A DNA stretch of 64,000 nt, taken from assembly GCF_016026235.1 (NCBI RefSeq), contig NZ_CP065613.1; one strand, given 5' to 3'. Source of the stretch: Escherichia coli (GTDB taxonomy: Bacteria; Pseudomonadota; Gammaproteobacteria; Enterobacterales; Enterobacteriaceae). The notes below the pieces were generated by a model. That model did no database searches. It saw nothing but the letters and a program-made list of their open reading frames with translations, and had not been told where the DNA came from. Positions within the stretch are counted from its first letter, which is position 1. Each line of letters opens with the position of its first letter. Shown in pieces: positions 1-64,000 of this stretch. Both the position numbers and the translations under genes were made by a program.

Positions 1-11114: not shown

Positions 11115-11639
11115 ATGGCTTTGACAACCATTTCGCCGCATGATGCACAAGAATTAATCGCACGCGGCGCAAAGTTAATCGATATTCGTGACGCTGATGA
11201 ATATCTTCGTGAACATATTCCTGAAGCAGATCTGGCTCCATTATCCGTGCTGGAACAGTCAGGTCTTCCACCTAAATTACGTCGCGAGCAAATTATATTC
11301 CACTGCCAGGCAGGTAAACGCACCAGTAATAACGCCGATAAATTAGCAGCGATTGCCGCCCCCGCAGAAATATTTTTACTCGAAGATGGGATTGATGGCT
11401 GGAAAAGAGCTGGATTGCCAGTAGCGGTAAATAAATCTCAACCCTTGCCGTTAATGCGCCAGGTGCAGATCGCTGCGGGTGGTTTAATATTAATCGGCGT
11501 TGTACTGGGTTATACCGTAAATAGCGGTTTCTTCTTATTAAGTGGCTTTGTTGGTGCCGGGTTACTGTTTGCAGGAATCAGCGGTTTTTGTGGAATGGCA
11601 AGGTTGTTAGATAAGATGCCGTGGAACCAACGAGCTTGA
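11115..11639 (+). CDS. ygaP: Rhodanese-domain inner-membrane sulfurtransferase
   Basis: 174-aa ORF; rhodanese active-site region (HCQAGKRT) and C-terminal hydrophobic helices. Confidence 0.85.
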
Positions 11640-11685
11640 GAAGCGACGCCGGACGCGCCCTAGCAGCGACATCCGGCCTCAGTAA

Positions 11686-12090
11686 TTAGATCAGGAAATC
11701 GTCGAGAGATTTACCTTCTGCCAGCGCCTGAGCAATTGGCTTCGGTGTACGGCCCTGACCGGTCCAGGTTTTAGTTTCACCGTTAACATCGGTGAATTTA
11801 TATTTCGCCGGACGCGGCTGGCGTTTTTTACCAGCGCGTGGTGCAGCAGCAGAGCTATTACCTAATAACTCTTCCGGGTTAATTCCGTCAGCCTTCATCA
11901 GCTCCAGCCAGGTGCTAATTTTTTCCTGACGCTCAGCCAGTTCACGCTGCTGCTGTTCTTCTTCTTCACGTCTTTCTTTAGTGACAACCCTGAATTTTTC
12001 GAGCATTTCTTCAAGAACGTCAATGGAGAATTCGCGAGCCATCGCACGGAGAGTGCGAATGTTATTTAAACTTTGTAACATTACGGACAT
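11686..12090 (-). CDS. stpA: H-NS paralog StpA (nucleoid protein, RNA chaperone)
   Basis: 134-aa [35 protein letters not shown]..., recognised as StpA. Confidence 0.95.
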
Positions 12091-12757
12091 AATAAAGAAA
12101 ACCTTTTAACGCCAAAACAAAAAAGTATTTCGTCGCGTAGTGTAAGCGATCACTTATTATATTTCCACAAAATTTAATCTATTTACAGTCCTGCGCGAGA
12201 TTATTTCAGCTGTTATTTTCTGAAACTCTCAGAATAATTTCAAGATTATATATTAGCCATTTTGATGAGTAATTTAGATTATTGGTGAACAGAACGGCGC
12301 TCTCTGCTCGCTAATTCCGCAAGCCTGACAAAACCGAAGTGAATAAAAATGCAATATAACAGAATAAAAGAAAACACCCCTCACTGGTGCTTTCTGCTGT
12401 TAATGTACATTTTCTGGCATAAAAAATACTGTAAATGACACGGTCACGACATACACCGAATTCTCTACGCTTATAGCGTTACCTCACCCCCAAACTTTCA
12501 TTAGTGAAATTAAAGGAAAGGTCATATCTAATTGATTTAATTGAAAATAAATCATATCGGCATGTAAAAATCCACAATGTACAAAAAACGAGCCGTTACG
12601 GAATATTTTATCTACAAAAACTGACTAAATAAAAATTTTTCACTAATTGATTAGTCATAGCCAGCGATATACGCTATGCGAAAATGCAGATGGCAATGAG
12701 ATCCACTGTTTTCATCTCCATTAACATCCCATTACGCTTTTATTAAGGAGCATTAGC

Positions 12758-13207
12758 ATGTTCTCACCGCAGTCACGCTTGCGTCATGCAGTTGCAGATA
12801 CGTTCGCGATGGTTGTTTACTGTTCTGTCGTGAACATGTGTATTGAAGTTTTCCTCTCCGGAATGAGCTTCGAACAGTCTTTTTATTCCAGATTGGTAGC
12901 GATTCCGGTGAACATCTTAATTGCATGGCCATACGGTATGTACCGTGATCTGTTTATGCGCGCGGCACGCAAAGTTAGCCCGTCGGGCTGGATAAAAAAT
13001 CTGGCGGATATCCTGGCTTATGTGACGTTCCAGTCACCGGTGTATGTGGCGATCTTGTTAGTGGTGGGCGCAGACTGGCATCAGATTATGGCGGCGGTCA
13101 GTTCAAACATCGTTGTTTCGATGTTGATGGGGGCGGTTTATGGCTACTTCCTCGATTATTGCCGCCGACTGTTTAAAGTCAGCCGTTACCAGCAGGTAAA
13201 AGCCTGA
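12758..13207 (+). CDS. alaE: L-alanine exporter
   Basis: 149-aa hydrophobic ORF; position after the long AT-rich stpA intergenic region. Confidence 0.85.
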
Positions 13208-13243
13208 CTCTTCTTTTCGCGACTGGCATCGCCAGTCGCGTCT

Positions 13244-13588
13244 TTAACTGGCTTCGCCAAATAAACCATTCAAATAACGTTCAAGCGCAACACGCGAACT
13301 AAAGCCATGCGGGATACCGTAATGCTCGTGTCGCTCGCCTGCTAAATAGAGCGGAAATTGCTGGTAATGATCGCAAGTTTTAATATCGGAAGCGGGTTCA
13401 GCCAGTGTCGAACTGCGTTCTTTTAATGTTGGATGAATTACCAGAGCGGTACGTCCCATTCGCGCTTCGCGATTAACATAGACATAATTTTCCCCACGGC
13501 GGTAACCATACGCTTTCTGGGTTACCACATCGACAGTAAAACCGACTTTTTCAAGTACGCGCGCCACCTCGTCTGGTCGTAAATACAT
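13244..13588 (-). CDS. ygaC: Uncharacterized protein YgaC
   Basis: 114-aa ORF; synteny. Confidence 0.8.
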
Positions 13589-13727
13589 ATTTGATCCTCG
13601 TTATTATCAACCGCGGGCCTACCTTACCTGATTGCGCATTCACAACGCTTTCAGAAAAGTCCATAAAGCCGCGATGAACCTCAGTTAAGAAAATTATGGT
13701 CTACACTGAAAATTACATCGAATTCTA

Positions 13728-14069
13728 ATGGGGGATCATATGTTTAACCGACCGAACCGCAACGACGTTGATGATGGCGTGCAGGATATCCAGAATGATG
13801 TCAATCAATTAGCTGACAGCCTCGAATCTGTATTGAAGTCCTGGGGCAGCGACGCCAAAGGGGAAGCTGAAGCCGCACGCAGTAAAGCTCAGGCATTGCT
13901 GAAAGAAACCAGGGCGCGAATGCATGGTCGTACTCGCGTCCAGCAAGCCGCACGCGATGCCGTTGGCTGCGCGGATTCTTTTGTTCGTGAAAGACCCTGG
14001 TGTAGTGTGGGAACTGCTGCTGCGGTAGGTATTTTTATCGGTGCACTGTTAAGCATGCGCAAATCGTAG
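13728..14069 (+). CDS. ygaM: ElaB/YqjD/YgaM-family membrane-anchored protein
   Basis: 113-aa ORF (possible true start at Met5, 13740) with C-terminal transmembrane segment. Confidence 0.8.
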   Translation: MGDHMFNRPNRNDVDDGVQDIQNDVNQLADSLESVLKSWGSDAKGEAEAARSKAQALLKETRARMHGRTRVQQAARDAVGCADSFVRERPWCSVGTAAAVGIFIGALLSMRKS

Positions 14070-14098
14070 TGCAAAAATGATAATAAATACGCGTCTTT

Positions 14099-14130
14099 GA
14101 CCCCGAAGCCTGTCTTCGGGGTTTCTTTTT
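14099..14130 (+). terminator. Rho-independent terminator after ygaM
   Basis: gaccccgaagcc-tgtc-ttcggggtt followed by tcttttt. Confidence 0.75.
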
Positions 14131-14316
14131 GCCTGGTGAATCACAAAAATCCCCCTACCCCGTCACGCTCATATCCAGGGTAATTTCGACCACTATTTGC
14201 TATATATTGTGTGGTTGAATCTTTTTTCAACTACATCTAGTATCTCTGTATCAACAGAGAGACAACCCGACGCGTATCATCGCGCCGTATCTTCATTTTA
14301 AACGGAAATACGAATC

Positions 14317-14562
14317 ATGCGCATTACTATTTACACTCGTAACGATTGCGTTCAGTGCCACGCCACCAAACGGGCGATGGAAAACCGGGGCTTTGATTTT
14401 GAAATGATTAATGTCGATCGCGTTCCTGAAGCGGCGGAAGCGTTGCGTGCTCAGGGCTTTCGTCAGTTGCCGGTAGTGATTGCAGGCGATCTTAGCTGGT
14501 CTGGTTTCCGCCCGGACATGATCAATCGTCTGCATCCAGCGCCACACGCGGCCAGTGCATGA
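14317..14562 (+). CDS. nrdH: Glutaredoxin-like protein NrdH
   Basis: 81-aa ORF with CVQC redox motif; first gene of nrdHIEF. Confidence 0.95.
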
Positions 14563-14969
14563 GCCAGCTCGTCTACTTTTCCAGCAGCTCCGAAAATACG
14601 CAGCGTTTTATCGAACGTTTAGGGCTGCCCGCGGTGCGCATCCCGCTCAATGAGCGGGAACGGATTCAGGTAGACGAGCCTTACATCCTGATCGTGCCCT
14701 CTTACGGCGGCGGCGGTACGGCTGGCGCGGTGCCACGACAGGTAATTCGCTTTTTAAACGACGAGCACAACCGGGCGTTGCTTCGCGGCGTTATTGCTTC
14801 TGGTAATCGCAACTTTGGTGAGGCGTATGGCCGCGCCGGAGATGTGATTGCCCGGAAATGCGGCGTGCCGTGGCTGTACCGTTTTGAACTCATGGGTACG
14901 CAAAGCGATATCGAAAACGTTCGTAAAGGAGTAACCGAATTTTGGCAACGACAACCGCAGAACGCCTGA
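14559..14969 (+). CDS. nrdI: Flavodoxin-like protein NrdI
   Basis: 136-aa ORF overlapping nrdH by 4 bp. Confidence 0.9.
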
Positions 14970-17086
14970 CGCAGGAAACGATGGATTATCACGCGCTGAA
15001 TGCGATGCTTAACCTTTACGATAGCGCAGGTCGCATTCAGTTCGATAAAGATCGCCAGGCAGTAGATGCATTTATGGCGACGCATGTGCGTCCGAACAGT
15101 GTGACCTTCAGTAGCCAGCAACAGCGCCTGAACTGGCTGGTCAACGAAGGTTACTATGATGAAAGCGTCCTCAACCGCTACTCTCGCGATTTTGTCATTA
15201 CGCTGTTTGCCCACGCGCACGCCAGCGGTTTTCGTTTCCAGACATTCCTCGGGGCATGGAAGTTTTACACCAGCTATACGCTGAAAACATTCGACGGTAA
15301 GCGTTATCTGGAAGATTTTGCCGATCGGGTCACGATGGTGGCGCTGACGCTGGCACAAGGCGATGAAACACTGGCGACGCAGCTAACTGATGAGATGCTG
15401 TCAGGACGCTTTCAGCCAGCCACGCCAACATTCCTCAACTGCGGTAAGCAGCAGCGCGGCGAACTGGTTTCCTGTTTTTTGCTGCGTATTGAAGACAATA
15501 TGGAGTCGATTGGTCGGGCGGTAAATTCCGCACTGCAACTGTCGAAACGCGGCGGCGGCGTGGCATTTTTGCTGTCGAATCTGCGGGAAGCGGGCGCGCC
15601 AATTAAACGTATTGAAAATCAATCTTCTGGCGTGATTCCGGTGATGAAAATGCTGGAAGACGCATTTTCCTATGCCAACCAGCTCGGCGCTCGTCAGGGG
15701 GCTGGTGCAGTCTATTTACATGCCCATCATCCCGATATTCTGCGTTTTCTCGATACGAAACGGGAAAATGCCGACGAGAAAATCCGCATTAAAACACTGT
15801 CGCTGGGCGTGGTGATCCCGGATATCACTTTCCATCTGGCAAAAGAGAATGCGCAGATGGCGCTGTTTTCGCCTTATGACGTAGAGCGAGTTTATGGCAA
15901 GCCGTTTGCCGATGTGGCCATCAGCCAACACTATGACGAACTGGTTGCCGATGAACGCATTCGCAAAAAATACCTCAACGCCCGTGATTTCTTCCAGCGA
16001 CTGGCAGAAATCCAGTTTGAGTCCGGCTATCCCTACATCATGTATGAAGACACGGTAAACCGTGCTAACCCTATCGCCGGGCGCATAAATATGAGTAATC
16101 TCTGCTCAGAAATTTTGCAGGTTAACAGCGCCTCAGAGTATGACGAGAATCTCGACTATGCCCGTACAGGCCATGATATTTCCTGCAATTTAGGTTCGTT
16201 GAATATTGCGCACACCATGGATTCCCCCGATTTTGCCCGCACGGTAGAGACTGCCGTGCGCGGTTTAACGGCGGTGTCAGATATGAGTCATATCCGCAGC
16301 GTGCCGTCCATCGAAGCCGGAAATGCCGCCTCACACGCCATCGGACTGGGGCAGATGAATTTACACGGCTATCTGGCGCGAGAAGGCATCGCTTATGGTT
16401 CGCCGGAAGCACTGGATTTCACCAATCTCTATTTCTATGCCATCACCTGGCACGCACTGCGTACCTCGATGTTGCTGGCGCGCGAACGCTGTGAAACCTT
16501 CGCCGGGTTCAAACAGTCACGTTATGCCAGTGGTGAATATTTTAGCCAATATCTGCAAGGTAACTGGCAGCCGAAAACGGCGAAAGTTGGCGAACTGTTT
16601 GCCCGCAGCGGTATTACGTTACCTACCCGTGAGATGTGGGCGCAACTGCGCGACGACGTGATGCGCTACGGCATTTACAACCAGAATCTTCAGGCGGTGC
16701 CGCCAACCGGTTCTATCTCTTATATCAACCATGCTACGTCGAGTATTCATCCGATTGTGGCGAAAGTAGAGATACGCAAAGAGGGCAAAACAGGACGCGT
16801 TTACTACCCTGCCCCGTTTATGACTAACGAAAATCTGGCGCTGTATCAGGATGCTTACGAAATCGGCGCAGAAAAGATCATCGACACCTACGCGGAAGCG
16901 ACTCGCCATGTCGATCAGGGTTTGTCGCTGACGCTGTTTTTCCCCGATACCGCCACCACTCGCGATATCAACAAAGCGCAGATTTACGCCTGGCGCAAAG
17001 GTATCAAAACGCTCTATTACATTCGCCTGCGTCAGATGGCGCTGGAAGGCACTGAAATTGAAGGCTGCGTCTCCTGTGCACTTTAA
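14942..17086 (+). CDS. nrdE: Class Ib ribonucleotide reductase alpha subunit
   Basis: 714-aa ORF ending in CVSCAL; overlaps nrdI 3' end. Confidence 0.95.
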
Positions 17087-18055
<969 letters not shown>

Positions 18056-18410
18056 GGGTGTTATTTTCAAAAATATCACTACCCGCGACAGGGAAATAAT
18101 TCCCGCCAAATAGCTTTTTATCACGCAAATATTTTGTGGTGATCTACACTGATACTCTGTTGCATTATTCGCCTGAAACCACAATATTCAGGCGTTTTTT
18201 CGCTATCTTTGACAAAAAATATCAACTTTTCTCGATTTGCTCTCAGCCCTTATATCATGGGAAATTCCGGCGATTTGCTCACATCAATATTCATGCCACA
18301 TTTGCCCTCAGGGGTTGCCTCAGATTCTCAGTATGTTAGGGTAGAAAAAAGTGACTATTTCCATTGGGTAATGTATCGACATAAACAAATAACAGGAATC
18401 TTTCTATTGC

Positions 18411-19613
18411 ATGGCAATTAAATTAGAAATTAAAAATCTTTATAAAATATTTGGTGAGCATCCACAGCGAGCTTTCAAATATATCGAACAAGGACTTTCA
18501 AAAGAACAAATTCTGGAAAAAACTGGGCTATCGCTTGGCGTAAAAGACGCCAGTCTGGCCATTGAAGAAGGCGAGATATTTGTCATCATGGGATTATCCG
18601 GTTCGGGTAAATCCACAATGGTACGCCTTCTCAATCGCCTGATTGAACCCACCCGCGGGCAAGTGCTGATTGATGGTGTGGATATTGCCAAAATATCCGA
18701 CGCCGAACTCCGTGAGGTGCGCAGAAAAAAGATTGCGATGGTCTTCCAGTCCTTTGCCTTAATGCCGCATATGACCGTGCTGGACAATACTGCGTTCGGT
18801 ATGGAATTGGCCGGAATTAATGCCGAAGAACGCCGGGAAAAAGCCCTTGATGCACTGCGTCAGGTCGGGCTGGAAAATTATGCCCACAGCTACCCGGATG
18901 AACTCTCTGGCGGGATGCGTCAACGTGTGGGATTAGCCCGCGCGTTAGCGATTAATCCGGATATATTATTAATGGACGAAGCCTTCTCGGCGCTCGATCC
19001 ATTAATTCGCACCGAGATGCAGGATGAACTGGTAAAATTACAGGCGAAACATCAGCGCACCATTGTCTTTATTTCCCACGATCTCGATGAAGCCATGCGT
19101 ATTGGCGACCGAATTGCCATTATGCAAAATGGTGAAGTGGTACAAGTCGGCACACCGGATGAAATTCTCAATAATCCGGCGAATGATTATGTCCGTACCT
19201 TCTTCCGTGGCGTCGATATTAGTCAGGTATTCAGTGCGAAAGATATTGCCCGTCGTACACCGAACGGCTTAATTCGTAAAACTCCTGGCTTCGGCCCACG
19301 TTCGGCACTGAAATTATTGCAGGATGAAGATCGTGAATATGGCTACGTTATCGAACGCGGTAATAAGTTTGTCGGCGCAGTCTCCATCGATTCGCTTAAA
19401 ACCGCGTTAACGCAGCAGCAAGGTCTTGATGCGGCGCTGATTGATGCGCCGTTAGCAGTCGATGCACAAACGCCTCTTAGCGAGTTGCTCTCTCATGTCG
19501 GACAGGCACCCTGTGCAGTGCCCGTGGTCGACGAGGACCAACAGTATGTCGGCATCATTTCGAAAGGAATGCTGCTGCGCGCTTTAGATCGTGAGGGGGT
19601 AAATAATGGCTGA
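18411..19613 (+). CDS. proV: Glycine betaine/proline ABC transporter, ATPase subunit
   Basis: 400-aa ORF with Walker A (GLSGSGKST), ABC signature (LSGGMRQR) and C-terminal CBS region. Confidence 0.95.
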
Positions 19614-20670
19614 TCAAAATAATCCGTGGGATACCACGCCAGCGGCGGACAGTGCCGCGCAATCCGCAGACGCCTGGGGTACACCGACGACTGCACCGAC
19701 TGACGGCGGTGGTGCTGACTGGCTGACCAGTACGCCTGCGCCAAACGTCGAGCATTTTAATATTCTCGATCCGTTCCATAAAACGCTGATCCCACTCGAC
19801 AGTTGGGTCACTGAAGGGATCGACTGGGTCGTTACCCATTTCCGTCCCGTCTTCCAGGGCGTGCGCGTTCCGGTTGATTATATCCTCAACGGTTTCCAGC
19901 AATTGCTGCTGGGTATGCCCGCACCGGTGGCGATTATCGTTTTCGCTCTCATCGCCTGGCAGATTTCCGGGGTCGGAATGGGTGTGGCGACGCTGGTTTC
20001 GCTGATTGCCATCGGCGCAATCGGTGCCTGGTCGCAGGCAATGGTGACTCTGGCGCTGGTGTTAACCGCCCTGCTGTTCTGTATCGTCATCGGTTTGCCG
20101 TTGGGGATCTGGCTGGCGAGAAGTCCGCGAGCGGCGAAAATTATTCGTCCACTGCTTGATGCCATGCAGACCACGCCAGCGTTTGTTTATCTGGTGCCAA
20201 TCGTCATGCTATTTGGTATCGGTAACGTGCCGGGCGTGGTGGTGACGATCATCTTTGCTCTGCCGCCGATTATCCGTCTGACCATTCTGGGGATTAACCA
20301 GGTTCCGGCGGATCTGATTGAAGCCTCGCGCTCATTCGGTGCCAGCCCGCGCCAGATGCTGTTCAAAGTTCAGTTACCGCTGGCGATGCCGACCATTATG
20401 GCGGGCGTTAACCAGACGCTGATGCTGGCCCTTTCTATGGTGGTCATCGCCTCGATGATTGCCGTCGGCGGGCTGGGTCAGATGGTACTTCGTGGTATCG
20501 GTCGTCTGGATATGGGGCTTGCCACCGTTGGCGGCGTCGGGATTGTGATCCTCGCCATTATCCTCGATCGCCTGACGCAGGCCGTTGGGCGCGACTCACG
20601 CAGTCGCGGCAACCGTCGCTGGTACACCACTGGCCCTGTCGGTCTGCTGACCCGCCCATTCATTAAGTAA
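19606..20670 (+). CDS. proW: Glycine betaine/proline ABC transporter, permease
   Basis: 354-aa membrane ORF overlapping proV by 8 bp. Confidence 0.95.
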
Positions 20671-20726
20671 CTCTGCACTTGCCCGGTGACGCCGGGCATA
20701 TCACCCTGCCAAAAAAAGGAATAACA

Positions 20727-21719
20727 ATGCGACATAGCGTACTTTTTGCGACAGCGTTTGCCACGCTTATCTCTACACAAACTTTTGCTGCCGATCTGCT
20801 GGGCAAAGGCATTACTGTTAATCCAGTTCAAAGCACCATCACCGAAGAAACCTTCCAGACACTGCTGGTCAGTCGTGCGCTGGAGAAATTAGGTTATACC
20901 GTCAATAAACCCAGCGAAGTGGATTACAACGTTGGCTACACCTCGCTTGCTTCCGGCGATGCAACCTTCACCGCCGTGAACTGGACGCCACTGCATGACA
21001 ACATGTACGAAGCTGCCGGTGGCGATAAGAAATTTTATCGTGAAGGGGTATTTGTTAACGGCGCGGCACAGGGTTACCTGATCGATAAGAAAACCGCCGA
21101 CCAGTACAAAATCACCAACATCGCACAACTAAAAGATCCGAAGATCGCCAAACTGTTCGATACCAACGGCGACGGCAAAGCGGATTTGACTGGCTGTAAC
21201 CCTGGCTGGGGCTGCGAAGGTGCGATCAACCACCAGCTTGCCGCGTATGAACTGACCAATACCGTGACGCATAATCAGGGGAACTACGCAGCGATGATGG
21301 CTGACACCATCAGTCGCTACAAAGAGGGCAAACCGGTGTTTTACTACACCTGGACGCCGTACTGGGTGAGTAATGAGCTGAAGCCAGGGAAAGATGTGGT
21401 CTGGTTGCAGGTGCCGTTCTCTGCACTGCCGGGCGATAAAAATGCCGATACCAAACTGCCGAATGGCGCGAATTACGGCTTCCCGGTCAGCACCATGCAT
21501 ATCGTTGCCAATAAAGCCTGGGCCGAGAAAAACCCGGCAGCAGCGAAACTGTTTGCCATTATGCAGTTGCCAGTGGCAGATATTAACGCCCAGAACGCCA
21601 TTATGCATGACGGCAAAGCCTCAGAAGGCGATATTCAGGGCCACGTTGATGGCTGGATCAAAGCCCACCAGCAGCAGTTCGATGGCTGGGTGAATGAGGC
21701 GCTGGCAGCGCAGAAGTAA
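20727..21719 (+). CDS. proX: Glycine betaine/proline ABC transporter, periplasmic binding protein
   Basis: 330-aa ORF from [21 protein letters not shown] (signal peptide); tracked ORF begins upstream at 20679. Confidence 0.9.
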
Positions 21720-21830
21720 TTTTTATTCGGGCGGATAAGGCGTTTTCGCCGCATCCGCCGCTCTGTACACAATGCCTGATGCGACGCTGGCGCGTCTTAT
21801 CATGCCTACAAACCACACCGCACATTTCAA
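21720..21830. repeat. REP/BIME element downstream of proX
   Basis: gcggataaggcg...cgccgcatccgcc and gcctgatgcgacgctggcgcgtcttatcatgcctac palindromic units. Confidence 0.8.
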
Positions 21831-21896
21831 CTGATCTTACCCAGCAATAGTGGACACGCGGCTAAGTGAGTAAACTCTCAGTCAGAGGTGACTCAC

Positions 21897-22196
21897 ATGA
21901 CAAAAACAGTATCAACCAGTAAAAAACCCCGTAAACAGCATTCGCCTGAATTTCGCAGTGAAGCCCTGAAGCTTGCTGAACGCATCGGTGTTACTGCCGC
22001 AGCCCGTGAACTCAGCCTGTATGAATCACAGCTCTACAACTGGCGCAGTAAACAGCAAAATCAGCAGACGTCTTCTGAACGTGAACTGGAGATGTCTACC
22101 GAGATTGCACGTCTCAAACGCCAGCTGGCAGAACGGGATGAAGAGCTGGCTATCCTCCAAAAGGCCGCGACATACTTCGCGAAGCGCCTGAAATGA
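21897..22196 (+). CDS. insE: IS3 OrfA (InsE), HTH DNA-binding transposase N-terminal part
   Basis: 99-aa [32 protein letters not shown]... Confidence 0.9.
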
Positions 22197-23059
22197 AGTA
22201 TGTCTTTATTGAAAAACATCAGGCTGAGTTCAGCATCAAAGCAATGTGCCGCGTGCTCCGGGTGGCCCGCAGCGGCTGGTATACGTGGTGTCAGCGGCGG
22301 ACAAGGATAAGCACGCGTCAGCAGTTCCGCCAACACTGCGACAGCGTTGTCCTCGCGGCTTTTACCCGGTCAAAACAGCGTTACGGTGCCCCACGCCTGA
22401 CGGATGAACTGCGTGCTCAGGGTTACCCCTTTAACGTAAAAACCGTGGCGGCAAGCCTGCGCCGTCAGGGACTGAGGGCAAAGGCCTCCCGGAAGTTCAG
22501 CCCGGTCAGCTACCGCGCACACGGCCTGCCTGTGTCAGAAAATCTGTTGGAGCAGGATTTTTACGCCAGTGGCCCGAACCAGAAGTGGGCAGGAGACATC
22601 ACGTACTTACGTACAGATGAAGGCTGGCTGTATCTGGCAGTGGTCATTGACCTGTGGTCACGTGCCGTTATTGGCTGGTCAATGTCGCCACGCATGACGG
22701 CGCAACTGGCCTGCGATGCCCTGCAGATGGCGCTGTGGCGGCGTAAGAGGCCCCGGAACGTTATCGTTCACACGGACCGTGGAGGCCAGTACTGTTCAGC
22801 AGATTATCAGGCGCAACTGAAGCGGCATAATCTGCGTGGAAGTATGAGCGCAAAAGGTTGCTGCTACGATAATGCCTGCGTGGAAAGCTTCTTTCATTCG
22901 CTGAAAGTGGAATGTATCCATGGAGAACACTTTATCAGCTGGGAAATAATGCGGGCAACGGTGTTTAATTATATCGAATGTGATTACAATCGGTGGCGGC
23001 GGCACAGTTGGTGTGGCGGCCTCAGTCCGGAACAATTTGAAAACCAGAACCTCGCTTAG
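22193..23059 (+). CDS. insF: IS3 OrfB (InsF), DDE transposase catalytic domain
   Basis: 288-aa ORF in the -1 frame relative to OrfA, overlapping it by 4 bp, as expected for a programmed -1 frameshift OrfAB fusion. Confidence 0.9.
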
Positions 23060-23171
23060 GCCTGTGTCCATATTACGTGGGTAGGATCACAACAAGCTAT
23101 CTTTCGCCCCCATTCATAAACATCCGCTATTATTGATTTCCAGCTTAATCATCACCTGATAAACAAAAATA

Positions 23172-24356
23172 ATGACTAAACCCACTCATGAGCTTAGCCC
23201 GGCGCTGATCGTGCTGATGTCGATCGCCACCGGTCTGGCGGTCGCCAGCAACTATTACGCCCAACCGCTGCTCGACACTATTGCGCGTAACTTTTCCCTC
23301 TCCGCCAGTTCGGCGGGCTTTATTGTTACCGCCGCGCAGTTGGGCTATGCCGCAGGTCTACTGTTTCTTGTTCCCCTCGGTGATATGTTTGAACGCCGCC
23401 GCCTGATTGTCTCGATGACCTTACTGGCAGCGGGCGGTATGTTAATCACTGCCAGCAGTCAGTCACTGGCGATGATGATCCTCGGTACGGCATTAACCGG
23501 TTTATTCTCAGTCGTGGCACAAATTCTGGTTCCGCTGGCAGCGACGCTGGCTTCACCGGATAAACGCGGCAAAGTGGTTGGCACCATTATGAGCGGTCTG
23601 CTGTTGGGGATATTGCTGGCACGAACCGTTGCCGGGTTACTGGCAAACCTCGGCGGCTGGCGCACCGTCTTTTGGGTTGCCTCGGTGTTAATGGCTCTGA
23701 TGGCGCTAGCATTATGGCGTGGTCTGCCACAAATGAAATCAGAAACCCACCTCAACTACCCACAGTTGTTGGGTTCCGTTTTCAGCATGTTTATCAACGA
23801 TAAGATCCTGCGCACCCGCGCATTGCTGGGCTGCCTGACTTTTGCCAACTTCAGCATTCTCTGGACCTCGATGGCCTTTTTGCTTGCCGCTCCACCTTTT
23901 AACTACAGCGATGGCGTAATTGGTCTGTTTGGACTTGCGGGAGCTGCCGGAGCGTTGGGCGCTCGTCCGGCGGGCGGTTTTGCCGACAAGGGCAAATCGC
24001 ACCACACCACAACATTCGGTCTGCTTCTGCTGTTACTTTCATGGCTGGCAATCTGGTTTGGTCACACTTCCGTACTGGCGTTGATTATCGGCATTCTGGT
24101 GCTGGACCTCACCGTACAGGGCGTGCATATCACTAACCAGACGGTAATTTATCGAATACATCCTGATGCGCGTAATCGCCTGACCGCAGGTTACATGACC
24201 AGCTACTTTATTGGCGGTGCCGCCGGTTCGCTAATTTCAGCCTCAGCCTGGCAACATGGCGGTTGGGCTGGCGTTTGTCTGGCTGGCGCGACGATTGCCC
24301 TGGTTAACTTACTGGTCTGGTGGCGAGGTTTTCATCGTCAGGAATCCGCAAATTAA
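23172..24356 (+). CDS. ygaY: MFS-family transporter (uninterrupted)
   Basis: 394-aa ORF with about 12 predicted hydrophobic segments; sits where K-12 carries the split ygaX/ygaY pseudogene, as I recall. Confidence 0.75.
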   Translation: MTKPTHELSPALIVLMSIATGLAVASNYYAQPLLDTIARNFSLSASSAGFIVTAAQLGYAAGLLFLVPLGDMFERRRLIVSMTLLAAGGMLITASSQSLAMMILGTALTGLFSVVAQILVPLAATLASPDKRGKVVGTIMSGLLLGILLARTVAGLLANLGGWRTVFWVASVLMALMALALWRGLPQMKSETHLNYPQLLGSVFSMFINDKILRTRALLGCLTFANFSILWTSMAFLLAAPPFNYSDGVIGLFGLAGAAGALGARPAGGFADKGKSHHTTTFGLLLLLLSWLAIWFGHTSVLALIIGILVLDLTVQGVHITNQTVIYRIHPDARNRLTAGYMTSYFIGGAAGSLISASAWQHGGWAGVCLAGATIALVNLLVWWRGFHRQESAN

Positions 24357-24479
24357 GCAATCAGCAACCGTTTTCGTGGCTTTACACTTATAAGGGTGTT
24401 AAGAAGCCCATCAGTCTGATAAGGTTAAGATATTCATTCAGTCTATTTATAATATTAACAATCGTTAAGCGTACACTCT

Positions 24480-25217
24480 ATGGAAAGCCCTACTCCACAG
24501 CCTGCTCCTGGTTCGGCGACCTTCATGGAAGGATGCAAAGACAGTTTACCGATTGTTATTAGTTATATTCCGGTGGCCTTTGCGTTCGGTCTGAATGCGA
24601 CCCGTCTGGGATTCTCTCCTCTCGAAAGCGTTTTTTTCTCCTGCATCATTTATGCAGGCGCGAGCCAGTTCGTCATTACCGCGATGCTGGCAGCAGGGAG
24701 TAGTTTGTGGGTTGCTGCACTGACCGTCATGGCAATGGATGTTCGCCATGTTTTGTATGGCCCGTCACTGCGTAGCCGTATTATTCAGCGTCTGCAAAAA
24801 TCGAAAACCGCCCTATGGGCGTTTGGCCTGACGGATGAGGTTTTTGCCGCCGCCACCGCAAAACTGGTACGCAATAATCGCCGCTGGAGCGAGAACTGGA
24901 TGATCGGCATTGCCTTCAGTTCATGGTCATCGTGGGTATTTGGTACGGTAATAGGGGCATTCTCCGGCAGCGGCTTGCTGCAAGGTTATCCCGCCGTTGA
25001 AGCAGCATTAGGTTTTATGCTTCCGGCACTCTTTATGAGTTTCCTGCTCGCCTCTTTCCAGCGCAAACAATCTCTTTGCGTTACCGCAGCGTTAGTTGGT
25101 GCCCTTGCAGGCGTAACGCTATTTTCTATTCCCGTCGCCATTCTGGCAGGCATTGTCTGTGGCTGCCTCACTGCGTTAATCCAGGCATTCTGGCAAGGAG
25201 CGCCCGATGAGCTATGA
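24480..25217 (+). CDS. ygaZ: Branched-chain amino acid (L-valine) exporter subunit, AzlC family
   Basis: 245-aa membrane ORF; overlaps ygaH. Confidence 0.85.
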
Positions 25218-25542
25218 GGTTCTGCTGCTTGGGTTACTGGTTGGCGCGGCGAATTATTGCTTCCGCTATTTGCCGCTGCGCCTGCGTGTGGGTAATGCCC
25301 GCCCAACCAAACGTGGCGCGGTAGGTATTTTGCTCGACACCATTGGCATCGCCTCGATATGCGCTCTGCTGGTTGTCTCTACCGCACCAGAAGTGATGCA
25401 CGATACACGCCGTTTCGTGCCCACGCTGGTCGGCTTCGCGGTACTGGGTGCCAGTTTCTATAAAACACGCAGCATTATCATCCCAACACTGCTTAGTGCG
25501 CTGGCCTATGGGCTCGCCTGGAAAGTGATGGCGATTATATAA
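25207..25542 (+). CDS. ygaH: L-valine exporter small subunit, AzlD family
   Basis: 111-aa hydrophobic ORF overlapping ygaZ by 11 bp. Confidence 0.85.
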
Positions 25543-25632
25543 CCCACAAGAATCATTTTTCTAAAACAATACATTTACTTTATTTGTCACTGTCGTTACT
25601 ATATCGGCTGAAATTAATGAGGTCATACCCAA

Positions 25633-26163
25633 ATGGATAGTTCGTTTACGCCCATTGAACAAATGCTAAAATTTCGCGCCAGCCGCCACGAAGATTTTCC
25701 TTATCAGGAGATCCTTCTGACTCGTCTTTGCATGCACATGCAAAGCAAGCTGCTGGAGAACCGCAATAAAATGCTGAAGGCTCAGGGGATTAACGAGACG
25801 TTGTTTATGGCGTTGATTACGCTGGAGTCTCAGGAAAACCACAGTATTCAGCCTTCTGAATTAAGTTGTGCTCTTGGATCATCCCGTACCAACGCGACGC
25901 GTATTGCCGATGAACTGGAAAAACGCGGTTGGATCGAACGTCGTGAAAGCGATAACGATCGCCGCTGCCTGCATCTGCAATTAACGGAAAAAGGTCACGA
26001 GTTTTTGCGCGAGGTTTTACCACCGCAGCATAACTGCCTGCATCAACTCTGGTCCGCGCTCAGCACAACAGAAAAAGATCAGCTCGAGCAAATCACCCGC
26101 AAATTGCTCTCCCGTCTCGACCAGATGGAACAAGACGGTGTGGTTCTCGAAGCGATGAGCTAA
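25633..26163 (+). CDS. mprA: MarR-family repressor MprA/EmrR
   Basis: 176-aa [35 protein letters not shown]...; precedes emrAB. Confidence 0.95.
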
Positions 26164-26210
26164 CGCGCATCTCGCTCAAAAATCCAGATTTATAAAAGAA
26201 AAAATGACTG

Positions 26211-26240
26211 GCCAGCATCGCAACATGCTGGCCTTTTTGG
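26211..26240 (+). terminator. Intra-operon hairpin with T-run between mprA and emrA (candidate attenuator)
   Basis: gccagcat-cgcaac-atgctggc followed by ctttttgg. Confidence 0.55.
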
Positions 26241-26288
26241 CAAGCAGGTCGGCTCAGCCGATGAGTTAAGAAGATCGTGGAGAACAAT

Positions 26289-27461
26289 ATGAGCGCAAAT
26301 GCGGAGACTCAAACCCCGCAGCAACCGGTAAAGAAGAGCGGCAAACGTAAGCGTCTGCTCCTCCTTCTCACCTTGCTCTTTATAATTATTGCCGTAGCGA
26401 TAGGGATTTATTGGTTTTTGGTACTGCGTCACTTCGAAGAAACCGATGACGCATACGTGGCAGGGAATCAAATTCAAATTATGTCTCAGGTGTCTGGCAG
26501 CGTGACGAAAGTCTGGGCCGATAACACCGATTTTGTAAAAGAAGGCGACGTGCTGGTCACTCTCGACCCGACAGATGCTCGCCAGGCGTTTGAAAAAGCC
26601 AAAACTGCACTGGCTTCCAGCGTTCGCCAAACCCACCAGCTGATGATTAACAGCAAACAGTTGCAGGCGAATATTGAGGTGCAAAAAATCGCCCTCGCGA
26701 AAGCACAAAGCGACTACAACCGCCGTGTGCCGCTGGGCAATGCCAACCTGATTGGTCGCGAAGAGCTGCAACACGCCCGCGACGCCGTTACCAGTGCCCA
26801 GGCGCAACTGGACGTCGCGATTCAACAATACAATGCCAATCAGGCGATGATTCTGGGGACTAAACTGGAAGATCAGCCTGCCGTGCAACAGGCTGCCACC
26901 GAAGTACGTAACGCCTGGCTGGCGCTGGAGCGTACTCGTATTGTCAGTCCGATGACCGGTTATGTCTCCCGCCGCGCGGTACAGCCTGGGGCGCAAATTA
27001 GCCCAACGACGCCGCTGATGGCGGTCGTTCCAGCCACCAATATGTGGGTGGATGCCAACTTTAAAGAGACGCAGATTGCCAATATGCGCATCGGTCAGCC
27101 GGTCACTATCACCACCGATATTTACGGCGATGATGTGAAATACACCGGTAAAGTGGTTGGTCTGGATATGGGCACAGGTAGCGCGTTCTCACTGCTTCCG
27201 GCGCAAAATGCGACCGGTAACTGGATCAAAGTCGTTCAGCGTCTGCCTGTGCGTATCGAACTGGACCAGAAACAGCTGGAGCAATACCCGCTGCGTATCG
27301 GTTTATCCACGCTGGTGAGCGTCAATACCACTAATCGTGACGGTCAGGTACTGGCAAATAAAGTACGTTCCACTCCGGTAGCGGTAAGCACCGCGCGTGA
27401 AATCAGCCTGGCACCTGTCAATAAACTGATCGACGATATCGTAAAAGCTAACGCTGGCTAA
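26289..27461 (+). CDS. emrA: Multidrug efflux membrane fusion protein EmrA
   Basis: 390-aa ORF from MSANAETQTPQQP...; N-terminal transmembrane anchor and coiled-coil region. Confidence 0.95.
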   Translation: MSANAETQTPQQPVKKSGKRKRLLLLLTLLFIIIAVAIGIYWFLVLRHFEETDDAYVAGNQIQIMSQVSGSVTKVWADNTDFVKEGDVLVTLDPTDARQAFEKAKTALASSVRQTHQLMINSKQLQANIEVQKIALAKAQSDYNRRVPLGNANLIGREELQHARDAVTSAQAQLDVAIQQYNANQAMILGTKLEDQPAVQQAATEVRNAWLALERTRIVSPMTGYVSRRAVQPGAQISPTTPLMAVVPATNMWVDANFKETQIANMRIGQPVTITTDIYGDDVKYTGKVVGLDMGTGSAFSLLPAQNATGNWIKVVQRLPVRIELDQKQLEQYPLRIGLSTLVSVNTTNRDGQVLANKVRSTPVAVSTAREISLAPVNKLIDDIVKANAG

Positions 27462-27477
27462 TCCAGAGGTGCGTGTG

Positions 27478-29016
27478 ATGCAACAGCAAAAACCGCTGGA
27501 AGGCGCGCAACTGGTCATTATGACGATTGCGCTGTCACTGGCGACATTCATGCAGGTGCTGGACTCCACCATTGCTAACGTGGCGATCCCCACTATCGCC
27601 GGGAATCTGGGCTCATCGCTCAGCCAGGGAACGTGGGTAATCACTTCTTTCGGGGTGGCGAATGCCATCTCGATCCCGCTTACCGGCTGGCTGGCAAAGC
27701 GCGTCGGGGAAGTGAAACTGTTCCTCTGGTCAACCATCGCCTTTGCTATTGCGTCGTGGGCGTGTGGTGTCTCCAGCAGCCTGAATATGCTGATCTTCTT
27801 CCGCGTGATTCAGGGGATTGTCGCCGGGCCGTTAATTCCGCTTTCGCAAAGTCTATTGCTGAATAACTACCCGCCAGCCAAACGCTCGATCGCGCTGGCG
27901 TTGTGGTCGATGACGGTGATTGTCGCGCCAATTTGCGGCCCGATCCTCGGCGGATATATCAGCGATAATTACCACTGGGGCTGGATATTCTTCATCAACG
28001 TGCCGATTGGCGTGGCGGTGGTGTTGATGACACTGCAAACTCTGCGCGGACGTGAAACCCGCACCGAACGGCGGCGGATTGATGCCGTGGGGCTGGCACT
28101 GCTGGTTATTGGTATCGGCAGCCTGCAGATTATGCTCGACCGCGGTAAAGAGCTGGACTGGTTTTCATCACAGGAAATTATCATCCTTACCGTGGTGGCG
28201 GTGGTGGCTATCTGCTTCCTGATTGTCTGGGAGCTGACCGACGATAACCCGATAGTCGATCTGTCGTTGTTTAAGTCGCGCAACTTCACCATCGGCTGCT
28301 TGTGTATCAGCCTCGCGTATATGCTCTACTTCGGCGCTATTGTTCTGCTGCCGCAGTTGTTGCAGGAGGTCTACGGTTACACGGCAACGTGGGCAGGTCT
28401 GGCCTCTGCGCCGGTAGGGATTATTCCGGTGATCCTGTCGCCGATTATCGGCCGCTTCGCGCATAAACTGGATATGCGGCGGCTGGTAACCTTCAGCTTT
28501 ATTATGTATGCCGTCTGCTTCTACTGGCGTGCCTATACCTTTGAACCGGGTATGGATTTTGGCGCGTCGGCCTGGCCGCAGTTTATCCAGGGGTTTGCGG
28601 TGGCCTGCTTCTTTATGCCGCTGACCACCATTACGCTGTCTGGTTTGCCACCGGAACGACTGGCGGCGGCATCGAGCCTCTCCAACTTTACGCGAACGCT
28701 GGCGGGGTCTATTGGCACGTCGATAACCACGACCATGTGGACCAACCGCGAGTCGATGCACCATGCGCAGTTGACTGAGTCGGTAAACCCGTTCAACCCG
28801 AATGCCCAGGCGATGTACAGTCAACTGGAAGGGCTTGGGATGACACAACAGCAGGCATCAGGCTGGATTGCCCAGCAGATCACCAATCAGGGGCTGATTA
28901 TTTCCGCAAATGAGATCTTCTGGATGTCAGCCGGGATATTCCTCGTCTTGCTGGGGCTGGTGTGGTTTGCTAAACCGCCCTTTGGCGCAGGTGGCGGCGG
29001 AGGCGGTGCGCACTAA
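27478..29016 (+). CDS. emrB: Multidrug efflux MFS pump EmrB
   Basis: 512-aa 14-TMS-type ORF from MQQQKPLEGAQL... with poly-Gly C-terminus. Confidence 0.95.
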   Translation: MQQQKPLEGAQLVIMTIALSLATFMQVLDSTIANVAIPTIAGNLGSSLSQGTWVITSFGVANAISIPLTGWLAKRVGEVKLFLWSTIAFAIASWACGVSSSLNMLIFFRVIQGIVAGPLIPLSQSLLLNNYPPAKRSIALALWSMTVIVAPICGPILGGYISDNYHWGWIFFINVPIGVAVVLMTLQTLRGRETRTERRRIDAVGLALLVIGIGSLQIMLDRGKELDWFSSQEIIILTVVAVVAICFLIVWELTDDNPIVDLSLFKSRNFTIGCLCISLAYMLYFGAIVLLPQLLQEVYGYTATWAGLASAPVGIIPVILSPIIGRFAHKLDMRRLVTFSFIMYAVCFYWRAYTFEPGMDFGASAWPQFIQGFAVACFFMPLTTITLSGLPPERLAAASSLSNFTRTLAGSIGTSITTTMWTNRESMHHAQLTESVNPFNPNAQAMYSQLEGLGMTQQQASGWIAQQITNQGLIISANEIFWMSAGIFLVLLGLVWFAKPPFGAGGGGGGAH

Positions 29017-29025
29017 GTACAACTA

Positions 29026-29052
29026 AGCCAGTTCATTTGAACTGGCTTTTTT
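29026..29052. terminator. Bidirectional hairpin terminator between convergent emrB and luxS
   Basis: agccagttca-ttt-gaactggct followed by tttttc, with A-rich run on the other side. Confidence 0.75.
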
Positions 29053-29079
29053 CAATTAATTGTGAAGATAGTTTACTGA

Positions 29080-29595
29080 CTAAATGTGCAGTTCCTGCAA
29101 CTTCTCTTTCGGCAGCGCCAGTTCTTCGTTGCTGTTGATGCGCACGTCACGTTCCAGAATGCTACGCGCAATATCCTGCGCTTCCTGCAACGAGTGCATC
29201 TGGTAAGTGCCACACTGGTAGACGTTCAGTTCCGGGATCTGATTCTGATCCTGCACTTTCAGCACGTCTTCCATTGCCGCTTTCCAGGCATCAGCAACAC
29301 GCTGCTCATCTGGCGTACCAATCAGACTCATATAAAAACCGGTGCGGCAGCCCATTGGCGAGATATCGATAATCTCTACACCATTACCGTTAAGATGGTT
29401 ACGCATAAAACCAGCAAACAGGTGCTCCAGGGTATGGATCCCTCTTTCTGGCATCACTTCTTTGTTCGGCACGCAGAAGCGCAGATCGAACACGGTGATT
29501 GCGTCGCCATGCGGGGTGTTCATTGTTTTCGCCACCCGAACTGCAGGCGCTTCCATCCGGGTATGATCGACTGTGAAGCTATCTAACAACGGCAT
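29080..29595 (-). CDS. luxS: S-ribosylhomocysteine lyase (autoinducer-2 synthase)
   Basis: 171-aa [26 protein letters not shown]... with HxxEH metal motif. Confidence 0.95.
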
Positions 29596-29663
29596 TTAGC
29601 CACCTCCGGTAATTTTTTTAAAAATTTTCTGAACTCTTTCTTCCCAGGCGAGTCTGAGTATAT

Positions 29664-29735
29664 GAAAGACGCGCATTTGTTATCATCATCCCTGAATTCA
29701 GAGATGAAATTTTGGCCACTCACGAGTGGCCTTTT
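29664..29735 (+). ncRNA. micA: MicA (SraD) Hfq-dependent small RNA
   Basis: gaaagacgcgcatttgttatcatcatccctgaattcagagatgaaattttggccactcacgagtggccttttt matches the MicA sequence as I recall it, including its terminator hairpin; lies between luxS and gshA. Confidence 0.9.
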
Positions 29736-29744
29736 TCTTTTCTG

Positions 29745-31328
<1,584 letters not shown>

Positions 31329-31373
31329 TTAATTAGCATAACTGTAATGGTGACCATATGTGCAGGCCTACAA

Positions 31374-31802
31374 TTAGTGCCACCACATCATGCCCTGAAC
31401 GGTCGCTGCTGCAACTGCAACATAGCGTAACGCTTTACCAAGGCACAAAAAAAAGATTACCGGCCCCCAGGAGATGCGCATCCATCCCGCTAACAGACAC
31501 AGTAAATCGCCAACCACGGGCATCCAGCTTAATAATAGCGTGACTGCACCATAGCGTTTCAGCCAGCCGGTAGCTTTCTCTTGCCAGCGCGATGTTTTAC
31601 GCAATGGAAAGAAACGCCCAAGGATAACGTTAGTTAACCCTCCAAGGCTATTACCCATTGTTGCTGTTAAAACTAAAACCCAGGGATGACTGATCCCGGA
31701 AAGCAACATTGCCACCAGCACGACTTCGGAGTTGCCGGGTAATAGTGTAGCGCTGAGAAAACTACTGGCAAACAACGAGAAAAGCGATAACGCTTCACTC
31801 AC
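31374..31802 (-). CDS. yqaA: DedA-family inner membrane protein
   Basis: 142-aa hydrophobic ORF; synteny after gshA. Confidence 0.85.
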   Translation of the reverse strand: MSEALSLFSLFASSFLSATLLPGNSEVVLVAMLLSGISHPWVLVLTATMGNSLGGLTNVILGRFFPLRKTSRWQEKATGWLKRYGAVTLLLSWMPVVGDLLCLLAGWMRISWGPVIFFLCLGKALRYVAVAAATVQGMMWWH

Positions 31803-32183
31803 AGCAAGCGAACATCCACAGCGTCCATGCCTGCTGCACGGGCCGCCTGAATACCGAAATCGGCATCTTCAAAGACCACACACTGCGTCGGTTGCACGCC
31901 CATACGCTGCGCGCACAACAAAAATGTGTCTGGCGCGGGTTTATGGTGTTTGACGTGATCAGCAGCGACGACGGCGTCAAAATAACGGCGTAATCCCAGG
32001 TGCGCCAGCAATGCCTCAGCGATGGCGCTTTCACTCCCCGTTCCTACCGCCATTGGCCGACGTCCATGCCAACTGAAGACCGTAGTGCCCTAATACTTCG
32101 CGCCACGCTTTACGGTGCGTAGGCTCCGTATCCAGGATTGTGCCATCCATATCAAAAATTAAACCTGCATAACGCTCGTACAT
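31799..32183 (-). pseudogene. yqaB: HAD-family sugar phosphatase YqaB disrupted by an internal deletion with frameshift
   Basis: Hand translation: ATG at 32183 gives MYERYAGLIFDMDGTILDTEPTHRKAWREVLGHYGLQ (HAD motif I) then out-of-frame LAWTSANGGRNGE and stop at 32031-32033; the C-terminal 84-aa frame (32053..31799, MAVGTGSES...HKPAPD...FEDADFG, HAD motifs II-IV) is in a different frame; the cap-domain region between them is absent. Confidence 0.8.
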
Positions 32184-32465
32184 GGTCTTCTCGCAAGTCG
32201 AAAAATATGACGCTACTTTAGCGTAATTGCTTGATTTTGTCGCTGATGGAGAAGGAGAAGAAAATTCAGGAAATGGATAAAGTAGTTATTTAGAAATGAG
32301 ATATTTTTGAAGGAAATTTTTTGGAGAATATGGTGCATCTGGGAGGATTACTCGCCTTGCGGCTCGCCCTTCGGGCCGTTGCTAAAGCAACGTTATCCTC
32401 CCTGGTGCCTGCAGTTAATACCCCTACCTCTTCGATATCTTCATTGCTGAAGATTTCGGAGAATA

Positions 32466-32542
32466 TGGTGCATCCGGGAGGATTCGAACCTCCGACCGCT
32501 CGGTTCGTAGCCGAGTACTCTATCCAGCTGAGCTACGGATGC
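32466..32542 (-). tRNA. tRNA-Arg (anticodon ACG)
   Basis: Reverse complement GCATCCGTAGCTCAGCTGGATAGAGTACTCGGCTACGAACCGAGCGGTCGGAGGTTCGAATCCTCCCGGATGCACCA. Confidence 0.95.
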
Positions 32543-32740
32543 ATCGGGAAAATTTATTTTACTGCTGATATTGATATCGCTACTAAAGCCATATCAAGTA
32601 AGAGATGGTGCATCCGAGAGGATTACTCGCCTTGCGGCTCGCCCTTCGGGCCGTTGCTGGCGCAACGTTATCCTCCCTGGTGCCTGCGGTTAATTCCGCT
32701 ACCTCTTCGATATCTTCATTGCTGAAGATTTCGGAGAATA

Positions 32741-32817
32741 TGGTGCATCCGGGAGGATTCGAACCTCCGACCGCTCGGTTCGTAGCCGAGTACTCTATCC
32801 AGCTGAGCTACGGATGC
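32741..32817 (-). tRNA. tRNA-Arg (anticodon ACG)
   Basis: Identical 77-nt tRNA-Arg sequence. Confidence 0.95.
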
Positions 32818-33016
32818 ATCGGGAAACTTACTTTACTGCAGATTTTTTGATACCGCTACTAAAGCCGTATCAAGTAAGAGATGGTGCATCCGGGAGGATT
32901 ACTCGCCTTGCGGCTCGCCCTTCGGGCCGTTGCTAAAGCAACGTTATCCTCCCTAGTGCCTACGGTTAGTACCGCCACCTCTTCCATACCTTCATCGCTG
33001 AAAGTTACGGAGAATA

Positions 33017-33093
33017 TGGTGCATCCGGGAGGATTCGAACCTCCGACCGCTCGGTTCGTAGCCGAGTACTCTATCCAGCTGAGCTACGGATGC
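33017..33093 (-). tRNA. tRNA-Arg (anticodon ACG)
   Basis: Identical 77-nt tRNA-Arg sequence. Confidence 0.95.
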
Positions 33094-33096
33094 AAA

Positions 33097-33189
33097 TGGC
33101 GGTGAGGCGGGGATTCGAACCCCGGATGCAGCTTTTGACCGCATACTCCCTTAGCAGGGGAGCGCCTTCAGCCTCTCGGCCACCTCACC
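33097..33189 (-). tRNA. serV: tRNA-Ser (anticodon GCU)
   Basis: Reverse complement GGTGAGGTGGCCGAGAGGCTGAAGGCGCTCCCCTGCTAAGGGAGTATGCGGTCAAAAGCTGCATCCGGGGTTCGAATCCCCGCCTCACCGCCA with long variable arm. Confidence 0.95.
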
Positions 33190-33504
33190 ACACGCCTCTT
33201 ACGAGTGCTTCGAAGAACTTGTTTATCGCTCATCGTCGCTGCGTGGCGCACATATTACTTTCTGAGACTTATAAGTCAAACAATTTTTCCCACACTTTTA
33301 TCGTTTGCACACTTCACGCTCAATTAGTCTGTAAAAACGTCAAAAAGAGTGTTTTATCAACAGAAAAACGGAGGTCTGACAGATAGCAGTAATGTAAAAA
33401 AATGGAGACTTAAGTTGAATGAACGGGAGTAAAGCGAAAAGACTATAGAGTGAAGGAGAAATTTTGAGGGTGCGTCTCACCGATAAAGATGAGACGCGGA
33501 AAGA

Positions 33505-33690
33505 TTAGTAACTGGACTGCTGGGATTTTTCAGCCTGGATACGCTGGTAGATCTCTTCACGGTGAACAGAAACTTCCTTCGGGGCATTTACGCCAATACG
33601 TACCTGGTTGCCCTTTACCCCTAAAACTGTCACGGTGACCTCATCCCCAATCATGAGGGTCTCACCAACTCGACGAGTCAGAATCAGCAT
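33505..33690 (-). CDS. csrA: Carbon storage regulator CsrA (RNA-binding global regulator)
   Basis: 61-aa [64 protein letters not shown]. Confidence 0.98.
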
Positions 33691-33924
33691 TCTTTGCTCC
33701 TTGAAAGATTAAAAGAGTCGGGTCTCTCTGTATCCCGGCATTATCCATCATATAACGCCAAAAAGTAAGCAATGACAAACACATTACATCTAAGCAGTCA
33801 TGGCATTACATTCTGTTAAACCTAAGTTTAGCCGATATACACAACTTCAACCTGACTTTATCGTTGTCGATAGCGTTAATGCGAATGCCGTGAAGCGAGT
33901 CCACGGCATTGCCTGACGCTTATA

Positions 33925-36555
33925 TTATTGCAATTTCGCGCTGACCCAGCCTTTCACACTGGCTAACGCTGCAGGTAAGGCCGCAGCATCCGTACCACCG
34001 GCTTGCGCCATGTCAGGACGTCCACCACCCTTGCCGCCCACCTGCTGAGCGACCATACCAATCAGTTCCCCTGCTTTCACACGATCTGTGACGTCCTTAG
34101 ATACGCCTGCAATCAGAGAAACCTTACCTTCGGCTACCGTTGCCAGCACGATAATTGTCGACCCCAGCTGATTTTTTAAATCGTCAACCATGGTACGCAA
34201 CATTTTCGGCTCAACACCGCTAAGCTCGCTAACCAACAGCTTAACACCATTAACATCAATTGCCTTACTGGAAAGATTTGCGCTCTCCTGTGCGGCAGCT
34301 TGTTCTTTAAGCTGTTGTAGTTCTTTTTCTAACTGACGCGTACGTTCCAGTACTGAGCGCACTTTATCAGCCAGATTATTGCTATCGCCTTTCAGCAGAT
34401 GTGCGACTTCGCTTAAGCGATCGCTGTCTGCATGAACGGTGGCGATAGCGCCTTCTCCGGTTACCGCTTCGATACGACGAACGCCTGCAGCAGTGCCCGA
34501 TTCAGAGATGATGCGGAACAGACCAATATCACCAGTGCGGCTGGCGTGAGTACCGCCACACAGCTCGGTGGAGAAATCGCCCATGCTCAGCACGCGTACG
34601 CGCTCATCATACTTCTCGCCGAACAGCGCCATCGCACCTTTCGCTTTCGCCGCTTCGAGATCCATGATGTTGGTTTCGATCGGCAAATTGCGACGAATCT
34701 GTGCGTTCACCAGGTCTTCGACCGCACGAATCTCTTCTGGTTTCATCGCTTCGTTGTGTGAGAAGTCGAAGCGCAGCACCTTGTCGTTAACCAGTGAACC
34801 TTTCTGCGATACATGAGTACCCAGAACCTGGCGCAGCGCAGCGTGCATCAGGTGCGTTGCGGAGTGATTCAGACGAATACGGGCGCGACGAGCCTCATCA
34901 ACATCAGCCTGCACAGCGTCGCCCACTTTCAGAGAACCCGCAGCAAGTTTACCGATGTGACCAATCGCCTGGCCGTATTTCTGCGTATCTTCCACCACGA
35001 AGGAGAAGTTAGCGCCTTTCAGTTCGCCTTTATCACCAACCTGACCGCCGGATTCCGCATAGAATGGCGTTTGATCCAGCACGACCACAGCTTCCTGGCC
35101 TGCATTGATGGCATCAACCGCTTTACCATCAACAAACAGCGCGGTCACTTTGCCGTTCAGTTCCAGATGGTCATAGCCTTTAAATTCAGATGCACTGTCA
35201 ACACGGATCATTGCGTTGTAATCGGCACCAAAGCCGCTGGCTTCGCGCGCCCGACGACGCTGCTCTTCCATTGCTGCTTCAAAACCAGCTTCGTCAACTT
35301 TGATGTTGCGCTCACGACAAACATCAGCCGTCAGGTCAACCGGGAAGCCATAGGTGTCGTACAGACGGAAAGCAGTTTCACCATCCAGCGTATCACCAGA
35401 AAGTTTTGCCAGCTCTTCATCCAGCAACGCCAGACCGCGCTCCAGAGTACGAGCAAACTGCTCTTCTTCAGTCTTCAGCACCTGCTCAACCTGCGCCTGC
35501 TGGCGTTTCAGGTCTTCACCCGCAGAGCCCATAACGTCGATCAGCGGACCAACCAGTTTGTAGAAGAAGGTTTCTTTCGCGCCGAGCATATTACCGTGAC
35601 GCACTGCGCGACGAATGATACGACGCAGTACATAACCACGGTTTTCATTGGACGGCATTACGCCATCCGCGATCAGGAACGCACAAGAACGAATGTGGTC
35701 AGCGATTACGCGCAGCGATTTATTGCTCAGATCGGTTGCGCCAGTGACTTTCGCTACCGCCTGAATCAACGTGCGGAACAGGTCGATGTCATAGTTAGAG
35801 TTAACGTGTTGCAGCACCGCAGCAATACGCTCCAGACCCATACCGGTATCTACAGACGGCTTCGGCAGCGGTTCCATCGTGCCATCGGCCTGGCGGTTGA
35901 ACTGCATGAAAACGATGTTCCAGATCTCAATGTAGCGGTCGCCGTCTTCTTCCGGACTTCCCGGAGGGCCACCCCAAATGTGGTCGCCGTGATCGTAGAA
36001 GATTTCGGTGCACGGGCCGCACGGACCAGTGTCACCCATCTGCCAGAAGTTGTCAGATGCGTATGGCGCACCTTTGTTATCGCCGATGCGAATAATACGT
36101 TCGCGCGGGATCCCGACTTCTTTTTCCCAGATTTCGTAGGCTTCGTCGTCGCTTTCATAGACGGTAACCCACAGACGCTCTTTCGGCAGGGCAAACCATT
36201 TTTCGCTGGTCAGCAGTTCCCATGCAAACTGAATGGCATCGTGTTTGAAATAGTCGCCGAAGCTGAAGTTGCCCAGCATTTCGAAGAAGGTATGGTGACG
36301 CGCGGTGTAACCGACGTTTTCCAGGTCGTTGTGTTTACCACCCGCACGCACGCAGCGTTGGGAAGTGGTAGCGCGGGAATAATTACGCTTGTCGAGCCCA
36401 AGGAACACATCCTTGAACTGGTTCATCCCGGCGTTGGTAAACAACAAAGTTGGGTCGTTATGGGGTACCAGGGAGCTGCTGGCAACTACCTGATGTCCCT
36501 TACTATGGAAAAAGTCGAGAAACGCCTGACGGATCTCAGCGGTGCTCTTGCTCAT
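33925..36555 (-). CDS. alaS: Alanyl-tRNA synthetase
   Basis: 876-aa [34 protein letters not shown]... Confidence 0.98.
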
Positions 36556-36682
36556 AATTATCCTGAAATCAAGCTAACGAAATATCGCCACCAGCTCCAG
36601 CGTGTCTTAACCGCCGGGCTGGTAACTGAAAAGTGGGAATAAGATAAGTTTTCTTGACTGGGAAGTAAAATACCGTATGCGT

Positions 36683-37183
36683 TCAGTCGGCAAAATTTCG
36701 CCAAATATCCTGGATATCTTCCATCAGATAGCCACGATAGAGCAGAAAACGCTGGATCTTAACTTTTTCTGAAAAGACAGTTGGCAAAGGTTCACCATAT
36801 TTTCGCGTCGCCTGATCGCGCGCCAGTGCGCACCAGTCGATGTCACATTCACGCATCGCTTTTTCTGTCGCTTCGCGGGAAATACCTTTCTGATTCAGTT
36901 CCTGGCGAATACGCGCAGGTCCATAACCTTTGCGGCTACGGCTGGCGATAAAGCGCGCAACAAATCGGCTGTCATCGAGATAGCCATGTTCATGGCACCA
37001 GGCAATAACGCGCTCGTAATCTTCTGCCGTAGCATCAATCTCTTCTGGGCCATTTTTGCCCATAATCGGTGCCGTGAGTTTACGTCGCAGTTCTTGCTCA
37101 CTGTGATCGCGCACCGCCAGAATGCGTACCGCACGATCCAACAGGCGAGCATATGCCGGGCGACGGGACGTTGATTCTGTCAT
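36683..37183 (-). CDS. recX: RecA regulator RecX
   Basis: 166-aa ORF immediately downstream of recA. Confidence 0.95.
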
Positions 37184-37201
37184 GGCATATCCTTACAACT
37201 T

Positions 37202-37233
37202 AAAAAAGCAAAAGGGCCGCAGATGCGACCCTT
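37202..37233 (-). terminator. Hairpin terminator between recA and recX (partial termination)
   Basis: Minus strand aagggtcgcatctgcggccctt followed by ttgctttttt. Confidence 0.7.
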
Positions 37234-37251
37234 GTGTATCAAACAAGACGA

Positions 37252-38392
<1,141 letters not shown>

Positions 38393-38890
38393 TCAAGTGT
38401 TTTGTAGAAATTGTTGCCACAAGGTCTGCAATGCATACGCAGTAGCCTGACGACGCACCGCATCACGGTCGCCGCTGAAGCATTCCCGCCGGGTAATGCC
38501 TTCACCGCGGGCAGTGGCAAAAGCAAACCAGACGGTGCCGACAGGCTTCTCTTCACTGCCGCCATCCGGCCCGGCGATACCACTAATAGACACGGCATAA
38601 TCAGCACGAGCCGCTTTCAGTGCACCTATCGCCATTTCCACCACGACGGGTTCACTCACCGCGCCATGCTGCGCCAGCGTCTCTTCGCGTACGCCGATCA
38701 TTTGCGCTTTCGCTTCGTTACTGTAGGTGACAAATCCGCGTTCAAACCAGGCGGAACTGCCGGCAATATCGGTAATCACTTTCGCTACCCAACCGCCGGT
38801 ACAAGACTCAGCAGTTGTTACGGTTGCGCCACGGGCTTTCAGCGCCTGCCCAACCTGTTCGCTTAACTGCATCAGTTCACTGTCAGTCAT
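38393..38890 (-). CDS. pncC: NMN amidohydrolase PncC (CinA-like C-terminal domain)
   Basis: 165-aa ORF MTDSELMQLSEQVGQALKARGATVTTAESCTGG... Confidence 0.9.
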   Translation of the reverse strand: MTDSELMQLSEQVGQALKARGATVTTAESCTGGWVAKVITDIAGSSAWFERGFVTYSNEAKAQMIGVREETLAQHGAVSEPVVVEMAIGALKAARADYAVSISGIAGPDGGSEEKPVGTVWFAFATARGEGITRRECFSGDRDAVRRQATAYALQTLWQQFLQNT

Positions 38891-39034
38891 CACAACCTCT
38901 GTCAGTCAAAAATTTATGCCGGACAAGATAGCACTTTCGTCAGGAAGATGGTGTTGGCGTTGCAATTTTACGAGGAGGATTCAGAAAAAAGCTGATTAGC
39001 CAGAGGGAAGCTCACGCCCCCCTCTTGCAAATAG

Positions 39035-40120
39035 TTACTGCACGCGCGCCAGCGCCACGGCTTGTCCTAACTGCCAGACCGCCATTGCGTAATGGGTACT
39101 GTGGTTATAACGGGTAATGGTGTAGAAGTTCGGCAGACCGTACCAGTACTGGTAACCGGTACCGACATCCAGACGCAGCAGGCTGGCTTGTTGATGGTTG
39201 CCCAGCGGCTGCTGTGGCGTTAAACCTGCCGCGGCAAGCTGCGAAATGCTGTACCTGGTTTTGAAGCCATTTGGCAAGCCTGGAGCCTGACCGTTTGCCA
39301 TTACCGCGACCTGATCGCCTTTCACCCAGCCGTGCGCTTTGAAATAGTTCGCCACGCTACCGATCGCATCAACCGGATCCCACAGGTTGATATGCCCGTC
39401 GCCGCTGAAATCTACCGCATATTGTTTGTAAGACGACGGCATAAACTGTCCGTAGCCCATCGCCCCGGCAAAGGAACCTTTCAGATTGAGCGGATCGTCC
39501 TGCTCGTCGCGCGCCATCAGCAGGAAGGTTTCCAGCTCGCCAGAGAAATACTCCGCGCGGCGTGGGTAGTTAAATGACAGCGTTGCCAGCGCATCGAGGA
39601 TGCGAGTTTTCCCCATCACGCGCCCCCAGCGGGTTTCAACGCCGATAATCCCGACGATAATTTCCGGCGGTACGCCATACACCTGCCACGCGCGATTCAA
39701 CGCATCTTCATACTGATTCCAGAAAACCACACCGTTCTGCACGTTGTCCGGCGTAATAAATTTTTTGCGATAACGCAGCCATGCGCCGTTCGGACCTGAT
39801 GGCGGTTTCACCGATGTGGTTGGTGCCTGGTTATCCATCAGCCGCAGTACCGAATCCAGACGTTTCGCCTGGGAGAGAATTTCCTGCAACTGCTGACGAT
39901 CGAAACCGTGTTTGTTCACCATTTTGTCGATGAACTGCTGGGCATTCGGGTTATTGGCGAAGTCGCCGCCCATCTGCATCACATTGTGCTGCGGCTCAAG
40001 CAGGAAGCCGCCAGACGGCGTTCCGGTGGTCGTATCAGTCTCAGTAGGTTTTGGCTTGCTGCTACAGGCGGCAAGCAACACAAAAAGGGGAAGCAATGTT
40101 ACATAACGACGCTTGAACAT
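39035..40120 (-). CDS. mltB: Membrane-bound lytic murein transglycosylase B
   Basis: 361-aa ORF from MFKRRYVTLLPLFVLLAACSS (lipoprotein signal and lipobox); tracked ORF extends 35 codons upstream. Confidence 0.9.
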   Translation of the reverse strand: MFKRRYVTLLPLFVLLAACSSKPKPTETDTTTGTPSGGFLLEPQHNVMQMGGDFANNPNAQQFIDKMVNKHGFDRQQLQEILSQAKRLDSVLRLMDNQAPTTSVKPPSGPNGAWLRYRKKFITPDNVQNGVVFWNQYEDALNRAWQVYGVPPEIIVGIIGVETRWGRVMGKTRILDALATLSFNYPRRAEYFSGELETFLLMARDEQDDPLNLKGSFAGAMGYGQFMPSSYKQYAVDFSGDGHINLWDPVDAIGSVANYFKAHGWVKGDQVAVMANGQAPGLPNGFKTRYSISQLAAAGLTPQQPLGNHQQASLLRLDVGTGYQYWYGLPNFYTITRYNHSTHYAMAVWQLGQAVALARVQ

Positions 40121-40357
40121 GAGGGGTCCATTTAACAGATTCAACCAGGGGCAAGTATGGTAAAGCATCCCGCCCCGCACAAGGAAGCGGTAGTCACTGC
40201 CCGATACGGACTTTACATAACTCAACTCATTCTCCTCGCTATCCTTTTATTCAAACTTTCAAATTAAAATATTTATCTTTCATTTTGCGATCAAAATAAC
40301 ACTTTTAAATCTTTCAATCTGATTAGATTAGGTTGCCGTTTGGTAATAAAACAATAA

Positions 40358-41895
<1,538 letters not shown>

Positions 41896-41905
41896 AGGCT
41901 GAAAC

Positions 41906-43060
<1,155 letters not shown>

Positions 43061-43165
43061 TCAACAGCGGAGATCCGTTAAGGATCTCCGTGAGACTAAT
43101 AGAATGCCTGATGCGCTACGCTCATCAGGCATACAGGACTTCCGCCACTACATTAAGGAAAAGTT

Positions 43166-43525
43166 ATGGTATCCGCACTCATCACTGTCGCCGTTATCGC
43201 CTGGTGTGCGCAACTGGCCTTAGGCGGCTGGCAAATTTCTCGTTTTAACCGTGCCTTCGACACACTATGCCAGCAAGGGCGGGTTGGCGTGGGCCGTTCC
43301 AGCGGGCGCTTTAAACCGCGGGTCGTGGTCGCCATCGCGCTGGACGATCAGCAGCGCATCGTCGACACCTTGTTTATGAAAGGACTGACCGTCTTCGCAC
43401 GACCGCAAAAAATTCCCGAAATTACGGGCATGCATTCTGCTGATTTACAGCCCGATGTGATCTTTCCCCATGATCCACTATCACAGAATGCTCTATCATT
43501 GGCGCTTAAACTGAAACGTGGATAA
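43166..43525 (+). CDS. gutM: Glucitol operon activator GutM
   Basis: 119-aa ORF; synteny. Confidence 0.85.
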   Translation: MVSALITVAVIAWCAQLALGGWQISRFNRAFDTLCQQGRVGVGRSSGRFKPRVVVAIALDDQQRIVDTLFMKGLTVFARPQKIPEITGMHSADLQPDVIFPHDPLSQNALSLALKLKRG

Positions 43526-43591
43526 TTTCGTTGTGAATGTTACTTGCTTGCGAAGTTATCATTTTGAAACCTAAATCAGGTAATCACGCCC

Positions 43592-44365
43592 ATGAAACCT
43601 CGTCAGCGTCAGGCCGCCATTCTGGAGTATCTGCAAAAGCAGGGTAAATGCTCGGTTGAAGAATTGGCGCAATACTTTGACACCACAGGCACAACCATTC
43701 GCAAAGATCTGGTCATTCTGGAACATGCCGGAACCGTCATTCGTACTTATGGCGGAGTGGTGTTGAATAAAGAGGAATCCGATCCGCCTATCGATCATAA
43801 AACACTCATCAACACCCACAAGAAAGAGCTGATTGCAGAAGCTGCCGTTAGTTTTATCCATGATGGCGATTCGATCATTCTTGATGCTGGCAGTACCGTT
43901 TTGCAGATGGTTCCCCTGCTCTCGCGCTTTAATAACATCACGGTGATGACCAACAGCCTGCATATCGTCAATGCGCTATCCGAACTGGATAACGAACAAA
44001 CTATCCTGATGCCAGGCGGAACGTTTCGCAAAAAATCGGCCTCATTTCACGGGCAACTGGCAGAGAATACCTTCGAGCATTTCACCTTCGATAAATTGTT
44101 TATGGGCACCGACGGCATCGATCTCAATGCGGGCGTAACCACCTTTAACGAGGTTTATACCGTCAGTAAGGCAATGTGCAATGCCGCGCGCGAAGTGATT
44201 TTGATGGCGGACTCATCAAAGTTTGGCCGTAAAAGCCCCAACGTAGTTTGCAGTCTTGAAAGCGTCGATAAGCTGATTACCGACGCAGGTATCGATCCGG
44301 CGTTTCGTCAGGCGCTGGAAGAGAAAGGGATCGATGTGATCATAACCGGAGAGAGCAATGAGTGA
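43592..44365 (+). CDS. srlR: DeoR-family glucitol operon repressor
   Basis: 257-aa ORF with N-terminal HTH. Confidence 0.9.
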
Positions 44366-45323
44366 AGCACTACTGAACGCGGGACGTCAGACGTTAATGC
44401 TGGAGTTGCAGGAAGCAAGCCGTTTACCGGAACGTCTGGGCGATGATTTTGTTCGCGCCGCCAATATCATCCTGCACTGCGAAGGCAAAGTGGTGGTTTC
44501 GGGAATTGGCAAATCGGGCCACATTGGTAAGAAAATCGCCGCAACACTTGCCAGTACCGGCACACCGGCTTTTTTTGTCCATCCGGCAGAAGCACTGCAC
44601 GGCGATCTGGGGATGATTGAAAGCCGCGATGTGATGCTGTTTATCTCTTACTCCGGTGGCGCGAAGGAACTGGATCTGATTATTCCGCGTCTGGAAGATA
44701 AATCTATCGCGCTGCTGGCGATGACCGGCAAACCGACGTCACCGCTGGGCCTGGCGGCAAAAGCGGTGCTGGATATCTCCGTAGAACGCGAAGCCTGCCC
44801 GATGCACCTTGCGCCGACCTCCAGCACCGTCAATACCCTGATGATGGGTGACGCGCTGGCGATGGCGGTCATGCAGGCGCGCGGATTTAATGAAGAAGAT
44901 TTTGCCCGCTCCCACCCAGCCGGGGCACTGGGCGCTCGCTTGCTGAATAAAGTGCATCATCTGATGCGCCGTGACGATGCCATCCCACAGGTGGCGTTAA
45001 CCGCCAGCGTGATGGATGCGATGCTGGAACTCAGCCGCACCGGTCTGGGGCTGGTGGCGGTATGTGACGCTCAACAACAGGTACAAGGCGTCTTTACCGA
45101 CGGCGATTTACGTCGCTGGCTGGTAGGCGGCGGCGCACTCACCACGCCAGTTAATGAAGCGATGACGACAGGCGGCACCACGTTACAGGCGCAAAGTCGC
45201 GCCATCGACGCCAAAGAGATCCTGATGAAGCGCAAAATCACTGCCGCACCGGTGGTGGATGAAAACGGCAAACTCACCGGCGCAATTAACCTGCAGGATT
45301 TCTATCAGGCCGGGATTATTTAA
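44358..45323 (+). CDS. gutQ: D-arabinose 5-phosphate isomerase (SIS plus CBS domains)
   Basis: 321-aa ORF; 3' end overlaps the norR 3' end by 4 bp on the opposite strand. Confidence 0.9.
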
Positions 45324-46834
45324 TCCTTCAATCCCAGACGTTTCGCCAGCCGATGCAGGTTGGCGACGTCGGTTTCCAGCATCCGCGCGCAGGCAGCCCA
45401 GTTGTGATGATTTTGTGCCAGTGCCTGGCGAATGGTTTCACGCTGGAACGCTTCTGTCGCTTCACGCAGGTTTTGCTTAACAACGGGCACCGCCGCCGCT
45501 TCTGGCGGCGGCAACGTCACCTCAGGAAAAGCAAAATGTTGCGCCTCAAGAATCACTTCATCGCCGTTGCGGGTGGCTCTCGCCAGCACTACCGCCCGAT
45601 GAATAGCATGTTCCAGTTCGCGCACGTTCCCCGGAAAACGATAGTGTTGCAGTAAATTTCGCGCTCCGGCACTTAATACCACGCGGGAGAGCCCCAGCCG
45701 CAAACGACACTGCTCGCAGAAATACCCCGCCAGCAGAATGACATCATCGCCCCGCTCACGCAGCGGCGGCACCGAAAGTGGAAACACGCTCAGGCGATGA
45801 AACAAGTCAGCGCGAAATCGCCCTGCCAGCACCTCTTCGCGTAAGTCGCGGTTAGTCGCCGCCAGCACGCGCACATCGACCCGCAAACTACGGTCATCGC
45901 CAACGCGCTGAATATCGCCATACTGCAACACCCTCAGCAGCTTGGCCTGCAATGCCAACGACAACTCGCCGATCTCATCCAGAAACAGAGTGCCGTTATC
46001 CGCCATTTCAAACTTCCCGCTGCGGTTACTGATAGCGCCAGTAAACGCTCCTTTCACATGCCCGAACAACTCACTTTCCGCCACACTTTCCGGCAGTGCA
46101 GCACAGTTGAGATAGACCAGCGGATTCACCGCCCGTGGCGAGGCTTCATGAATCGCTTTCGCCACCAGCTCCTTACCGGTTCCCGTCTCACCGCTGATCA
46201 GGACGTTGAGATCGGACGCCGCCACAATCTCAATCTCTTTTTTCAGTTGCGTCATGCCAGGGGACAAGCCAATCATCTGCGTCTGTTTCACCGCTTCAAA
46301 CGGCGTGGCATCGCCTGGCATCATATTCTGGCTTTCCAGTTGTTCAATCAGCAACGCATTGCTTAACGCTCCCGCCGCCAGCGCAGCAATCAGCCGTAGC
46401 TCTTCGTCGCTGAAAACATCGAACTGATCGGGCTGCATCCCGTCGAGCGTCAGTGCGCCGATCAGGTTTTGTCCGGCAAACAATGGCAGACCAACGCAGG
46501 CGTGAACCTTCAGACTCTCCTGCCCAGGAATCAAACCGTCATAGGGATCGGGCAATTCGCTGTCTGCGGGAAAGCGCACCACATCCCCGGCGCGGGCAAT
46601 CGCTTCCAGCCGTGGATGCCCTTCCAGCGCAAAGCGTCTACCGAGTACATCCTTCGCCAGCCCGTCGATGGCAAGGGGAATAAACTGCCGCGAGTCATAA
46701 CGTAGCAACGCAGAGGCATCACACTCCAGCACCTGACGCAGCGTGGTGATCAGGCGCTGAAAACGATCCTGATGACCAATCCCACGCTGCAATTCGATGG
46801 CGATATTCGCCAGCACATCAACGGAAAAACTCAT
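45320..46834 (-). CDS. norR: Sigma-54-dependent NO-responsive activator NorR
   Basis: 504-aa ORF from [18 protein letters not shown]...; GAF, AAA+ ([14 protein letters not shown]) and C-terminal HTH regions; tracked ORF extends 25 codons upstream. Confidence 0.9.
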
Positions 46835-46846
46835 CTTTGCCTCACT

Positions 46847-46902
46847 GTCAATTTGACTATAGATATTGTCATATCGACCATTTGATTGATAGTCATTTTG
46901 AC
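46847..46902. promoter_or_regulatory. Three NorR enhancer sites (GT-N7-AC type) in the norR-norV intergenic region
   Basis: gtcaatttgac (46847-46857), gtcatatcgac (46868-46878), gtcattttgac (46892-46902). Confidence 0.8.
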
Positions 46903-46957
46903 TACTCATTAAGGAGCATAATTTTATTTATAGAGTAAAAACAATCAGATAAAAAAC

Positions 46958-46973
46958 TGGCACGCAATCTGCA
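46958..46973 (+). promoter_or_regulatory. Sigma-54 (-24/-12) promoter of norVW
   Basis: tggcacgcaatctgca (GG-N10-GC) 48 bp upstream of the norV ATG. Confidence 0.85.
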
Positions 46974-47020
46974 ATTAGCAAGACATCTTTTTAGAACACG
47001 CTGAATAAATTGAGGTTGCT

Positions 47021-48460
47021 ATGTCTATTGTGGTGAAAAATAACATTCATTGGGTGGGTCAACGTGACTGGGAAGTACGAGATTTTCACGGCACGGAATA
47101 TAAAACGCTGCGCGGCAGCAGCTACAACAGCTACCTCATCCGCGAAGAAAAAAACGTGCTGATCGACACCGTCGACCATAAATTCAGCCGCGAATTTGTG
47201 CAGAACCTGCGTAATGAAATCGATCTGGCGGATATCGATTACATCGTGATTAACCATGCAGAAGAGGACCACGCTGGGGCGCTGACCGAACTGATGGCGC
47301 AAATTCCCGATACGCCGATCTACTGTACTGCCAACGCTATCGACTCGATAAATGGTCATCACCATCATCCGGAGTGGAATTTTAATGTGGTGAAAACTGG
47401 CGACACGCTGGATATCGGCAACGGCAAACAGCTCATTTTTGTCGAAACACCAATGCTGCACTGGCCGGACAGCATGATGACTTACCTGACAGGCGACGCG
47501 GTGCTGTTCAGTAACGATGCTTTCGGTCAGCACTACTGCGACGAGCATCTGTTCAACGATGAAGTGGATCAGACGGAGCTTTTCGAGCAGTGCCAGCGTT
47601 ACTACGCCAATATCCTGACGCCGTTCAGCCGCCTGGTAACGCCGAAAATTACCGAGATCCTGGGCTTTAACTTACCAGTCGATATGATAGCGACCTCCCA
47701 CGGCGTGGTCTGGCGCGATAACCCGACGCAAATTGTCGAGCTGTACCTGAAGTGGGCCGCTGATTATCAGGAAGACAGAATCACCATTTTCTACGACACC
47801 ATGTCGAATAACACCCGCATGATGGCTGACGCTATCGCCCAGGGGATTGCGGAAACCGACCCACGCGTGGCGGTGAAAATTTTCAACGTCGCCCGAAGCG
47901 ATAAAAACGAAATCCTGACCAATGTCTTCCGCTCAAAAGGCGTGCTGGTCGGCACTTCGACGATGAATAACGTGATGATGCCGAAAATCGCCGGGCTGGT
48001 TGAGGAGATGACCGGATTACGCTTCCGTAACAAACGCGCCAGTGCTTTCGGCTCTCACGGCTGGAGCGGCGGTGCGGTGGATCGTCTTTCCACGCGCCTG
48101 CAGGATGCGGGTTTCGAAATGTCGCTTAGCCTGAAAGCGAAATGGCGACCAGACCAGGACGCTCTGGAGTTATGCCGTGAACACGGTCGCGAAATCGCCC
48201 GTCAGTGGGCGCTCGCGCCGCTGCCGCAGAGCACGGTGAATACGGTAGTTAAAGAAGAAACCTCTGCCACCACGACGGATGACCTCGGCCCACGGATGCA
48301 GTGCAGCGTCTGCCAGTGGATTTACGATCCGGCAAAAGGCGAGCCAATGCAGGACGTTGCGCCAGGAACGCCGTGGAGTGAAGTCCCGGATAACTTCCTC
48401 TGCCCGGAATGCTCCCTCGGCAAAGACGTCTTTGAAGAACTGGCATCGGAGGCAAAATGA
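47021..48460 (+). CDS. norV: Flavorubredoxin, anaerobic nitric oxide reductase
   Basis: 479-aa ORF with C-terminal rubredoxin CxxC...CPxC motifs. Confidence 0.95.
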
Positions 48461-49590
48461 GTAACGGCATTGTGATCATTGGTTCGGGCTTCGCCGCCCG
48501 CCAACTAGTGAAAAATATTCGCAAACAGGACGCCAGTATTCCATTAACCCTGATTGCCGCCGACAGCATGGATGAGTACAACAAACCTGACCTCAGCCAT
48601 GTTATCAGTCAGGGGCAACGTGCCGACGACCTTACCCGCCAGACGGCAGGTGAATTTGCCGAGCAGTTTAATCTGCGCCTGTTTCCGCAAACCTGGGTGA
48701 CGGATATCGATGCAGAAGCCCATGTAGTAAAAAGCCAGAATAATCAGTGGCGATACGACAAGCTAGTGCTGGCAACCGGTGCCAGCGCCTTTGTCCCGCC
48801 AGTGCCTGGGCGTGAGTTAATGCTGACATTAAATAGTCAGCAAGAGTATCGCGCCTGTGAAACGCAACTGCGGGATGCACGACGCGTGTTGATTGTTGGC
48901 GGTGGTTTGATTGGTAGCGAACTGGCGATGGATTTTTGTCGTGCAGGCAAAATGGTTACGCTAATCGACAACGCTACCAGTATTCTGGCGTCGTTAATGC
49001 CACCGGAAGTAAGCAGTCGCTTGCAGCATCGGTTGACGGAGATGGGCGTTCATCTGCTGTTGAAATCTCAGTTGCAGGGGCTGGAAAAAACGGATTCTGG
49101 CATTCTGGCAACGCTGGACCGCCAGCGTAGTATCGAAGTGGATGCGGTAATTGCCGCCACCGGACTGCGCCCGGAAACCGCCCTGGCACGACGTGCCGGG
49201 CTGACGATTAATCGCGGCGTTTGCGTCGATAGTTATCTGCAAACCAGTAATGCCGATATTTACGCGCTGGGCGATTGCGCGGAAATTAACAGTCAGGTAT
49301 TGCCGTTCCTGCAGCCGATTCAACTTAGCGGGATGGTGCTGGCAAAAAATCTTCTCGGCAATAACACACCGCTGAAACTACCGGCGATGCTGGTGAAAAT
49401 CAAAACGCCGGAATTACCGCTGCATCTGGCAGGCGAAACCCAGCGTCAGGATTTACGCTGGCAGATTAATACCGAACGCCAGGGAATGGTGGCGCGCGGC
49501 GTTGACGATGCTGACCAGCTTCGCGCCTTTGTGGTCAGTGAGGATCGGATGAAAGAGGCATTTGGATTGTTGAAAACGTTGCCGGTGTAG
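48457..49590 (+). CDS. norW: NADH:flavorubredoxin oxidoreductase
   Basis: 377-aa ORF overlapping norV by 4 bp; FAD/NAD glycine motifs. Confidence 0.95.
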
Positions 49591-49810
49591 GTGGGCTACT
49601 GTGCCTAAAATGTCGGATGCGACGCTGGCGCGTCTTATCCGACCTACGGGGAGCGCATGTGTTGGTCACATAATGCGTTCATGTCACATACAGCTACTGT
49701 GCCCAAAATGTCGGATGCGACGCTGGCGCGTCTTATCCGACCTACGGGGACGCATGTGTAGGCCGGATAAGGCGTTTATGCCGCATCCGGCAATAATGGT
49801 GTTCAGATGC
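49591..49810. repeat. Tandem ~98-bp direct repeat with REP palindromes between convergent norW and hypF
   Basis: ctactgtgcc(t/c)aaaatgtcggatgcgacgctggcgcgtcttatccgacctacgggga occurs twice (near 49596 and 49693), followed by gccggataaggcgtttatgccgcatccggc. Confidence 0.8.
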
Positions 49811-49818
49811 AACACGTT

Positions 49819-64000: not shown

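Follow-up and report, generated by a model that had tools for sequence, protein, structure and literature searches.

An intergenic region without annotated features

The locus between stpA and alaE of Escherichia coli raises the question whether its unusually long intergenic interval harbours a gene of its own, for a small RNA or a small protein, or serves solely to control the two flanking genes. In the 64-kb stretch of E. coli DNA analysed here (the window), this gap extends from position 12091 to 12757 (667 bp) and is bordered by two divergently transcribed genes, both located by their open reading frames and by the annotation in matching E. coli genomes:

11686..12090, minus strand: stpA coding sequence (134 amino acids), left flank
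12758..13207, plus strand: alaE coding sequence (149 amino acids, L-alanine exporter), right flank

The product of stpA is a paralogue of H-NS. The coordinates and gene names given by the original prediction, which described an AT-rich interval of 667 bp, were correct, with a GC content of 0.34 for the gap vs 0.525 for the whole window. Its description as unusually long also held: the gap is the longest one in the window without any feature, the median being 105 bp, and the three other large gaps contain an IS3-family element, a tRNA cluster or REP arrays. Gap lengths were compared after remapping of the genes by BLAST, the register of genome AR_0069 being valid only for about 7.8–18 kb of the window. 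The equivalent gap of strain K-12 measures 668 bp (NC_000913.3, 2798496–2799163) and carries no annotation.

The gap had further been described as rich in A/T tracts resembling curved DNA. Runs of at least four A/T nucleotides were indeed enriched, with 23 runs vs 15.3 ± 2.7 in dinucleotide-preserving shuffles, of which 0.4% reached 23. The curvature part of this description is weakly supported: local phasing of the tracts was found near 12381–12450 and 12561–12630, at a strength matched by 3% of dinucleotide shuffles, and a periodicity of AA/TT of 10–11 bp over the whole gap was not found. The statement that no open reading frame (ORF) exceeds 60 amino acids is true, as the longest ORF with a start codon comprises 42 amino acids and the longest stop-free stretch 55. 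Shuffles of the same sequence gave longest stop-free stretches of 63 amino acids on average, i.e. above the observed value, so that the shortness of the ORFs is uninformative. The gap sequence is single-copy in each genome, and a repeat search gave short repeats that are probably due to chance. One exception among these is the motif CTAATTGATT, which occurs twice in the gap, at 12528 and 12643, 115 bp apart.

Conservation of the gap in Enterobacteriaceae

The locus was compared across 59–80 species of Enterobacteriaceae, depending on the analysis, and promoter columns were examined in alignments of 17 genera. A long AT-rich gap of 475–789 bp was present in all 59 species loci having both genes, with the divergent gene arrangement kept throughout and a GC content of 0.31–0.43 vs 0.47–0.57 in the surrounding locus. 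Because it was found in each of these loci, the gap is a real and conserved feature and no chance property of one strain. Cross-species alignment limited the conserved blocks to 12091–12170 and 12525–12757, next to the two genes. The DNA between them is described by a single feature:

12191..12559, no strand: fast-evolving AT-rich spacer of about 370 bp, length and composition kept, sequence not

When E. coli was compared with E. albertii or the cryptic clades, this spacer showed 52–56% identity, below the 75–78% found in the same comparison at four-fold degenerate sites of alaE. Sequence conservation of the middle region across genera was low, and its median GC content in 59 species was 0.356. 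This pattern suggests that the spacer is maintained for composition and length rather than for sequence.

Alternatively, the gap might owe its length to the degraded remains of a gene or mobile element that was lost, the length itself having no function. Such a remnant would be consistent with a middle part that evolves faster than neighbouring synonymous sites, and insertions do occur in the gap, namely IS1 in strain QL57EC and a GC-rich insert in Citrobacter amalonaticus. However, a remnant shared as an AT-rich gap of 475–789 bp by 59 of 59 species with both genes would have to be older than the family, and shrinkage would be expected; moreover, the gap sequence, present once per genome, contains no notable repeats. 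We therefore regard this explanation as highly improbable.

Conserved putative promoters of stpA and alaE

The conserved blocks at both ends of the gap contain putative promoter elements, which were deduced mainly from the alignments of 17 genera. On the stpA side the following elements were assigned:

12091..12132, minus strand: predicted stpA 5′ untranslated region (UTR), about 42 nt, downstream of the conserved -10 element, with an inferred start site
12139..12167, minus strand: predicted stpA core promoter, -35 TGGAAA (12162–12167), 17-bp spacer, -10 TACACT (12139–12144), from the 17-genus alignment
12215..12243, minus strand: promoter-like TTGAAA-17-GAAAAT, possible distal stpA promoter specific for E. 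coli, from a consensus scan of the window, K-12 and S88

The predicted stpA core promoter has the form TGGAAA-17-TAnnnT across 17 genera, and the T, A and final T of the -10 element as well as one G of the -35 element are invariant. Its -10 element lies about 48 bp before the ATG, and a perfect TATAAT inside the spacer (12156–12161) may provide an alternative -10 element in Escherichia, Salmonella and C. koseri. The sequence of the putative 5′ UTR showed 91–100% identity within Escherichia and partial conservation across genera; folding gave no significant RNA structure of this leader (z +0.52). In E. albertii and the cryptic clades, the sequence of the possible distal promoter has diverged, and the number of consensus promoter-like sites in the gap was no higher than expected from shuffles.

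On the alaE side the elements were:

12560..12646, no strand: AT-rich block conserved upstream of the alaE promoter, identity 90–100% across 59 species
12647..12675, plus strand: predicted alaE core promoter, -35 TTGATT (12647–12652), 17-bp spacer, -10 TACGCT (12670–12675), from the 17-genus alignment
12682..12757, plus strand: predicted alaE 5′ UTR, about 76 nt, placed from the conserved -10 element, with Shine-Dalgarno sequence AAGGAG at 12745–12750

Invariant columns of the putative alaE promoter in 17 genera comprise the TTG of the -35 element and T, A, C and T of the -10 element, the latter being located about 82 bp before the ATG. A composite motif AAATAAARAW..CTAnTTGnnn-17-TAnnCT was recognised in 68 of the 79 species loci, and its spacer invariably measured 17 bp. 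Within the upstream block, in which A/T tracts are locally phased, AATAAAAAT (12629–12636) is invariant and GGAATATTTTATCTACAAAAA with its equivalents nearly so; these conserved bases may represent Lrp sites and/or an UP element. The AGGAG of the Shine-Dalgarno sequence is invariant in the 17-genus alignment, and folding of the alaE leader revealed no significant RNA structure and no attenuator structure (z -1.46).

The two predicted core promoters are about 480–500 bp apart. Indirect published evidence exists for both. SELEX-chip assigned constitutive promoters in both directions to the stpA–alaE spacer, for which an H-NS site is also listed (PMC3946193), in line with the original prediction of divergent stpA and alaE promoters in the gap, and the same study predicted an alternative alaE promoter near 12505–12533 (PMC3946193). 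A sigma-S RNA polymerase ChIP-seq peak was assigned to alaE (PMC4447067); this low-resolution peak corresponds to about 12672–12821 of the window after the coordinate conversion made here. A MazF cleavage site was reported 36 nt before the start codon of ygaW (PMC5001579), and the putative alaE 5′ UTR contains an ACA at 12724–12726. The assignment of both promoters and UTRs, and of the exact start sites of stpA and alaE in particular, is an inference from phylogenetic footprinting and this one ChIP peak. The Cappable-seq files covered list nothing at these coordinates.

Binding of Lrp, H-NS and ArgR

The proposed binding of Lrp and H-NS in the gap is supported by published work. For Lrp, ChIP revealed a double peak at the locus, with one peak at the alaE promoter and the second about 1 kb away; the activity of a PalaE-lacZ fusion depends on Lrp and leucine; Lrp activates stpA, and deletion of the site in ygaP reduced this activation more than 5-fold; atomic force microscopy (AFM) showed that Lrp bridges a DNA fragment of the stpA/alaE locus and that leucine abolishes bridging (all PMC10127797). 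Induction of alaE by Lrp plus L-alanine or L-leucine is stated in PMC6801825 with reference to Ihara 2017. Expression of stpA was reported to be Lrp-dependent and silenced by H-NS (PMC4668568), which together with the published H-NS site (PMC3946193) supports the involvement of H-NS.

Consensus scans for Lrp and H-NS did not single out the gap. The Lrp consensus YAGHAWATTWTDCTR matched at three sites in the gap, each with 3 mismatches, and at 80 sites in the window vs 69 ± 10 in shuffles; the alaE upstream block thus matches this consensus weakly. A close match to the high-affinity H-NS motif TCGATAAATT was not found inside the gap, which contains one site with 2 mismatches at 12605–12614; the nearest site with 1 mismatch lies within stpA (11993–12002). 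The gap shows the AT-richness and A-tracts expected of DNA bound by H-NS.

A third regulator is suggested by the following element:

12338..12355, plus strand: near-consensus ARG box (ArgR half-operator) AGTGAATAAAAATGCAAT, 1 mismatch to WNTGAATWWWWATTCANW

This is the only such site in 64 kb, with 0.03 expected. It has a mid-spacer position upstream of both putative starts, at a distance of about 330 bp from that of alaE and about 210 bp from that of stpA. Binding of ArgR upstream of ygaW (= alaE) was previously demonstrated by ChIP-exo and EMSA (PMC4381063).

Comparison with known systems classified the locus among the Lrp multi-site bridging promoters such as ilvIH, dadAX and oppA, of which it is itself a published example. 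It shares with them promoter occupancy plus a second peak about 1 kb away, leucine-responsive binding, opposite effects on the two genes, one being activated and the other repressed, and a conserved AT-rich upstream block; nothing essential differs, the individual Lrp sites being putative. With DNA silenced by H-NS/StpA, such as the proV regulatory region in the same window, the gap has in common its AT-richness, enrichment in tracts, some local phasing, a published H-NS site and the silencing of stpA by H-NS. Unlike acquired DNA silenced by H-NS, it belongs to the core genome, keeps its position across the family and lacks a close match to TCGATAAATT. The single-mismatch ARG box and the ArgR binding published in vivo and in vitro resemble ArgR operators with their paired boxes, whereas in the gap the partner box at 12359–12376, 3 bp downstream, is poor, with 5 mismatches, and the site does not lie over a promoter.

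Search for a small RNA

The gap had also been proposed as a candidate location for an unannotated small RNA (sRNA), for which we found no support. A search of 11000–14000 up to E = 10, and of the whole window at the gathering threshold, gave no credible Rfam match in the gap. Supplementary Term-seq data of K-12 from a few conditions, in which condition-specific or H-NS-silenced transcripts could escape detection, revealed no 3′ end between 2798500 and 2799099. No feature is annotated in the region in K-12 or among the approximately 55 E. coli records listed out of 5,419 genomes with the region. A terminator scan identified one element of interest:

12369..12395, minus strand: terminator-like hairpin with U-rich tail

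The 71-nt stretch around it (12350–12420, minus strand) has a predicted folding energy of -17.8 kcal/mol (z -2.2). The hairpin is weakened or removed by uncompensated substitutions in K-12, O157, S88, AB24 and ETEC1701, and E. albertii and the cryptic clades lack it altogether; S88 has no terminator-like site in the gap, K-12 has a different one, and no Term-seq 3′ end of K-12 maps to the position of the hairpin. The hairpin is strain-specific and probably fortuitous, and its lack of conservation within E. coli is a further argument against the proposed sRNA.

An sRNA designated Ssr49 was predicted computationally at this locus on the minus strand in Shigella flexneri 301 and was not among the candidates validated by RT-PCR (PMC4782007). 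If real, this RNA of about 285 nt would start near the alaE promoter, run toward stpA and end at the hairpin (12395–12369). Spurious promoters are frequent in AT-rich DNA bound by H-NS, and the hairpin with its U-rich tail, folding energy and z value fits such a transcript. A predictor combining promoters and terminators chose the same region and the stpA strand in S. flexneri 301 (PMC4782007). However, Ssr49 carries no RT-PCR validation flag (PMC4782007), the promoter scan gave no convincing minus-strand promoter at a suitable distance, and the putative RNA body would fall into the least conserved DNA of the gap. Moreover, the substitutions in the hairpin remain uncompensated in K-12, O157, B2 strains and ETEC, the structure is lost in E. 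albertii and the cryptic clades, and the Term-seq interval and the Rfam searches contributed zero 3′ ends and zero matches. Such an sRNA is therefore very unlikely. The gap resembles genes of Hfq-type sRNAs, exemplified by MicA in the same window (29664–29735), in being long and intergenic and in having one terminator-like hairpin; unlike these genes, it lacks a conserved pair of promoter and terminator, a conserved sequence or structure, an Rfam family and a mapped 3′ end. NsrP is described as an sRNA of meningitis E. coli that depends on Lrp and leucine (PMC11904087); phrase searches found stpA nowhere in this text and alaE once, not beside “and” or “upstream of”, probably in the title of a reference (PMC11904087).

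Small open reading frames

The suggestion of an unannotated small protein did not withstand comparison within the genus, as each of the 14 ORFs of at least 15 amino acids in the gap is broken in at least one Escherichia lineage. Two of these ORFs are the following:

12504..12632, plus strand: 42-aa ORF with GTG start, overlapping the conserved alaE upstream DNA block
12684..12746, plus strand: 20-aa upstream ORF (uORF), its TAA overlapping the alaE Shine-Dalgarno sequence AAGGAG

The exact sequence of the 42-aa ORF belongs to a protein cluster of 10, nine members of which are named ‘hypothetical’ or ‘uncharacterized’, and the ORF, the only one in the gap recovered by exact-sequence look-up, was called ‘hypothetical protein’ in several old GenBank records of E. 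coli and Shigella. ETEC1701 has a stop codon inside the ORF, and E. albertii and the cryptic clades have lost its start codon and contain stops as well. It is probably spurious.

These old records would favour the 42-aa ORF as a real small protein. Another ORF that might be one is a 32-aa hydrophobic ORF on the minus strand (12279–12377), which six E. coli strains carry without interruption. Its N-terminal half is hydrophobic, and it might specify a peptide resembling type I toxins, overlapped by an antisense RNA. Against the 42-aa ORF stand its disruption in ETEC1701, E. albertii, Escherichia sp. MOD1-EC7003 and three of three cryptic-clade genomes and its absence from the annotation of K-12 and the RefSeq records examined. 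The 32-aa ORF is broken in E. albertii, MOD1-EC7003 and two of three cryptic-clade genomes, is missing from the protein collection and lacks a properly spaced Shine-Dalgarno sequence. Both have accumulated many amino acid changes among E. coli strains, and the stop-free stretches of the gap are shorter than those of shuffles. That either of them encodes a functional protein seems exceedingly improbable.

The 20-aa uORF deserves separate consideration. Its reading frame is uninterrupted in each of the six E. coli strains compared, in one Escherichia sp. and in E. albertii, where about half of its residues are different. Three cryptic-clade species have an in-frame stop, and the uORF is missing in other genera. 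A Shine-Dalgarno sequence upstream of it was not found, nor was its exact sequence in a collection of 15 billion proteins. Its function is doubtful.

Translation of this uORF, possibly in a leaderless or near-leaderless manner, would modulate translation of alaE. Besides its integrity in six of six E. coli strains, E. albertii and one more Escherichia species, its TAA overlaps the AAGGAG of alaE, its ATG follows the putative -10 element by 9 nt and would thus lie at or next to the 5′ end of the transcript, and a deletion found in the cryptic clades removes 6 nt and thereby leaves the frame unchanged. It is, however, broken or missing in relatives whose promoter and Shine-Dalgarno sequence stay conserved, and the replacement of about half of the residues in E. 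albertii gives no hint of purifying selection. In addition, it lacks a Shine-Dalgarno sequence, its exact sequence was never called as a protein, and Lrp already accounts for the induction of alaE. We consider translation with such an effect very unlikely. Like leader peptides of amino-acid-responsive operons, the uORF ends at the ribosome-binding site of an exporter gene; unlike these, it has no run of regulatory codons, attenuator or Shine-Dalgarno sequence, and its conservation is restricted to E. coli, E. albertii and one Escherichia sp.

Taking these two possibilities together, there is a slim chance that the gap contains either a recently acquired leaderless or near-leaderless uORF, present in E. 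coli and its closest relatives, or an H-NS-silenced, lineage-specific transcript similar to Ssr49 that runs on the minus strand from the alaE upstream block. If the former were true, termination of the uORF on the ribosome-binding site of alaE would supplement the control of alanine export by Lrp with regulation at the level of translation.

A probable shared control region for stpA and alaE

The gap is very probably the shared control region of the divergent genes stpA and alaE, without a gene of its own. This conclusion is based on the published evidence for Lrp, H-NS, ArgR and sigma-S, on the conserved promoter blocks and on the missing signals of a gene. The control region is already known from published work, almost as a textbook case of bridging by Lrp and silencing by H-NS, and no new kind of element is implied.

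In this view, stpA and alaE would each use their own conserved core promoter of the sigma-70/sigma-S type close to the coding sequence, and regulators that are nucleoid-associated or respond to amino acids would assemble on the DNA between the promoters. As published experiments show, Lrp bound at the alaE/stpA promoter region forms a bridge with another Lrp site located in ygaP. When leucine is missing, bound Lrp activates stpA and exerts a slight repression on alaE; in the presence of leucine or alanine, bridging is lost, a single Lrp complex stays in place and alaE is activated strongly. H-NS, and presumably also StpA, occupies the AT-rich DNA and silences stpA, and ArgR binds upstream of alaE, probably at the ARG box in mid-spacer.

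The locus illustrates that, in a well-studied genome, a gap of such unusual length and AT-richness can be explained completely by promoters and protein-binding DNA. Because these account for the gap, the suggestion of an sRNA or a small protein can be set aside barring new transcript data. The predictions at base level, comprising both core promoters, the upstream block and the ARG box, can be used for dissecting the control by Lrp, H-NS and ArgR. Furthermore, the spacer, in which sequence turnover is faster than at nearby synonymous sites, may offer a handy test case for selection on DNA composition.

Position and composition of the stpA-alaE gap

According to ORF and gene annotation, the H-NS paralogue gene stpA and the L-alanine exporter gene alaE (formerly ygaW) are arranged divergently:

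11686-12090, minus strand: stpA
12758-13207, plus strand: alaE

As stpA reaches up to 12090 and alaE starts at 12758, the gap covers exactly 12091-12757 (667 bp); its GC content of 0.34, compared to 0.525 for the window, confirmed the original prediction of a long AT-rich interval. Complete E. coli genomes matching the surrounding 1.7 kb number 5,420 out of 5,426, and the K-12 MG1655 counterpart (668 bp, NC_000913.3 2798496-2799163, 97.2% identity) is without any annotated feature. The gap contains 23 A/T runs of at least 4 nt versus 15.3 ± 2.7 in dinucleotide-preserving shuffles. Support for the proposed curved-DNA-like character was weak: AA/TT helical phasing was absent over the gap as a whole and modest locally (~12381-12450 and ~12561-12630), with a strength matched by 3% of shuffles. 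The gap indeed lacks an ORF above 60 aa, which is uninformative because open stretches were longer in the shuffles.

With genes remapped onto the window, the gap is the longest feature-free interval (median gap 105 bp); the remaining large gaps carry an IS3-family element, a tRNA-Arg/Ser cluster or REP arrays. The gabT-gabP gap (7342-7847, 506 bp, 61% GC; only 237 bp in the reference strain AR_0069) holds three tandem REP/BIME units scoring as Rfam naRNA4 (7398-7474, 7487-7564 and 7577-7654). Downstream of proX (21720-23171), a naRNA4/REP match (21729-21806) is followed by an IS3-family insertion (21888-23059) with transposase ORFs of 102 aa and 288 aa, ahead of an MFS transporter gene. The sRNA MicA, expected for E. 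coli, was located in the luxS-gshA interval (29664-29735, plus strand, Rfam 83.9 bits). Compared to AR_0069, the window has three instead of four tRNA-Arg copies at 32469-33093 and lacks, at 57060-57330, a toxin gene of the higB family, an HTH antitoxin gene and a hypothetical gene that AR_0069 has between ascB and hycI. In the single best BLAST segment, the AR_0069 query for yqaB (31799-32365) aligned only up to nt 276 of its 567 nt, possibly owing to an indel or to local divergence in yqaB of the window.

Conserved putative promoters at both ends of the gap

An AlaE scan yielded 80 species loci, and in 59 of these stpA is divergent from alaE. Their gaps measure 475-789 bp (median 557), with a GC content of 0.31-0.43 versus 0.47-0.57 in the surrounding 6.4 kb. 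Conserved sequence is limited to two zones, 12091-12170 on the stpA side and 12525-12757 on the alaE side; the latter includes an AT-rich block upstream of alaE conserved between genera, and identity between genera reaches 90-100% at 12594-12653.

In the 17-genus alignment, invariant columns on the alaE side are AATAAAAAT (12629-12636), CTAnTTG (12643-12649) and A-TA..CTA (12669-12676). The putative alaE core promoter consists of the -35 element TTGATT (12647-12652), a 17-bp spacer and the -10 element TACGCT (12670-12675). The composite AAATAAARAW..CTAnTTGnnn-17-TAnnCT was present in 68 of 79 species loci, with a 17-bp spacer in every case and a median distance of 82 nt from the -10 element to the ATG. 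The position of the -10 element would place the alaE start near 12682, with a leader of ~76 nt.

The K-12 genome versions are offset by 1978 bp, the value used for the following conversion. A ChIP-seq peak of sigma-S RNA polymerase assigned to alaE (2797100-2797249, old K-12 coordinates; PMC4447067) corresponds to ~12672-12821 in the window. MazF cleaves the ygaW leader 36 nt 5' of the start codon (PMC5001579), and the alaE leader contains ACA at 12724-12726. The predicted start and leader agree with both observations.

On the stpA side, the invariant positions across the 17 genera fall in TGGAAA (12162-12167) and TACACT (12139-12144), which, separated by 17 bp, probably represent the stpA core promoter; judged from sequence, transcription would start near 12132. 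A perfect TATAAT (12156-12161) provides an alternative -10 element in Escherichia, Salmonella and C. koseri, and TTGAAA-17-GAAAAT (12215-12243) is specific to E. coli.

Two copies of the motif CTAATTGATT are separated by 115 bp (12528-12537 and 12643-12652), and the putative alaE -35 element lies within the second copy. The first copy, ATTGATTTA, is likewise conserved across genera and coincides with the published predicted promoter GTGAAA-17-TCTAAT. It could mark a second promoter, or the motif could be a site of protein binding present in duplicate.

Insertions were seen at two loci. In Citrobacter amalonaticus, a GC-rich insertion of ~190 bp, perhaps a small repetitive or mobile element, lies ~190 bp upstream of alaE, between the conserved promoter and the Shine-Dalgarno sequence, and extends the alaE leader to ~210 nt. 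The swine isolate E. coli QL57EC carries IS1X2 in the gap (2843-3610 of the compared locus L086); there the gap is reduced to the 341 bp nearest stpA, and alaE lacks its N-terminal part.

Middle of the gap and protein binding

The middle of the gap (12191-12559) is 92-99% identical between E. coli strains. Against E. albertii and three cryptic-clade Escherichia genomes, identity is 52-56% compared to 75-78% at four-fold degenerate sites of alaE, indicating a turnover at least as fast as that of neutral sites. Despite this turnover, the middle is long and AT-rich in all 59 species. The low identity may stem from saturation of the alignment, from replacement of the allele, or from relaxed constraint combined with AT-biased mutation.

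The ARG box AGTGAATAAAAATGCAAT (12338-12355) has one mismatch to the consensus and is unique in the 64 kb (0.03 expected); its partner box is poor. It fits the binding of ArgR upstream of ygaW, found by ChIP-exo and confirmed by EMSA (PMC4381063).

ChIP-seq revealed a double Lrp peak, one in the gap and the other inside ygaP; once the ygaP site was removed, activation of stpA by Lrp dropped by a factor of more than 5 (PMC10127797). In minimal medium, Lrp had a slight repressive effect on a PalaE-lacZ fusion, which it activated strongly when Leu/Ile/Val were present, and in AFM purified Lrp bridged the stpA-alaE fragment, which was abolished by leucine (PMC10127797). Induction of alaE by L-alanine and L-leucine via Lrp is stated in PMC6801825, citing Ihara 2017. 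In minimal medium, stpA expression depends on Lrp, and H-NS silences the gene (PMC4668568). Genomic SELEX listed an H-NS site for the spacer, together with promoters for either direction (PMC3946193).

Candidate small RNA and small protein genes

A small RNA or small protein had also been proposed for the gap. No Rfam match was found in it, and RNA folding of the predicted alaE and stpA leaders showed no significant structure. The single terminator-like hairpin (12395-12369, minus strand; -17.8 kcal/mol and z -2.2 for the surrounding 71 nt) carries uncompensated changes in K-12, O157, S88, AB24 and ETEC1701 and is lost in E. albertii and the cryptic clades. No terminator-like site was found in the S88 gap; the K-12 gap has another, weak one. 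The K-12 Term-seq tables of Adams et al. contain no 3' end at 2798500-2799099, the nearest being 2798048, 2798243 and then 2800533. Ssr49, a 285-nt promoter-plus-terminator prediction on the stpA strand of this gap in Shigella flexneri, is not in the RT-PCR-confirmed set (PMC4782007). The Lrp- and leucine-dependent sRNA NsrP of neonatal-meningitis E. coli is described with the same regulatory logic as alaE, and phrase search of that paper's text returned no mention of stpA (PMC11904087).

All 14 gap ORFs of at least 15 aa were traced in ten further Escherichia sequences, and none was intact throughout. The TAA stop of a 20-aa ORF (12684-12746) overlaps the alaE Shine-Dalgarno sequence. This ORF is unbroken in E. 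coli and in one further species as well as in E. albertii, where about half of its residues are changed; in the cryptic clades it is interrupted by an in-frame stop. It was not found in other genera, although promoter and Shine-Dalgarno sequence are kept there. ATG-started peptides of the 'MQRYTLY' type in other genera were rejected as mere translation of conserved promoter DNA. A single gap ORF (42 aa, 12504-12632) has been deposited, under the name 'hypothetical protein' in old records; it shares DNA with the conserved upstream block, and several lineages carry it in broken form.

Overall, an RNA or peptide gene hidden in the gap is unsupported and unlikely. The regulatory part of the original prediction proved right, as published Lrp, H-NS and promoter data are joined by conserved promoters. 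The gap is very probably a protein-bound control region common to stpA and alaE; new here are the base-level placement of both conserved promoters, the AT-rich upstream block and the ARG box, and a spacer conserved in composition rather than in sequence.

Follow-up and report, generated by a model that had tools for sequence, protein, structure and literature searches.

Which signals does the spacer between ygaM and nrdH carry, and to which of the two genes do they belong? A preliminary description of this DNA had tentatively read two operator-like motifs there, an AT-rich Fur box soon after ygaM and an NrdR box nearer to nrdH. Its general premise, that both Fur and NrdR regulate class Ib ribonucleotide reductase (RNR) operons, is correct; what is in question is where these regulators act and what the AT-rich motif is. 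Published work already covers the essentials, from the NrdR operator and the control of nrdHIEF by Fur to the small RNA YgaN, and the value of the present analysis lies in a corrected map, with two NrdR boxes and with Fur at a site next to NrdR box 1 and over the nrdH start codon. Our explanation as a whole, which we regard as highly probable, is that the spacer would combine two unrelated parts, namely the 3' end of ygaM on the left (14070-14130, about a quarter of its length) and the control region of nrdHIEF on the right, and that the supposed Fur box is the conserved A/U-rich core of YgaN.

Layout of the spacer and the NrdR operator

The window, by which we mean the whole 64,000-nucleotide stretch analysed, is a piece of the E. 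coli chromosome, and its positions 13700-14600 are 100% identical to strain FDAARGOS_943. On the plus strand the ygaM coding sequence (ElaB/YgaM/YqjD family; 13740-14069, stop codon 14067-14069), as annotated by RefSeq in the 100% identical record, is followed by nrdH (14317-14562), the first gene of nrdHIEF, and then by nrdI, nrdE and nrdF. Between 14020 and 14345 a single base differs from K-12 MG1655, and it lies inside ygaM; the ygaM-nrdH spacer itself (14070-14316, 247 bp) is 100% identical, so experiments done with K-12 transfer directly to the window. For orthologous comparison we used 81 nrdH loci of Enterobacteriaceae, and 72 loci for the sequence that follows ygaM.

The spacer is polymorphic. 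About a quarter of E. coli (a contiguous ygaM-nrdH match is missing in 1,389 of 5,421 complete genomes) and many other Enterobacteriaceae have an insert of approximately 1.9 kb at the place that corresponds to 14131-14212 of the window (positions 384-2500 of locus L002). Its products are a MocR-like GntR regulator, encoded on the minus strand, and an AhpD-like carboxymuconolactone decarboxylase of 143 amino acids, encoded on the plus strand. Lacking the insert, the window represents the short, K-12-type allele. The two alleles differ in NrdR box 1 (TTGCTATATATTGTGT versus TTCCCATATCTTGTAT) and in the 50 bp upstream of it, and they are identical from 14213 onward.

The NrdR string of the preliminary description, TGCTATATATTGTGT, exists and falls within box 1 of a tested operator, but it had been placed at 14203-14217, 5 nt away from its real position at 14198-14212, and the second box had been overlooked, although NrdR requires both. 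Rozman Grinberg et al. (2025; PMC12176259) found that E. coli NrdR binds a 57-bp nrdHIEF oligonucleotide, ACTATTTGCTATATATTGTGTGGTTGAATCTTTTTTCAACTACATCTAGTATCTCTG, with a KD of 138 nM when loaded with ATP plus dATP and 187 nM with ADP-dATP, while the other nucleotide loads tested gave no binding or far weaker binding. This oligonucleotide is, letter for letter, positions 14192-14248 of the window. It contains box 1 (TTGCTATATATTGTGT, 14197-14212) exactly and box 2 (CAACTACATCTAGTAT, 14228-14243), whose last six bases are the putative -10 hexamer TAGTAT (14238-14243). A 2026 preprint from the Rozman Grinberg group gives C4, A6, A8, T9, T11 and G13 as the six highly conserved positions of an NrdR box, reports that NrdR leaves single boxes unbound and that the G44C change in box 2 abolishes binding, and notes that NrdR sites and the RNA polymerase site overlap. 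All six key positions are present in each box here, and the linker between the boxes is 15 bp (14213-14227), inside the 15-16 bp range expected of NrdR box pairs.

The resemblance is far beyond chance. With a 15-bp linker, the 12-position two-box pattern occurs without mismatch just once in the 64 kb, at 14200-14240, and about 0.17 matches would be expected in the window even with one mismatch allowed. All 12 positions are kept in 76 of the 81 Enterobacteriaceae loci, at -118 to -122 from the ATG, and box 1 is itself conserved; the linker is 15 bp in every one of the 76 loci with both boxes intact. The spacer thus evidently holds, by exact identity to DNA with measured binding, the NrdR operator of nrdHIEF, which lies 74-120 bp upstream of the nrdH ATG.

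The putative nrdH promoter and the sites occupied by Fur

Box 1 abuts, and box 2 holds, the hexamers of what we take to be the sigma-70 promoter of nrdHIEF: TTGAAT (14215-14220, plus strand) and TAGTAT, separated by 17 nt, which would place the start near 14250. The -35 region, TGGTTGAA, is nearly invariant in the 81 loci, and AACTACATCTAGTAT, which covers box 2 and the -10 region, is almost invariant in them. Near-invariance across genera and overlap with the NrdR boxes were our grounds for preferring this pair of hexamers; the two boxes would bracket the putative promoter, box 1 immediately before the -35 hexamer and box 2 over the -10. A promoter scan had proposed TCAACA, 18 nt, TATCAT (14251-14280), which was passed over for the conserved, NrdR-overlapping pair. 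A literature search for the nrdH transcription start site found nothing useful.

An IscR type II site is reported to overlap the nrdH -35 hexamer (PMC8561392), and IscR would, according to the literature, act from there. A simple IscR type II pattern, AxxxCCxxAxxxxxxxTAxGGxxxT, which may be imprecise, had no match near the -35 hexamer with at least 6 of its 9 positions.

Downstream of the putative start the nrdH leader contains a hairpin, CGACGCG-TATCAT-CGCGCCG (14268-14287, plus strand), which we followed through the 81 loci by explicit pair counting. It is conserved, with modest support from covariation: 80% of cells are paired as compared with 7-52% in slid controls, five of the seven pairs have changed on both sides, and the covariation score was reached by 1 of 500 shuffles. 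RNAalifold consensus folding did not predict this hairpin, and an Rfam scan of 13500-14600 gave just sub-threshold chance matches. Compensatory changes are seen, for example, as CGATG/CATCG in some Citrobacter and as GACGT/ACGTC in K. michiganensis.

The sites bound by Fur have been mapped by ChIP-exo in nine E. coli strains by Gao et al. (2023; PMC10164565, Dataset 2), a dataset that includes the peaks of Seo. Under iron-replete conditions only, MG1655 has three nrdHIEF peaks, P87-P89, at 2798593-2798627, 2798743-2798772 and 2798753-2798761, which correspond to 14164-14198, 14314-14343 and 14324-14332 of the window (+/- 1 bp). This conversion takes the MG1655 coordinates as those of an older genome version and is uncertain by about 1 bp; with it, 10 of 13 control promoters have a peak no more than 24 bp from their canonical box, the cirA peak is centred on its box (offset 1977), and the W3110 record agrees on the placement. 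The calling of ChIP-exo peaks is imperfect: at the control promoters fecA, fecI and ryhB the peaks lie 114-618 bp from the canonical box. In W3110, W, KO11, 042, BL21(DE3), ATCC 8739 and Sakai there is a single 13-bp nrdHIEF peak each, labelled intragenic and again found in iron-replete medium only (PMC10164565). Relative to the nrdH start the peaks run from -2 to +28 in MG1655, +8 to +20 in W3110, +5 to +17 in ATCC 8739 and -2 to +11 in 042. These positions were verified on the W3110, ATCC 8739 and 042 records; the Sakai coordinates, which are not reconcilable with the current record version, were left out.

The distal footprint (14164-14198, MG1655 peak P87) abuts NrdR box 1. It is reported for MG1655 only and scores just 3.1 bits on our Fur matrix, a 19-bp matrix obtained by seeded refinement on 15 Fur-controlled K-12 promoter regions, with the consensus GATAATGATAATCATTATC, which recovers the classical boxes. 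The model of Chen (2007) puts this site near zero (1.4 and -3.4 bits); some 600 bp upstream of ygaC, Vassinova and Kozyrev (2000) had predicted a site with which the footprint coincides.

The proximal site (14304-14343) lies over the nrdH ribosome-binding site and start codon, where a matrix match and the footprints 14314-14343 and 14324-14332 come together. The match, GGAAATACGAATCATGCGC (14304-14322), overlaps the start codon, scores 11.9 bits and ranks fourth in the window; the preliminary description had not mentioned it, and it is the 10.1-bit site that Chen et al. (2007) listed 728 bp upstream of ygaC. Of the 81 loci, 79 reach at least 8 bits at this position (-13), in many cases reinforced by additional Fur-like hexamers that overlap and extend into the first codons, and the site attains 16.3 bits in Phytobacter massiliensis. 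Bases -22 to -1 and the first 25 or so coding bases of nrdH (14295-14345) are almost invariant in the 81 loci, which come from many genera, and the rest of the leader is far less conserved. It is on this invariant stretch that the Fur ChIP-exo footprint and the overlapping Fur-like hexamers fall. The 8-mer Fur box of Cendra (2012), CGTAATCA, is missing from the spacer and occurs in the window just at 63750 and 25814; the nearest string to it in the spacer, ACGAATCA, lies at 14309-14316, inside the proximal site.

By these footprints, Fur with iron occupies a weak distal site that abuts box 1 and, more consistently, the region over the ribosome-binding site and start codon of nrdH; repression would presumably come from Fur bound downstream of the promoter.

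Two further observations concern Fur elsewhere in the window. The best match to the Fur matrix in the window is GTTAATGTTAATCAATATC at 1351-1369 on the minus strand (19.3 bits, 16 of 19 consensus matches), inside a ygaQ-like alpha-amylase gene that is intact in the window strain and a pseudogene in K-12; the same sequence is also present in K-12, and Gao et al. (2023) list no Fur ChIP-exo peak there. In KO11 a peak labelled "alaE, intergenic" lies 1,773 bp upstream of the nrdH peak of that strain (Gao 2023); it would map to the stpA-alaE spacer, approximately 12091-12757 of the window, where none is listed for MG1655.

The A/U-rich motif after ygaM

The AT-rich string that had been called a Fur box, AATGATAATAAATAC, is found at 14076-14090, near the 14076-14092 first given for it. 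Its likeness to a Fur box is genuine, with 13 of 19 matches to GATAATGATAATCATTATC, but weak, with one good half-site. The corresponding 19-mer, AAAAATGATAATAAATACG (14073-14091), scores 11.9 bits and ranks fifth among the 127,964 positions of the window, a marginal value at the low end of the leave-one-out scores of genuine Fur sites (8.9 to 21.7 bits). Its left heptamer, TGATAAT, is perfect and its right one, AAATACG, poor; it does not form the inverted-heptamer dyad of the ChIP-exo motif, TGAnAATnATTcTCA, of which it has 8 of the 13 specified positions, a number reached by 674 sites in the window. Placed after the ygaM stop codon and before the ygaM terminator, the motif is neither next to the nrdH promoter nor conserved with it: it stays with ygaM where the 1.9-kb insert intervenes, and in most genera no Fur-like match follows ygaM. 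In most of the genera that keep the motif it has no likeness to a Fur box, at 0.5-7.8 bits on the Fur matrix.

The ChIP-exo data point the same way. No Fur peak is present at the 3' end of ygaM (14073-14091) in the nine-strain dataset (Gao 2023), and among the entries examined for six further strains (W3110, W, 042, BL21(DE3), ATCC 8739 and Sakai) the peak at the nrdH start is the sole one between its listed neighbours; KO11 has further Fur peaks nearby (alaE, csiR-gabP). The footprinted sites, 14164-14198 and 14314-14343, thus map elsewhere in the region, the very outcome that the preliminary description had named as speaking against its assignment, and the motif lies in YgaN and travels with ygaM (below). 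It is not supported as a Fur operator of nrdHIEF. Weak binding of Fur to the motif itself would be compatible with its letters, as its score ties that of the ChIP-supported proximal site (11.9 bits each).

What, then, is the motif? Iosub et al. (2020; PMC7213987) described YgaN as a small RNA from the ygaM 3'UTR, on the evidence of Northern blotting and Hfq CLASH, with a promoter of its own near the 3' end of ygaM. For McQuail (2023) and Kavita (2021), too, the ygaM 3'UTR is a small RNA, by re-annotation of RIL-seq data and by Hfq co-immunoprecipitation. The published Northern probe, GAAGACAGGCTTCGGGGTCA, is exactly complementary to 14098-14117, and the fragment in a CLASH ChiX-ygaM chimera maps to 14090-14129. 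We place this Hfq-bound RNA of approximately 100-110 nt at 14028-14131 on the plus strand; its 3' end is the ygaM terminator, and its 5' end would follow from the published length. The intrinsic terminator (14099-14130, plus strand) has a 10-bp stem and a 5-nt loop (14099-14123) followed by a T-run, and was found by terminator scan, as an inverted repeat and by folding. The predicted fold of YgaN has -30.8 kcal/mol (z -3.25), and no Rfam family corresponds to it.

Directly 5' of the terminator, AATGATAATAAATAC and the adjoining ACGCGTC make up a conserved core of YgaN (14076-14095, plus strand). With at most one mismatch, AAATACGCGTC, preceded by GA(U/A)AA(U/C), follows ygaM just before the terminator in 20 of the 72 loci, which include Escherichia, Yokenella, Trabulsiella, Klebsiella, Raoultella and Pluralibacter. 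In 15 of these 20 the 1.9-kb insert separates ygaM from nrdH, and the motif stays with the ygaM terminator. Because it remains beside ygaM where the insert intervenes, we assign it to ygaM/YgaN and not to the nrdH promoter. Its likeness to a Fur box would stem just from one GATAAT-type half-site in the A/U-rich core of YgaN, and the motif should be annotated as YgaN and not as an operator.

Why such a core should be kept admits more than one answer. The motif might be retained just for RNA structure, as one arm of a 12-bp stem with the G-I-F-I-G codons of ygaM (14029-14040) that would stabilise the 3' ends of both the ygaM mRNA and YgaN. The minimum-free-energy fold, with its z of -3.25, pairs 14029-14040 with 14078-14090 with one bulge, each of the 20 orthologues retains 8 to 12 of the 12 pairs, and 83% of cells are paired as against 31-58% in slid controls. 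On the other hand, because the E. coli sequence itself served to define the stem, the slid-partner control is biased; both arms consist of A/U-rich, low-complexity sequence, compensatory changes are absent (0 pairs changed on both sides in the 20 orthologues), RNAalifold does not predict the stem, and its existence within YgaN hinges on the deduced 5' end. We therefore consider a purely structural role possible and do not favour it.

Less probable again is that the core of YgaN (14072-14095) acts as a seed that pairs in trans with the nrdH leader (14269-14277 and 14288-14299) and so links this RNA to class Ib RNR. The complementarity, AUACGCGUC with GACGCGUAU and AAAAUGAUAAUA with UAUCUUCAUUUU, consists of 9 perfect nucleotides and 12 nt at 83%, and the duplex, at -16.6 kcal/mol, is better than those with 99.8% of random 65-mers from the window (empirical p about 0.002), with 99.95% of dinucleotide shuffles and with all 55 initiation regions of long ORFs in the window. 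Klebsiella and Raoultella reach significance through different bases (AAGAUAACA:UGUUAUCUU; z -2.3 to -3.6), and expression of nrdHIEF is, according to the literature, RpoS-dependent by a route left unexplained. Against this, the pairing is a post hoc finding; E. albertii, Trabulsiella and the L049/L050/L073 group do not show it (z about 0); with nrdH leaders from species without YgaN, the YgaN cores pair almost as well (-11.0 versus -12.5 kcal/mol); the accessible parts of two interactome supplements contain no nrdH chimeras and name McaS and ChiX as partners of YgaN; and the predicted fold lets the core pair with ygaM codons 14029-14040 instead. Should such pairing nevertheless take place, the core could conceivably open or cover the leader hairpin at 14268-14287, in a post-transcriptional and possibly RpoS-linked layer of control that we likewise think improbable. 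It would then give YgaN its first mRNA target, to our knowledge, and might account for the unexplained RpoS dependence of class Ib RNR.

Finally, we think it very unlikely that AATGATAATAAATAC is a functional distal Fur operator that helps to repress nrdHIEF, for instance by cooperation or looping with the Fur sites downstream: although its 11.9 bits, fifth of about 128,000 positions, are a value that real sites also show in leave-one-out scoring, the 247-bp spacer holds two of the window's five best Fur matches, and Salmonella has a functional Fur box far upstream (-309), with a second one suspected there, the motif has one good half-site and no ChIP-exo peak in nine strains, lies approximately 168 bp upstream of the putative start site and upstream of a strong terminator, has its Fur-like form confined to Escherichia, and in about a quarter of E. 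coli and in many genera is some 2.1 kb from nrdH and between convergent genes. The unoccupied 19.3-bit match at 1351-1369 argues further that matrix matches alone do not predict occupancy, and the Salmonella box probably lies in an inserted gene that is absent from the window. A matrix match of about 12 bits, or even of 19 bits as at 1351-1369, thus does not predict occupancy by Fur, and we retain the assignment of the motif to YgaN.

Comparison with known systems

The distal Fur box of Salmonella is a precedent for a Fur operator far upstream of nrdHIEF. Panosa et al. (2010) placed it, in Salmonella Typhimurium, 309 bp upstream of the nrdHIEF start and validated it by mutagenesis and EMSA. 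In S. diarizonae we found a 10.4-bit Fur match at -394 to -376 from the nrdH ATG. If the start there is homologous to 14250, this match would be the -309 site, and it would lie in the AhpD-like gene of the insert. By its position, then, the Salmonella box probably belongs to the 1.9-kb insert, and, because that DNA is absent, it is not transferable to the window.

As regards YgaN (Iosub 2020), the motif of the preliminary description lies inside the published RNA, and both the Northern probe and the CLASH fragment map within 14090-14129. That GAUAAyAAAUACGCGUC is conserved across genera was observed in the present analysis; the YgaN literature that we found describes no conserved core or target.

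The Fur boxes mapped by ChIP-exo (Seo 2014; Gao 2023) and predicted earlier (Chen 2007; Vassinova and Kozyrev 2000) share with the supposed box at 14076-14090 the same spacer and the same proposed regulator. They differ from it in position, the motif being 82 bp or more from any footprint, with a terminator between it and the promoter.

Lastly, the NrdR operator described here is identical to that known for E. coli nrdHIEF (Rodionov and Gelfand 2005; Torrents 2007; Rozman Grinberg 2025), with which it shares two partially palindromic 16-bp boxes, a 15-bp linker, the six key positions of each box and the overlap with the promoter; it is the same site in another strain.

Follow-up and report, generated by a model that had tools for sequence, protein, structure and literature searches.

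A complete copy of the insertion sequence IS3 occupies the spacer between proX and ygaY in the Escherichia coli window described here (the window being the whole 64,000-nucleotide stretch analyzed). The account we favor, with a probability of about 0.93 for the reading as a whole, is that IS3 transposed once into this spacer in a common ancestor of the window strain and E. coli FDAARGOS_943. Three lines of comparison bear on this reading: the structure of the element itself, the sequence of the unoccupied site in other genomes, and the distribution of the occupied site among complete E. coli genomes.

The proX-ygaY locus

The genes and the repeat that border the insertion are as follows (window coordinates; + denotes the strand as presented).

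20727..21719, +, proX, glycine betaine/proline ABC transporter binding protein (open reading frame; annotation of the sister genome)
21729..21806, +, REP/BIME unit (Rfam naRNA4; 73.5 bits, gathering threshold 59.5)
21832..23089, +, IS3, complete, 1258 bp, starting TGATCTTACC and ending GGTAGGATCA
23172..24356, +, ygaY, MFS transporter of 394 aa, intact (open reading frame; MFS annotation in FDAARGOS_943)

A gap of 112 bp separates the end of the proX stop codon (21719) from IS3, and one of 82 bp separates IS3 from the ygaY ATG (23172), both distances being exactly those given in the earlier note. The REP/BIME unit, which is found in IS-free genomes too, stops 25 bp short of the insertion point. 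IS3 and ygaY are oriented alike, both on the + strand. Although ygaY is a pseudogene by K-12 annotation, it is intact in the window and in most E. coli. When compared with NCBIfam, its protein gave only sub-threshold matches to MFS families, none of which reached a curated cutoff, and a literature search on ygaY function returned nothing useful.

The length of the proX-ygaY spacer is polymorphic across E. coli independently of IS3. In one other E. coli genome it is approximately 100 bp longer through an extra REP/BIME unit, and in further genomes it differs by approximately 260 bp.

Identity and coding state of the element

The internal features of the element are listed below.

21832..21870, +, left terminal inverted repeat (IRL), starting 5'-TG and pairing with IRR
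21897-22196, +, orfA, 99 aa from its ATG, with an HTH_Tnp_1 domain
22159..22163, +, A-AAA-G slippery site, predicted -1 programmed frameshift giving OrfAB
22193-23059, +, orfB, 288 aa, in the -1 frame relative to orfA, with the rve DDE core D135, D195, E231, K238
22940, +, C to T change giving OrfB R250W, private, differing from both K-12 and FDAARGOS_943
23051..23089, +, right terminal inverted repeat (IRR), ending CA-3' and pairing with IRL

Rechecking left the coordinates and length of the full 1258-bp IS3 with terminal inverted repeats exactly as first described. The repeats are imperfect, with 39 nt per arm and 72% complementarity, and lie at the exact ends of the element. The 99 codons of orfA are counted from an ATG, the mechanical list of open reading frames having begun this frame at an upstream GTG. 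The slippery site is contained in a CAAAAG sequence at 22158-22163, in the region where orfA and orfB overlap, and the conceptual -1 fusion, OrfAB, would comprise 387 aa. A perfect 10-nt inverted repeat (22169-22178 / 22195-22204) lies just 3' of the slippery site. A pseudoknot has been reported for the frameshift region of IS3; folding of the corresponding RNA here gave a z of -1.0, which is not significant, in a minimum free energy procedure that cannot represent pseudoknots. The OrfAB fusion scored 390.9 bits with the NCBIfam model NF033516 (transpos_IS3; cutoff 160), and the Pfam domains recognized in the IS3 protein were HTH_Tnp_1 (1.4e-08), HTH_21 and rve (2.3e-27). In an alignment with 119 diverse homologues, taken from a search of 1.8 billion proteins, the columns of D135, D195, E231 and K238 were each conserved in 115-118 of the 119.

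E. coli K-12 carries five IS3 copies (IS3A-E; insE/insF) with the same 1258-bp length, termini, inverted repeats, orfA/orfB layout and slippery site. The window copy is identical to IS3B, IS3C, IS3D and IS3E of MG1655 at 1255 of 1258 bases, the remaining three being the following single-nucleotide differences.

22031, G in the window and A in K-12 IS3, in orfA, synonymous
22940, T in the window and C in K-12 IS3, OrfB R250W
23045, C in the window and A in K-12 IS3, OrfB K285Q

With only three differences in 1258 positions, chance likeness is not an issue, and the orfA protein is identical to K-12 InsE because the sole difference in that gene, at 22031, is synonymous. By every defining feature that can be examined in its sequence, the element is IS3, of the IS3 subgroup of the IS3 family.

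Whether its reading frames deserve the term "intact", which had been applied to both, depends on how the word is understood. Both frames are open, and the description holds to that extent; OrfB, on the other hand, carries the private R250W change, so that "intact" here denotes an uninterrupted frame rather than proven activity. A 61-mer centered on 22940 had no exact match among 13,672 IS3 places in 5,426 E. coli genomes, and R250W therefore either arose in the window copy after insertion or is a sequencing error. In the alignment of homologues, residue 250 is semi-conserved and falls outside the catalytic triad, the column holding R in 68 of the 119 homologues, K in 13 (81 with R or K) and W in two.

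The empty site and the target-site duplication

IS3 is flanked by a direct repeat of four bases, one copy abutting each end of the element.

21828..21831, left target-site duplication CAAC, abutting the IS3 left end
23090..23093, right target-site duplication CAAC, abutting the IS3 right end

For comparison with unoccupied alleles, the two flanks were joined with one CAAC and searched against 5,426 complete E. coli genomes. The IS-free genomes, among them K-12 and the 99.7%-identical relative EC2641, read TTTCAACAAGC at the target. EC2641 matches the empty-site query at 99.7% over 385 bp, uninterrupted and with an identical junction. When the spacers of EC2641, O157:H7 FRIK2533, UM146 and ATCC 11303 were aligned, each read CACATTTCAACAAGCTATC or CAACAATC with a single CAAC, and the target TTTCAACAA occurs once in O157:H7, UM146, ATCC 11303 and K-12. 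The direct repeat reported at both ends of the element is thus present, and it is single where the element is missing; removal of IS3 and one CAAC, the comparison that had been suggested in advance, restores the IS-free spacer exactly. Since the empty sites hold a single CAAC, the occupied locus has gained exactly 1262 bp, that is, IS3 plus 4 bp. On this match between occupied and empty alleles, IS3 at proX-ygaY is a clean simple insertion, and the view that its flanking duplication marks simple transposition and not a remnant of recombination gains support from the same comparison.

Homologous recombination, a larger rearrangement or an assembly artefact, with the CAAC repeat a coincidence, would be a different origin for the same arrangement. 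Recombination between IS3 copies does occur, as indicated by the lack of a flanking duplication at K-12 IS3C and IS3D and at two further loci (L014 and L016). At proX-ygaY, by contrast, the flank on either side aligns collinearly with the IS-free locus and the gain is exactly 1262 bp, a perfect 4-bp repeat adjoins both canonical termini, and an identical structure is found in the independently assembled sister genome; an origin of this kind is accordingly very improbable.

The duplication itself is 4 bp long, in contrast to the 3 bp found at K-12 IS3B and IS3E. Among other E. coli IS3 copies, the five in which a duplication could be recognized all have one of 3 bp, as listed.

K-12 IS3B, ATC, 3 bp
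K-12 IS3E, GTC, 3 bp
GDSC2239PM, AAC, 3 bp
FT130, GAG, 3 bp
E69, CAC, 3 bp

ISfinder lists a duplication of 3-4 bp for the IS3 group. An IS3-like element in Superficieibacter electus has an unambiguous 4-bp GGTC repeat at its flanks. A scan of species-representative genomes with the IRL sequence located 22 loci, mostly truncated or divergent; the two informative ones had duplications of 3 bp and 4 bp respectively, too small a sample for a frequency. A 3-bp duplication is given for the IS3 subgroup in one published account (PMC10045372). The 4-bp duplication at proX-ygaY is therefore inside the known range for the IS3 subgroup without being its modal value.

An ordinary 3-bp duplication (CAA or AAC) accompanied by one extra C carried in with the element, for example through imprecise cleavage of a circle junction, would leave the same trace. 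Because the target reads CAACAA, a 3-bp duplication plus a stray C at either end yields an identical sequence, and the parses TTT-CAA/C-IS3/CAA-CAAGC and TTTC-AAC/IS3-C/AAC-AAGC both fit. Three base pairs is moreover the rule in the other IS3 copies examined. Such an origin would nevertheless require two events in place of one, and the GGTC repeat in Superficieibacter electus indicates that 4-bp staggered cuts occur in the group. We give it only a small chance and prefer a single 4-bp staggered cut as the simpler account.

Several megablast matches ran 12-26 bp beyond the IS3 right end, as would be expected if the copies had a flank or target preference in common or belonged to a mobile unit longer than IS3. 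The idea was dropped when the flanks of four such loci proved to be unrelated, any partial likeness being due to chance.

Distribution and age of the insertion

A 2258-bp query representing the occupied site was covered in only one of the 5,426 complete E. coli genomes, that of FDAARGOS_943 (NZ_CP065615.1, I6H00_RS24355), in which IS3 lies between proX and the MFS transporter gene at the same site, in the same orientation and with the same duplication as in the window. Positions at this locus in FDAARGOS_943 are converted to window coordinates by adding 17331. Its RefSeq annotation records an "IS3-like element IS3 family transposase" with "programmed frameshift" between proX and the MFS transporter. 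Identity between this genome and the window is 99.86-99.95% across the 64 kb. FDAARGOS_943 has an extra IS1 and small indels relative to the window, from which it appears to be an independent sister assembly or strain and not the same assembly. Over the 2258 bp spanning IS3 the two sequences differ at two bases, FDAARGOS_943 having R at OrfB residue 250 and T at the equivalent of 22725 and the window differing at both. These two differences lie inside IS3, where 0.59 would be expected from the flanks, and do not constitute an excess (Poisson P(>=2) = 0.12).

K-12 MG1655, unlike the window strain, has no insertion sequence between proX and ygaY; the statement in the earlier note that K-12 lacks IS3 at this locus was correct. 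Nor was the same IS3 encountered in reference strains at large, a result that would have made it ancestral: its single other occurrence in 5,426 genomes is in a sister that is 99.9% identical. As occupancy is confined to the window and FDAARGOS_943, the insertion should be older than their split, and the same pattern indicates that it is younger than the divergence from all other sequenced lineages, including EC2641, which has the closest spacer allele. Judged by this distribution, the IS3 insertion is recent, lineage-specific and not ancestral.

A competing history would make the insertion ancestral in E. coli and have almost every other lineage lose it by precise excision, an event of which elements flanked by short duplications are in principle capable. 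With the insertion in one of 5,426 genomes, it would call for thousands of independent precise excisions. It is further opposed by EC2641, which shares the unusual spacer allele (99.7%, where most genomes are at approximately 94%) and in which the site is clean, with one CAAC. Such a history is extremely improbable, and a single recent transposition is retained as the explanation of the distribution.

Other features of the window

Several further observations were made along the window. In the csrA to tRNA-Ser spacer (33405-33418) FDAARGOS_943 has an IS1A insertion and the window has none, so that at least one other IS event separates the two strains. At the hycD/hycC junction (62143-62218, minus strand) the window has intact open reading frames for hycC (608 aa) and hycD (307 aa); FDAARGOS_943 is unaligned over approximately 75 bp there and carries a partial hycC by annotation, so that its genome has either suffered a deletion or been misassembled at this point. 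In the hypF-norW spacer (49596-49786) the window is approximately 97 bp longer than FDAARGOS_943, and the overlapping alignments obtained there indicate a difference in repeat number.

At 7398-7654, between the open reading frames corresponding to gabT and gabP, there are three REP/BIME units in tandem (Rfam naRNA4, 67-72 bits each). A tRNA cluster at 32466-33189 (minus strand) holds three tRNA-Arg(ACG) genes and one tRNA-Ser(GCT) gene. K-12 has four Arg tRNA genes in this cluster (argQZYV), and the tRNA-Arg copy number appears to vary between the window and K-12.

Outward transcription and ygaY

Two promoter-like motif pairs are found near the right end of the element, both reading outward.

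22964..22990, +, outward promoter-like pair TTTAAT - 15 bp - TACAAT (motif match; described in PMC12095673)
23008..23038, +, outward promoter boxes TTGGTG / CAATTT (motif match; attributed to Charlier et al. 1982)

IS3 is described in the literature as a mobile promoter with an outward-directed P3R (Charlier 1982, as cited in PMC8860574 and PMC12095673); PMC12095673 describes TTTAAT/TACAAT at the IS3 right end and cites TTGGTG/CAATTT. Both of these published -35/-10-like pairs are intact in the window copy and lie on the ygaY strand. The arrangement recalls the activation of argE by IS3 (Charlier, Piette & Glansdorff 1982; P3R), in which the right end faces a like-oriented downstream gene, as it does at ygaY, and the IS3-argE system and the window IS3 have the TTGGTG/CAATTT and TTTAAT/TACAAT motifs in common. 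The two cases differ in that activation of argE was shown by experiment, whereas that of ygaY is hypothetical.

Other observations speak against such an effect. In one study, the wild-type 150-bp IS3 right end is said to have been chosen for its lack of detectable promoter activity, and the last 50 bp of that end to lower outward transcription, probably via a pause site (PMC12095673). Judging from the legend to a bioRxiv figure, the pause site is estimated to involve bases 123 and 125 of this end, equivalent to approximately 23062 and 23064 in the window; the K285Q difference (23045) does not coincide with these bases. Neither the junction of IRR and flank nor the 82-bp spacer gave a strong promoter in a generic consensus scan, which returned no match at the two published outward motif pairs either. 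Given a wild-type right end that is reported to have no detectable promoter activity and a probable pause site within it, the regulatory effect on ygaY may be nil.

The evidence on ygaY also bears on whether the insertion was adaptive, that is, whether IS3 serves as a mobile promoter to turn on or increase ygaY expression. The shared orientation of the two, the intact state of ygaY, the preservation of both published motif pairs and the P3R activity ascribed to IS3 (Charlier 1982, via PMC8860574 and PMC12095673) would all accord with an adaptive origin. Against it stand the wild-type right end, reported to have no detectable promoter activity and a repressing pause site (PMC12095673), and the consensus scan, which was without a promoter across the junction; the 82-bp spacer may, in addition, still hold the native ygaY promoter. 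Carriage by a single lineage moreover gives no sign of recurrent selection. We consider an adaptive insertion unlikely. It is likewise doubtful, and rather improbable, that IS3 rewires ygaY, by its right-end outward promoter or by read-through from the transposase promoter, so as to produce a selectable transport or efflux phenotype. Orientation and the literature make some effect of IS3 on ygaY plausible, at what we would regard as low odds.

Proposed course of the insertion

In IS3-family elements, transposition is catalyzed by OrfAB, the product of a -1 frameshift. The family moves by copy-out/paste-in transposition via figure-eight and circle intermediates (summarized in PMC3219604). Under the single-transposition reading, a resident IS3 copy would have moved by this route, with OrfAB made by -1 frameshifting at A-AAA-G, and would have entered the spacer 25 bp beyond the REP/BIME unit in the recent common ancestor with FDAARGOS_943. 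Staggered cleavage of the target followed by repair would have duplicated CAAC. The element would since have stayed put, one private missense change (OrfB R250W) being acquired in the window strain, and its right end, with the published outward promoter-like motifs, now faces ygaY at a distance of 82 bp. The history of the insertion follows from the sequence comparisons themselves, and the chemistry of transposition is well established for the family.

Significance

The presence of IS3 at proX-ygaY is already known in kind, and the site is annotated in one public genome. The only departures from known IS3 biology are the minority length of the duplication and the private missense change. If ygaY is indeed driven by an outward promoter of IS3, the locus would represent a naturally occurring allele in which an uncharacterized transporter is overexpressed or differently regulated; such an allele might be mildly useful in assigning a function to ygaY, while the understanding of IS3 and of gene regulation would be unchanged. 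The insertion provides a textbook case of a recent simple IS3 transposition with a verifiable empty site, and its junction is a clean, rare marker (one of 5,426 complete genomes) that is usable for recognizing the lineage and for strain typing.

Follow-up and report, generated by a model that had tools for sequence, protein, structure and literature searches.

The open reading frame at 23172–24356 of the window (the whole 64,000-nucleotide stretch of Escherichia coli contig NZ_CP065613.1 analysed here) very probably represents the intact, ancestral allele of ygaY, a core gene of Escherichia that is disrupted in K-12. The gene is known and already annotated, and its intact form is the ordinary wild type: it is the norm in E. 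coli, and K-12 is the exception. In the window, ygaY lies downstream of proV, proW and proX and upstream of ygaZ, ygaH, emrR/mprA, emrA and emrB. The features of the locus that bear on its identity are as follows.

20726–21719, + strand: proX (glycine betaine-binding protein), collinear with K-12 proX b2679
21729–21806, + strand: REP/BIME unit just 3′ of proX (Rfam RF02564 naRNA4, 73.5 bits against a gathering score of 59.5)
23172–24356, + strand: ygaY, 394 codons plus stop, from ATG to TAA with zero internal stops (ORF listing and sequence)
23426–23435, + strand: site of the K-12 lesion, 7 of these bases being missing in K-12 (pairwise alignment)
24480–25217, + strand: ygaZ (AzlC-type L-valine exporter subunit; ORF listing and K-12 annotation)

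A sequence-only reading of this DNA had described an uninterrupted 394-amino-acid MFS transporter with hydrophobic segments throughout, and both points held. The product scores 139.8 bits against the Pfam family MFS_1 (PF07690; gathering cut-off of 33.4, E = 1.3e-40), so the frame is a real gene and not a chance ORF. Hydrophobic segments extend along the entire length of the protein. An AlphaFold2 model built from 81 diverse homologues (mean pLDDT of 95.2, pTM of 0.93) contains, on our reading of its DSSP helical segments, 12 transmembrane helices at approximately residues 10–40, 45–71, 75–94, 99–126, 132–161 and 163–184 in the first half and 211–239, 247–272, 276–298, 301–329, 331–~360 and ~362–393 in the second, besides an amphipathic linker at residues 196–209. 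YgaY thus has a profile match above the gathering score, twelve transmembrane helices arranged as two bundles of six and a variant of motif A, as expected for an MFS protein. NCBI already holds the exact window protein from 27 contigs as ‘MFS transporter [Escherichia coli]’ (for example, EFK2890147.1).

The same reading had stated that K-12 has a split pseudogene at this position. In MG1655 (NC_000913.3), ygaY (b2681) is indeed annotated as a pseudogene of 1,178 nt at 2808316–2809493, between proX and ygaZ, and the older two-gene name ‘(ygaXY)’, which matches the ygaX/ygaY fragments named in that reading, has been used in the literature (PMC3946193). Pairwise alignment of the window gene with K-12 ygaY gave 95.6% nucleotide identity, with 52 substitutions and a single indel, a 7-nt deletion in K-12 located opposite 23426–23435. 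Several placements of the gap score equally (GGCAGCG, GCAGCGG, CAGCGGG and AGCGGGC) because a GGC triplet flanks it; this 3-nt repeat is consistent with a deletion that may have arisen by slippage or microhomology. The deletion breaks the frame, so K-12 is left with an ORF of 88 amino acids that ends in LLAAC and a stop, and an overlapping ORF of 305 amino acids that starts with MLITASS. An MG1655 frame as uninterrupted as that of the window was looked for in the alignment and was not found. In the protein model, the lesion maps to codons 85–88, inside helix 3 (75–94) and just past motif A. Once the frame is restored, the K-12 protein differs from the window protein at only three residues (T5N, N209S and S392A).

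In K-12 MG1655, the stop of the 88-amino-acid fragment overlaps the ATG of the 305-amino-acid fragment (ATGTTGA; positions 4577–4583 of the extracted locus). Re-initiation would be possible at such an overlap, so both fragments could be made. In published work, a study of proVWX terms ygaY cryptic, and a ygaY deletion in K-12 serves as a pseudogene control or integration site.

Both states were surveyed in complete E. coli genomes. A ygaY match was found in 5,418 of 5,426 genomes and was full length (covering at least 80% of the ygaY query) in 5,413. Among 40 records sampled across the ranking, full-length matches show 94.6–99.9% nucleotide identity over 1,185 nt; the window allele itself has few close relatives, with only 2 of the 5,418 records at least 99% identical. 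The K-12 deletion junction was searched with an 80-nt probe. It matched 354 records at 99% identity or more and none at 95–99%; all other records matched at 80–95% identity, because the 7 nt that K-12 lacks sit within the probed region. The best 60 of these 354 junction-positive records all appear to be laboratory or laboratory-evolved derivatives of K-12, and the records listed include MG1655 and its evolved lines, C600, DH1, DH5alpha, J53, HMS174, RR1 and NCM3722. Among the records examined (the best 60 of 354), the 7-nt deletion is derived and confined to the K-12 laboratory lineage.

Orthologues of 394 amino acids are present in E. fergusonii, E. albertii, E. marmotae, Shigella and Citrobacter, with 93% protein identity in the case of Citrobacter, in which the gene order is identical (nrdEF–proVWX–ygaY–ygaZH–emrR–emrAB). 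The window gene fits this Escherichia/Citrobacter orthologue group, both in its position between proX and ygaZ and in its full-length, high-identity match. An ENA metagenome contig of 5,428 nt encodes a YgaY-like protein of 596 amino acids (73% identity, 1,094 bits), compared with the norm of 394; this protein may represent a partial duplication, a fusion or an assembly artefact.

Substitution patterns show ygaY to have been under strong purifying selection. Between the window and K-12, 49 changes are synonymous and 3 are non-synonymous (dN/dS of 0.019); between the window and Citrobacter, dN is 0.042 and dS is 1.17 (dN/dS of about 0.036). The K-12 frameshift is recent, because the K-12 allele carries no excess of amino-acid changes. 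At synonymous sites, the window has diverged from K-12 by 0.18 in ygaY and by 0.12 in proX, compared with 0.01–0.05 in proV, proW, ygaZ, ygaH and emrA and 0 in mprA. These raised values, with the scarcity of records at least 99% identical to the window allele, suggest either old allelic lineages or recombination at ygaY and proX.

The 64-kb window is collinear with K-12 2786675–2849243, and its sole large insertion is an IS3 element directly upstream of ygaY; the sequence-only reading had noted an adjacent IS3. Smaller differences from K-12 occur elsewhere in the window. Between gabT and gabP (7398–7654), three tandem BIME/REP units match Rfam naRNA4 (RF02564), and the window is about 180 nt longer than K-12 in this region, a copy-number polymorphism. 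A tRNA array at 32466–33189 contains three tRNA-Arg(ACG) genes and tRNA-Ser(GCU); K-12 has four tRNA-Arg(ACG) genes in the same array (argQ, argZ, argY and argV). The components of the insertion are listed below.

21828–21831, unstranded: left target-site duplication, CAAC, 4 nt (K-12 alignment and flanks)
21832–23089, + strand: IS3, 1,258 nt, with TG...CA ends; collinearity with K-12 breaks exactly at these coordinates
21897–22196, + strand: IS3 orfA, HTH_Tnp_1 (Pfam)
22193–23059, + strand: IS3 orfB, HTH_21, rve (DDE integrase) and rve_2, overlapping orfA (Pfam)
23090–23093, unstranded: right target-site duplication, CAAC, 4 nt (K-12 alignment and flanks)

A single CAAC in K-12 (positions 4234–4237 of the extracted locus) aligns to both flanks of the element. 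The element starts with TGATCTTACCC and finishes with GGGTAGGATCA, and 28 of 40 positions agree between its terminal inverted repeats. Its length of about 1.26 kb, TG...CA ends, inverted repeats, orfA and orfB with an rve domain, and short duplication are those of the IS3 family, and the identical copy in NZ_CP065615.1 bears the RefSeq name ‘IS3-like element IS3 family transposase, programmed frameshift’. It starts 25 nt past the REP/BIME unit, is oriented like ygaY and ends 82 nt 5′ of the ATG of that gene. The right junction, searched with a probe, was continuous in only 1 of 5,426 genomes, that of FDAARGOS_943 (NZ_CP065615.1), which is 99.95% identical to window positions 17172–30355 and has its identical IS3 copy at this very position. 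The insertion is a rare, lineage-private event and an unremarkable lineage marker.

The sequence-only reading had taken the intact frame and the neighbouring IS3 together to mark the interval between proX and ygaZ as a strain-variable spot, and this view stands only in part. The spacer between proX and ygaY does occur in two common forms, and divergence is raised in ygaY and proX; however, the gene content is stable and the IS3 junction is almost private. A K-12-like spacer of 191 nt with REP/BIME, which is also the form present in the window, is continuous in 4,864 genomes (about 90%), and a form of 452 nt occurs in 548 genomes (about 10%; for example, positions 1141–1592 of the locus extracted from NZ_CP128875.1). 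The longer form holds an unrelated and unannotated segment of about 350 nt, and the two forms become homologous again some 10 nt 5′ of the IS3 target site. We rejected additional REP/BIME copies as the source of the extra length, as Rfam returned no naRNA4/REP match there; a match of the segment to TwoAYGGAY was sub-threshold (E = 0.028). In about 1,430 other genomes, a relative of the segment (about 210 nt, 83% identical) is found at a different chromosomal site. Deletions at the locus are rare. One example is strain PCP06021 (NZ_CM129877.1, positions 4001–4463 of the extracted locus), in which ygaZ is lost through a deletion that leaves the first ~158 nt of ygaY fused to ygaH.

The position of IS3 raises the question of whether the intact gene is expressed in this lineage. 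Two sequence features are relevant.

23090–23171, + strand: native 5′ region of ygaY between IS3 and the ATG, 82 nt (sequence; alignment with K-12 and Citrobacter)
24425–24453, + strand: promoter-like site of ygaZ, TTAAGA-17-TATAAT, near consensus (consensus scan)

One possibility, which we regard as unlikely, is that IS3 has cut ygaY off from its own promoter or from upstream elements, such that the ORF is intact but silenced and is an incipient pseudogene in this lineage. IS3 ends only 82 nt from the ATG, and a scan of 21600–24600 for promoter and terminator consensus sequences detected no sigma-70-like site in the leader (23090–23171). In K-12, both read-through from proX and chromatin structure influence how much ygaY transcript is present, which suggests that upstream context matters. 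However, a −10-like TATTAT box (23128–23133; TATGAT in the Citrobacter upstream alignment) is kept 38 nt past the end of IS3, and the transposase genes point towards ygaY, so that read-through is possible. The gene also shows no sign of decay, with 1 nt of difference from its closest relative, although little time has elapsed.

The opposite effect, an adaptive up-regulation in which IS3 activates ygaY by transposase read-through or from an outward-facing promoter at its right end, is quite improbable. The element is oriented as ygaY at that short distance from the ATG, it contains two weak promoter-like sites on the + strand of its 3′ part (22804–22831 and 22921–22950), and there are reports of IS3 serving as a mobile promoter. 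However, the three promoter-like sites in the scan equal the number expected from shuffled sequence (2.4 ± 1.5), that is, chance level; no hybrid −35/−10 is evident at the end of IS3; and an insertion present in 1 of 5,426 complete genomes gives no sign of selective spread. With no sigma-70-like promoter detected in the leader, the intact frame is no proof that ygaY is expressed in the strain that bears IS3. Expression of ygaZH should be independent of IS3, because its own TTAAGA-17-TATAAT promoter is intact; the same hexamers are given as a constitutive RpoD promoter for ygaZH between ygaY and ygaZ (PMC3946193).

That ygaY is a dispensable, decaying gene, with the K-12 lesion being one among many and the intact frame functionally meaningless, is highly improbable: no phenotype is known for the loss of the gene in K-12, uses of its deletion treat the locus as neutral, and the ygaY–ygaH fusion in PCP06021 is a second, independent lesion, but full-length ygaY in 5,413 of 5,426 genomes, the low dN/dS both within E. 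coli and against Citrobacter, and the conservation of length and gene order across genera all argue against decay.

Taking ygaY as an intact, ancestral core gene, we considered what its product might transport. At E ≤ 1e-30, the family numbers 1,144 cluster representatives. The loop that joins helices 2 and 3 carries motif A (G-x3-D-R/K-x-G-R-R/K) as the variant P68-L-G70-D71-M-F-E-R75-R76-R77. Among the 81 homologues, P68 is invariant, and G70 is conserved in 74–79, D71 in 79 and R75 in 68; the canonical second glycine is replaced by E, D or N. Further conserved charged residues are R151 (helix 5), D272, D312 (helix 10) and R336, each retained in 73–80 of the 81 homologues. The antiporter motif C (G-x8-G-x3-G-P-x2-G-G), expected in helix 5, is absent: the sequence of this helix is RGKVVGTIMSGLLLGILLARTVAGLLANLG, there is no GP dipeptide anywhere in YgaY, and not one of the 81 homologues has even the relaxed pattern G...GP..G.

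Curated NCBIfam functional families gave no match to YgaY that reaches its cut-off, and the 81 homologues leave this picture unchanged. Among models of the DHA1 family (TC 2.A.1.2), TIGR00710 (Bcr/CflA) scores 51.3 bits against a cut-off of 200.9 and TIGR00880 scores 42.2 against 131. The SotB-like sugar efflux model NF002921, which is the best full-length match, reaches 65 of 401 bits, and NF008654 (EmrD) reaches 37.4 of 479. A sequence search of the PDB gave weak matches only, to GlcP (4e-8, N-terminal half) and to EmrD and SotB (~1e-4). An assignment to the DHA1 antiporters through motif C or the curated models was therefore rejected, given the missing motif and the scores below cut-off. 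What speaks for an exporter or antiporter is overall fold similarity alone, because motif C is missing from 81 of 81 homologues: the best Foldseek matches of the model are SotB (6kkk; TM-scores of 0.84/0.87), then MdfA and NorA, with TM-scores to SotB and MdfA of 0.84–0.87.

On the basis of the model, YgaY would act as a rocker-switch secondary transporter, whose coupling or substrate site is probably made up of R151 (helix 5), D312 (helix 10) and R336. Most likely, proton influx would drive the export of a small solute; this mode is favoured because the fold is closest to those of the DHA1 exporters SotB, MdfA and NorA. Our searches of the literature found no functional study of ygaY or ygaX; the papers retrieved cover the use of the K-12 locus as a pseudogene or integration site, and proVWX chromatin. 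A broader joint reading is speculative, and we consider it improbable as a whole: that the dead K-12 gene hid the role of a widespread MFS subfamily that has no named function and lacks motif C (more than 1,100 representatives, with R151, D312 and R336), that the substrate exported by the intact allele might be a compatible solute or an amino acid linked to proVWX and ygaZH, and that IS3 may have rewired ygaY expression or changed the H-NS bridge reported to link ygaY with the proU downstream element.

The K-12 pseudogene and the intact gene are both on record already, and the significance of the comparison is mostly bookkeeping. Its practical consequence is that the ygaY pseudogene is a peculiarity of a laboratory lineage, whereas natural E. 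coli keep an intact transporter under selection, and that study of the role of YgaY needs a non-K-12 allele such as that of the window. The IS3 insertion provides a handy marker of its lineage, and would offer a natural test of the control of ygaY by upstream context and of the chromatin contact between proU and ygaY.

Among known systems, the closest in structure are SotB (6kkk/6kkl), MdfA (4zp0) and NorA (8tte), which share the 12-helix MFS fold with YgaY at TM-scores of 0.80–0.90 but have just 15–18% sequence identity to it, and YgaY lacks motif C. Full-length sequence similarity is weak and is to SotB-like, Bcr/CflA and Cmx models. The NorA entries among the Foldseek matches are D307N mutants, and YgaY has a conserved acidic residue, D312, which is a lead only. 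The inserted element shares with the IS3 of E. coli its 1,258-nt length, TG...CA ends, imperfect inverted repeats, overlapping orfA and orfB, and short duplication. IS3 usually makes a target duplication of 3 nt; that of the window copy is 4 nt (CAAC), and hardly any other sequenced genome has the element at this site. K-12 MG1655 has ygaY at the same locus, between proX and ygaZ, but without the 7 nt that are intact in the window, and it has no IS3 upstream. The nearest counterpart is FDAARGOS_943, in which the gene differs by 1 nt and its product (WP_060616190.1, ‘MFS transporter’) by one residue (S392A) from those of the window; the two are the same gene in the same lineage.

Follow-up and report, generated by a model that had tools for sequence, protein, structure and literature searches.

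A probable partial Rho-independent terminator between mprA and emrA within the mprA-emrAB transcription unit of Escherichia coli

In textbooks, the repressor gene mprA (emrR) and the pump genes emrA and emrB form one operon, and a G+C-rich hairpin followed by a run of T lies between the repressor gene and the first pump gene. The question raised by this locus is what that hairpin does to the transcripts that pass mprA. We analyzed it in a 64-kb stretch of the Escherichia coli chromosome, which is called the window here and to which positions refer unless MG1655 is named, together with related genomes and published transcript data. The hairpin and its T-run are very probably a Rho-independent terminator inside the mprA-emrAB unit that is less than fully efficient. 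The terminator and its 3′ end have already been published and are not a discovery; the element is real, functional and ordinary. The additions made here are modest, namely the conservation of the terminator in the Enterobacteriaceae, a stronger U-tract in Escherichia, natural variants in which the terminator is destroyed or duplicated, and a second hairpin.

The locus and its terminator hairpin

Positions 25540-26300 of the window matched 5417 of 5426 complete E. coli genomes at an identity of at least 95%, and the genes annotated in this region were ygaH, emrR (mprA) and emrA. The gene order in the RefSeq record of MG1655 is ygaZ-ygaH-mprA-emrA-emrB, followed by the convergent luxS. The features of the region are listed in Table 1. 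The stop codon of mprA is TAA, with its last base at 26163, and the mprA-emrA intergenic region of the window comprises 125 nt (26164-26288). The initial annotation had placed the hairpin between the mprA stop and the emrA start, and this placement is correct: the hairpin is located 46 nt past the mprA stop and 50 nt ahead of the emrA ATG (26289).

The window differs from MG1655 and from every other matched E. coli genome by the deletion of 1 nt near 26168, which is 42 nt upstream of the stem. The sequence here is CGCGCATC, compared with CGCGTCATC in MG1655 and in all matched E. coli genomes. The emrA ATG lies at 26289 in the window because of this deletion relative to MG1655. None of the 5417 matching genomes had an intergenic region 100% identical to that of the window. 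The difference lies outside the hairpin and is either a strain-specific deletion or a sequencing error.

Table 1. Coordinates of the features of the mprA-emrA region in the window and the sources on which they rest.
Feature	Position	Strand	Source
mprA (emrR) CDS, MarR-family autorepressor; upstream gene whose transcripts end at the terminator	25633..26163	+	ORF list; RefSeq annotation of identical DNA (MG1655, other E. coli)
A-rich tract AAAAGAAAAAA in the mprA 3′ UTR, 5 nt upstream of the stem	26194..26204	+	Sequence
Terminator stem, 5′ arm, GGCCAGCAT	26210..26218	+	Sequence, terminator scan, fold
Terminator loop, CGCAAC	26219..26224	+	Fold
Terminator stem, 3′ arm, ATGCTGGCC	26225..26233	+	Sequence, terminator scan, fold
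U-tract TTTTT	26234..26238	+	Sequence; published Term-seq 3′ end on the last T (26238 = MG1655 2811376)
Second conserved hairpin in the emrA leader, GUCGGC-UCA-GCCGAU, 6 pairs including one G-U	26248..26262	+	Folds, alignment
AAGATCGTGGAGAA block with the emrA Shine-Dalgarno (SD) sequence GGAG (26279-26282) and the emrA ATG (26289-26291)	26271..26291	+	Alignment, conservation 0.97, annotation
emrA and emrB, pump genes that seem to be reached only via read-through	26289..29016 (emrA 26289-27461; emrB 27478-29016)	+	ORF list, annotation; SMRT-Cappable-seq unit b2684|b2685|b2686 in the available part of the published list

The elements at 26210-26240 are arranged in the order GGCCAGCAT-CGCAAC-ATGCTGGCC-TTTTT-GG. 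The initial annotation had described an 8-bp GC-rich stem with a T-run within 26206-26240. The hairpin and the T-run were found inside this interval as described, but the stem consists of nine perfect pairs instead of eight, of which six are G-C. The loop is 6 nt long, and five T follow directly 3′ of the stem before GG. The site thus combines the two elements of a Rho-independent terminator, a G+C-rich stem-loop and a U-rich tract directly 3′ of the stem. A U-tract of five residues followed by GG is shorter than expected of a strong terminator, and from this tract alone a sub-maximal termination efficiency is predicted.

The terminator scan called the site. The local fold of the hairpin had an energy of −16.7 kcal/mol, with a z-score of −2.4 relative to shuffled sequences. 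A strict scan of both strands, requiring at least 9 perfect pairs, at least 5 G-C pairs, a loop of 3-8 nt and at least 5 T within the next 6 nt, returned 4 sites in the real window, including the mprA-emrA hairpin and the emrB/luxS terminator, compared with a mean of 0.01 site per window in 100 dinucleotide-preserving shuffles of the whole window. The minus-strand scan also called the hairpin because of the A-rich tract in the mprA 3′ UTR. A role as a bidirectional terminator appears to be disfavoured by the 5-nt spacer after the A-rich tract and by the lack of a convergent gene. The Rfam scan at permissive E-values assigned the region to no family, and its best hit was isrD with 17 bits against a gathering score of 37 (E = 2.2).

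Two further terminators were seen in the same part of the window. A 10-bp hairpin at 29025-29048, with T-runs on both strands, is a bidirectional terminator shared by emrB and the convergent luxS; the luxS 3′ end in the published Term-seq data is 2814159(−) with about 209,000 reads (Adams et al. 2021, PMC7815308). The MicA sRNA gene is located at 29664-29736 between luxS and gshA, and its terminator hairpin (29714-29731) was found by the same terminator scan.

Transcript ends and read-through in published data

The initial annotation had named 3′-end mapping as a check on the hairpin, and uniform RNA-seq coverage without 3′ ends at the T-run as the outcome that would refute it. A published Term-seq experiment on MG1655 grown in LB to OD 0.4 mapped a 3′ end to 2811376(+), which is position 26238 of the window and the final T of the U-tract (Adams et al. 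2021, PMC7815308, supplementary file 1). The sequence flanking this end is CTGGCCAGCATCGCAACATGCTGGCCTTTTT on its 5′ side and GGCAAGCAGG on its 3′ side. The end was classified as "orphan", was listed for LB OD 0.4 only and was represented by 861 reads, a small peak close to the lowest values in the available part of the list (PMC7815308). In the bicyclomycin data of the same study (PMC7815308, supplementary file 2), no Rho-termination region was listed at 28110xx-28114xx; for a poorly expressed gene, such an absence is weak evidence of independence from Rho. The RNA 3′ end within the U-tract in vivo comes from these Term-seq data and not from an experiment of our own.

Northern blots of mprA pointed to the same site. 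In the study of the sRNA UhpU, the main isoform was approximately 900 nt and not the 3.5-kb operon transcript, "to our surprise" in the words of its authors, who explicitly named the mprA-emrA hairpin a Rho-independent terminator on the basis of the Term-seq data of Adams et al. 2021 (PMC12704781, PNAS 2025). They also reported a second mprA transcription start site (TSS) inside codon 49 of ygaH, which gives the dominant 888-nt ygaH'-mprA RNA that is the target of UhpU (PMC12704781). Counting back 888 nt from the Term-seq end (2811376−888+1 = 2810489) leads to position 25352 of the window, within ygaH codon 49 (25351-25353), and the end of the 888-nt RNA is consistent with 26238. The classical mprA TSS is MG1655 2810745, or 25608 in the window. 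The initial annotation had the operon transcribed from the promoter upstream of mprA; the dominant terminated transcript originates from the TSS inside ygaH, and not only from that promoter.

Transcripts that pass the hairpin were described by SMRT-Cappable-seq (Yan 2018), in which the mprA locus is shown as Figure 1b (PMC6131387). The available part of its supplementary file 4 lists the unit b2684|b2685|b2686 (mprA-emrA-emrB) from the TSS at 2810745, and a novel unit b2682|b2683|b2684|b2685 from 2809568 (PMC6131387). Since units span mprA, emrA and emrB, polymerases cross the hairpin and termination is partial. SMRT-Cappable-seq gives the existence of read-through and no ratio. In the published data, the genes that flank the hairpin are co-transcribed, and terminated and read-through transcripts both exist, as is characteristic of a partial terminator within an operon. 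The position of the 3′ end, the dominance of the short isoform and the units over all three genes are established by these experiments.

We propose the following course of transcription. RNA polymerase would initiate upstream of mprA (TSS 25608) or inside ygaH (approximately 25352). Past mprA, the 9-bp G+C-rich hairpin would form while the polymerase pauses on the U5 tract, and most complexes would drop the RNA at approximately 26238, giving mprA-only transcripts of approximately 630 and 888 nt. The 3′ hairpin probably also shields these mprA-only transcripts from 3′ exonucleases. A minority of polymerases would read through and produce the mprA-emrA-emrB mRNA of approximately 3.5 kb. As a result, one MprA-controlled promoter would yield more transcripts of the autorepressor gene than of the pump genes. 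The mechanism of release, the efficiency of termination and the effect on the MprA:EmrAB ratio are what we infer here from the published ends and units and from the sequence.

Conservation and natural alleles

The comparative set was obtained by an MprA scan with one genome per species and at least 90% protein identity, which gave 80 loci. The genera in the set were Escherichia, Salmonella, Citrobacter, Enterobacter, Klebsiella, Raoultella, Leclercia, Lelliottia, Kosakonia, Kluyvera, Trabulsiella and others, but not Yersinia or Serratia. The emrA gene followed mprA in 79/80 loci with a spacer of 114-189 nt, and at the remaining locus the available DNA stops before emrA. The hairpin was present at the same place in all 78 distinct Enterobacteriaceae intergenic regions, with 9-14 pairs and energies from −12.4 to −28.3 kcal/mol.

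The stem arms (GGCCAGCA/TGCTGGCC) were almost invariant across the 78 sequences. The majority-base frequency was 0.98 in the eight outer stem pairs, 0.62 in the loop and 0.66 at 45 four-fold sites of mprA. The loops comprised 46 different sequences of 3-8 nt across the species. In the alignment, 96.8% of cells were paired, compared with 13-49% when the partner was slid by 1-3 columns, and 5 pairs were changed on both sides. The covariation statistics from the MAFFT alignment are weak, as there is little variation in the stems and differences in loop length put the innermost pair out of register; separate folds of each sequence are more informative. At this innermost, closing pair, E. coli has U-A, E. 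albertii and E. whittamii have U-G, and other genera have C-G or G-C. A compensatory change from A-U to U-A was found in one Enterobacter (L075), and the outer G-C was replaced by A-U in some Kosakonia.

The U-rich tail had a majority-base frequency of 0.91. It reads UUUUUGG in Escherichia as well as in a few Kosakonia-like genomes. In most other genera it is UUUCUGA(C/U), and there the flanking GACA/UUUC bases extend the stem. In most non-Escherichia genera (for example L006, 3032-3162), the same pentamer is located on both sides of the hairpin, as CTGAC-AGGCCAGCA...TGCTGGCCT-TTCTGAC; these direct repeats may simply be the flanks of the A-tract and the U-tract.

Within E. coli, 2715 genomes (about half) matched a 44-nt hairpin query exactly. 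In the six variant genomes that were read, the changed positions are 26206 and 26209, immediately 5′ to the stem. The hairpin occurred at a median of one place per genome, with a maximum of 2, in the 5417 E. coli genomes. An assignment to the REP/BIME repeat family was rejected, as the element is single-copy in these genomes.

A second hairpin begins 10 nt after the U-tract and ends 26 nt ahead of the emrA ATG, and it has no U-tract of its own. The majority-base frequency of its arms was 0.97 (against 0.66 at synonymous sites), 98% of cells were paired, and 2 pairs were changed on both sides, while the loop was variable. This hairpin could be a 5′ stabiliser or an element that affects translation. 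Together with the terminator, the tail and the SD block, it makes up the 3′ half of the intergenic region, which is far more conserved than synonymous sites.

Two other observations concern the spacer as a whole. In its minimum-energy fold, 26164-26172 (CGCG.AUCU) pairs with AGAUCGUG at 26271-26278, just upstream of the emrA SD sequence; both blocks are conserved, no covariation was visible, and the z-score of the fold was only −1.8. A 21-codon ORF, MTGQHRNMLAFLASRSAQPMS, runs over both hairpins at 26204-26269 in K-12-like E. coli. Its ATG is replaced by ATA in some E. coli and by CTG in other Escherichia species and other genera, and judging from its sequence the ORF is probably not a gene.

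Natural alleles of the region were also found. In E. coli AF57 from a blood culture (NZ_OZ546943.1; L082, 1055-1080 and 2495-2520), the 3′ arm of the terminator is interrupted by an IS4 element, with a target duplication of 12 bp, CGCAACATGCTG. This insertion destroys the hairpin and places emrAB 1.4 kb away from mprA. E. coli STK78-E (NZ_CP162185.1; L083, 945-1124) carries a perfect 90-bp tandem duplication, so that the terminator and the second hairpin occur twice in series before emrA. The mprA-emrA spacer of Enterobacteriaceae bacterium RIT714 (L020, 3032-3223) is 189 nt long, with an insertion of approximately 63 nt upstream of the hairpin, and the hairpin and the downstream part are intact. 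As for selected mutations, the available part of a report on E. coli W3110 evolved under CCCP describes six mutations in the mprA-emrA intergenic region besides mutations in the mprA coding sequence (bioRxiv 10.1101/392977).

Alternative explanations and known systems

The initial annotation had offered a partial terminator or an attenuator that sets the ratio of repressor to pump. The partial terminator agrees with the Term-seq end, the isoform of approximately 900 nt and the read-through units. In a regulated attenuator, read-through would be conditional and would be controlled through a leader peptide, an alternative RNA fold, an elongation factor or an sRNA acting with Hfq, with the second hairpin as a part of the device; we consider this very unlikely. 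The strong conservation of the terminator, tail, second hairpin and SD block is in line with such a device, as are the 21-codon ORF over both hairpins and the six intergenic mutations that the available part of the report describes in the CCCP-selected lines (bioRxiv 10.1101/392977). Against it, all nine stem pairs remained probable (0.87-1.0) when the upstream RNA in the fold was 75, 139 or 199 nt long, and neither these folds nor that of the nascent RNA contained a consistent alternative partner for the 5′ arm. The start codon of the ORF is not conserved, and leader-peptide attenuation through it was rejected for this reason. The translation of mprA ends 46 nt before the stem, too far for coupling to the ribosome, and there was no Rfam match. 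"Partial terminator" is preferred to "regulated attenuator" because an alternative structure and a conserved leader peptide are both absent. What the present analysis establishes is how strong the signal is, that it is conserved, and that no competing structure was found.

The same elements could also be read as one leader, in which the terminator, the tail, the second hairpin and the SD block would make the read-through into emrAB conditional; control could come from an RNA bound by Hfq or ProQ, from an elongation factor or from a change in transcription induced by drugs. This reading is hardly likely. If it were true, EmrAB would be under a layer of control after initiation, beyond repression by MprA, and the six CCCP-selected intergenic mutations and the natural IS4 and duplication alleles would be a route to altered efflux.

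Another explanation is a barrier to processing or decay, in which the operon would be transcribed without a stop, the mRNA cut in the emrA leader, and the upstream part trimmed by 3′ exonucleases to the hairpin. Term-seq and northern blots report steady-state ends, in which termination and trimming to a stable hairpin are indistinguishable. At −16.7 kcal/mol the hairpin is stable enough to block an exonuclease, and the A/U-rich leader downstream of it could contain RNase E sites. However, a 3′ end on the last U of a tract that adjoins the stem is the signature of intrinsic termination, and the conserved U-rich tail (0.91) would not be needed by a pure exonuclease barrier, which makes this explanation most unlikely. 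Release by purified RNA polymerase in vitro that is lost on mutation of the stem or the U-tract was not found among the experiments in the literature searched.

It is highly improbable that the terminator is complete and insulates two units, with emrAB transcribed from a start of its own within the intergenic region or close to it. As this arrangement would have it, the main isoform of mprA is monocistronic, and a TTGGCA or CTGACA hexamer lies 3′ of the hairpin. However, a consensus scan of the + strand from 25672 to 26647, of a kind that weak promoters escape, returned no sigma-70-like site. Only about 50 nt separate the U-tract from the ATG, and inspection of the alignment by eye found no acceptable −10 at the proper spacing there. 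The SMRT-Cappable-seq units start at 2810745, and no emrA-initiated unit is among those in the available part of the list (PMC6131387). Published papers describe MprA as repressing emrAB at the promoter of its own transcription unit. A promoter of emrA as the main route was rejected on the negative consensus scan and on hexamers that have no −10 partner. An extended −10-like sequence, TGAAATAAT, was rejected as the emrA promoter as well, as it occurs in some genera only, is absent in E. coli and would leave almost no leader. Transcription of emrAB seems to depend on polymerases that cross the hairpin.

That the palindrome is a protein operator in DNA, such as a second MprA site, and not an RNA structure is scarcely credible: the inverted repeat is perfect and its arms are highly conserved, but the arms lie 3 to 8 nt apart depending on the species and stay complementary through compensatory changes or G-U pairs, which indicates selection for an RNA hairpin and rules out an operator of fixed geometry, and a T-run with a mapped RNA 3′ end lies 3′ of the repeat. 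None of the alternative explanations is positively supported beyond the strong conservation of the whole emrA leader.

The partial terminator would explain how one promoter gives unequal outputs of MprA and EmrAB, as most transcripts would stop after mprA and the pump would be kept low. The regulator MprA has effects on capsule, motility and virulence genes as well. As regards annotation, what textbooks show as the mprA-emrAB operon is for the most part a monocistronic mprA unit from which some transcription leaks into the pump genes. This is useful in reading resistance-associated mutations of the mprA-emrA intergenic region.

The mprA-emrA terminator named in the UhpU study (PMC12704781) and mapped by Adams et al. 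2021 (PMC7815308) is the same element, with the same 3′ end, stem-loop and poly-U. Its conservation across genera, the difference in the U-tract between genera and the second hairpin are not part of those papers, and the strain of the window adds the 1-nt deletion.

Several intra-operonic partial intrinsic terminators of E. coli are known, such as the rplL-rpoB attenuator and T1 between rpsU and dnaG, and their efficiencies have been quantified. As in the mprA-emrA region, a hairpin with a U-tract lies between co-transcribed genes, the transcription of the distal genes is lowered relative to the proximal one, and the distal genes depend on read-through. Unlike in those two operons, the proximal gene in the mprA-emrA case is the repressor of the operon itself, so the terminator biases an autoregulatory loop. 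Attenuators controlled by ribosomes or ligands before resistance and efflux genes, such as the ribo-regulators found by Term-seq and leader peptides, likewise place a terminator in the leader of a drug-efflux operon. In contrast to these, the mprA-emrA region has no conserved leader ORF, antiterminator or Rfam family, and drugs are sensed by MprA at the promoter. REP/BIME elements are also G+C-rich intergenic palindromes in operons and can stabilise the upstream mRNA. To our knowledge, the mprA-emrA hairpin does not resemble the REP consensus, and, unlike REP/BIME elements, it is single-copy and is followed by a U-tract.

Follow-up and report, generated by a model that had tools for sequence, protein, structure and literature searches.

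The yqaB locus and its neighbourhood

The DNA analysed here (the window) is a 64-kb stretch of Escherichia coli sequence in which yqaB keeps its orthologous position: the serV-argV tRNA array lies on one side and yqaA-gshA on the other, and yqaB and yqaA share a GTGA overlap. The closest known system is E. coli YqaB itself (UniProt P77475), which is described by NCBIfam model NF008000 as a fructose-1-phosphate/6-phosphogluconate phosphatase and by TIGR02009 as a beta-phosphoglucomutase/YqaB member of haloacid dehalogenase (HAD) subfamily IA; the order tRNA-Arg array, yqaB, yqaA, gshA is common to the two. In the literature YqaB has been used as a fructose-1-phosphatase and as a GlcNAc-6-P phosphatase (PMC6202814, PMC8775389). 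The features of the locus, together with other elements of the window, are collected in Table 1.

Table 1. Features of the yqaB locus and other elements in the 64-kb window.
Feature	Position	Strand	Remarks
naRNA4 (REP/BIME-type), three tandem copies	7398-7654	+	Between gabT and gabP
naRNA4/REP element	21729-21806		Directly adjoins the IS3 insertion
IS3 insertion, 1,258 bp	21832-23089		Between proX and the ygaY-like MFS transporter gene
ygaY-type MFS transporter gene	23163-24356	+	Intact 394-aa ORF
MicA sRNA	29664-29735	+	Between luxS and gshA
yqaA, VTT/DedA-family membrane protein	31374-31802	-	142 aa, intact; GTG start; PF09335 VTT_dom recorded for the same product
yqaB pseudogene	31799-32183	-	385 bp versus 567 bp; by prefix/suffix identity to FDAARGOS_943 yqaB
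C-terminal remnant ORF	31799-32053	-	84 aa, from native Met105; motifs II (GTGS), III (HKPAPD) and IV (FEDADFG)
N-terminal remnant ORF	32031-32183	-	50 aa; motif I DMDGT (11-15); native residues 1-37, then 13 out-of-frame, TGA
Deletion junction	32072-32074	-	3-bp AGT microhomology; by prefix/suffix overlap
Terminator-like hairpin and T-run	32210-32224	-	Between the tRNA-Arg array and the yqaB start; consensus scan alone; unchanged context, outside the lesion
tRNA array	32330-33189	-	Three tRNA-Arg(ACG) genes 275-276 bp apart and tRNA-Ser(GCT)

Several neighbouring elements differ between strains. Each spacer of the tRNA array holds a piece resembling a tRNA 3' end (AATCCTCCCGGATGCACCA), and one more spacer unit, devoid of a tRNA, precedes yqaB. 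The copy number and spacing of the tRNA-Arg genes vary by strain, with two copies in MC1061 and three, at 276/139-bp spacing, in FDAARGOS_943. The IS3 insertion is absent from K-12 MC1061 and is common to the window and FDAARGOS_943, whose annotation lists it as an IS3 family transposase. The ygaY-type transporter gene that follows it is a pseudogene in K-12, the MC1061 copy being annotated as frameshifted, and the tandem naRNA4 copies between gabT and gabP explain an extra ~270 bp relative to K-12. Some other E. coli lineages (loci L005, L006 and L010) carry a two-gene insertion between luxS and emrB, encoding RNA_ligase-domain and AAA_33/KTI12-like kinase-domain proteins, which is absent from the window.

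Extent of the deletion and the remnant reading frames

Intact yqaB measures 567 nt (188 aa) in both K-12 MC1061 and FDAARGOS_943. When the 385-bp copy in the window was compared base by base with the FDAARGOS_943 gene, an identical prefix of 112 nt and an identical suffix of 276 nt were found, overlapping by the three nucleotides AGT, and all 385 retained bases were 100% identical to the intact allele (zero substitutions). The missing segment is exactly 182 bp (nt 113-294, codons 38-98). The deletion is seamless: its junction consists of native sequence alone, with zero foreign bases. As 182 is not a multiple of three, the frame is shifted. The 182-bp deletion is confirmed as real and is not a chance pattern. 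The first-pass annotation had reported an internal deletion of about 0.18 kb with a frameshift, an N-terminal frame stopping 13 codons on, a C-terminal segment in a different frame, and a total of 385 bp where 188 codons would be expected from K-12; the base comparison and the two open reading frames bear this description out in full.

Read on the minus strand from 32183, the gene opens with its start codon and motif I (MYERYAGLIFDMDGTILD...), and the native frame holds to Gln37. The first product would thus comprise MYERYAGLIFDMDGTILDTEPTHRKAWREVLGHYGLQ followed by the out-of-frame LAWTSANGGRNGE and a TGA stop. The second ORF, MAVGTGSES...DVRLL, lacks the Asp nucleophile. In intact YqaB the four HAD motifs lie at D11-T15 (I), G108-S111 (II), H141-D146 (III) and F165-G171 (IV), and the deleted residues 38-98 sit between the first two, the place where subfamily-IA HAD enzymes carry their helical C1 cap. 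The four motifs are no longer on one polypeptide (motif I falls in the 50-aa ORF, and motifs II-IV are read in a different frame, that of the 84-aa ORF), and the module between motifs I and II is gone. Because Asp11 (nucleophile) and Asp13 (acid/base) would be carried by a different polypeptide from motifs II-IV, no active YqaB would be possible; HAD enzymology predicts that the locus yields no active enzyme.

Profile searches gave the same picture. The curated cut-off of NF008000 is 215 bits over profile positions 1-188, and the intact FDAARGOS_943 protein scores 393.8 bits across that full length. Both remnants fall under the cut-off and so below the equivalog score for YqaB, at 74.2 bits (profile 1-39) for the 50-aa fragment and 166.7 bits (profile 105-188) for the 84-aa fragment. 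Profile positions 40-104 have no counterpart in either fragment, and the earlier remark that the stretch corresponding to the cap domain is missing was right in substance. Unlike intact E. coli YqaB, then, the locus has no codons 38-98, has a broken frame and encodes only sub-threshold fragments; judged from these comparisons it is a pseudogene of the YqaB family and not a functional member.

Ancestral state, age and carriers of the allele

A 601-base probe of the yqaB locus was searched against 5,426 complete RefSeq E. coli genomes. It matched 5,425 of them, 5,423 of the 5,426 aligning over 80% or more of its length, and yqaB was annotated in every one among the matches listed. In the best 40 of the 5,425 matching genomes the alignment is broken in two and extends over 783 bases, exceeding the probe by 182; intact orthologues are thus not colinear with the window but align with a 182-base gap, as expected if the first-pass reading of an internal deletion is right. 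A second, 40-nt probe placed across the junction (GGGCACTACGGTCTTCAGTTGGCATGGACGTCGGCCAATG), in which neither flank reaches the 28 bases of the megablast word so that seeding needs the junction itself, found no match in any of the 5,426 complete genomes. Through residues 38-98 the intact 188-aa YqaB is colinear with solved HAD homologues (TM_1254, 3kbb; HDHD1A, 3l5k; beta-phosphoglucomutases), from which it follows that the short allele is the derived one. The locus therefore has the properties of a unitary pseudogene, with an ancestral intact state and a lesion that produces a frameshift and a premature stop.

The nearest intact relative lies very close. FDAARGOS_943 matches the whole 64-kb window at 99.87-99.95% identity (for example, 15 mismatches in 32 kb). 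Since the carrier sequence is ~99.9% identical to a genome in which yqaB is intact and the retained 385 bp are unchanged, the deletion is a very recent event inside one clonal lineage. FDAARGOS_943 has private lesions of its own that are absent from the window, namely an IS1 between csrA and serV (relative to window 33405-33418) and a truncated hycC, annotated as lacking its C-terminus (relative to window 62143-62218).

A 24-kb search, with a best identity of 98.4% and many repeated matches, had raised the suspicion of a decaying, Shigella-like genome. This was rejected. The window was tested for 62 K-12 genes. One of them runs off its edge, and yqaB is the sole broken gene among the 61 that are fully contained; NCBI labels the carrier E. 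coli, and the FDAARGOS_943 match rises to 99.9% once differences in IS elements and in the tRNA array are discounted.

Damage to yqaB is found in other lineages of E. coli and Shigella, always through different, independent mutations (motif I damage at the N-terminus or small frameshifts), none of them the 182-bp deletion. Near codons 95-104 there are 2-nt deletions in L005 and L006 (NCBI genome), an extra A in an A-run in L007, and a deletion of roughly 8-12 bp in L013; frameshift alleles of this kind come from GCA_037632705.1 and from Logan assemblies. A 177-aa form beginning at Met12, without the Asp11 nucleophile, is recorded for E. coli G58-1 (EGX06532.1) and others on 61 contigs. A 175-aa form of Shigella boydii Sb227 (ABB67348.1/Q31X60), also on 61 contigs, begins MIFLDTEP, so that motif I is destroyed.

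Repeated loss of yqaB in E. coli and Shigella is possible, and the frameshifts and the two shortened forms could be taken as a sign that inactivation brings an advantage, such as sparing sugar phosphates from futile dephosphorylation. Such selected loss is nonetheless improbable here: the near-universal alignment of the locus probe and the annotation of yqaB among all the matches listed speak against it, a number of the remaining yqaB lesions are known from low-coverage or draft assemblies and could be errors, and Shigella loses many genes neutrally. We give a similarly low weight to the wider proposal that yqaB is a recurrent target of inactivation whose loss is advantageous in some niches, with the 84-aa ORF kept translatable for the sake of yqaA coupling.

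Eighteen contigs of widely differing lengths encode precisely the 50-aa frameshift product. This figure is a minimum for the carriers, and some of the contigs may stem from one culture-collection strain sequenced more than once and not from independent isolates. The same junction was recovered in three assemblies: GCA_900449985.1 (UGFA01000002.1, a 4.56-Mb NCBI contig that matches 20 kb of the window at 100% identity), GCA_001907545.1 (LSGK01000005.1, from a separate NCBI draft, 100% identity over 9.5 kb) and the Logan assembly of ENA run ERR3331069 (1 mismatch in 9.3 kb). Multiple alignment of the carrier loci retrieved showed an identical yqaB gap in all. Loci elsewhere in which an 84-aa ORF is called separately were considered as extra carriers and rejected, as they reflect unrelated small frameshifts, N-gaps or contig ends.

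These carriers bear directly on whether the 182 bp are present in the strain and were merely lost in sequencing or assembly, an option raised in the first-pass annotation. The absence of the junction from all complete genomes would fit such an artefact, and some other split yqaB calls clearly are artefacts, arising at N-gaps (L008, L012) or at contig ends (L010, L011). The deleted segment is non-repetitive, however, which leaves no cause for an assembly collapse, and one junction is agreed on by three assemblies from different projects and assemblers and by at least 18 contigs. An assembly error is therefore very unlikely.

Consequences for yqaA and origin of the deletion

The YqaA protein is identical in the window and FDAARGOS_943. 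It had been noted that the C-terminal yqaB frame overlaps the yqaA start by 4 bp and that yqaA translation could be affected. The suggestion holds in part: the GTGA overlap is indeed present, but intact alleles have it too as their native arrangement (in L001, yqaB runs from 3118 to 3684 and yqaA from 3681 to 4109). New in the deletion allele is that a ribosome initiating at the yqaB ATG reaches a stop codon 228 nt before the yqaA GTG, and coupling to yqaA may thereby be lost. There is no strong Shine-Dalgarno sequence in the 30 nt upstream of that GTG. A promoter scan of the yqaB remnant gave no convincing candidate able to drive yqaA; the lone consensus-level site, of a kind found at background frequency, falls inside yqaA and was rejected. 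Translation of yqaA may thus be lowered by the lost coupling, possibly with Rho-dependent polarity.

The geometry of the remnants would also allow the locus to retain a role, with the 84-aa ORF translated by termination-reinitiation and yqaA kept coupled. The ATG at 32053 lies 20 nt upstream of the stop of the 50-aa ORF (TGA, 32033-32031), the 84-aa ORF ends in the native overlap, and yqaA has no strong ribosome-binding site of its own in the 30 nt before it. Against this, the ATG at 32053 is not preceded by a Shine-Dalgarno sequence, and an 84-aa fragment deprived of strand 1 and motif I cannot form a HAD core. We consider a retained role about as improbable as an assembly error. A deliberate knockout, also suggested in the first-pass annotation, has a clean interruption and the popularity of yqaB as a metabolic-engineering target to recommend it, but it is scarcely credible for an allele occurring in several assemblies in a non-K-12 background (~98.3% identical to K-12), with an out-of-frame, internal deletion that keeps both gene ends, where a designed one would be in frame or run from start to stop, and with a junction of native sequence overlapping by AGT that has neither a foreign scar or cassette nor codon-exact boundaries.

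With the artefact and engineering readings disfavoured, the remaining suggestion of the first-pass annotation, strain-specific pseudogenisation, is the one supported. AGT is the sole sequence common to both breakpoints, and, as about 5% of random junctions would share at least 3 bp, it says little for any one mechanism. A search for direct repeats longer than AGT coinciding with the breakpoints found none, and the single-stranded secondary structure of the intact segment did not differ significantly from shuffled controls (z = -0.9); a hairpin or a longer direct repeat was accordingly rejected as the cause. The lesion resembles the short-homology (illegitimate) deletions of bacteria in its internal loss of ~10^2 bp and in a very short flanking direct repeat of which one copy is kept. 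Unlike typical examples, its repeat is just 3 bp and no hairpin pairs the ends, so that no mechanism can be assigned with confidence; illegitimate recombination at short homology or replication slippage is tentatively taken as the default.

The best explanation, to which we give a probability of about 0.9, is a clone-specific, recent and spontaneous 182-bp deletion that inactivated yqaB and was most likely neutral. This one event joined two AGT triplets within the gene, probably by illegitimate recombination of a microhomology-mediated or slippage type, taking with it the codons at the cap site between HAD motifs I and II and shifting the frame. Translation from the yqaB start would then end after 50 residues, and Asp11 and Asp13 would be parted from motifs II-IV, leaving no active enzyme. 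About two dozen HAD phosphatases are present in E. coli, and their specificities overlap. Given this overlap, neutral loss is the most economical reading and the pseudogene is probably neutral. Downstream, yqaA is intact, though its expression may be reduced, as ribosomes now stop short of its start.

The deletion allele is an ordinary lineage-specific pseudogene of a well-known gene, and it is already present in public assemblies, mis-annotated there as two coding sequences. In the NCBI deposits the 50-aa half appears as STM06280.1 and the 84-aa half as STM06281.1, each under the name 'putative phosphatase [Escherichia coli]'; the two should be replaced by one pseudogene. A literature search found no paper describing this allele, or yqaB as a pseudogene in E. 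coli. The junction makes a clean clonal marker for this lineage: none of the 5,426 complete E. coli genomes has it, and at least three public assemblies do. Together, the deletion strain and FDAARGOS_943, 99.9% identical and with yqaB intact, form a natural near-isogenic pair for the study of yqaB-yqaA coupling or of the phenotype of YqaB loss.

Follow-up and report, generated by a model that had tools for sequence, protein, structure and literature searches.

The window (the whole stretch of DNA analysed, 64,000 nucleotides from Escherichia coli) carries a tRNA array on its minus strand, placed directly downstream of csrA and followed by yqaB/yqaA, an arrangement as in E. coli K-12. The array comprises tRNA-Ser(GCU) and three tRNA-Arg(ACG) genes; each tRNA-Arg gene is followed by a spacer element (E1, E2 and E3, in the direction of transcription) that begins at the first base past the tRNA-Arg CCA, inside the serV-tRNA-Arg cluster. 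The features are given below in transcript order.

33252..33279, minus strand: promoter-like site upstream of serV (TTGACT, 16-nt spacer, TAATAT), a pattern match from a consensus scan
33097..33189, minus strand: tRNA-Ser(GCU), serV, first gene of the operon (ARAGORN; Rfam tRNA model, 56.8 bits)
33017..33093, minus strand: tRNA-Arg(ACG) copy 1, at the argV position (ARAGORN; Rfam, 67.1 bits)
32882..33016, minus strand: Arg-type tRNA-linked repeat E1, counterpart of K-12 raV by identity to raV
32882..32900, minus strand: terminal 19-nt copy of the tRNA-Arg 3' end in E1 (19/19 match)
32818..32881, minus strand: 64-nt linker, the 5' leader of tRNA-Arg copy 2, by sequence comparison
32741..32817, minus strand: tRNA-Arg(ACG) copy 2 (ARAGORN; Rfam)
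32606..32740, minus strand: Arg-type tRNA-linked repeat E2, counterpart of K-12 raZ by identity to raZ
32606..32624, minus strand: terminal 19-nt copy of the tRNA-Arg 3' end in E2 (18/19 match)
32543..32605, minus strand: 63-nt linker, the 5' leader of tRNA-Arg copy 3, by sequence comparison
32466..32542, minus strand: tRNA-Arg(ACG) copy 3 (ARAGORN; Rfam)
32331..32465, minus strand: Arg-type tRNA-linked repeat E3, in terminal position with an internal-type body, by element identities
32331..32349, minus strand: terminal 19-nt copy of the tRNA-Arg 3' end in E3 (18/19 match)
32210..32224, minus strand: terminator-like hairpin and T-run about 107 nt past E3, a pattern match from a consensus scan

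The serV gene of the window aligned with K-12 serV with no differences, and the three tRNA-Arg genes showed no difference from one another over 77 nt. A 248-nt repeat (identity 89–93%) recurs every 275/276 bp, in full agreement with the preliminary description of three identical tRNA-Arg genes spaced about 275 bp apart behind tRNA-Ser(GCU). Promoter-like matches in the consensus scan were no commoner in the region than in shuffled sequence; the terminator-like hairpin at 32210..32224 is likely the end of the operon.

The last 19 nt of tRNA-Arg, AATCCTCCCGGATGCACCA, were matched by the element ends at 19/19 positions in E1 and at 18/19 in both E2 and E3, the single C to T change in the copied end of E2 preserving a G-U pair. 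Judged from the sequence, three such 19-nt copies of the tRNA-Arg end cannot be there by chance. The preliminary description had recognised this copied end; its length of about 140 nt for the element is corrected here to 135 nt, followed by a linker of 63–64 nt, and the range that it had assigned to the array, starting at 32321, ran 10 nt past the end of the last element at 32331. The direct repeats of the tRNA-Arg 3' end enclose 116 nt only, in which integrase, recombinase and cargo were absent. Neither ARAGORN nor the Rfam tRNA model reported a cloverleaf within the spacer elements, both returning the four true tRNAs only. No open reading frame was common to the three elements, the copy-specific frames on the transcript strand being at most 42 aa; the other Rfam families found in the region gave sub-threshold chance matches only, among them plastid and microRNA models that overlapped the tRNAs.

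Identity of the spacers and layout of the array

By sequence comparison the spacers are Arg-type tRNA-linked repeats (TLRs), known in K-12 as raV, raZ and raQ, and they are not new. The description of TLRs in E. coli dates from 1978 and the repeats are without known function; they are recognised by 18–19 bp copied from the 3' end of whichever tRNA or rRNA lies upstream, and K-12 carries 22 of them over ten loci (PMC8144298, which summarises the earlier sources, Egan and Landy 1978 and Rudd 1999). That description, along with a supplement in which raQ, raZ and raV are the names of the arg-locus members (PMC8144298), settles the identity. The sole functional claim or phenotype put forward for a tRNA-linked TLR (rtT) was retracted, and a strain deleted for all 22 TLRs is listed in the same supplement (PMC8144298). 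The elements had been described correctly in the preliminary description, which missed their identity as a long-known repeat.

E1 was identical to K-12 raV at 130/135 positions and 98.5% identical to the first element of strain AHM21C2872I; E2 was identical to raZ at 128/135 positions and 99.3% identical to the second element of both O145 RM11626 and AHM21C2872I. E3, in spite of its terminal position, was closest to internal elements, with 95.6% identity to the third element of elppa6 and 94.8% to raZ, vs. only 86–91% to the 133-nt terminal (raQ-type) elements of the eight other arrays that have one. The three elements of the window differ from each other by 6–11%.

The covariance-model search proposed in the preliminary description returned the Rfam RtT family (RF00391) over the full length of the elements, at scores of 28.0–33.3 bits (E1 29–33, E2 28, E3 28.5; E 1.5e-4 to 1.1e-2) that lie below the 45-bit threshold of the model. 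Arg-type elements of E. cloacae scored 36.7–37.8 bits; overall the model gave 70–120 bits for Tyr, Lys and Pro types and 28–38 bits for the Arg(ACG) type. On these scores the Arg-type elements are a divergent subfamily, distantly related to RtT, and since they fall below the RtT threshold, Rfam-based annotation misses the Arg type. The core common to the window elements and to the tyrT RtT repeats is AACGTTGC..GCAACGGCCCGAAGGGCGA..GAGTAATCC. Alignment with the four K-12 tyrT repeats gave the order AACGTTGC-loop-GCAACG, (G/A)CCCGAAGGG(C/T)GA, third hairpin and GA(G/A)TAATCC, and the terminal bases followed the local tRNA, i.e., Arg in the window elements and Tyr in the tyrT repeats.

K-12 has four tRNA-Arg(ACG) genes (argV, argY, argZ and argQ) and three elements, the argY-argZ spacer being only 62 nt. 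The count of four K-12 units given in the preliminary description therefore holds for the tRNA genes, but not for the elements; a K-12 sequence with three tRNA-Arg copies, which it had named as evidence against its own reading, is not what the annotation gives, namely four. Relative to K-12 the window is shorter by exactly 139 bp, corresponding to one tRNA plus the 62-nt element-free linker. Over 5425 complete E. coli genomes there were 21501 copies of tRNA-Arg(ACG) (median 4, range 1–9). The comparison with reference genomes that had been suggested shows four copies to be the E. coli norm: in a sample of 60 genomes there were four copies in 53 (about 88%), three in 3 (about 5%), two in 2, five in 1 and six in 1. 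Ten E. coli arrays were read directly and fell into seven layouts, listed here with T for a tRNA-Arg gene and E for an element.

(T-E) x3: the window, O145 RM11626, AHM21C2872I
(T-E) x4: elppa6, EC71
T-E, T, T-E, T-E: K-12
T, T, T, T-E: O157 F1273
T x4, T-E: UPEC957C
T, T-E: A20
T, T-E, T: ETEC H10407

Internal elements are missing from UPEC957C and O157 F1273, and the terminal one from ETEC H10407. The three-unit layout was read directly in two genomes besides the window, O145 RM11626 and AHM21C2872I, and, as would be expected of this layout, a 2.1-kb query was colinear over 80% or more of its length between the window and 143 complete genomes. Among the best 40 matches to the 1-kb array, 39 were single-piece and full-length and lay over three annotated tRNA-Arg genes. 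The best identity was 98.5%, so the exact allele of the window is absent from the genome collection.

On these comparisons a four-gene array is usual, and the three-gene array of the window is a natural variant found in a minority. Unequal recombination between direct repeats is the obvious source of copy-number variation at such a locus, and the varied layouts fit repeated events of this kind, among the tRNA copies and between the tRNA ends and their copies. The substrates would be the 77-bp identical tRNA copies and the 19-bp copies of the tRNA end, and exchange between them could gain or lose 139 bp (tRNA only), about 136 bp (element only) or 275 bp (tRNA and element). The loss of one unit by unequal recombination, as put forward in the preliminary description, is plausible if the ancestor had four full units; measured against K-12 it does not hold, the window lacking 139 bp and not 275 bp. 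If, in a four-unit array, an internal element crossed over with the terminal one inside their 19-nt copies, 275 bp would be deleted and an internal-type element would be left in last place, as is seen with E3. We infer the direction and the exact event of this loss from the sequences, and three-unit arrays with a normal terminal element must, on the same reasoning, have had a separate origin.

Predicted fold and tracking of the tRNA end

Each element is predicted to fold far more stably than shuffled sequence (z of -4.3 for E1, at -56.6 kcal/mol, -5.7 for E2 and -4.95 for E3). The minimum-energy folds begin with a 5' hairpin domain. In the 3' domain that comes next, the copied strand AUCCUCCC-GG-A-UGC is predicted to pair with a 5' arm, GCACC-A-GGGAGGAU; the resulting outer helix would close three conserved hairpins and leave over an ACCA tail. 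As modelled, the geometry of the 3' domain is much like that of a tRNA acceptor/T-arm minihelix with the T-loop replaced by the conserved core. The reading of the 5' half as a decayed tRNA-Arg body, with look-alikes of the D-arm and anticodon arm, was considered and rejected: the folds show the minihelix joined directly to the core, and the tRNA detectors found no cloverleaf. A small protein similar to Tpr of the tyrT repeat was likewise rejected; a 1-nt difference in loop length shifts the tpr frame, and the three elements have no frame in common.

A consensus fold of 32 pairs was derived from 18 Arg-type elements of Escherichia, Enterobacter, Kosakonia, Brenneria and Hafnia. Tested on the same alignment from which the structure was predicted, it gave 95.1% of cells with a standard pair vs. 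87.5% when shuffled (reached in 0/500 shuffles), a covariation score of 0.263 vs. 0.134 (0/500) and 9 pairs with compensatory change vs. 6.4 (7/500); pairing dropped to 32–55% when one strand was slid. In the outer helix 97.2% of cells of the consensus fold were paired. A compensatory change in this helix was seen in Hafnia, where the T-stem of the tRNA is now GGAAG/CTTCC and both arms of the element have changed too. Two mismatches interrupt the outer helix of the Arg type, and in some copies the helix is broken by other changes (e.g., GGGAUGAU in K-12 raZ). Alignment of elements from different tRNAs with MAFFT and RNAalifold missed the variable third hairpin, and an anchored hairpin count was used instead; over 39 distinct sequences the mean anchored stem was 3.36 bp vs. 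0.54 bp when shuffled (maximum 0.97 in 1000 shuffles). Folding energy did not differ between the sense (-55.4 kcal/mol) and antisense (-56.0 kcal/mol) strands (p = 0.28), so that energy alone is no proof of a role at the RNA level; sense-specific G-U pairs were present and few.

We examined the copied end in other genomes by scanning one genome per species for the core GCRACGRCCCGAAGGGYGA, which gave at least 120 loci. Among the matches listed, the last 19 nt of the element almost always agreed at 17–19 of 19 positions with the end of the same-strand upstream tRNA. Within these matches the tracking extended to tRNA-Tyr, tRNA-Lys, tRNA-Pro (two anticodons), tRNA-Arg(ACG) and, in one case, tRNA-Arg(CCG), and to the genera Escherichia, Enterobacter, Klebsiella, Citrobacter, Pantoea, Erwinia, Brenneria, Hafnia and Gilliamella. 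Lineage variants were tracked as well: a tRNA-Tyr end reading CCGCCACCA (locus L019), tRNA-Lys with CACGCCCC (L022, L118 and L123) or with ATCCCGC (L104), and the Hafnia tRNA-Arg with ATCTTCCTGGGTGC (L105). Decayed ends were found in a few of the listed copies (L018, L020, L048 and L117). Copies linked to 5S rRNA end in AACTGCCAGGCATCAAAT and carry the core (L011, L094 and L107), in agreement with the published RrA/RrB/RrF type. Arg-type elements hold the same position in several Enterobacterales genera; their 5' halves diverge quickly, in places beyond sequence alignment, yet the length stays at 132–135 nt.

For the copy to go on following the tRNA in this way, it must have been either converted repeatedly or selected. 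The Hafnia case, in which the 5' arm has co-varied, speaks for selection on the outer helix. End tracking, compensatory helices and conserved length together suggest that the elements are not plain junk.

In Alcanivorax sp. 24 and other gammaproteobacteria the three-hairpin core was also found away from any tRNA, in 74-nt repeats that are dispersed or in tandem. These repeats hint at a repeat family from which TLRs may have arisen, or to which they may have given rise. It is conceivable, if improbable, that the core with its outer helix is an autonomous gammaproteobacterial module with two states, one anchored, where the closing helix is a maintained copy of a tRNA or 5S 3' end, and one free, as the 74-nt repeats of Alcanivorax with an A/T helix. 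If so, a repeat family targeting the 3' ends of stable RNAs would have given rise to the TLRs, as domesticated or as parasitic copies, and the minihelix with its ACCA tail might be a real ligand of tRNA-processing enzymes.

Proposed processing model, alternatives and related systems

We regard it as probable that the Arg-type TLRs are structured spacers processed in the manner of tRNA 3' ends, and that the array of the window is one natural recombination variant. The element would be co-transcribed with the tRNAs and, having a tRNA-like 3' end, would have that end set by the enzymes which mature tRNA-Arg and which would also form the leader of the next tRNA: RNase E may cut just past the CCA, the 3' exonucleases may stop at the helix, and RNase P may act at the next tRNA. 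The element would thereby act as structured punctuation within the polycistronic precursor, and the RNA released from it would be a short-lived by-product. In E. coli the canonical pathway, as outlined in PMC2190699, has RNase E cutting 1–3 nt past the CCA, followed by RNase P and then the exonucleases. In the lysT operon, spacers of 133–150 nt, which contain Lys-type TLRs, are RNase E targets trimmed by RNase II, PNPase and RNase T (PMC4176162). The mapped 3' end of the 5S-linked RrB lies 3 nt beyond its copied sequence, and recognition by RNase E has been proposed (PMC8144298). By analogy with these cases we infer a processing role for the Arg-type elements; the view in the preliminary description that they are processing substrates or decoys agrees with what has been proposed in print for tRNA-linked repeats. 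Any such role has to allow for the elements appearing dispensable, a strain deleted for all 22 TLRs being listed and natural strains lacking them in places; the short spacers of UPEC957C and O157, the missing terminal element of H10407 and the 22-TLR deletion argue against a strong function.

That the strain truly has four tRNA-Arg genes, one repeat unit having been collapsed in assembly, would agree with four copies as the norm and with the K-12-type tRNA-linker-tRNA arrangement, a 139-bp loop that a short-read assembler could skip; it is nevertheless very unlikely, in view of the 143 complete genomes colinear with the window over at least 80% of the 2.1-kb query, the 39 single-piece matches over three tRNA-Arg genes among the best 40, the same layout read directly in O145 RM11626 and AHM21C2872I, and the 6–11% distance between the three elements, which makes them assemblable. 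The elements could also be a functionless by-product of the growth and shrinkage of tandem tRNA arrays, kept only through exchange with adjacent tRNA genes by recombination and gene conversion. The number of elements varies widely and does not follow the number of tRNAs, natural and laboratory strains appear able to do without them, and their 5' halves diverge quickly, all as such an origin would have it; compensatory changes in several helices, a core kept over Enterobacterales and over different tRNA types, and a length held at 132–135 nt despite an unalignable 5' half speak against it, and we consider it rather unlikely, with some weight left to it.

Integration into a tRNA gene classically leaves behind a duplicated tRNA 3' end. 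The elements might be read as relics of a small mobile or repetitive element that settled at the 3' ends of stable RNAs, the copied end being a target or attachment-site duplication and not a mimic; the tRNA-free dispersed and tandem 74-nt repeats of the core in Alcanivorax sp. 24 and other gammaproteobacteria lend themselves to this reading, as do the Lys, Tyr and Pro types, where the 5' flank of the core is the 5' strand of the T-stem plus TTCGA, giving the core the look of an insert in a T-loop. It is made doubtful by the absence of an integrase or transposase nearby, the small size of the elements (only 130–180 nt), the same position of Arg-type elements in several Enterobacterales genera, and a copy that still tracks changes in the tRNA, something to be expected of a dead scar only under conversion or selection. 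A function in trans is a further alternative, in which a released minihelix-like RNA ending in ACCA would sequester a factor that binds tRNA or RNA, e.g., RNase P, the CCA-adding enzyme, 3' exonucleases, Hfq or CsrA, and so couple that factor to transcription of the tRNA operon. The fold kept with compensatory changes over five genera, the core conserved among elements linked to different tRNAs, the place of the array directly downstream of csrA, and the in vitro binding of Hfq and CsrA by the 5S-linked RrA, RrB and RrF (PMC8144298) could all be cited for it. We think it unlikely all the same: 19/19 tRNA-linked TLRs scored <0.01 in a CsrA-binding predictor, the only phenotype reported for a tRNA-linked TLR (rtT) was retracted, a strain deleted for all 22 TLRs is listed (PMC8144298), and many natural strains have a single Arg-type element.

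The feature itself is real and long known in E. coli tRNA operons. Newly supported here are the tracking of the upstream tRNA end across Enterobacterales and the covariation of the Arg-type fold in five genera. The serV-tRNA-Arg spacers should be labelled in annotation as tRNA-linked repeats, a class that has been without known function for more than 45 years. Variation of tRNA-Arg(ACG) between 1 and 9 copies is ordinary repeat-driven polymorphism, and it calls for caution in assembly and in studies of tRNA gene dosage and codon usage.

Among known systems, the duplications at attachment sites of integrative elements resemble the array in that a direct repeat of about 20 bp from a tRNA 3' end flanks non-tRNA DNA; they differ from the window, where there is no integrase or cargo and the insert is a conserved, structured 116 nt that occupies this place in different genera. 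The 3' external transcribed spacer of leuZ (Lalaouna et al. 2015, as cited in PMC8144298) is likewise an RNA that comes out of a tRNA precursor through processing that depends on RNase E; as presented in that citation, it differs in base-pairing with the small RNAs RyhB and RybB, and in being unrepeated and without a copy of a tRNA end. RrA, RrB and RrF, which lie between the two terminators of rrnA, rrnB and rrnD, belong to the same family by the published definition and are co-transcribed with a stable RNA and processed, with a 3' end just past an 18-bp copy; unlike the elements of the window they carry a copy of the end of 5S rRNA, and in vitro they show binding to Hfq and CsrA, whereas tRNA-linked TLRs are predicted not to bind CsrA (PMC8144298). 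The RtT RNA (rttR) of the tyrT operon (RF00391) shares a homologous three-hairpin core, the CCA end, tandem repetition and an outer helix built from the copied T-stem and acceptor 3' strand of the upstream tRNA, with Tyr-type arms in tyrT; the Arg type differs in being without the segment of TTCGA plus first hairpin, in scoring 28–38 bits and in not keeping the tpr frame. Closest are raV, raZ and raQ of the K-12 serV-argVYZQ operon, which have the same locus, the same position after tRNA-Arg and the same 19-nt copy, with 95–96% identity to raV and raZ. The window differs from K-12 in pairing three tRNAs with three elements, where K-12 has four tRNAs and three elements, and in a terminal element that is of the internal, raZ-like type and not raQ-like.

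Terminal element of the window array

The last of the three elements on the minus strand of the window occupies the terminal position of the array; it is listed here with its flank and with the csrA gene.

32331-32465, minus strand: terminal element, body of the internal (raZ-like) type
32300-32330: flank downstream of the terminal element
33500-33700: csrA, the gene immediately preceding the tRNA operon

In the window this element is internal-type, whereas a 133-nt raQ-type one fills the terminal position in the other eight arrays that carry such an element. Its downstream flank starts TATTCTCC, the usual sequence after a true tRNA-Arg, and not TCTTCTCC. The end of this element together with the flank looks like a recombinant junction.

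Spacer variation in other arrays

Short and element-containing spacers are also mixed in serV-tRNA-Arg arrays elsewhere in Enterobacterales, namely in E. cloacae (locus L014, arranged as two tRNA-Arg genes without an element, then two each followed by one), Kosakonia (L086), Brenneria (L061) and Hafnia (L105). Element length was kept at 132-135 nt in E. cloacae, Kosakonia and Brenneria, the three measured, also in cases where the 5' half is too diverged for sequence alignment. Within E. coli, tRNA-Arg genes three and four of O157:H7 F1273 (L125) are separated by a 102-nt spacer; it differs from both the 62-nt linker and a complete element, and may therefore represent a partial deletion. The terminal element is wholly absent after the last tRNA-Arg of ETEC H10407 (L128), where 148 nt separate that gene from the start of yqaB.

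E. coli XL10-Gold (NZ_CP081008.1; genome H31) had tRNA-Arg(ACG) matches in six places. The best of these lies under "hypothetical protein" annotations, distant from the usual locus; a duplication that arose in the laboratory, or a copy derived from an episome, may account for this.

Copied ends and the hairpin core

Several elements keep an intact core, but their 3' end has lost its match to the upstream tRNA (10-13 of 19 positions) or is replaced by unrelated sequence.

Elements with decayed ends
Citrobacter: L006, L021
Acerihabitans: L018
Gilliamella: L117
Oceanospirillales, downstream of tRNA-Arg CCG: L020, L048, L080

Such mismatched elements show that decay of the copied tRNA end is possible.

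The hairpin core of these tRNA-linked repeats (TLRs) was also seen, among the matches listed, as dispersed and tandem 74-nt repeats in several gammaproteobacteria. The core order is AACGTTGC-loop-GCGACG, GCCC-GAA-GGGT and a third hairpin, with CATAAAAAA bordering the repeats.

Core repeats among the matches listed
Alcanivorax sp. 24: L065-L079
Alloalcanivorax: L095-L098, L115
Pectobacterium zantedeschiae: L090-L091
Halomonas: L106
Arsukibacterium: L109-L112

ARAGORN found no credible tRNA adjoining the 74-nt repeats. The predicted fold of the unit has three hairpins closed by an A/T outer helix, and no Rfam family matched the unit at E up to 0.01.

Proximity to csrA

CsrA is reported to be bound in vitro by 5S-linked members of the TLR family (PMC8144298). 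That the array directly follows csrA is nevertheless probably a coincidence, because tRNA-linked members score <0.01 in the published CsrA-binding predictor (PMC8144298).

Follow-up and report, generated by a model that had tools for sequence, protein, structure and literature searches.

The spacer between norW and hypF in the window, the 64,000-nucleotide stretch of Escherichia coli DNA analysed here, is with high probability filled by a two-unit REP array of the BIME-2 type lying between two convergent transcription units, norVW and hydN-hypF; this degree of confidence is meant for the explanation as a whole, including the origin of the allele and the function proposed for it. The array is real and ordinary, being an element of a known kind with a known behaviour, namely BIME-2 with strain-variable copy number. 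Our result matters mainly for annotation, as it replaces the "tandem duplication" of the first-pass annotation with a standard BIME-2 array at a site of known type. What is slightly unusual is only that all internal y REPs are long dead while units are still being amplified and deleted.

Repeat structure and REP assignment

The spacer (49591-49818) is 228 bp long and, as had been noted before, lies between two convergent genes, norW (+) and hypF (-), whose stops bound it. The genes were identified through homologous E. coli stretches annotated as NADH:flavorubredoxin reductase NorW and homologous loci annotated as carbamoyltransferase HypF, and the gene order is gutQ, norR (-), norV and norW (+), then hypF, hydN and ascG (-). 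The last codons and stop of hypF overlap a sequence with weak similarity to a z2 REP, CAGATGCAACACGTTTTATCCGTTC, within 49803-49828. Three open reading frames of 34, 43 and 44 amino acids overlap the array; small frames of this sort inside the internal unit would be deleted or changed in the one-unit alleles carried by approximately 47% of strains.

A direct-repeat search matched 49595-49652 to 49693-49750 at 57 of 58 positions with a period of 98 bp, while the continuation of the repeat (49649-49694 against 49746-49791) was only 74% identical. Global alignment of the full 98-nt units gave 86 matches in 99 columns (87%), a single nucleotide being inserted or deleted. When up to one mismatch was allowed, no direct repeat in the 1-kb neighbourhood was longer than this 58-nt match; in 100 shuffles the longest averaged 11.2 nt and never exceeded 15 nt. 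The repeat is real and far above chance, and it withstands the realignment that had been proposed as a means of refuting it; its near-identity is limited to about 60% of the unit. The earlier description of a ~98-bp tandem duplication was thus accurate in period and place, but the near-identity that it implied holds for the first 58 nt only and falls to 87% for whole units. Tandem Repeats Finder did not report the repeat pair at the norW-hypF locus; the pair amounts to only about 1.6 high-identity copies.

Table 1. Elements of the norW-hypF spacer and the flanking genes, in window coordinates
Feature	Sequence	Position	Strand	Basis or remark
norW CDS		48457..49590	+	ORF list; stop TAG 49588-49590
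l-like head-to-head linker, copy 1	TACTGTGCCTAAAA	49597..49610		in 58-nt repeat; aligns to l linker of naRNA4 Y-l-Z2 model
z2-like REP number 1	TGTCGGATGCGACGCTGGCGCGTCTTATCCGACCTAC (plus-strand letters)	49611..49647	-	exact core match; aligns to Z2 hairpin of naRNA4
short tail-to-tail linker number 1, 13 nt	GGGGAGCGCATGT	49648..49660		one G more than unit 2
decayed y-REP remnant, unit 1	GTTGGTCACATAATGCGTTCATGTCACATACAGC	49661..49694	+	74% identity to intact unit-2 y REP; GTAG changed to GTTG, hairpin lost
l-like head-to-head linker, copy 2	TACTGTGCCCAAAA	49695..49708		direct repeat and naRNA4 alignment
z2-like REP number 2, same sequence as number 1	TGTCGGATGCGACGCTGGCGCGTCTTATCCGACCTAC	49709..49745	-	repeat, core match, fold, naRNA4 alignment
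short tail-to-tail linker number 2, 12 nt	GGGGACGCATGT	49746..49757		unit decomposition
intact y REP	GTAGGCCGGATAAGGCGTTTATGCCGCATCCGGC	49758..49791	+	one mismatch to y core pattern; GTAG present; aligns to naRNA4 Y
putative tail: l-like sequence, then decayed z2 remnant across hypF stop	AATAATGGTGTT, then CAGATGCAACACGTTTTATCCGTTC	49792..49828		tentative
hypF CDS, 2253 nt		49819..52071	-	ORF list; stop 49819-49821

Each unit (97 or 98 bp) consists of a z2-type REP hairpin, a short linker of 12-13 nt, an inverted y-type REP and an l-like linker (Table 1). The repeated unit is itself a REP/BIME unit, and the duplication is therefore not merely embedded in a REP region as first described. Likewise, the REP palindrome does not come after the copies, as had been said, but forms the right half of copy 2; its counterpart in copy 1 has decayed. 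The reading as a REP cluster showing local duplication was right in kind, the units being BIME units with the four parts named above. The short linker reads GGGGA(G)CGCATGT and is 13 nt long in unit 1 but 12 nt long in unit 2. The inter-unit linker, TACTGTGCC(T/C)AAAA, is partially similar to the naRNA4 l linker, with matches at AC-GUGCC-A-U. The sole substitution within the 58-nt repeat falls in this l-like linker (T at 49606, C at 49704).

The z2-like hairpin of both units folds at -20.8 kcal/mol with one internal stem mismatch; its plus-strand CTAC end is GTAG on the minus strand, and the changes that set its stem base apart from that of the naRNA4 Z2 hairpin are compensatory. At the y position, the fold energy is -3.3 kcal/mol for the unit-1 remnant versus -19.1 kcal/mol for unit 2, and alignment of the remnant to the naRNA4 Y leaves eight pairs non-canonical. 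In the plus-strand RNA fold, the intact y REP pairs with z2 REP number 2 to give one long composite hairpin. Inspection of the decayed y remnant by eye gave no convincing CRP- or FNR-like half-sites. The tail beyond the intact y REP could be aligned to l and Z2 in the naRNA4 model, though several of its pairs are non-canonical and the z2 match is weak. The array may tentatively be extended into hypF, in which case it may have supplied the hypF 3' end; BIME-bearing and REP-free alleles encode different HypF C-termini.

A REP is defined as an imperfect palindrome of 30-40 nt with a conserved GTAG 5' of the stem foot (PMC3333891). Both z2-like elements and the y REP of unit 2 have this form; the unit-1 remnant, with GTTG in place of GTAG and its weak fold, does not. 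These elements also belong to a multi-copy intergenic family, with related copies in the window at 7350-7707, 21730-21802 and 57069-57098 and a median of three places per E. coli genome matching a 501-bp query (window 49450-49950). BIME-2, as described by Ton-Hoang et al., combines y and z2 with a short linker in tandem copies, the number of which varies between strains (PMC3333891). At the norW-hypF locus, y and z2 lie in inverse orientation, fully in unit 2 only as the unit-1 y is decayed, the linker of 12-13 nt is short and too small for an L motif, and tandem copies occur in strain-variable number. An assignment to BIME-1, which has z1 and y in a single copy with a long L linker carrying an IHF site, was rejected on the linker length, the z2 type of the REP and the multi-copy array. 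BIME-2 elements are bound and cleaved by DNA gyrase. A "z1-like" REP within an "atypical BIME" was also considered and rejected, since the naRNA4 consensus and the Y-l-Z2 definition of Qian 2015 show that the long GACGCT.GCGCGTC hairpin is Z2.

A single Y-l-Z2 unit of REP325 constitutes naRNA4 (Qian 2015, PMC4550694), the family model of which (Rfam RF02564) gave three plus-strand matches at the locus with 48.6, 45.6 and 38.5 bits, below the gathering score of 59.5, which other REP pairs in the window exceed (67-73.5 bits). That the locus is a gene for a trans-acting naRNA4-type small RNA working with HU on nucleoid structure is scarcely credible: the sub-threshold matches would speak for it, but at 38-49 bits they express REP-family similarity.

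Several further elements were noted in the window. A canonical y-l-z2 REP pair lies at 21729-21806 (naRNA4, 73.5 bits), and a single y REP lies on the minus strand at 57069-57098. The MicA small RNA gene was found at 29664-29735 (Rfam RF00078, 83.9 bits). A tRNA cluster at 32466-33189 (-) holds three tandem tRNA-Arg(ACG) genes approximately 275 bp apart and a tRNA-Ser(GCT); the serV-argVYZQ cluster of K-12 has four Arg copies, and the cluster may be another copy-number difference from that strain.

Copy number, age and origin of the array

The 501-bp query was matched in 5,425 of 5,426 complete E. coli genomes, and only four records were at least 99% identical to it. Alignment and unit decomposition resolved spacer lengths of 127, ~221-229, 324-326 and 419 bp into one, two, three and four units, respectively. 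One unit (127 bp) is present in K-12 MG1655 and O157:H7. Two units (221-229 bp) are found in the window, AHM8C212RI and 2010C_5028, and, in a more divergent type, in MNCRE44, UTI89 and O170:H18. FDAARGOS_943 and 88-3493 have three units (324-326 bp), FORC_042 and tcmA_3 have four (419 bp), and JNE25-003 and EC6868 carry a REP-free spacer of 77 bp. In a sample of 60 evenly spread rows obtained with a flank-only probe, 28 alleles had one unit, 22 had two, one had three, one had four, seven were REP-free and one was disrupted by insertion sequences. A probe specific for the internal unit (unit 1) matched 899 of the 5,426 genomes, at no more than four places per genome. The comparison between strains that had been suggested as a check thus bore out copy-number polymorphism, with one to four units plus REP-free alleles in E. 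coli. About 13-15% of E. coli have the 77-bp spacer without an intact REP, which together with the range of one to four units indicates that the array is dispensable, or at least not tightly constrained. Spacer length could serve as a small typing marker.

In the REP-free alleles of JNE25-003 and EC6868 (extracts L008/L009, 442-518), a GC hairpin, CCCTCGCCCAAAGGGCGAGGG, that no T-run adjoins is accompanied by a y-REP-like remnant of 17 nt, TTACGCCACATCCGCCA; their HypF C-terminus is four amino acids shorter and different (..AAARILHAA*). Across species, the HypF C-terminal tail after ..AAAR varies widely. In strain DCE7 (NZ_CP090611.1; extract L015, ~2833-5200), IS1397 of the IS3 family lies in the loop of the unit-2 z2 REP (GGATGCGACGCTGG|CTGAACTGCACC), followed in the interrupted array by ISEc21 of the IS110 family. 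The position of IS1397 speaks for the REP identity of the element, and at least one strain has thus also had the spacer used as a landing site by insertion sequences.

The intact y REP was confined to the hypF-proximal unit in all multi-unit alleles analysed (10 E. coli strains, E. albertii and Escherichia sp. E1V33), the y REP of each internal unit being decayed. The z2 hairpins of the various copies mostly lie near -20 kcal/mol, with a few carrying single destabilising changes (-13.5 to -16.9 kcal/mol). In FORC_042, unit 2 is a G-U intermediate and unit 3 has a compensated GATGC/GCATC stem.

For the outgroups, species-representative genomes were covered by one DNA-pattern scan anchored on a conserved HypF C-terminal motif, and the spacers were then extracted. 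E. albertii has a 320-bp spacer of three units, in which the internal y REPs show the decay described above, and Escherichia sp. E1V33 also has three, its internal y REPs being decayed in the same way. The divergent "E. coli" representative SCPM-O-B-8794 has one unit, and B2-type E. coli have two, with the decayed internal y REP in common with E. albertii. A decayed internal y REP common to E. coli, E. albertii and Escherichia sp. E1V33 indicates that the array and the loss of its internal y REPs predate the split of E. coli and E. albertii. The one-unit alleles are most simply explained as derived. This polarity follows from the outgroup arrays and not from the T at 49606, which K-12 shares: that base was discarded as proof of a deletion origin for the K-12 single unit, as it lies in the norW-proximal head, which any allele keeps.

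The window allele can be compared directly with the three-unit allele of FDAARGOS_943, to which it is 100% identical over 400 nt of flanks. Unit 1 of the window consists of the left half of FDAARGOS_943 unit 1 (loop variant GCTGGCGCG) and the right half of its unit 2 (remnant variant GTCACATACAGC). From this pattern, the two-unit allele looks like a deletion recombinant from three units to two, which one crossover between units 1 and 2 of a FDAARGOS_943-like array would produce exactly. The reverse route, a duplication followed by several parallel substitutions, would be less parsimonious.

Array length changes in whole units, from one to four across E. coli. Units are probably gained and lost when the 58-nt direct repeats recombine unequally or when replication slips between them. 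Alternatively, TnpA(REP) might act on the intact z2 REPs, since the GTAG and the stem mismatch that it requires (PMC3333891) are present on the minus-strand z2 REPs, though not on the internal y remnants. Whole units are still gained and lost although the internal y REPs died before E. coli and E. albertii separated, which suggests that a change in copy number here needs no intact REP pairs.

Transcript ends and competing explanations

Compared with shuffled sequence, both strands of the spacer form much more stable folds (z-scores of -4.4 and -5.25). A scan of both strands of 49591-49818 found no hairpin followed by a T-run, that is, no intrinsic terminator. In Citrobacter, the corresponding spacer is unrelated, approximately 110 bp long, and ends in GCCCCGCCAGTCCCGGGGC followed by a T-run, as seen in Citrobacter braakii; the scan classed it as terminator-like on the norW-sense strand. 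In Citrobacter species (loci L016-L039), a classic terminator of a hairpin and T-run adjoins the hypF stop (extract L026, 2408-2436), and several of them have different REP pairs of their own adjoining norW.

The REP325 array has been described as a partly Rho-dependent terminator and mRNA stabiliser, and in genome-wide data a REP between convergent genes goes along with higher expression of the two (bioRxiv 10.64898/2026.03.23.713779). By analogy, the hairpins of the norW-hypF array, if transcribed, would sit in both 3' UTRs and block 3'-to-5' exonucleases. They would also attenuate read-through, partly via Rho, and such attenuation would insulate norVW and hydN-hypF from each other, replacing the hairpin-plus-T-run terminator of Citrobacter. 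Protection of 3' ends combined with partly Rho-dependent attenuation of both convergent transcripts is a plausible role for the array, and the most likely one. A search of papers and supplements for literature specific to the norW-hypF REP found nothing relevant. The natural series of zero, one, two, three and four units between convergent operons could be used to test the effect of REP dosage on 3'-end stability and read-through.

The main rival is that the array is neutral or selfish REP-derived DNA with no host role, tolerated at this site and drifting in copy number; we regard this as unlikely, though it deserves serious weight. It would accommodate both the REP-free alleles and the variation in unit number elsewhere, and the internal y remnant differs from that of E. 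albertii at 3 of 36 positions, compared with approximately 5 of 120 (implied by the alignment score) for the coding end of norW, with no sign of constraint. However, most z2 hairpins have stayed near the fold energy of the window copies, and FORC_042 carries a compensatory stem change. The array also occupies the position of the terminator of its relatives, where no other terminator-like structure is present, and the published genome-wide data tie REPs between convergent genes to higher expression.

A stronger functional claim would be that the number of intact z2 hairpins (one to four), with the ancient and conserved loss of the internal y hairpins, forms a strand-asymmetric 3'-UTR element tunable by copy number. 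This is improbable; if true, the element would set lineage-specific expression of norVW, which serves nitric oxide detoxification, or of hypF, which serves hydrogenase maturation, and would be a natural dial instead of neutral drift.

A bidirectional terminator had been proposed for this region; that it is a canonical Rho-independent one common to norVW and hydN-hypF is very improbable. Strong GC-rich hairpins do lie between convergent genes, and 78 REPs figure in a published, sequence-based set of bidirectional terminators, but no hairpin on either strand of the spacer is followed by a T-run, and the orthologous Citrobacter spacer has such a site and shows its expected appearance. In its intrinsic sense, the proposal is not upheld.

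It is also very improbable that a 98-bp segment was recently duplicated in this strain and by chance fell in a REP region. The single difference between the left 58 nt of the copies and the scarcity of near-identical records would fit such an event; the right halves, in contrast, are far less alike, and the chimeric unit 1, built from two internal units of three-unit alleles, points to deletion. The same two-part structure with the decayed y REP recurs in B2-type E. coli, E. albertii and Escherichia sp. E1V33, and arrays of two to four units sharing it are spread across E. coli phylogroups, so that the "local duplication" is neither recent nor strain-specific.

Comparison with known systems

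The two-unit BIME-2 array favoured here has its closest described counterpart in REP325, the BIME-2 array between yjdM and yjdN. In both, inverted y and z2 REPs alternate in tandem units of strain-variable number, the tail-to-tail linker is short, and the head-to-head linker of the norW-hypF array bears a partial likeness to the l linker of REP325. They differ in that the norW-hypF unit is 97-98 bp long whereas that of REP325 is 77 bp plus spacer, and in the base of the z2 stem, which at norW-hypF is the compensated variant GTCGGAT..ATCCGAC instead of GCCTGAT..ATCAGGC.

In published BIME-2 arrays, the tandem copies are described as well conserved within a locus (PMC3333891). In the norW-hypF array, by contrast, the internal y REPs have all decayed and have neither GTAG nor a hairpin, so that the last unit contains the only complete REP pair. 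The window itself offers the same contrast, as its second BIME array, at 7350-7707, has kept its REPs intact. That array has four tandem units of 89-90 nt with 78-98% identity to the first, and three of them reach the naRNA4 gathering score with 67-72 bits.

Unit 2 also resembles a REPIN, the REP doublet mobilised by RAYT (TnpA_REP), as its inverted REP pair, when single-stranded, folds into one long hairpin, and GTAG is present on both strands. Unlike a REPIN, the array occupies a fixed orthologous locus across Escherichia species, and its internal units have lost one of the two REPs. Finally, the Rho-independent terminator of Citrobacter lies at the same genomic position and presumably performs an equivalent task at the norW 3' end; in the Escherichia array, where no hairpin is followed by a T-run, termination would need factor-assisted attenuation of the REP type.
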